A program made the translations under genes and the position numbers. Positions 1 to 13,809 of a stretch of DNA of 13,809 nucleotides are shown here, in pieces. This DNA is from Promethearchaeota archaeon (GTDB taxonomy: Archaea; Asgardarchaeota; Lokiarchaeia; Sigyniarchaeales; SOKP01). The notes beneath the pieces were generated by a model, which was not told where the DNA came from, did not search any database, and saw nothing but the letters and a program-made list of their open reading frames with translations. How positions within the stretch are numbered: the first letter of the stretch is position 1; the number at the start of each line of letters is the position of its first letter. Where the stretch lies: positions 1 through 13,809 of the forward strand of contig JBHLNT010000111.1 of assembly GCA_048941265.1 (NCBI GenBank), given 5' to 3'.

Positions 1-471
1 TTATGGCTAATTCCTTTGATGTTTTTTATCTTTTTATTGATCGATGGTCCATTATTTGAGGAATTTGGATGGAGAGGGTATGCTAAACCTCGAATGGAAG
101 AAAAGACTAATTCTCTTTTAGCAAATTTAATTTTAGGATTTATTTGGGGATTTTGGCATTTACCGCTATTTTTTATGGTAGGATTTCCTCATCATGATTT
201 TATCCCTCTATGGTTATTCATACTTAATGATGTAGTCTTTAGTCTTTTAATAGCATGGATACAAAATAATACTCAACAGAGCGTCGTTCCAGCTTTAATA
301 ATTCATACCTGGATGAATCTTATGTTTGTTCTTTTACCTTTAATGGAACTTATGCCAGGAGGGAATTATATGCCATGGCTATTAAGTTTAATCATCTTGG
401 GAATATTAATCGTCATAGTCATTAGTTTTTACGGAATTGATTTTACGAGGAAAAACACTCAAAATTCATAA
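1..471 (+). CDS. CPBP family (CAAX protease/Rce1/Abi-like) intramembrane glutamic endopeptidase, 5' truncated by the window edge
   Basis: Frame is open from base 1 (TTA TGG CTA ATT CCT TTG ATG...). Has CPBP motifs EExxxR (EEFGWRG), FxxxH-like (WGFWHLP) and HxxxN (HTWMN), plus several hydrophobic helices. Confidence 0.92.
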   Translation, partial: LWLIPLMFFIFLLIDGPLFEEFGWRGYAKPRMEEKTNSLLANLILGFIWGFWHLPLFFMVGFPHHDFIPLWLFILNDVVFSLLIAWIQNNTQQSVVPALIIHTWMNLMFVLLPLMELMPGGNYMPWLLSLIILGILIVIVISFYGIDFTRKNTQNS

Positions 472-538
472 TTCTTTATTTTTTTTAAAATTTAAGAAAT
501 AAAGAACCATCCGCTATAAAAAAAGAAAATAAAAAAAA
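472..538. terminator. Putative bidirectional oligo-T terminator region between convergent genes
   Basis: T-run on + (about 475-486) after the CPBP stop. A-runs at about 517-538 read as T-runs on - after the glutaredoxin stop. Archaeal intrinsic terminators are oligo-T tracts. Confidence 0.45.
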
Positions 539-853
539 TTATTTCTTCTTCATCTTAAATAAGTCTTTAAACAGTTTTTGGGCTTCTTTCTTTTTTAATC
601 CATCGATTCCCCATAACCTATTGAAGATATATTTACCCTTGTACATTACAACCGGTGTATTGACCACACATCCCTCTTTATCACAAAACATCCCTACAAA
701 GTTGGAGTCATGAAGTAATTGATGTACAAATTCCTCATCATCTATATCCTTTTCAACATAAGGAAGCTGGTTCTCTTTCATCCATTCCTTAAGCTCTTTG
801 CATCTATGGCAATCAGATTTTGTTATGATAAGAGGTAGTTGAATATCACTCAT
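539..853 (-). CDS. Glutaredoxin/NrdH-like thioredoxin-fold protein with an extra Cys pair
   Basis: N-terminal TKSDCHRCKELK (CxxC), YVEKDID strand, cis-Pro-loop-like NTPVVMYKG. Extra CDKEGC just before the cis-Pro. GAGGGA lies upstream. Confidence 0.8.
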   Translation of the reverse strand: MSDIQLPLIITKSDCHRCKELKEWMKENQLPYVEKDIDDEEFVHQLLHDSNFVGMFCDKEGCVVNTPVVMYKGKYIFNRLWGIDGLKKKEAQKLFKDLFKMKKK

Positions 854-1081
854 ATTTATAAAATATCCCTCTAAGATAAAAAAACTTTAGATTCTATTTT
901 ATAAAATTGATCTTTCCTAATAGTAAATCTTTGAAATTATGCTAAATGAAATCTTTATAAATCTAAATTTTCATTCTTTTAATAATAGTAATTCTAGAAA
1001 TTACGTTTATTAAGTCTAAAATATGGTATTTCAAAAGTCACATTAAAATTAGAAATGAATTTTAAATAATTCCTCAAATGT

Positions 1082-1093
1082 TAATTTATAAAC
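1082..1093 (+). promoter_or_regulatory. Putative archaeal TATA box upstream of the 7-TM gene
   Basis: TAATTTATAAAC about 52 nt upstream of ATG 1146. The identical 12-mer lies upstream of the HEAT gene (3292-3303). Confidence 0.35.
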
Positions 1094-1145
1094 CTAGAAT
1101 ATTTTTAAATGAAATATAGACTAACTATTTACAATTAAAGATGAA

Positions 1146-2021
1146 ATGTCAGTTCCAGAAGCGTACCCTATAGGTTATCGTACAGGTTTTGATATGATAC
1201 TTTGGTACCTAAATTTTTTTGTGTGTCTTTTGATTGTTATTATCTTTATTGCTCGAGCTTCTAAAATTAAATTCATAAATAAAAAGAAATTATATTATGG
1301 TAATATTTTTATAGCTTTGAGCATCGCTTTTACTCATTTACTGTTTCAAATGGGTTATACCTTCCCGGAAAGATATAACTTATTTATGGCAAGTGGTTAC
1401 ATATCAACATACTCAGGATTAACGATTTTCATTTACTCTTGGGAAAAAAATGTAATTAAATTGAAGTTCATTCCTACTATTTTTAGCTTACTCTTAACCT
1501 GTTTCATAATTGCAAATTTTCTATATAATCTAGCTTTTAACCAACAGTTAATTGAATCTATAAGTCTATTAGTGCCAATAGGAGGAATTATGGCATTTTT
1601 AGCATTAATATTAATAATATTCCGATTTAGCCAAAAAGTTATTGGGAAAATAAGATATTTTGGGTTTTTAGTAATTAGCTCAATTATATCATATGCTGTT
1701 GGATATACCCTGGATACATATTATGCATTCGAATTAATACCAGATTTATCACCTATAATATGTCCTGTCGTTGTTTTGATATCTACTTTACTCTTTTTTT
1801 ACGGAGTAATTAAGGTTTCAGATGGAATATTATTTTATTATCAAAAAACCCATGTTTGTATTGTTCATAAAGGAATAATATTACAAAATGATCAAATATA
1901 TCTTTGTCCAAATTGTAATGCTATATATTGTAAGAATTGTTATGAAAAAGTAATTAAACTCGAAGGATGTTGGAATTGCTTTGAGATGTTTAAAGTACAA
2001 GAAGAATTTAAAAAAGATTAA
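1146..2021 (+). CDS. 7-transmembrane protein with a C-terminal RING-like zinc finger
   Basis: Seven hydrophobic segments by eye, then C-x2-H-x12-C-x2-C-x4-C-x2-C-x9-C-x2-C (nt 1857-1979). Confidence 0.75.
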   Translation: MSVPEAYPIGYRTGFDMILWYLNFFVCLLIVIIFIARASKIKFINKKKLYYGNIFIALSIAFTHLLFQMGYTFPERYNLFMASGYISTYSGLTIFIYSWEKNVIKLKFIPTIFSLLLTCFIIANFLYNLAFNQQLIESISLLVPIGGIMAFLALILIIFRFSQKVIGKIRYFGFLVISSIISYAVGYTLDTYYAFELIPDLSPIICPVVVLISTLLFFYGVIKVSDGILFYYQKTHVCIVHKGIILQNDQIYLCPNCNAIYCKNCYEKVIKLEGCWNCFEMFKVQEEFKKD

Positions 2022-2073
2022 TTTTCTTGTTAAAGATACATTATCACTATGTTTTTTTAAGTTATTTTAATAA

Positions 2074-3153
2074 TTAAATCATATGTCGAACGAGCCATCT
2101 TAAAGCTTGCATTATCTTACCTTTTTCTTTTTTCACATTTATAGGAAAATATTTAACTTTCATGCCGCAATCTCGTAATTCTTTAAAATTTAACTTATTA
2201 TATATGTAGTCCGATTCAAATTCTCCTCTATCATCAAATATATTACCGATTATCAATATGGGTACTTCTTGATTTCCAATTTCTTGGCACTTATTTACAA
2301 TTTTTTGAAATTTTTCTAAACCCCCACTAACAGAATTTTTATCGCTGGCATTAAGCATTACTATAAAGCCTTGGGCGTTTTTTATGCAACCCCCAAAATT
2401 TTTACATCGATCGCAATCAAAATCTTGTTCAAAACAATCATAGGTTAGGATTGCGAGGTTATCTATTATAATTTCATAAATCATTGTTGGTAAATCATTA
2501 TTTATTTGATTGTGAAATTGAATATCCTCCACATTTTTTAAAAAAGTCGTTTTTCCAGCATATCTTTCTCCAAAGATAAAAATCTTTTTGGAAACTTGTT
2601 TAAGATGGATTGGAGATTCAACTTTGAACTTTGGGGAGAGTTCTATTAGATATTTTTCATACAATTTTAAAAAGTCATTTTTGAATTTTTGTGAGCCGAT
2701 ATCAAGGATAGTATCCTTTATACCAGATTTATTCTTATTGTGAAGTATCTCTGGAAGCTCTTTTAAATTTTTTAGTTCTTCAGCATAACTCTCAAGGATT
2801 GGTTTTTTACTCTCTAAATATTTGAACACGTCTACAATCTCATTTCGAAAATAAGCAGCTCTTATCATATAAGAGATCATTAGGAGTTCTTCACCTCCTC
2901 TGGCATATTCAGAACTAATATTAAAAATATGATTAACAGTCTGATACTTCCGAAAAGCAAAAATAAAACTACCTAGCTCATCGTTAAATTCGAGGATTCT
3001 ATTTAAATTCGGATGTTCATTGTCGTCCAATGATTCCTGACAATAGAATTGACTTGGTCCTATTATCTGATCAAAATAGGAAATACAAAGAATCTCTTCC
3101 CTTGGATAAGAACTTGCTTCAGAATAGTTATTATTTTTTATAGACATATCCAC
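2074..3153 (-). CDS. Longin/uDENN-like domain (FLCN/SMCR8/C9orf72-like) fused to a degenerate Arf/Ras-like small GTPase domain
   Basis: N-terminal SYFDQIIGP and NHIFNISSEYARGG motifs. C-terminal P-loop GERYAGKTT, G2-like LPT, G3 DCFEQ, GFIVMLNAS strand, G4 NIFD and an Arf-like terminal ALRWL. Start is GTG 3153 or ATG 3147, with AGGA upstream. Confidence 0.78.
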   Translation of the reverse strand: MDMSIKNNNYSEASSYPREEILCISYFDQIIGPSQFYCQESLDDNEHPNLNRILEFNDELGSFIFAFRKYQTVNHIFNISSEYARGGEELLMISYMIRAAYFRNEIVDVFKYLESKKPILESYAEELKNLKELPEILHNKNKSGIKDTILDIGSQKFKNDFLKLYEKYLIELSPKFKVESPIHLKQVSKKIFIFGERYAGKTTFLKNVEDIQFHNQINNDLPTMIYEIIIDNLAILTYDCFEQDFDCDRCKNFGGCIKNAQGFIVMLNASDKNSVSGGLEKFQKIVNKCQEIGNQEVPILIIGNIFDDRGEFESDYIYNKLNFKELRDCGMKVKYFPINVKKEKGKIMQALRWLVRHMI

Positions 3154-3159
3154 TTTCCT

Positions 3160-3313
3160 AAAAGAACTTAAAATTAAACTTAAATCTAATAAAAATATAA
3201 AAGAACTTAGTTAAAAATGTGTGGTAACTTAAAATATTAAAAACTTTTTTAATTATCTTTTAAAAGTTCCTTATAAAACAACGAAATTCTATAATTTATA
3301 AACAATAAGTTCT
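3160..3313. repeat. Recurrent AGAACTTA/AACTTA motif in a divergent promoter region
   Basis: AAAAGAACTTA at 3160-3170 and 3199-3209. AACTTA at 3177 and 3226. Inverted copy TAAGTTCT at 3306-3313. Confidence 0.35.
3292..3303 (+). promoter_or_regulatory. Putative TATA box upstream of the HEAT-repeat gene
   Basis: TAATTTATAAAC about 39 nt upstream of ATG 3343. Confidence 0.4.
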
Positions 3314-3342
3314 AATGTTTAAGGGCTCTTTAATCTATTAAG

Positions 3343-3792
3343 ATGGATTGGGAAACTAAAAATGTAGAATTTAATCAAACAATAAATAAATTATTTCATG
3401 GAAAAACTACCATGGAGAGAGCAGCAGCGGCTAATCACTTAGGATACTTGAAAGATAAGAGAGCTACTAATTCTTTGGCAAAGGTCCTGAAATCAGAAAA
3501 AGATGCAGTAGTTGTAAATCGAATTATTGAAGCGATGGGTGAAATTAAAGACGTTAGGGCAACATTGTTGATTGTGGATGTTTTAAAAAAAGAATTAGAA
3601 TCACCAGAAGATCAACAAGATAAACAGAGAATATTTCTAATTATCGAAAGTCTAATGAAAATCGGAGATAAACGAGCACTTGAACATTTAGGAATTTTAC
3701 TAGATTCTTGCGACAATGAGATTAGAAATTTAACGATGGAAGCTTTTGAATGTATTGACCCAGATTGGAAAATTAATATTAAAAAACTCTAA
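3343..3792 (+). CDS. HEAT-repeat (PBS lyase HEAT-like) protein
   Basis: Repeated helix-hairpin units: RAAAANHLGYLKDKRA, IIEAMGEIKDVRA, IIESLMKIGDKRALEHL, IRNLTMEAFECI. Confidence 0.88.
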   Translation: MDWETKNVEFNQTINKLFHGKTTMERAAAANHLGYLKDKRATNSLAKVLKSEKDAVVVNRIIEAMGEIKDVRATLLIVDVLKKELESPEDQQDKQRIFLIIESLMKIGDKRALEHLGILLDSCDNEIRNLTMEAFECIDPDWKINIKKL

Positions 3793-3850
3793 ATATTTGA
3801 ATGAACAAATGATATTAATAGAAATCATACTAAAAAAGTAATTGATTTGT

Positions 3851-4174
3851 ATGACTATAGAAGAATTAATAGATAATTTAGCAGTTCAGGTTGAGGGAGA
3901 AAATGCAAAAAAAGAAATAACGATTTTCACCCTTAGCACCTGTATGTGGTGCAAAAAATGTAAGGCATGGTTGAACGGTCGCAATATAAAATACCGCTAT
4001 GTAGATATGGATAGAATTCAAATGTCTCAAAAATCTGAAATATTAGATTACTTGAGAAATAATTATCAAAACCGCATTTCATATCCGTTCATGGTATGCG
4101 ATAAAAAAGATATTGTAGTGGGATATGATCCAAATAAATATGAAGAATTAATGGCAGATGGAGGGACGATTTAA
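3851..4174 (+). CDS. Glutaredoxin family protein
   Basis: FTLSTCMWCKKCK active site, YRYVDMD, cis-Pro SYPFMV, VVGYD. ATG 3851 is preferred over TTG 3842. Stop overlaps the next start (TAATG). Confidence 0.88.
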   Translation: MTIEELIDNLAVQVEGENAKKEITIFTLSTCMWCKKCKAWLNGRNIKYRYVDMDRIQMSQKSEILDYLRNNYQNRISYPFMVCDKKDIVVGYDPNKYEELMADGGTI

Positions 4175-4545
4175 TGGACATGGAAACAAAAGAGGGAATG
4201 CTTCAATATTGTAAGCAAGTAGCTGATAAAAACGGCTGGATTTTAAATAAGGACCAAAACACATTAGATGACCTCCTAGACGGACTCGTAGATAATAAGA
4301 CGAATTTGGGATATCAGTCATGTCCTTGTCGTTTGGCAAGTGGTAAACGAGAGTTGGATAGGGATTTAATATGCCCATGTGATTATGCTCTAAAGGATGT
4401 CCCCGAGTTTGGGGCTTGTTATTGTAATTTATATATGCGACAAGATTACTATGAGAGTATTGGAAAAGAATACGTGATTGTACCAGAGAGACGTTCTACT
4501 GAAAAGGAAAAAGCAGTTTTAAAATATATTAATGAACATACGTAA
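4174..4545 (+). CDS. Ferredoxin:thioredoxin reductase catalytic subunit (FTR-like, 4Fe-4S)
   Basis: Diagnostic CPC...CPC...CxC pattern (SCPCRLASG, ICPCDY, GACYCNLY) and a C-terminal VPERR. GGAGGG lies upstream. Confidence 0.93.
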   Translation: MDMETKEGMLQYCKQVADKNGWILNKDQNTLDDLLDGLVDNKTNLGYQSCPCRLASGKRELDRDLICPCDYALKDVPEFGACYCNLYMRQDYYESIGKEYVIVPERRSTEKEKAVLKYINEHT

Positions 4546-4673
4546 ACACATACTATTTTTTGTAACTATATATTTTTCAATTTTCTTGTTCTAAGAGGTA
4601 TTAGCATTTTTTATCGTTTATTCAATATTTTATAAAGCTAATTTTTATTTATATGAGAATAATATCTTTTATT

Positions 4674-4838
4674 ATGCCCGAAAAGAAAAAATGGACTGAT
4701 GAAGAATTAGACGAAGAAATGGAAAAAAGCTTGAAGGCTGATGAAGCAAAACGCGATCATTGTGGCACTCCTTTACCATCTAGTAAAGAAGTAGGCATTC
4801 AAAGAACAGATGTAAAACTTAAAAAAGATAAAAAATAA
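4674..4838 (+). CDS. Small, highly charged hypothetical protein (about 54 aa)
   Basis: Purine-rich, coding-like segment between T-rich spacers. TTTATAAA at about 4629-4636 upstream and a T-run after the stop. Start is ATG 4674 or 4653. No family recognised. Confidence 0.6.
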   Translation: MPEKKKWTDEELDEEMEKSLKADEAKRDHCGTPLPSSKEVGIQRTDVKLKKDKK

Positions 4839-4910
4839 TAAATCCTTATTTTTTTTCTATTATATTTTAATTTAAATCAGGTACTTCTTTTTGAATTAAG
4901 GTGTTTTTTT

Positions 4911-5903
4911 ATGGGAGATTATTTAGAATATCCAAAGGATAGAAAAAAATATCCAACTGATGAGGTTGATCCTGACCATTTTTATAGCGATGATGAAGTA
5001 CGAGAAATGATAAAAAATTATGATGATTTAAAATTTGAACAAGATGATTATTTCAAACTTTATAATTGTGTTCATTGTGGTTTATGTGAAACAGAGTTAG
5101 AACGGATTCAACTGAAAGAAAAATTTCTTTCGCAAGGATTAACACTTGAAGGGCTTTTAGAAATGCGGGAGTGTTTTCAAAAATATAGAACACCTTATCC
5201 TACAAATAAGATGAGAATGAAAATACCTCAAACTATTTCTGAAAAATCTGATACACTTTATTTTATGGGGTGTTTATCTACCATCAGAATTCCCCATTAT
5301 ACCGAGCATTCTCTCCAGTATCTCTTAAAACAAGGGATTGATTTTACCATCTTAGACACTGAAATTTGCTGCGGATGGCCTTGGTTTGCAAGTGGTTCAA
5401 TGGAAGAATTTAAAATTTGCAAAAAAGAGAATATTGAGATCTTTAAAAACTATAAAAAAGTGATCTGCCTCTGTCCTGCTTGTTATTTTCTTTTCAATAA
5501 ATATTATAAACCAGAAATGAATACGGATATCAAATTTGAGTATATTATAGATTATCTAAAACCTTCAGAGTCAAAAAAATCTGGTATTGTTGAACTTCAG
5601 CATCTTTGTCAACTAATAAATCGCGGAAGAGAGGATGTTTCTGAGTCTGTAGATAATATTTTAAAAGATAGTGGGTATGAAGTAGCAGATGTTCCACATT
5701 GGTGTTGCGGAGGCGGTTTGGGTTATATGCATCGAACAGATATTATTGAAGCCGTTGCTAGAAAGCGAATGGAAGATTTTGACAGAAATTATGTGGATTT
5801 TGCTACAACGTATTGCCCAAGCTGCTGGTGGATATTGCGTAGATTTAGTAAACAATGTAAAATTCATCCCAAAGCAAAAGATATATTTGAATTGCTTCTA
5901 TGA
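4911..5903 (+). CDS. CCG-domain Fe-S protein (HdrB/HdrD/GlpC superfamily), paralog A
   Basis: CVHCGLC, then two complete CCG domains (MGC..ICCGWP..CPAC; HLC..WCCGGG..CPSC). SD-like AAGGTG at 4898-4903. Confidence 0.88.
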   Translation: MGDYLEYPKDRKKYPTDEVDPDHFYSDDEVREMIKNYDDLKFEQDDYFKLYNCVHCGLCETELERIQLKEKFLSQGLTLEGLLEMRECFQKYRTPYPTNKMRMKIPQTISEKSDTLYFMGCLSTIRIPHYTEHSLQYLLKQGIDFTILDTEICCGWPWFASGSMEEFKICKKENIEIFKNYKKVICLCPACYFLFNKYYKPEMNTDIKFEYIIDYLKPSESKKSGIVELQHLCQLINRGREDVSESVDNILKDSGYEVADVPHWCCGGGLGYMHRTDIIEAVARKRMEDFDRNYVDFATTYCPSCWWILRRFSKQCKIHPKAKDIFELLL

Positions 5904-6904
5904 ATGATTCAAAATCTGAAGATTTTTATTGTCCTTGCCGGGAAGCTGACCCAGATCATTTTATTACAAATGAAGAAGTCAAACGGCTTATTGAAAGTAA
6001 TTATATATTTAAGCAGGATGATTATTTAAAAGTTTACAATTGCGTCCATTGCAATGATTGTGGTACTTCAGAGGATAGATTTCTTTTAAAAGAGAGATTT
6101 TTGAAAGATGGCGGAAAAATTAAAGGTTTAAAAGATACTATTAATGCGTTAGAATCATATGGTACACCTTTTACAAAAAATAAGAATCGGATTAAAATCC
6201 CTAAAGGCATTCCTAAAGAATCTGAAACTTTACTATATCTTGGTTGTTTTACTACTGTGAAAACTCCTGTATATGCTGAGAATCTCATAAGATATTTATT
6301 AAAAAAAAAAATAGATTTTACTCTATTAAACGAAGAAATATGCTGTGGGTATCCAATTTTATGTAATGGAGCAACGGACACGTATAATTTGTTAGTTAAA
6401 AAGAATAAAACATTATTAAAAGAAAAAGGATATAAAAAAATAATTACTGCCTGTCCTAGTTGCTATATGGTTTTTAAAAAAGAGTATAGCACTATGGGTC
6501 TTGAAATTAAATATTTCACAGAATTTCTTACTCCGGCAGAAAAGATGAAGTCAGGAAATCTAATTATACAACACGCCTGTCCTCTAAGAAACGGAGAAAT
6601 TCCCGGTATTGTTGAGAACTTAGAAAATTTATATCATAAAAGCGGGTACAATATTCTCTCAAGAATTCCAAAAACTTGTTGCGGTGGTGGTGTGGGTCAT
6701 CAATTAAGAACTGATATCATTGAAACAATAGCCTTGAAGAGAATGGATGATTTTAAAGAGAAGAGTGAATATCTTGAAAAAGATAGTAATAGAGACAGCT
6801 ATATCACTACTTATTGCCCTGATGCTTACTGGATCATAAAAGTTTATGGACGAAAAAAGAGGATTCCTTTTAAACTAAGAGATATGTGTGATTTACTGGG
6901 TTAA
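5900..6904 (+). CDS. CCG-domain Fe-S protein (HdrB/HdrD/GlpC superfamily), paralog B
   Basis: ATGA overlap with paralog A. CPC, CVHCNDC, LGC..ICCGYP..CPSC, HAC..TCCGGG..CPDA. Colinear with paralog A (DPDHF, QDDY.K.YNCVHC, IDFT.L..EICCG, RTDIIE). Confidence 0.88.
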   Translation: MNDSKSEDFYCPCREADPDHFITNEEVKRLIESNYIFKQDDYLKVYNCVHCNDCGTSEDRFLLKERFLKDGGKIKGLKDTINALESYGTPFTKNKNRIKIPKGIPKESETLLYLGCFTTVKTPVYAENLIRYLLKKKIDFTLLNEEICCGYPILCNGATDTYNLLVKKNKTLLKEKGYKKIITACPSCYMVFKKEYSTMGLEIKYFTEFLTPAEKMKSGNLIIQHACPLRNGEIPGIVENLENLYHKSGYNILSRIPKTCCGGGVGHQLRTDIIETIALKRMDDFKEKSEYLEKDSNRDSYITTYCPDAYWIIKVYGRKKRIPFKLRDMCDLLG

Positions 6905-6991
6905 TTAAAATCCTTTATAGTTCCCTCGTTTTTTCTATTTTTTTTAATTTGACTTACATTCTGTTCTGATATGGACTTAATTTTCATTTGA
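6905..6991. terminator. T-rich putative terminator between convergent CCG paralog B and sucD
   Basis: TTTTTTCTATTTTTTTT at about 6929-6945. Confidence 0.35.
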
Positions 6992-7843
6992 TTATTTTAA
7001 AAGATCAGGGACTTCCCAAGGTAACTCCGCAATTAAAGCTCCAGCGTTCTTTAATGCGTTTATTTTACCTTGCGCAGTACCAAAATCTCCGGAAATAATT
7101 GCTCCAGCATGACCCATCCTTTTTCCTTCTGGTGCGCTTTTTCCGGCAATATAAGCAATAACGGGTTTATTTACATTATCTTTAATAAATTGAGCAGTTT
7201 TTTCCTCTTCATCACTTCCTATTTCTCCAATAAGAACAATTTTTTTAGTATTAGGGTCATTAGAAAAATATTCCACTGCTTCAATCATAGTTTTTCCTCT
7301 AATAGGATCTCCGCCAATACCAACATAGGCCGAAACTCCGATTCCTGCATTACCAATTGCTTTAGTGATTTCATAGGAAAGAGTACCACTTTTTGAAATC
7401 ACTGCTACACCGCCGTAATGACACATATCACTTGGCATTATTCCTAGCTTTATTTTATCTGGTATCATCATTCCTGGACAATTTGGACCAAGAAGATGTT
7501 TATTTCTTTCTTGGGCCATTTCAATTAGTCTCAACATATCAAAAACAGGAACGTTTTCTGTGATAATGCAAGTCATCATAATACCCGCCATTAAACTTTC
7601 CTTAACAGCACCAAATGTAAATTTAGCTGGCACGAACACAATGCTAGTGTCGCATTTTGTTTCTTGAACAGCTTCTTTAACAGTATTAAAAACAGGAACT
7701 TCATGAACTACTTGCCCTCCTTTTTTTGGCGTAACTCCCGCAACAATATTAGTTCCATAATCTAACATTATTTTAGTATGAAAAGCCCCTTGATTTCCAG
7801 TTATACCTTGAACAACTACTTTGGAAGTTTCACTAATATACAT
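6992..7843 (-). CDS. sucD: Succinyl-CoA synthetase subunit alpha
   Basis: VVVQGITG, GVTP, GPNCPG, SKSGTL, GIGGD, IGEIG and phospho-His motif RMGHAGA. ATG 7843 follows the SD GGTGG, so it is preferred over GTG 7852. Confidence 0.97.
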   Translation of the reverse strand: MYISETSKVVVQGITGNQGAFHTKIMLDYGTNIVAGVTPKKGGQVVHEVPVFNTVKEAVQETKCDTSIVFVPAKFTFGAVKESLMAGIMMTCIITENVPVFDMLRLIEMAQERNKHLLGPNCPGMMIPDKIKLGIMPSDMCHYGGVAVISKSGTLSYEITKAIGNAGIGVSAYVGIGGDPIRGKTMIEAVEYFSNDPNTKKIVLIGEIGSDEEEKTAQFIKDNVNKPVIAYIAGKSAPEGKRMGHAGAIISGDFGTAQGKINALKNAGALIAELPWEVPDLLK

Positions 7844-7844
7844 A

Positions 7845-8969
7845 TTATCCACCTAAGACCTCCTTTACTTTATTGACTGCTTCCATTACATCTTTGAATG
7901 CATTAATACCCTCATTTTTAAGTAATTCTATTCCTTCTTTTTCATTTGTGCCAGTTAATCGGATAACCATAGGTGGAGCATTAGTAAAGTCTTTTGAAGC
8001 TTGAATTATGGCCTCTGCAACAATATCACATCGCGTTATTCCTCCAAAAATATTAATTAAGACGCACTTAGGTCTCAACTTAAAAATTAACTCAAGTGCT
8101 CTATAAATCCGTTCTTTGTTGGCACCACCACCAACATCTAAAAAATTTGCGGGACTTAATCCTATCTGAGATAATACATCTAAAAGAGCCATAGTTAATC
8201 CTGCACCATTTGCTAAAATACCAATATCTCCATCTAATTCGACGAATGAAAAACCAGCATCTTTCGCTAATTTCTCTAAATCAGAGAGTTTTTTTTCTTC
8301 TAATTCTTGAATTAATGGTTGGCGAAATGCAGCATCATCATCTAAAATCATCTTCCCATCCACAGCGATTAAACCTGAGGGAGTCAAGACTAAGGGATTA
8401 ATCTCAACTAATTGGGCTTCTGTCTTAATTGTGATTTCCCATAACTTTAAAAAAATTTCTATAACAGAATTTAATAACTGATTAGCAAATCCCAATTGTT
8501 CCGCAACTTTTTGAGCAAGTTCTTTAGTTAATCCCTTTTTAAATGAAAAGCTCTCTTTAATTATATTTTCGGGATGGGTTGCAGCGACTTCTTCGATATC
8601 AATCCCTCCCTCCTTGCTCGCTATTAAAAAAAATTGCCTACCAGAAGCATCCAAAGCAATCGAACAATAATATTCATGCAAAATTGTTGCTAATTCCTCA
8701 ATTAAAATAGCTTCTACTCTAAAACCTCCTATCTTTTTTTCAAAGAATTCTTTACATAAAGAGGTTGCCTCTTGAATATTTTGAGCAATTTTAATTAAAC
8801 CTGCTTTTTTTCTACTTCCAATAGCAATTTGGGACTTAATTATAGCAGGGAAGTTGAAATTCCTGACTTTTTCTTGAATATCTTCTTTGTTATTAATTAT
8901 CATATTTTTTGCAAGTGGAAGACCAAATTTGGCAAAAACTTCTTTGCTTTCATATTCGAGTAAGCGAAT
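7845..8969 (-). CDS. sucC: Succinyl-CoA synthetase subunit beta; probable ATT start at 8969 (374 aa)
   Basis: EGGIDIEE, EINPL, NGAGL, PANFLDVGGG, NIFGGITRCD, RLTGTN. The frame extends 22 codons upstream of ATG 8903 and encodes the conserved N-terminus (I/M)RLLEYESKEVFAKFGLP. Confidence 0.95.
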   Translation of the reverse strand: MRLLEYESKEVFAKFGLPLAKNMIINNKEDIQEKVRNFNFPAIIKSQIAIGSRKKAGLIKIAQNIQEATSLCKEFFEKKIGGFRVEAILIEELATILHEYYCSIALDASGRQFFLIASKEGGIDIEEVAATHPENIIKESFSFKKGLTKELAQKVAEQLGFANQLLNSVIEIFLKLWEITIKTEAQLVEINPLVLTPSGLIAVDGKMILDDDAAFRQPLIQELEEKKLSDLEKLAKDAGFSFVELDGDIGILANGAGLTMALLDVLSQIGLSPANFLDVGGGANKERIYRALELIFKLRPKCVLINIFGGITRCDIVAEAIIQASKDFTNAPPMVIRLTGTNEKEGIELLKNEGINAFKDVMEAVNKVKEVLGG

Positions 8970-8976
8970 TTATTAG

Positions 8977-8983
8977 CCACCTT
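8977..8983 (-). promoter_or_regulatory. Shine-Dalgarno site for sucC
   Basis: AAGGTGG on the - strand, 7 nt upstream of ATT 8969. Confidence 0.7.
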
Positions 8984-9191
8984 GATTCGGAATTAAATAT
9001 AAAATTTCTATGTTTCTTAATAAACCTTATTCTAATAATCTATAATTTATCCATTCCTATAAAGGCGTATTTATATTTCATTAACAAAGCCTTTTTAATC
9101 CCGTCTATCCCAACTTATATAAAAAGAACTTAAAACAAAAATAGAATGATATGTGTCAAAAAAACAAATATAGTTATATTAAATTTAAAAT

Positions 9192-9197
9192 AGGAGG
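9192..9197 (+). promoter_or_regulatory. Shine-Dalgarno site for korA
   Basis: AGGAGG 8 nt upstream of TTG 9206. Confidence 0.75.
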
Positions 9198-9205
9198 ATT
9201 AGAAT

Positions 9206-10921
9206 TTGAATAATGATTTTTCTATAGTTCTTTGTGGAGCCGCTGGTCAAGGTATTCAAACAGTTGAAAGTTTACTTACTAAAACATTAAAAAGCTCTGG
9301 TTTTCATGTGTTCGCCACGAGGGAATATATGTCAAGAGTTCGAGGAGGGGTCAATTCCACTTCCATCCGTGTCTCGTCCAGACAAGTACGGGCTTTTATA
9401 GAACGAGTCGATATATTAATTCCCCTTAGTGAAGAGGCAATTCCCCATTTAAGAAGAAGAATTTTTCCTCAAACAATGATTTTAGGTGAAAGCAAATTCA
9501 TTCAAACGGGGAGCGACATTGAATGTGAGAAAGTGGAAATCGCATTTGAAGAAATTGCTATAGGTCTAGGTAGAAAAATTTTTGCTAATATTATTTCTTT
9601 AGGTGTTATTTGTGGAATTTTAAATGCGGATAGAAAAATCCTTCACGCTGCTCTTAACAAAAACTTTAAAAGTAAAGGACAAGTTATTGTCGATGAAAAT
9701 ATTAAAGCAGCCGATAAGGGATATGAAATTGCCGGAGAATTAATAACAAATAATAAATTAAAAAGAGAATTTTTAGTGAAAAGGAATTTTGATGTAGTAA
9801 ATGATTATATCATTGATGGAAGAGAAGCAGTGGCTCTAGGAGCCATAGCAGGAGGAGCTAATTATGTCACATTTTATCCCATGGCACCCTCTACAGGGGT
9901 AGGGACCTTTCTTGCCCAGCATGGTTTAGATTTTTCCATCATAGTTGATCAGTCGGAGGATGAGATCAGTGTCATAAATAAAGCATTAGGAGCTTCTTAT
10001 ACCGGAGCACGTTCATTTGTGTCCACATCAGGCGGAGGTTTTTCTTTGATGTGCGAGGGTGTAAGTTTAGCTGGAATGATGGAATTACCAATAGTAATAC
10101 TTGTTGGTCAAAGACCTGGTCCGGCAACAGGAATGCCTACTCGTACTTCACAGGAGGACCTCGAACTGGTTCTTTATGCGGGAGCAGGTTATTTCCCTAG
10201 AATTATTTTTGCTCCAGGAACAATTGAAGATGCCTTTAAACTTACTCAAAATGCTTTTAATTTAACCCAGAAATATCAGGTACCAGTTTTTATTTTATCT
10301 GACCAATATCTCATTGATTCGTATTATAATATACCATCTTTAGATCATGAGACTTTAGAAATTAAAAAATATTTTGTACAAAACGATGAGTATTATGAAC
10401 GATATAGATTCACCGAAAACGGTATCTCTCCTTTCAGTGTTCCGGGATACGGAACTGGATTAGTAGATGCGGATAGTCATACTCATACGGAAGAGGGAGA
10501 TATTACAGAAGACCCTATCATAAGGAATAAAACAGTCGAAAAAAGGTTTAAAAAACTCGATCTTATAAAAAAAGTAGTGATACCCCCTGAACTTATTGGG
10601 AATAATGATTATGAATTTTTAATTATTGGTTGGGGAAGTAATTATTATTTAATTAAAGAAGCTTTAGAAAATTTAAACCAAGATAATGTAGCATTTTTAC
10701 ATTTTAAACAAGTATATCCTTTGCATTCAAGTGTTAATGATTATGTTAGAAAAGCAAAAAAGATTATAGCAATCGAAAATAATCCAACGGGGCAATTTGG
10801 GAAGTTAGTAGAATTAGAAACTCACATAAAAATTGATAGATTTATATTAAAATATAGTGGTTATGTATTCTCTGTGGAAGAATTGTACCAAAAATTAAAA
10901 AAAATTATCGTGGGTGATTAA
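9206..10921 (+). CDS. korA: 2-oxoacid:ferredoxin oxidoreductase subunit alpha (gamma-alpha fusion), likely 2-oxoglutarate-specific by context
   Basis: GAAGQGI, SRVRGG, YPMAP (YPITP-equivalent), QSEDE, TSGGGFSLM, QRPGPATGMPT, IGWGS, ENN..GQ. TTG start. Confidence 0.93.
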   Translation: MNNDFSIVLCGAAGQGIQTVESLLTKTLKSSGFHVFATREYMSRVRGGVNSTSIRVSSRQVRAFIERVDILIPLSEEAIPHLRRRIFPQTMILGESKFIQTGSDIECEKVEIAFEEIAIGLGRKIFANIISLGVICGILNADRKILHAALNKNFKSKGQVIVDENIKAADKGYEIAGELITNNKLKREFLVKRNFDVVNDYIIDGREAVALGAIAGGANYVTFYPMAPSTGVGTFLAQHGLDFSIIVDQSEDEISVINKALGASYTGARSFVSTSGGGFSLMCEGVSLAGMMELPIVILVGQRPGPATGMPTRTSQEDLELVLYAGAGYFPRIIFAPGTIEDAFKLTQNAFNLTQKYQVPVFILSDQYLIDSYYNIPSLDHETLEIKKYFVQNDEYYERYRFTENGISPFSVPGYGTGLVDADSHTHTEEGDITEDPIIRNKTVEKRFKKLDLIKKVVIPPELIGNNDYEFLIIGWGSNYYLIKEALENLNQDNVAFLHFKQVYPLHSSVNDYVRKAKKIIAIENNPTGQFGKLVELETHIKIDRFILKYSGYVFSVEELYQKLKKIIVGD

Positions 10922-11780
10922 GATTTCTAAAACAGAATTTGATAAGGATATTGAGATACATTGGTGCCCGGGATGTGGAAATTATATCGCACTAAGAATA
11001 TTGAAAGAATCATTGACCGAATTAGGGATAAAACCTCATGAATTTGCTTTAATTTCGGGAATAGGGCAAGCAGGTAAGTTTCCTCATTTCATGAAATCCC
11101 AGAGCTTTAATGGATTGCACGGTCGTTATTTATCTAATGCTCTTGGAGCCAAAGCTGCCAATCCAGAACTTACAGTTATAGCCATTAGTGGAGATGGGTG
11201 TACATTTAGTGAGGGAGGTAATCACTTTTTGCATACTATTCGTTATAATCCTGATATTGTAAATATTGTTCATAATAATCAAGTCTATGGCCTAACAAAG
11301 GGGCAAGCTTCTGCTACTAGCCAAATTGGTTTTATCACAAAAGTACAAGTAAAAGGGGTTTATAACCAGCCGTTTAATGCCCCAGCAATCGCAATTTCTC
11401 TTGATGCTTCCTTTGTAGCTCGTGCTTTTGTGGGTGATATCGAGCAAACTAAAGAAGTTCTTAAAAAAGCCATCAAACATAAAGGATATGCATTAATAGA
11501 TCTTTTCTGTCCATGCGTATCTTTTAATCATGTCAACACTTACGAGTGGTATAAGCAAAATACTTATTATTTAGATGATTCTCACAATCCATATGACCAA
11601 AATGAAGCAATTGAAAAAGCATTAGAAACAAAGAAATTCCCTTTAGGAATCTTATATCTCAACCATAATAAAAGAACTTATGAAGAAAACGTTGGTATTT
11701 ATGATAAAGACAACACACCACTTTACAAAAGGGAATTAAATAAAACAATATTTAATGCATTATTAGACACATTTCGCTAA
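10914..11780 (+). CDS. korB: 2-oxoacid:ferredoxin oxidoreductase subunit beta (TPP-binding); start is GTG 10914 or ATT 10923
   Basis: WCPGCG, SGIG, LHGR, GDG...NN TPP motif, YGLTKGQAS, CPCVSFN. Confidence 0.94.
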   Translation: MIKISKTEFDKDIEIHWCPGCGNYIALRILKESLTELGIKPHEFALISGIGQAGKFPHFMKSQSFNGLHGRYLSNALGAKAANPELTVIAISGDGCTFSEGGNHFLHTIRYNPDIVNIVHNNQVYGLTKGQASATSQIGFITKVQVKGVYNQPFNAPAIAISLDASFVARAFVGDIEQTKEVLKKAIKHKGYALIDLFCPCVSFNHVNTYEWYKQNTYYLDDSHNPYDQNEAIEKALETKKFPLGILYLNHNKRTYEENVGIYDKDNTPLYKRELNKTIFNALLDTFR

Positions 11781-11838
11781 TTTATATTATTCATAAAAAT
11801 ATTTAATAAACTAAAACGAATAAAATAATAGGATTTTT

Positions 11839-13551
11839 ATGAAAATTGAAGAATTTGAAGTAATTATTGTAGGTGCGGGACTTAGTGGTCTTAGAGCTGG
11901 TCTGGAATTATCGACTAAATGGAATGTAGCCATCATTAGCAAAGTATATCCTGTGCGGAGTCATTCAGGAGCAGCTCAAGGAGGGATTAATGCGGCATTA
12001 GGTAATTTAGAAATTAGTAAGGATGATACTCCAAAAGGACATGCATTTGATACGGTTAAAGGATCAGATTATCTAGCTGATCAAAACGTGGTAATGTTTA
12101 TGTGCGAAGAAGCTCCTAAAATTGTTATCGAATTTGAAAGTATGGGGGCTCCATTTTCCAGATTAGATTCTGGATTAATTGCCCAGAGACCATTTGGAGG
12201 GGCTGGCTATCCACGTACTTGCTATGCAGGAGATCGTACTGGTCACGCATTATTACATACTTTATATGAACAGTGTGTAAGAAATAGCGTTAAATTTTTC
12301 GATGAATATTTCTTGATTGACCTTATTGTTGTTGAGAATAAAGTTGCTGGAGCAATCTGTCTTAATATTGCCAGTGGAGAACTTGTGATATTTCGGTCAT
12401 CATATGTTATTCTTGCAACTGGAGGATTTGGGCGGATATTTAATAGATCTACGAATGCAATCATCAATACCGGAGATGGAAATGGCGCAGCTTTCAGAGC
12501 GGGAGTTCCTATGCAGGATTGTGAATTTGTACAATTCCATCCTACAACTCTATACGGGACAAATATTTTAATTACTGAAGGAGCACGCGGCGAAGGGGGG
12601 CTTTTATATAACAATGAAGGTGAGCGATTTATGAGCAAAACCGCTCCTAAAGCAATGGAACTTGCCCCCCGTGATATGGTAGCGAGGGCAATCGACATAG
12701 AAATCATGGAAGGACGTGGTTTCGAAAATGGATATGTTAATTTGGACCTTACTCATCTAGGTGCAGAAAAAATAAATGAAAGGCTACCCGGGATTAGAGA
12801 GATAAGTATTTTTTTCGCGGGAATAGATCCAATTGAGGAGCCAATCCCCGTACAACCTGGTCAACATTATAGTATGGGAGGTATAGCTACAAAATATAAA
12901 GGAGATTTTGGTGAAACAGATTTGTCTGGGCTTTGGGTTGTTGGTGAATGTTCATGCCTCTCTGTTCACGGAGCAAATCGTTTAGGGGGTAATTCATTGT
13001 TAGAAACTTCAGTATTTGGAAGGGCCATTGGCAGAAAGTTACTGGAAAAAGGGTTACCCTCAAAACCATCACCAAATATCAGAAAGTATGTTGAAAATAA
13101 ATTATTAAAGGAAACTGAAGATTTATTTAAAAAATGGGAAAATAGCACTGGTAAAAAACCTGTTGTAATAAGACAGGCCATGGGAGGAATTATGAATCAA
13201 TATGTTGGAGTTTTTCGAAAACAAGATGAACTTGAAAACGCGTATGAGGATCTTAAAAGATTACAAAAAGATTTTCTAGATATACATGTTATAACGTCAG
13301 ATCGCAAATTTAATTACGGTCTTATTCGCACTTTGGAACTTAGAAATATGTTAGATATTGCAGAAGTAACTGCTTATGCAGCTTTGATGAGGAAAGAAAG
13401 TAGGGGGGCACATTACCGCTGGGATTATCCTGATCGTGATGATGAGAACTTTCTTTGGCACTCTTTAGTTAATAGAACTAAAGATGGTTTAAAGTTGATG
13501 CAAAAACCTGTTATATTAGGAATATTTGAAGTAAAGGAGCGTGCATATTAA
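11839..13551 (+). CDS. sdhA: Succinate dehydrogenase/fumarate reductase flavoprotein subunit
   Basis: GAGLSG, covalent-FAD His motif RSHSGAAQGG, QFHPT, TEGARGEG, LAPRD, HYSMGG, HGANRLGGNSL, ESRGAH, C-terminal ERAY. Confidence 0.97.
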   Translation: MKIEEFEVIIVGAGLSGLRAGLELSTKWNVAIISKVYPVRSHSGAAQGGINAALGNLEISKDDTPKGHAFDTVKGSDYLADQNVVMFMCEEAPKIVIEFESMGAPFSRLDSGLIAQRPFGGAGYPRTCYAGDRTGHALLHTLYEQCVRNSVKFFDEYFLIDLIVVENKVAGAICLNIASGELVIFRSSYVILATGGFGRIFNRSTNAIINTGDGNGAAFRAGVPMQDCEFVQFHPTTLYGTNILITEGARGEGGLLYNNEGERFMSKTAPKAMELAPRDMVARAIDIEIMEGRGFENGYVNLDLTHLGAEKINERLPGIREISIFFAGIDPIEEPIPVQPGQHYSMGGIATKYKGDFGETDLSGLWVVGECSCLSVHGANRLGGNSLLETSVFGRAIGRKLLEKGLPSKPSPNIRKYVENKLLKETEDLFKKWENSTGKKPVVIRQAMGGIMNQYVGVFRKQDELENAYEDLKRLQKDFLDIHVITSDRKFNYGLIRTLELRNMLDIAEVTAYAALMRKESRGAHYRWDYPDRDDENFLWHSLVNRTKDGLKLMQKPVILGIFEVKERAY

Positions 13552-13552
13552 A

Positions 13553-13809
13553 ATGACAAAAAATATTAAATTATTAGTTTATAGAAATCCTGGAAATGGA
13601 GATATACGTTATGAAAGGTATGAAATTCCAATATCTAAAGGAATGAGTGTCCTTGAAGCATTGTTTTTTATACAGGATCATTATGATTCTACACTTGCTT
13701 TTAGATATGCTTGTAGAGGAGCAATATGTGGTTCTTGTGGAATGACAATAGATAAAGTTCCCATGCTAGCGTGTAGAGTGCAAGTATCTAATTTTAAAAC
13801 AACAAAAAA
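13553..13809 (+). CDS. sdhB: Succinate dehydrogenase/fumarate reductase Fe-S subunit, 3' truncated (absent from the ORF track)
   Basis: Manual translation from ATG 13553 gives MTKNIKLLVYRNPG...MSVLEALFFIQDHYDSTLAFRYACRGAICGSCGMTIDKVPMLACRVQ, which contains the [2Fe-2S] motif. Confidence 0.95.
   Translation, partial: MTKNIKLLVYRNPGNGDIRYERYEIPISKGMSVLEALFFIQDHYDSTLAFRYACRGAICGSCGMTIDKVPMLACRVQVSNFKTTK

Follow-up and report, generated by a model that had tools for sequence, protein, structure and literature searches.

Where does translation of sucC begin in an archaeal genome whose sucC reading frame carries no ATG, GTG or TTG at the position of the first methionine? The question is raised by the minus strand of a 13,809-nucleotide stretch of DNA from a Lokiarchaeia-type Promethearchaeota archaeon (the window; contig C78 in an assembly of 5.0 Mb and 361 contigs that is 91% complete and has 30.5% G+C). 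A first-pass annotation had proposed native initiation at an ATT and likened it to the rare, regulatory AUU starts of bacteria.

Read on the minus strand, the motif AAGGTGG (8983–8977) is followed by C (8976), TAA (8975–8973), TAA (8972–8970) and ATT (8969–8967), and then by the triplets CGC TTA CTC GAA TAT GAA AGC AAA (Table 1). The spacing from the last G of the motif to the A of the ATT is 7 bases, and the frame translates from this region as two stops followed by IRLLEYESKEVFAKFGLPLAKNM. Between the stops and 8903 there is no in-frame ATG, GTG or TTG; the first such codon lies 22 codons past the ATT, and the longest canonical ORF in the frame (7845..8903, ATG) encodes 352 aa. The coordinates, the 7-nt spacing, the two upstream stops and the lack of an earlier canonical codon had all been given correctly in the first-pass annotation, as judged from the minus-strand reading and the ORF list.

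Translated from the ATT, the 374-residue product matched NF001913 (ADP-forming succinate-CoA ligase subunit beta) with 382.5 bits, above the cut-off of 370, and its residues 2–371 aligned to positions 2–384 of the 388 in the profile. It also aligned to the solved SucC chains 3ufx_B (7.7e-77; residues 2–367 on 2–369) and 1jkj_B (residues 2–367 on 2–380). Because residue 2 falls on residue 2 of both chains, the ATT lies exactly at Met1, as had been claimed from the SucC consensus. The protein is thus an ADP-forming beta subunit by every test applied: it exceeds the equivalog cut-off at full length, is collinear from residue 2 and has the alpha-subunit gene, sucD, next to it.

Table 1. Features around the sucC start in the window, followed by Pfam domains that begin ahead of the first canonical codon in near-cognate candidates of the same genome
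Feature	Position	Strand	Basis or remark
Shine-Dalgarno (SD) motif AAGGTGG	8977..8983	-	7 bases 5' of ATT
Two in-frame TAA stops, abutting the start	8970..8975	-	bar any upstream start in frame
sucC ATT, predicted initiation codon, Met1 position	8967..8969	-	anatomy; profile and structure alignment; orthologues
sucC codons 2-22, conserved N-terminus cut by a canonical-start call	8904..8966	-	conservation in 42 loci; SucC structure alignment
Rival start: first canonical in-frame codon, ATG, residue 23	8901..8903	-	ORF listing; not conserved
sucC coding sequence, 374 codons and stop	7845..8969	-	translation; profile; solved SucC chains
sucD, directly downstream of sucC	6992..7854	-	NF004230, 381.5 bits, cut-off 336
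Ras	domain from residue 8		first canonical codon 22
Ras (second candidate)	domain from residue 11		first canonical codon 111
TFB zinc ribbon	domain from residue 25		first canonical codon 79
DEAD	domain from residue 46		first canonical codon 146
Polyprenyl synthetase	domain from residue 38		first canonical codon 121
SGL	domain from residue 14		first canonical codon 30
Receiver domain	domain from residue 5		first canonical codon 12
Roadblock	domain from residue 24		first canonical codon 66
Abhydrolase	domain from residue 21		first canonical codon 46
ATP-synt_D	domain from residue 12		first canonical codon 17
Hexapeptide repeat	domain from residue 15		first canonical codon 37
AC39	domain from residue 18		first canonical codon 23
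Fer4	domain from residue 33		first canonical codon 52

The sucD gene has its own AGGTGG (7854–7849), with an ATG (7843–7841) 5 bases later; the GTG at 7852–7850, its start according to the ORF listing, sits within that SD. AGGTGG is therefore common to sucC and sucD (7841–7854, minus strand), yet it precedes ATT in the one and a canonical ATG in the other, which places the two subunits of one enzyme in different start-codon classes. Divergently upstream of sucC lie the alpha and beta genes of a 2-oxoacid:ferredoxin oxidoreductase (korAB) and sdhA. On the plus strand of the window (3842–4545 and 4911–6904), a glutaredoxin-like gene and a sequence that matches the FtrB double-selenoprotein family only weakly (48 bits; cut-off 160) are followed by two HdrB/TfrB-like CCG-domain genes, this group standing beside sucCD, korAB and sdhA. 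A possible TATA-like run ∼30 bases 5' of the ATT, which would have implied a nearly leaderless mRNA, was discarded as it is not kept in an 87%-identical orthologue.

As the window is a single metagenome-assembled contig, the ATT might reflect a sequencing or assembly error, for which the first-pass annotation had singled out position 8967, or a decaying gene. Assembled contigs of three runs from two studies cover 8967–8969 and have no other letter there. The contig of run X1 (8863–9400), which may be from the source sample, shows 0 differences from the window, that of run X2 (8802–9187) 1 difference, at 8862, and that of run X3 (8938–9360), from a different study, again 0; in a fourth run (X4) the contig begins at 8967. 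All of these are assembled contigs, which lose rare variants, and no run listed for the stretch is recorded as RNA. The agreement between two studies, the presence of ATT, ATA or ATC (collectively ATH) at the same codon in 37 loci (see below), the intact frame and a product above the curated cut-off leave error or decay a negligible probability. Thus, as far as assembled DNA can tell, the ATT is genuine.

Conservation of the start codon in sucC orthologues

Residue 1 was compared in two sets of orthologues. The near set consisted of 11 full sucC orthologues, including the window's own, from the 40 nearest genomes (a 35%-identical paralogue was left out); ATT was found in 7, TTG in 2, GTG in 1 and ATG in 1. 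The wide set comprised 42 species-level loci at 58–87% identity, 36 of them titled with an Asgard name and 6 merely "archaeon", and here the codon was ATT in 22, ATA in 14, ATC in 1, GTA in 1 and ATG in 4. ATH therefore occupied residue 1 in 37/42 Asgard-type loci versus 0/35 other relatives: all 35 readable non-Asgard loci (Chloroflexota, Thermoplasmatota and others; 3 further loci were cut) had ATG, GTG or TTG. The two closest named loci (87% and 86% identity) belong to Promethearchaeia/Promethearchaeota MAGs, and Heimdall-, Hod-, Hermod- and Thorarchaeota occur in the titles of more distant relatives.

These counts need to be read together with the alternatives available to each locus. In 20 of the 38 loci with a non-canonical residue-1 codon, no canonical codon occurs from the upstream stop through codon 10; a TTG occupies codon 3 in 13 loci, and 5 carry a canonical codon further upstream in the frame, often a GTG within the SD, so orthologues of both these groups could start elsewhere. 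One locus of a Promethearchaeia MAG (L051) has GTA, which differs from ATG at two bases. This GTA follows a normal GGAGG SD, with no canonical codon before codon 23, and is either an error or a still weaker start.

Coding-type conservation begins at the ATT codon. Relative to the window, codons 2–22 of the 42 loci were identical in 331 cases, synonymous in 298 and non-synonymous in 253, while the 21 in-frame triplets upstream of the ATT were identical in 51, synonymous in 33 and non-synonymous in 798. R2, L4, E5, E7, K9, F12 and P18 of SucC were invariant (42/42). It follows from this conservation that the region dropped by a start at the ATG of 8903 is translated and under selection. A start at that ATG, giving a protein shorter by 22 residues, has in its favour that it is the first canonical codon and that truncated forms are common in gene calls of relatives. 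However, it would delete residues that align to SucC 2–22 and are under purifying selection, it is not preceded by an SD, and Met23 is not conserved: ATG occurs at codon 23 in only 5/42 loci, and many have no canonical codon at all within 25 codons. This alternative is accordingly very improbable. The claim that the AUU is native to sucC holds up; the codon class is conserved in the orthologues, and no codon other than the ATT is a plausible start of the gene.

By eye, an SD-like motif 6–8 bases before residue 1 was recognizable in most of the 11 orthologues and in most Asgard-type loci; it was weak or unclear in L010 and L060. That ATH persists across 58–87% protein identity, despite the fact that a single base change gives ATG, could mean that the weak start is kept to throttle or regulate succinyl-CoA synthetase, after the manner of infC and pcnB of E. 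coli; the use of ATG behind the same SD by sucD, in the same operon, would fit as well. On the other hand, relatives with ATG, TTG or GTG at residue 1 exist, which means that the weak codon is not obligatory, and within the family the sucC codon drifts among ATT, ATA, ATC, TTG and ATG. The SD alone is conserved upstream of sucC, with no sucC-specific structure or upstream ORF kept. The same codons also stand at the start of dozens of unrelated genes (see below).

Near-cognate starts across the genome and between families

The host genome was scanned for start codons behind eight SD pentamers at a spacing of 5–10 bases, with a stop no more than 12 codons upstream, an ORF of at least 100 codons and no canonical codon within 15 codons downstream. 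ATG was found 151 times, TTG 47, ATT 35, ATA 20, GTG 13 and ATC 11 times; the composition-matched codons AAT, AAA, TTT, TTA and TAT were found 11, 10, 9, 7 and 4 times, respectively. When the motif was restricted to AGGTG followed by exactly 7 bases, each of the 50 codons was either AUG or differed from it at one base (ATA 13, ATT 12, ATG 12, TTG 7, CTG 3, ACG 1, GTG 1 and ATC 1). Control spacings of 1–3 and 12–14 bases, as well as two control motifs, were flat and did not give such a pattern. Counts of AGGTG-N7-codon made without ORF context were drowned by background, and such pattern counts were not used for other genomes.

With AGGTG at 6–8 bases, 50 of the codons obtained were canonical, 40 near-cognate and 4 of other kinds, the near-cognate ones being ATT (17), ATA (15), ATC (3), CTG (3) and ACG (2); because the filters, which demand a stop at most 20 codons upstream and bar canonical codons from the first 10 downstream, favour near-cognate cases, these shares are not genome-wide frequencies. 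Without preselection for an SD, candidates that had one of at least 6 bases numbered 77 for ATG, 24 for TTG, 4 for GTG, 29 for ATT, 21 for ATA and 6 for ATC, against 4 for AAT, 7 for TTA, 1 for TAT, 14 for AAA and 6 for TTT as control codons. Only 246 of 1911 confident ATG candidates (12.9%) had an SD of at least 5 bases, so SD-led genes are a minority and most genes are SD-less or leaderless; the weak start codons are concentrated among this SD-led minority. TTG was unusually frequent among SD-led starts (16 behind AGGTG, compared with 30 for ATG); in one sister-family genome the corresponding numbers were 0 and 15.

Scanning for an SD followed by ATT, as suggested along with the AUU claim, gave 17 ATT among the 40 near-cognate starts behind AGGTG, with Pfam support for 13 near-cognate genes. 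The Pfam check covered 40 candidates, namely the 39 near-cognate AGGTG cases besides sucC and one further ATC case. A match at E ≤1e-5 was obtained for 30 of them and none for 10; among the 30, the domain starts ahead of the first canonical codon in 13 (Table 1), and the match is uninformative for the other 17. The sucC ATT has the features of this class: no earlier canonical codon, an SD at a working distance, in the spacing class that also shows the genome-wide signal, and retention in orthologues. It is thus one of dozens of ATT, ATA, ATC, CTG and ACG starts behind strong SDs, in genes as unrelated as those for a helicase, TFB, GTPases, V-ATPase subunits and hydrolases, which speaks against a regulatory role specific to sucC and contradicts the earlier portrayal of the codon as a rare start of regulatory type.

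The distribution of the trait was examined with the same motif (AGGTG at 6–8 bases) in other genomes of the order. A same-genus genome (793 kb) gave 4 canonical, 7 near-cognate and 5 other codons; the 5 of 16 in neither class count against a clean replicate. Two sister-family genomes, both complete and of the same G+C as the host (31%), were represented by 800 kb each: the first gave 15 canonical (all ATG), 2 near-cognate and 4 other codons, and the second 8, 1 and 2. The ratio of near-cognate to canonical codons, 47/54 versus 3/23, differed with a Fisher p of 0.0013, which is indicative only as kin are not independent. With an SD of at least 6 bases, the first sister genome had 2 ATH codons versus 11 for the five control codons, that is, no excess, and the second, with 4 (three codons) versus 4 (five control codons), was ambiguous. 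There was thus no clear near-cognate excess in the two sister-family genomes.

The gene for V-ATPase subunit D gave a similar picture. Residue 1 in 20 loci of the window's family was ATT in 9, ATA in 4, ATC in 3, ACG in 1 and ATG in 3, with 8 of the 17 non-canonical loci being unambiguous, and in other families all 9 of 9 readable loci start canonically. The predicted start of sucC at the ATT is strongly supported by the anatomy of the site, its conservation, the genome-wide excess and the sister-family contrast. Near-cognate starts form a class that extends across the lineage, with sucC as an unexceptional case, and the class is more interesting than the single gene.

Initiation machinery and related systems

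The reading that best accounts for these observations is that sucC is translated from the AUU at 8969–8967 and that this codon reflects, locally, a start-codon selection relaxed throughout the window's archaeal family, rather than a gene-specific switch; we give it a probability of roughly 0.85. The SD AAGGUGG would pair with the 16S rRNA 3' end and position the AUU in the P site, where the usual initiator Met-tRNA (anticodon CAU) would pair with two of the three bases of the AUU. The mismatch at the third position would be accepted, and the protein is predicted to begin Met-Arg-Leu-Leu-Glu-Tyr, presumably with an N-terminal Met. The family would tolerate single-mismatch starts behind strong SDs genome-wide, with sucC as one of dozens. 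In an AT-rich genome, such relaxed selection may have yielded the ATT of sucC, probably with some loss of output.

The 3' end of 16S rRNA could be read in a genome of a sister family in the same order (...GGAUCACCUCCU); AGGUGG is complementary to it, with one G-U pair, in this sister-family, not host, sequence, and AGGUGG and AGGUGA are therefore good SDs. No 16S rRNA was found in the window's assembly or in two same-genus genomes, and the copy in a third same-genus genome ends before the 3' end. A motif search, which also matched many non-tRNA places, retrieved a candidate gene for the initiator tRNA, whose acceptor stem has A1:U72, whose anticodon stem has GGG:CCC and whose loop is CUCAUAA. 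The gene (contig C212, ∼20435–20620, minus strand) is interrupted by two introns, of which the first follows the anticodon loop and the other lies in the T-arm region. In the MAG, ARAGORN predicted 10–12 tRNAs, none of them for Met or Ile, and missed the initiator even in intron mode; an Rfam tRNA search gave at least 22 matches (150 of 405 candidates scored).

Alternatively, AUH codons could be full-strength starts owing to a changed initiator tRNA, for example one with a modified C34 as in mitochondria, or to changed initiation factors. This would fit a third-position effect, as 35 of the 40 non-canonical starts are ATH, and also the restriction of the trait to a lineage at equal G+C. The aIF1 of the window's subclade, moreover, has the lowest scores on the SUI1 profile (47–49 bits versus 55–70). 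However, starts at CUG, ACG, UUG and GUG are raised as well, a pattern more in keeping with general relaxation, and the tRNA gene looks ordinary (although modifications are invisible in DNA). We regard full-strength AUH starts as unlikely, albeit deserving some weight. Mitochondria initiate at AUA, AUU and AUC with a modified tRNA-Met and a changed code. The likeness lies in third-position variants of AUG serving as regular starts in AT-rich genomes; in contrast to mitochondria, no change of code is seen here, and within the same genes ATT, ATA and ATC encode Ile at internal positions as usual.

In E. coli, infC (encoding IF3) and pcnB have AUU start codons as rare exceptions policed by IF3. 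With profile TIGR00168, infC was found in 0/41 genomes of the order, including the window's, and in 10 of 14 controls, all 10 of them bacteria. The host being archaeal, the IF3-based logic of infC and pcnB does not transfer, and the bacterial frame in which the AUU had first been placed fails for an Asgard archaeon. Moreover, the product of sucC is a TCA-cycle enzyme and not a codon-discriminating factor, so it differs from infC in the very property on which autoregulation depends. The bacterial, gene-specific regulatory interpretation of the sucC ATT is thus not supported, and a regulatory weak start is improbable. What sucC shares with the bacterial cases, to which ebpA of Enterococcus faecalis can be added (from the accessible part of PMC4447247), is an AUU behind an SD at a homology-defined Met1 without a canonical alternative; what sets it apart is an archaeal host in which no IF3 gene was found and a codon class that is common in the genome.

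Archaeal start selection is described as relying on aIF1, aIF1A and aIF2 instead of IF3, and in the Sulfolobus system aIF1 was reported to favour discrimination against non-canonical starts (both from the available sections of PMC6237735), which makes aIF1 the obvious suspect for relaxed selection. A contribution of aIF1 to the tolerance is nonetheless conjectural. The factor was present in 35/41 genomes. In the window's genome (L310; contig C112, ∼9700–9912, minus strand), its stop-to-stop frame contains no canonical codon before codon 21, which falls inside the zinc knuckle CSLCGLPKDLCVC; the corresponding motif, CX2CGLPX3C(phi)C, occurs in 64% of 744 archaeal aIF1 sequences according to the same sections of PMC6237735. 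With its first canonical codon inside the knuckle, aIF1 must itself start at an upstream ATT or ATC, for which there is a candidate ∼9 bases after a conserved GTGA. A canonical start before the zinc knuckle was likewise missing in 16 of the 18 listed genomes of the window's family, and aIF1 starts with ATG, TTG or GTG in 8/10 sister-family genomes and in 2/2 genomes of a third family. A Leu in place of a conserved Cys (KKKLGSGG versus KKKCASGG) was rejected as a residue tracking the trait, because other members of the ATH-start family keep the Cys.

By analogy, the weak start of aIF1 could constitute a self-limiting feedback like that of infC or eIF1. It is conceivable, and we suggest it tentatively, that a whole family within the Lokiarchaeia is relaxed, with AUU, AUA and AUC (and some CUG and ACG) as regular starts on about a third of the strongly SD-led genes, and that the AUU or AUC start of aIF1 would provide feedback on permissiveness. 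If true, the closest relatives of eukaryotes would possess an archaeal equivalent both of eIF1 autoregulation and of the near-cognate initiation known from eukaryotes. Near-cognate initiation in eukaryotes, where eIF1 is autoregulated via a poor start context (as cited in the available sections of PMC6237735), is similar in that it employs single-mismatch starts and that the stringency factor (aIF1/eIF1) is itself encoded behind a poor start; it differs in that the start is placed here by an SD and not by scanning and Kozak context, and in that feedback in aIF1 is hypothetical. The question raised is how archaea with aIF1 and aIF2 but without IF3 set the stringency of start selection, and why sister families differ at equal G+C.

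The closest precedent comes from another Asgard class. An ATT start, termed "rare", was proposed for the tubulin gene atubA in a MAG of the Kariarchaeaceae (Heimdallarchaeia; PMC13394414). There, too, the deposited protein of an Asgard gene is too short, and an upstream ATT at a plausible RBS distance restores the conserved first β-strand; in contrast to the present analysis, the accessible text of that paper deals with a single case, without a genome-wide or comparative count. A literature search, with most subscription journals and supplements outside its reach, returned no genome-wide treatment, only this remark on atubA.

Annotated N-termini

Calling only ATG, GTG and TTG strips 22 conserved residues from SucC, and it had been predicted that gene callers would truncate the protein. 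This applies to relatives but not to the product of the window. A public protein collection holds the window's SucC as 374 residues beginning MRLLEYESK (P0003); some gene call therefore already uses the ATT. The truncated 352-residue SucC and a truncated V-ATPase subunit D gave no match in an exact look-up. The SucC of the closest relative, on the other hand, is deposited as a 351-residue truncation (P0004), and the conserved LEYESK start is absent from 22 of the best 120 public SucC homologues. Residue 1 is the start in 37 of these best 120 and residue 3 in 46, and 15 are longer.

In the window's family, many N-termini are cut or misplaced by ordinary gene finders, including those of small GTPases, TFB, a DEAD helicase, V-ATPase subunits and aIF1, and Asgard proteomes are heavily mined for eukaryote-like proteins. 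A protein of the window's genome from NCBI begins at an ATC (P0002). In a Ras-family GTPase (L167; contig C143, 40978–41502), the P-loop precedes any canonical start. Its NCBI-sourced protein starts at an ATC, codon 9, although an SD-spaced ATT at codon 1 looks better, and the Logan-sourced call, with Met22 as its first residue, lacks the P-loop.
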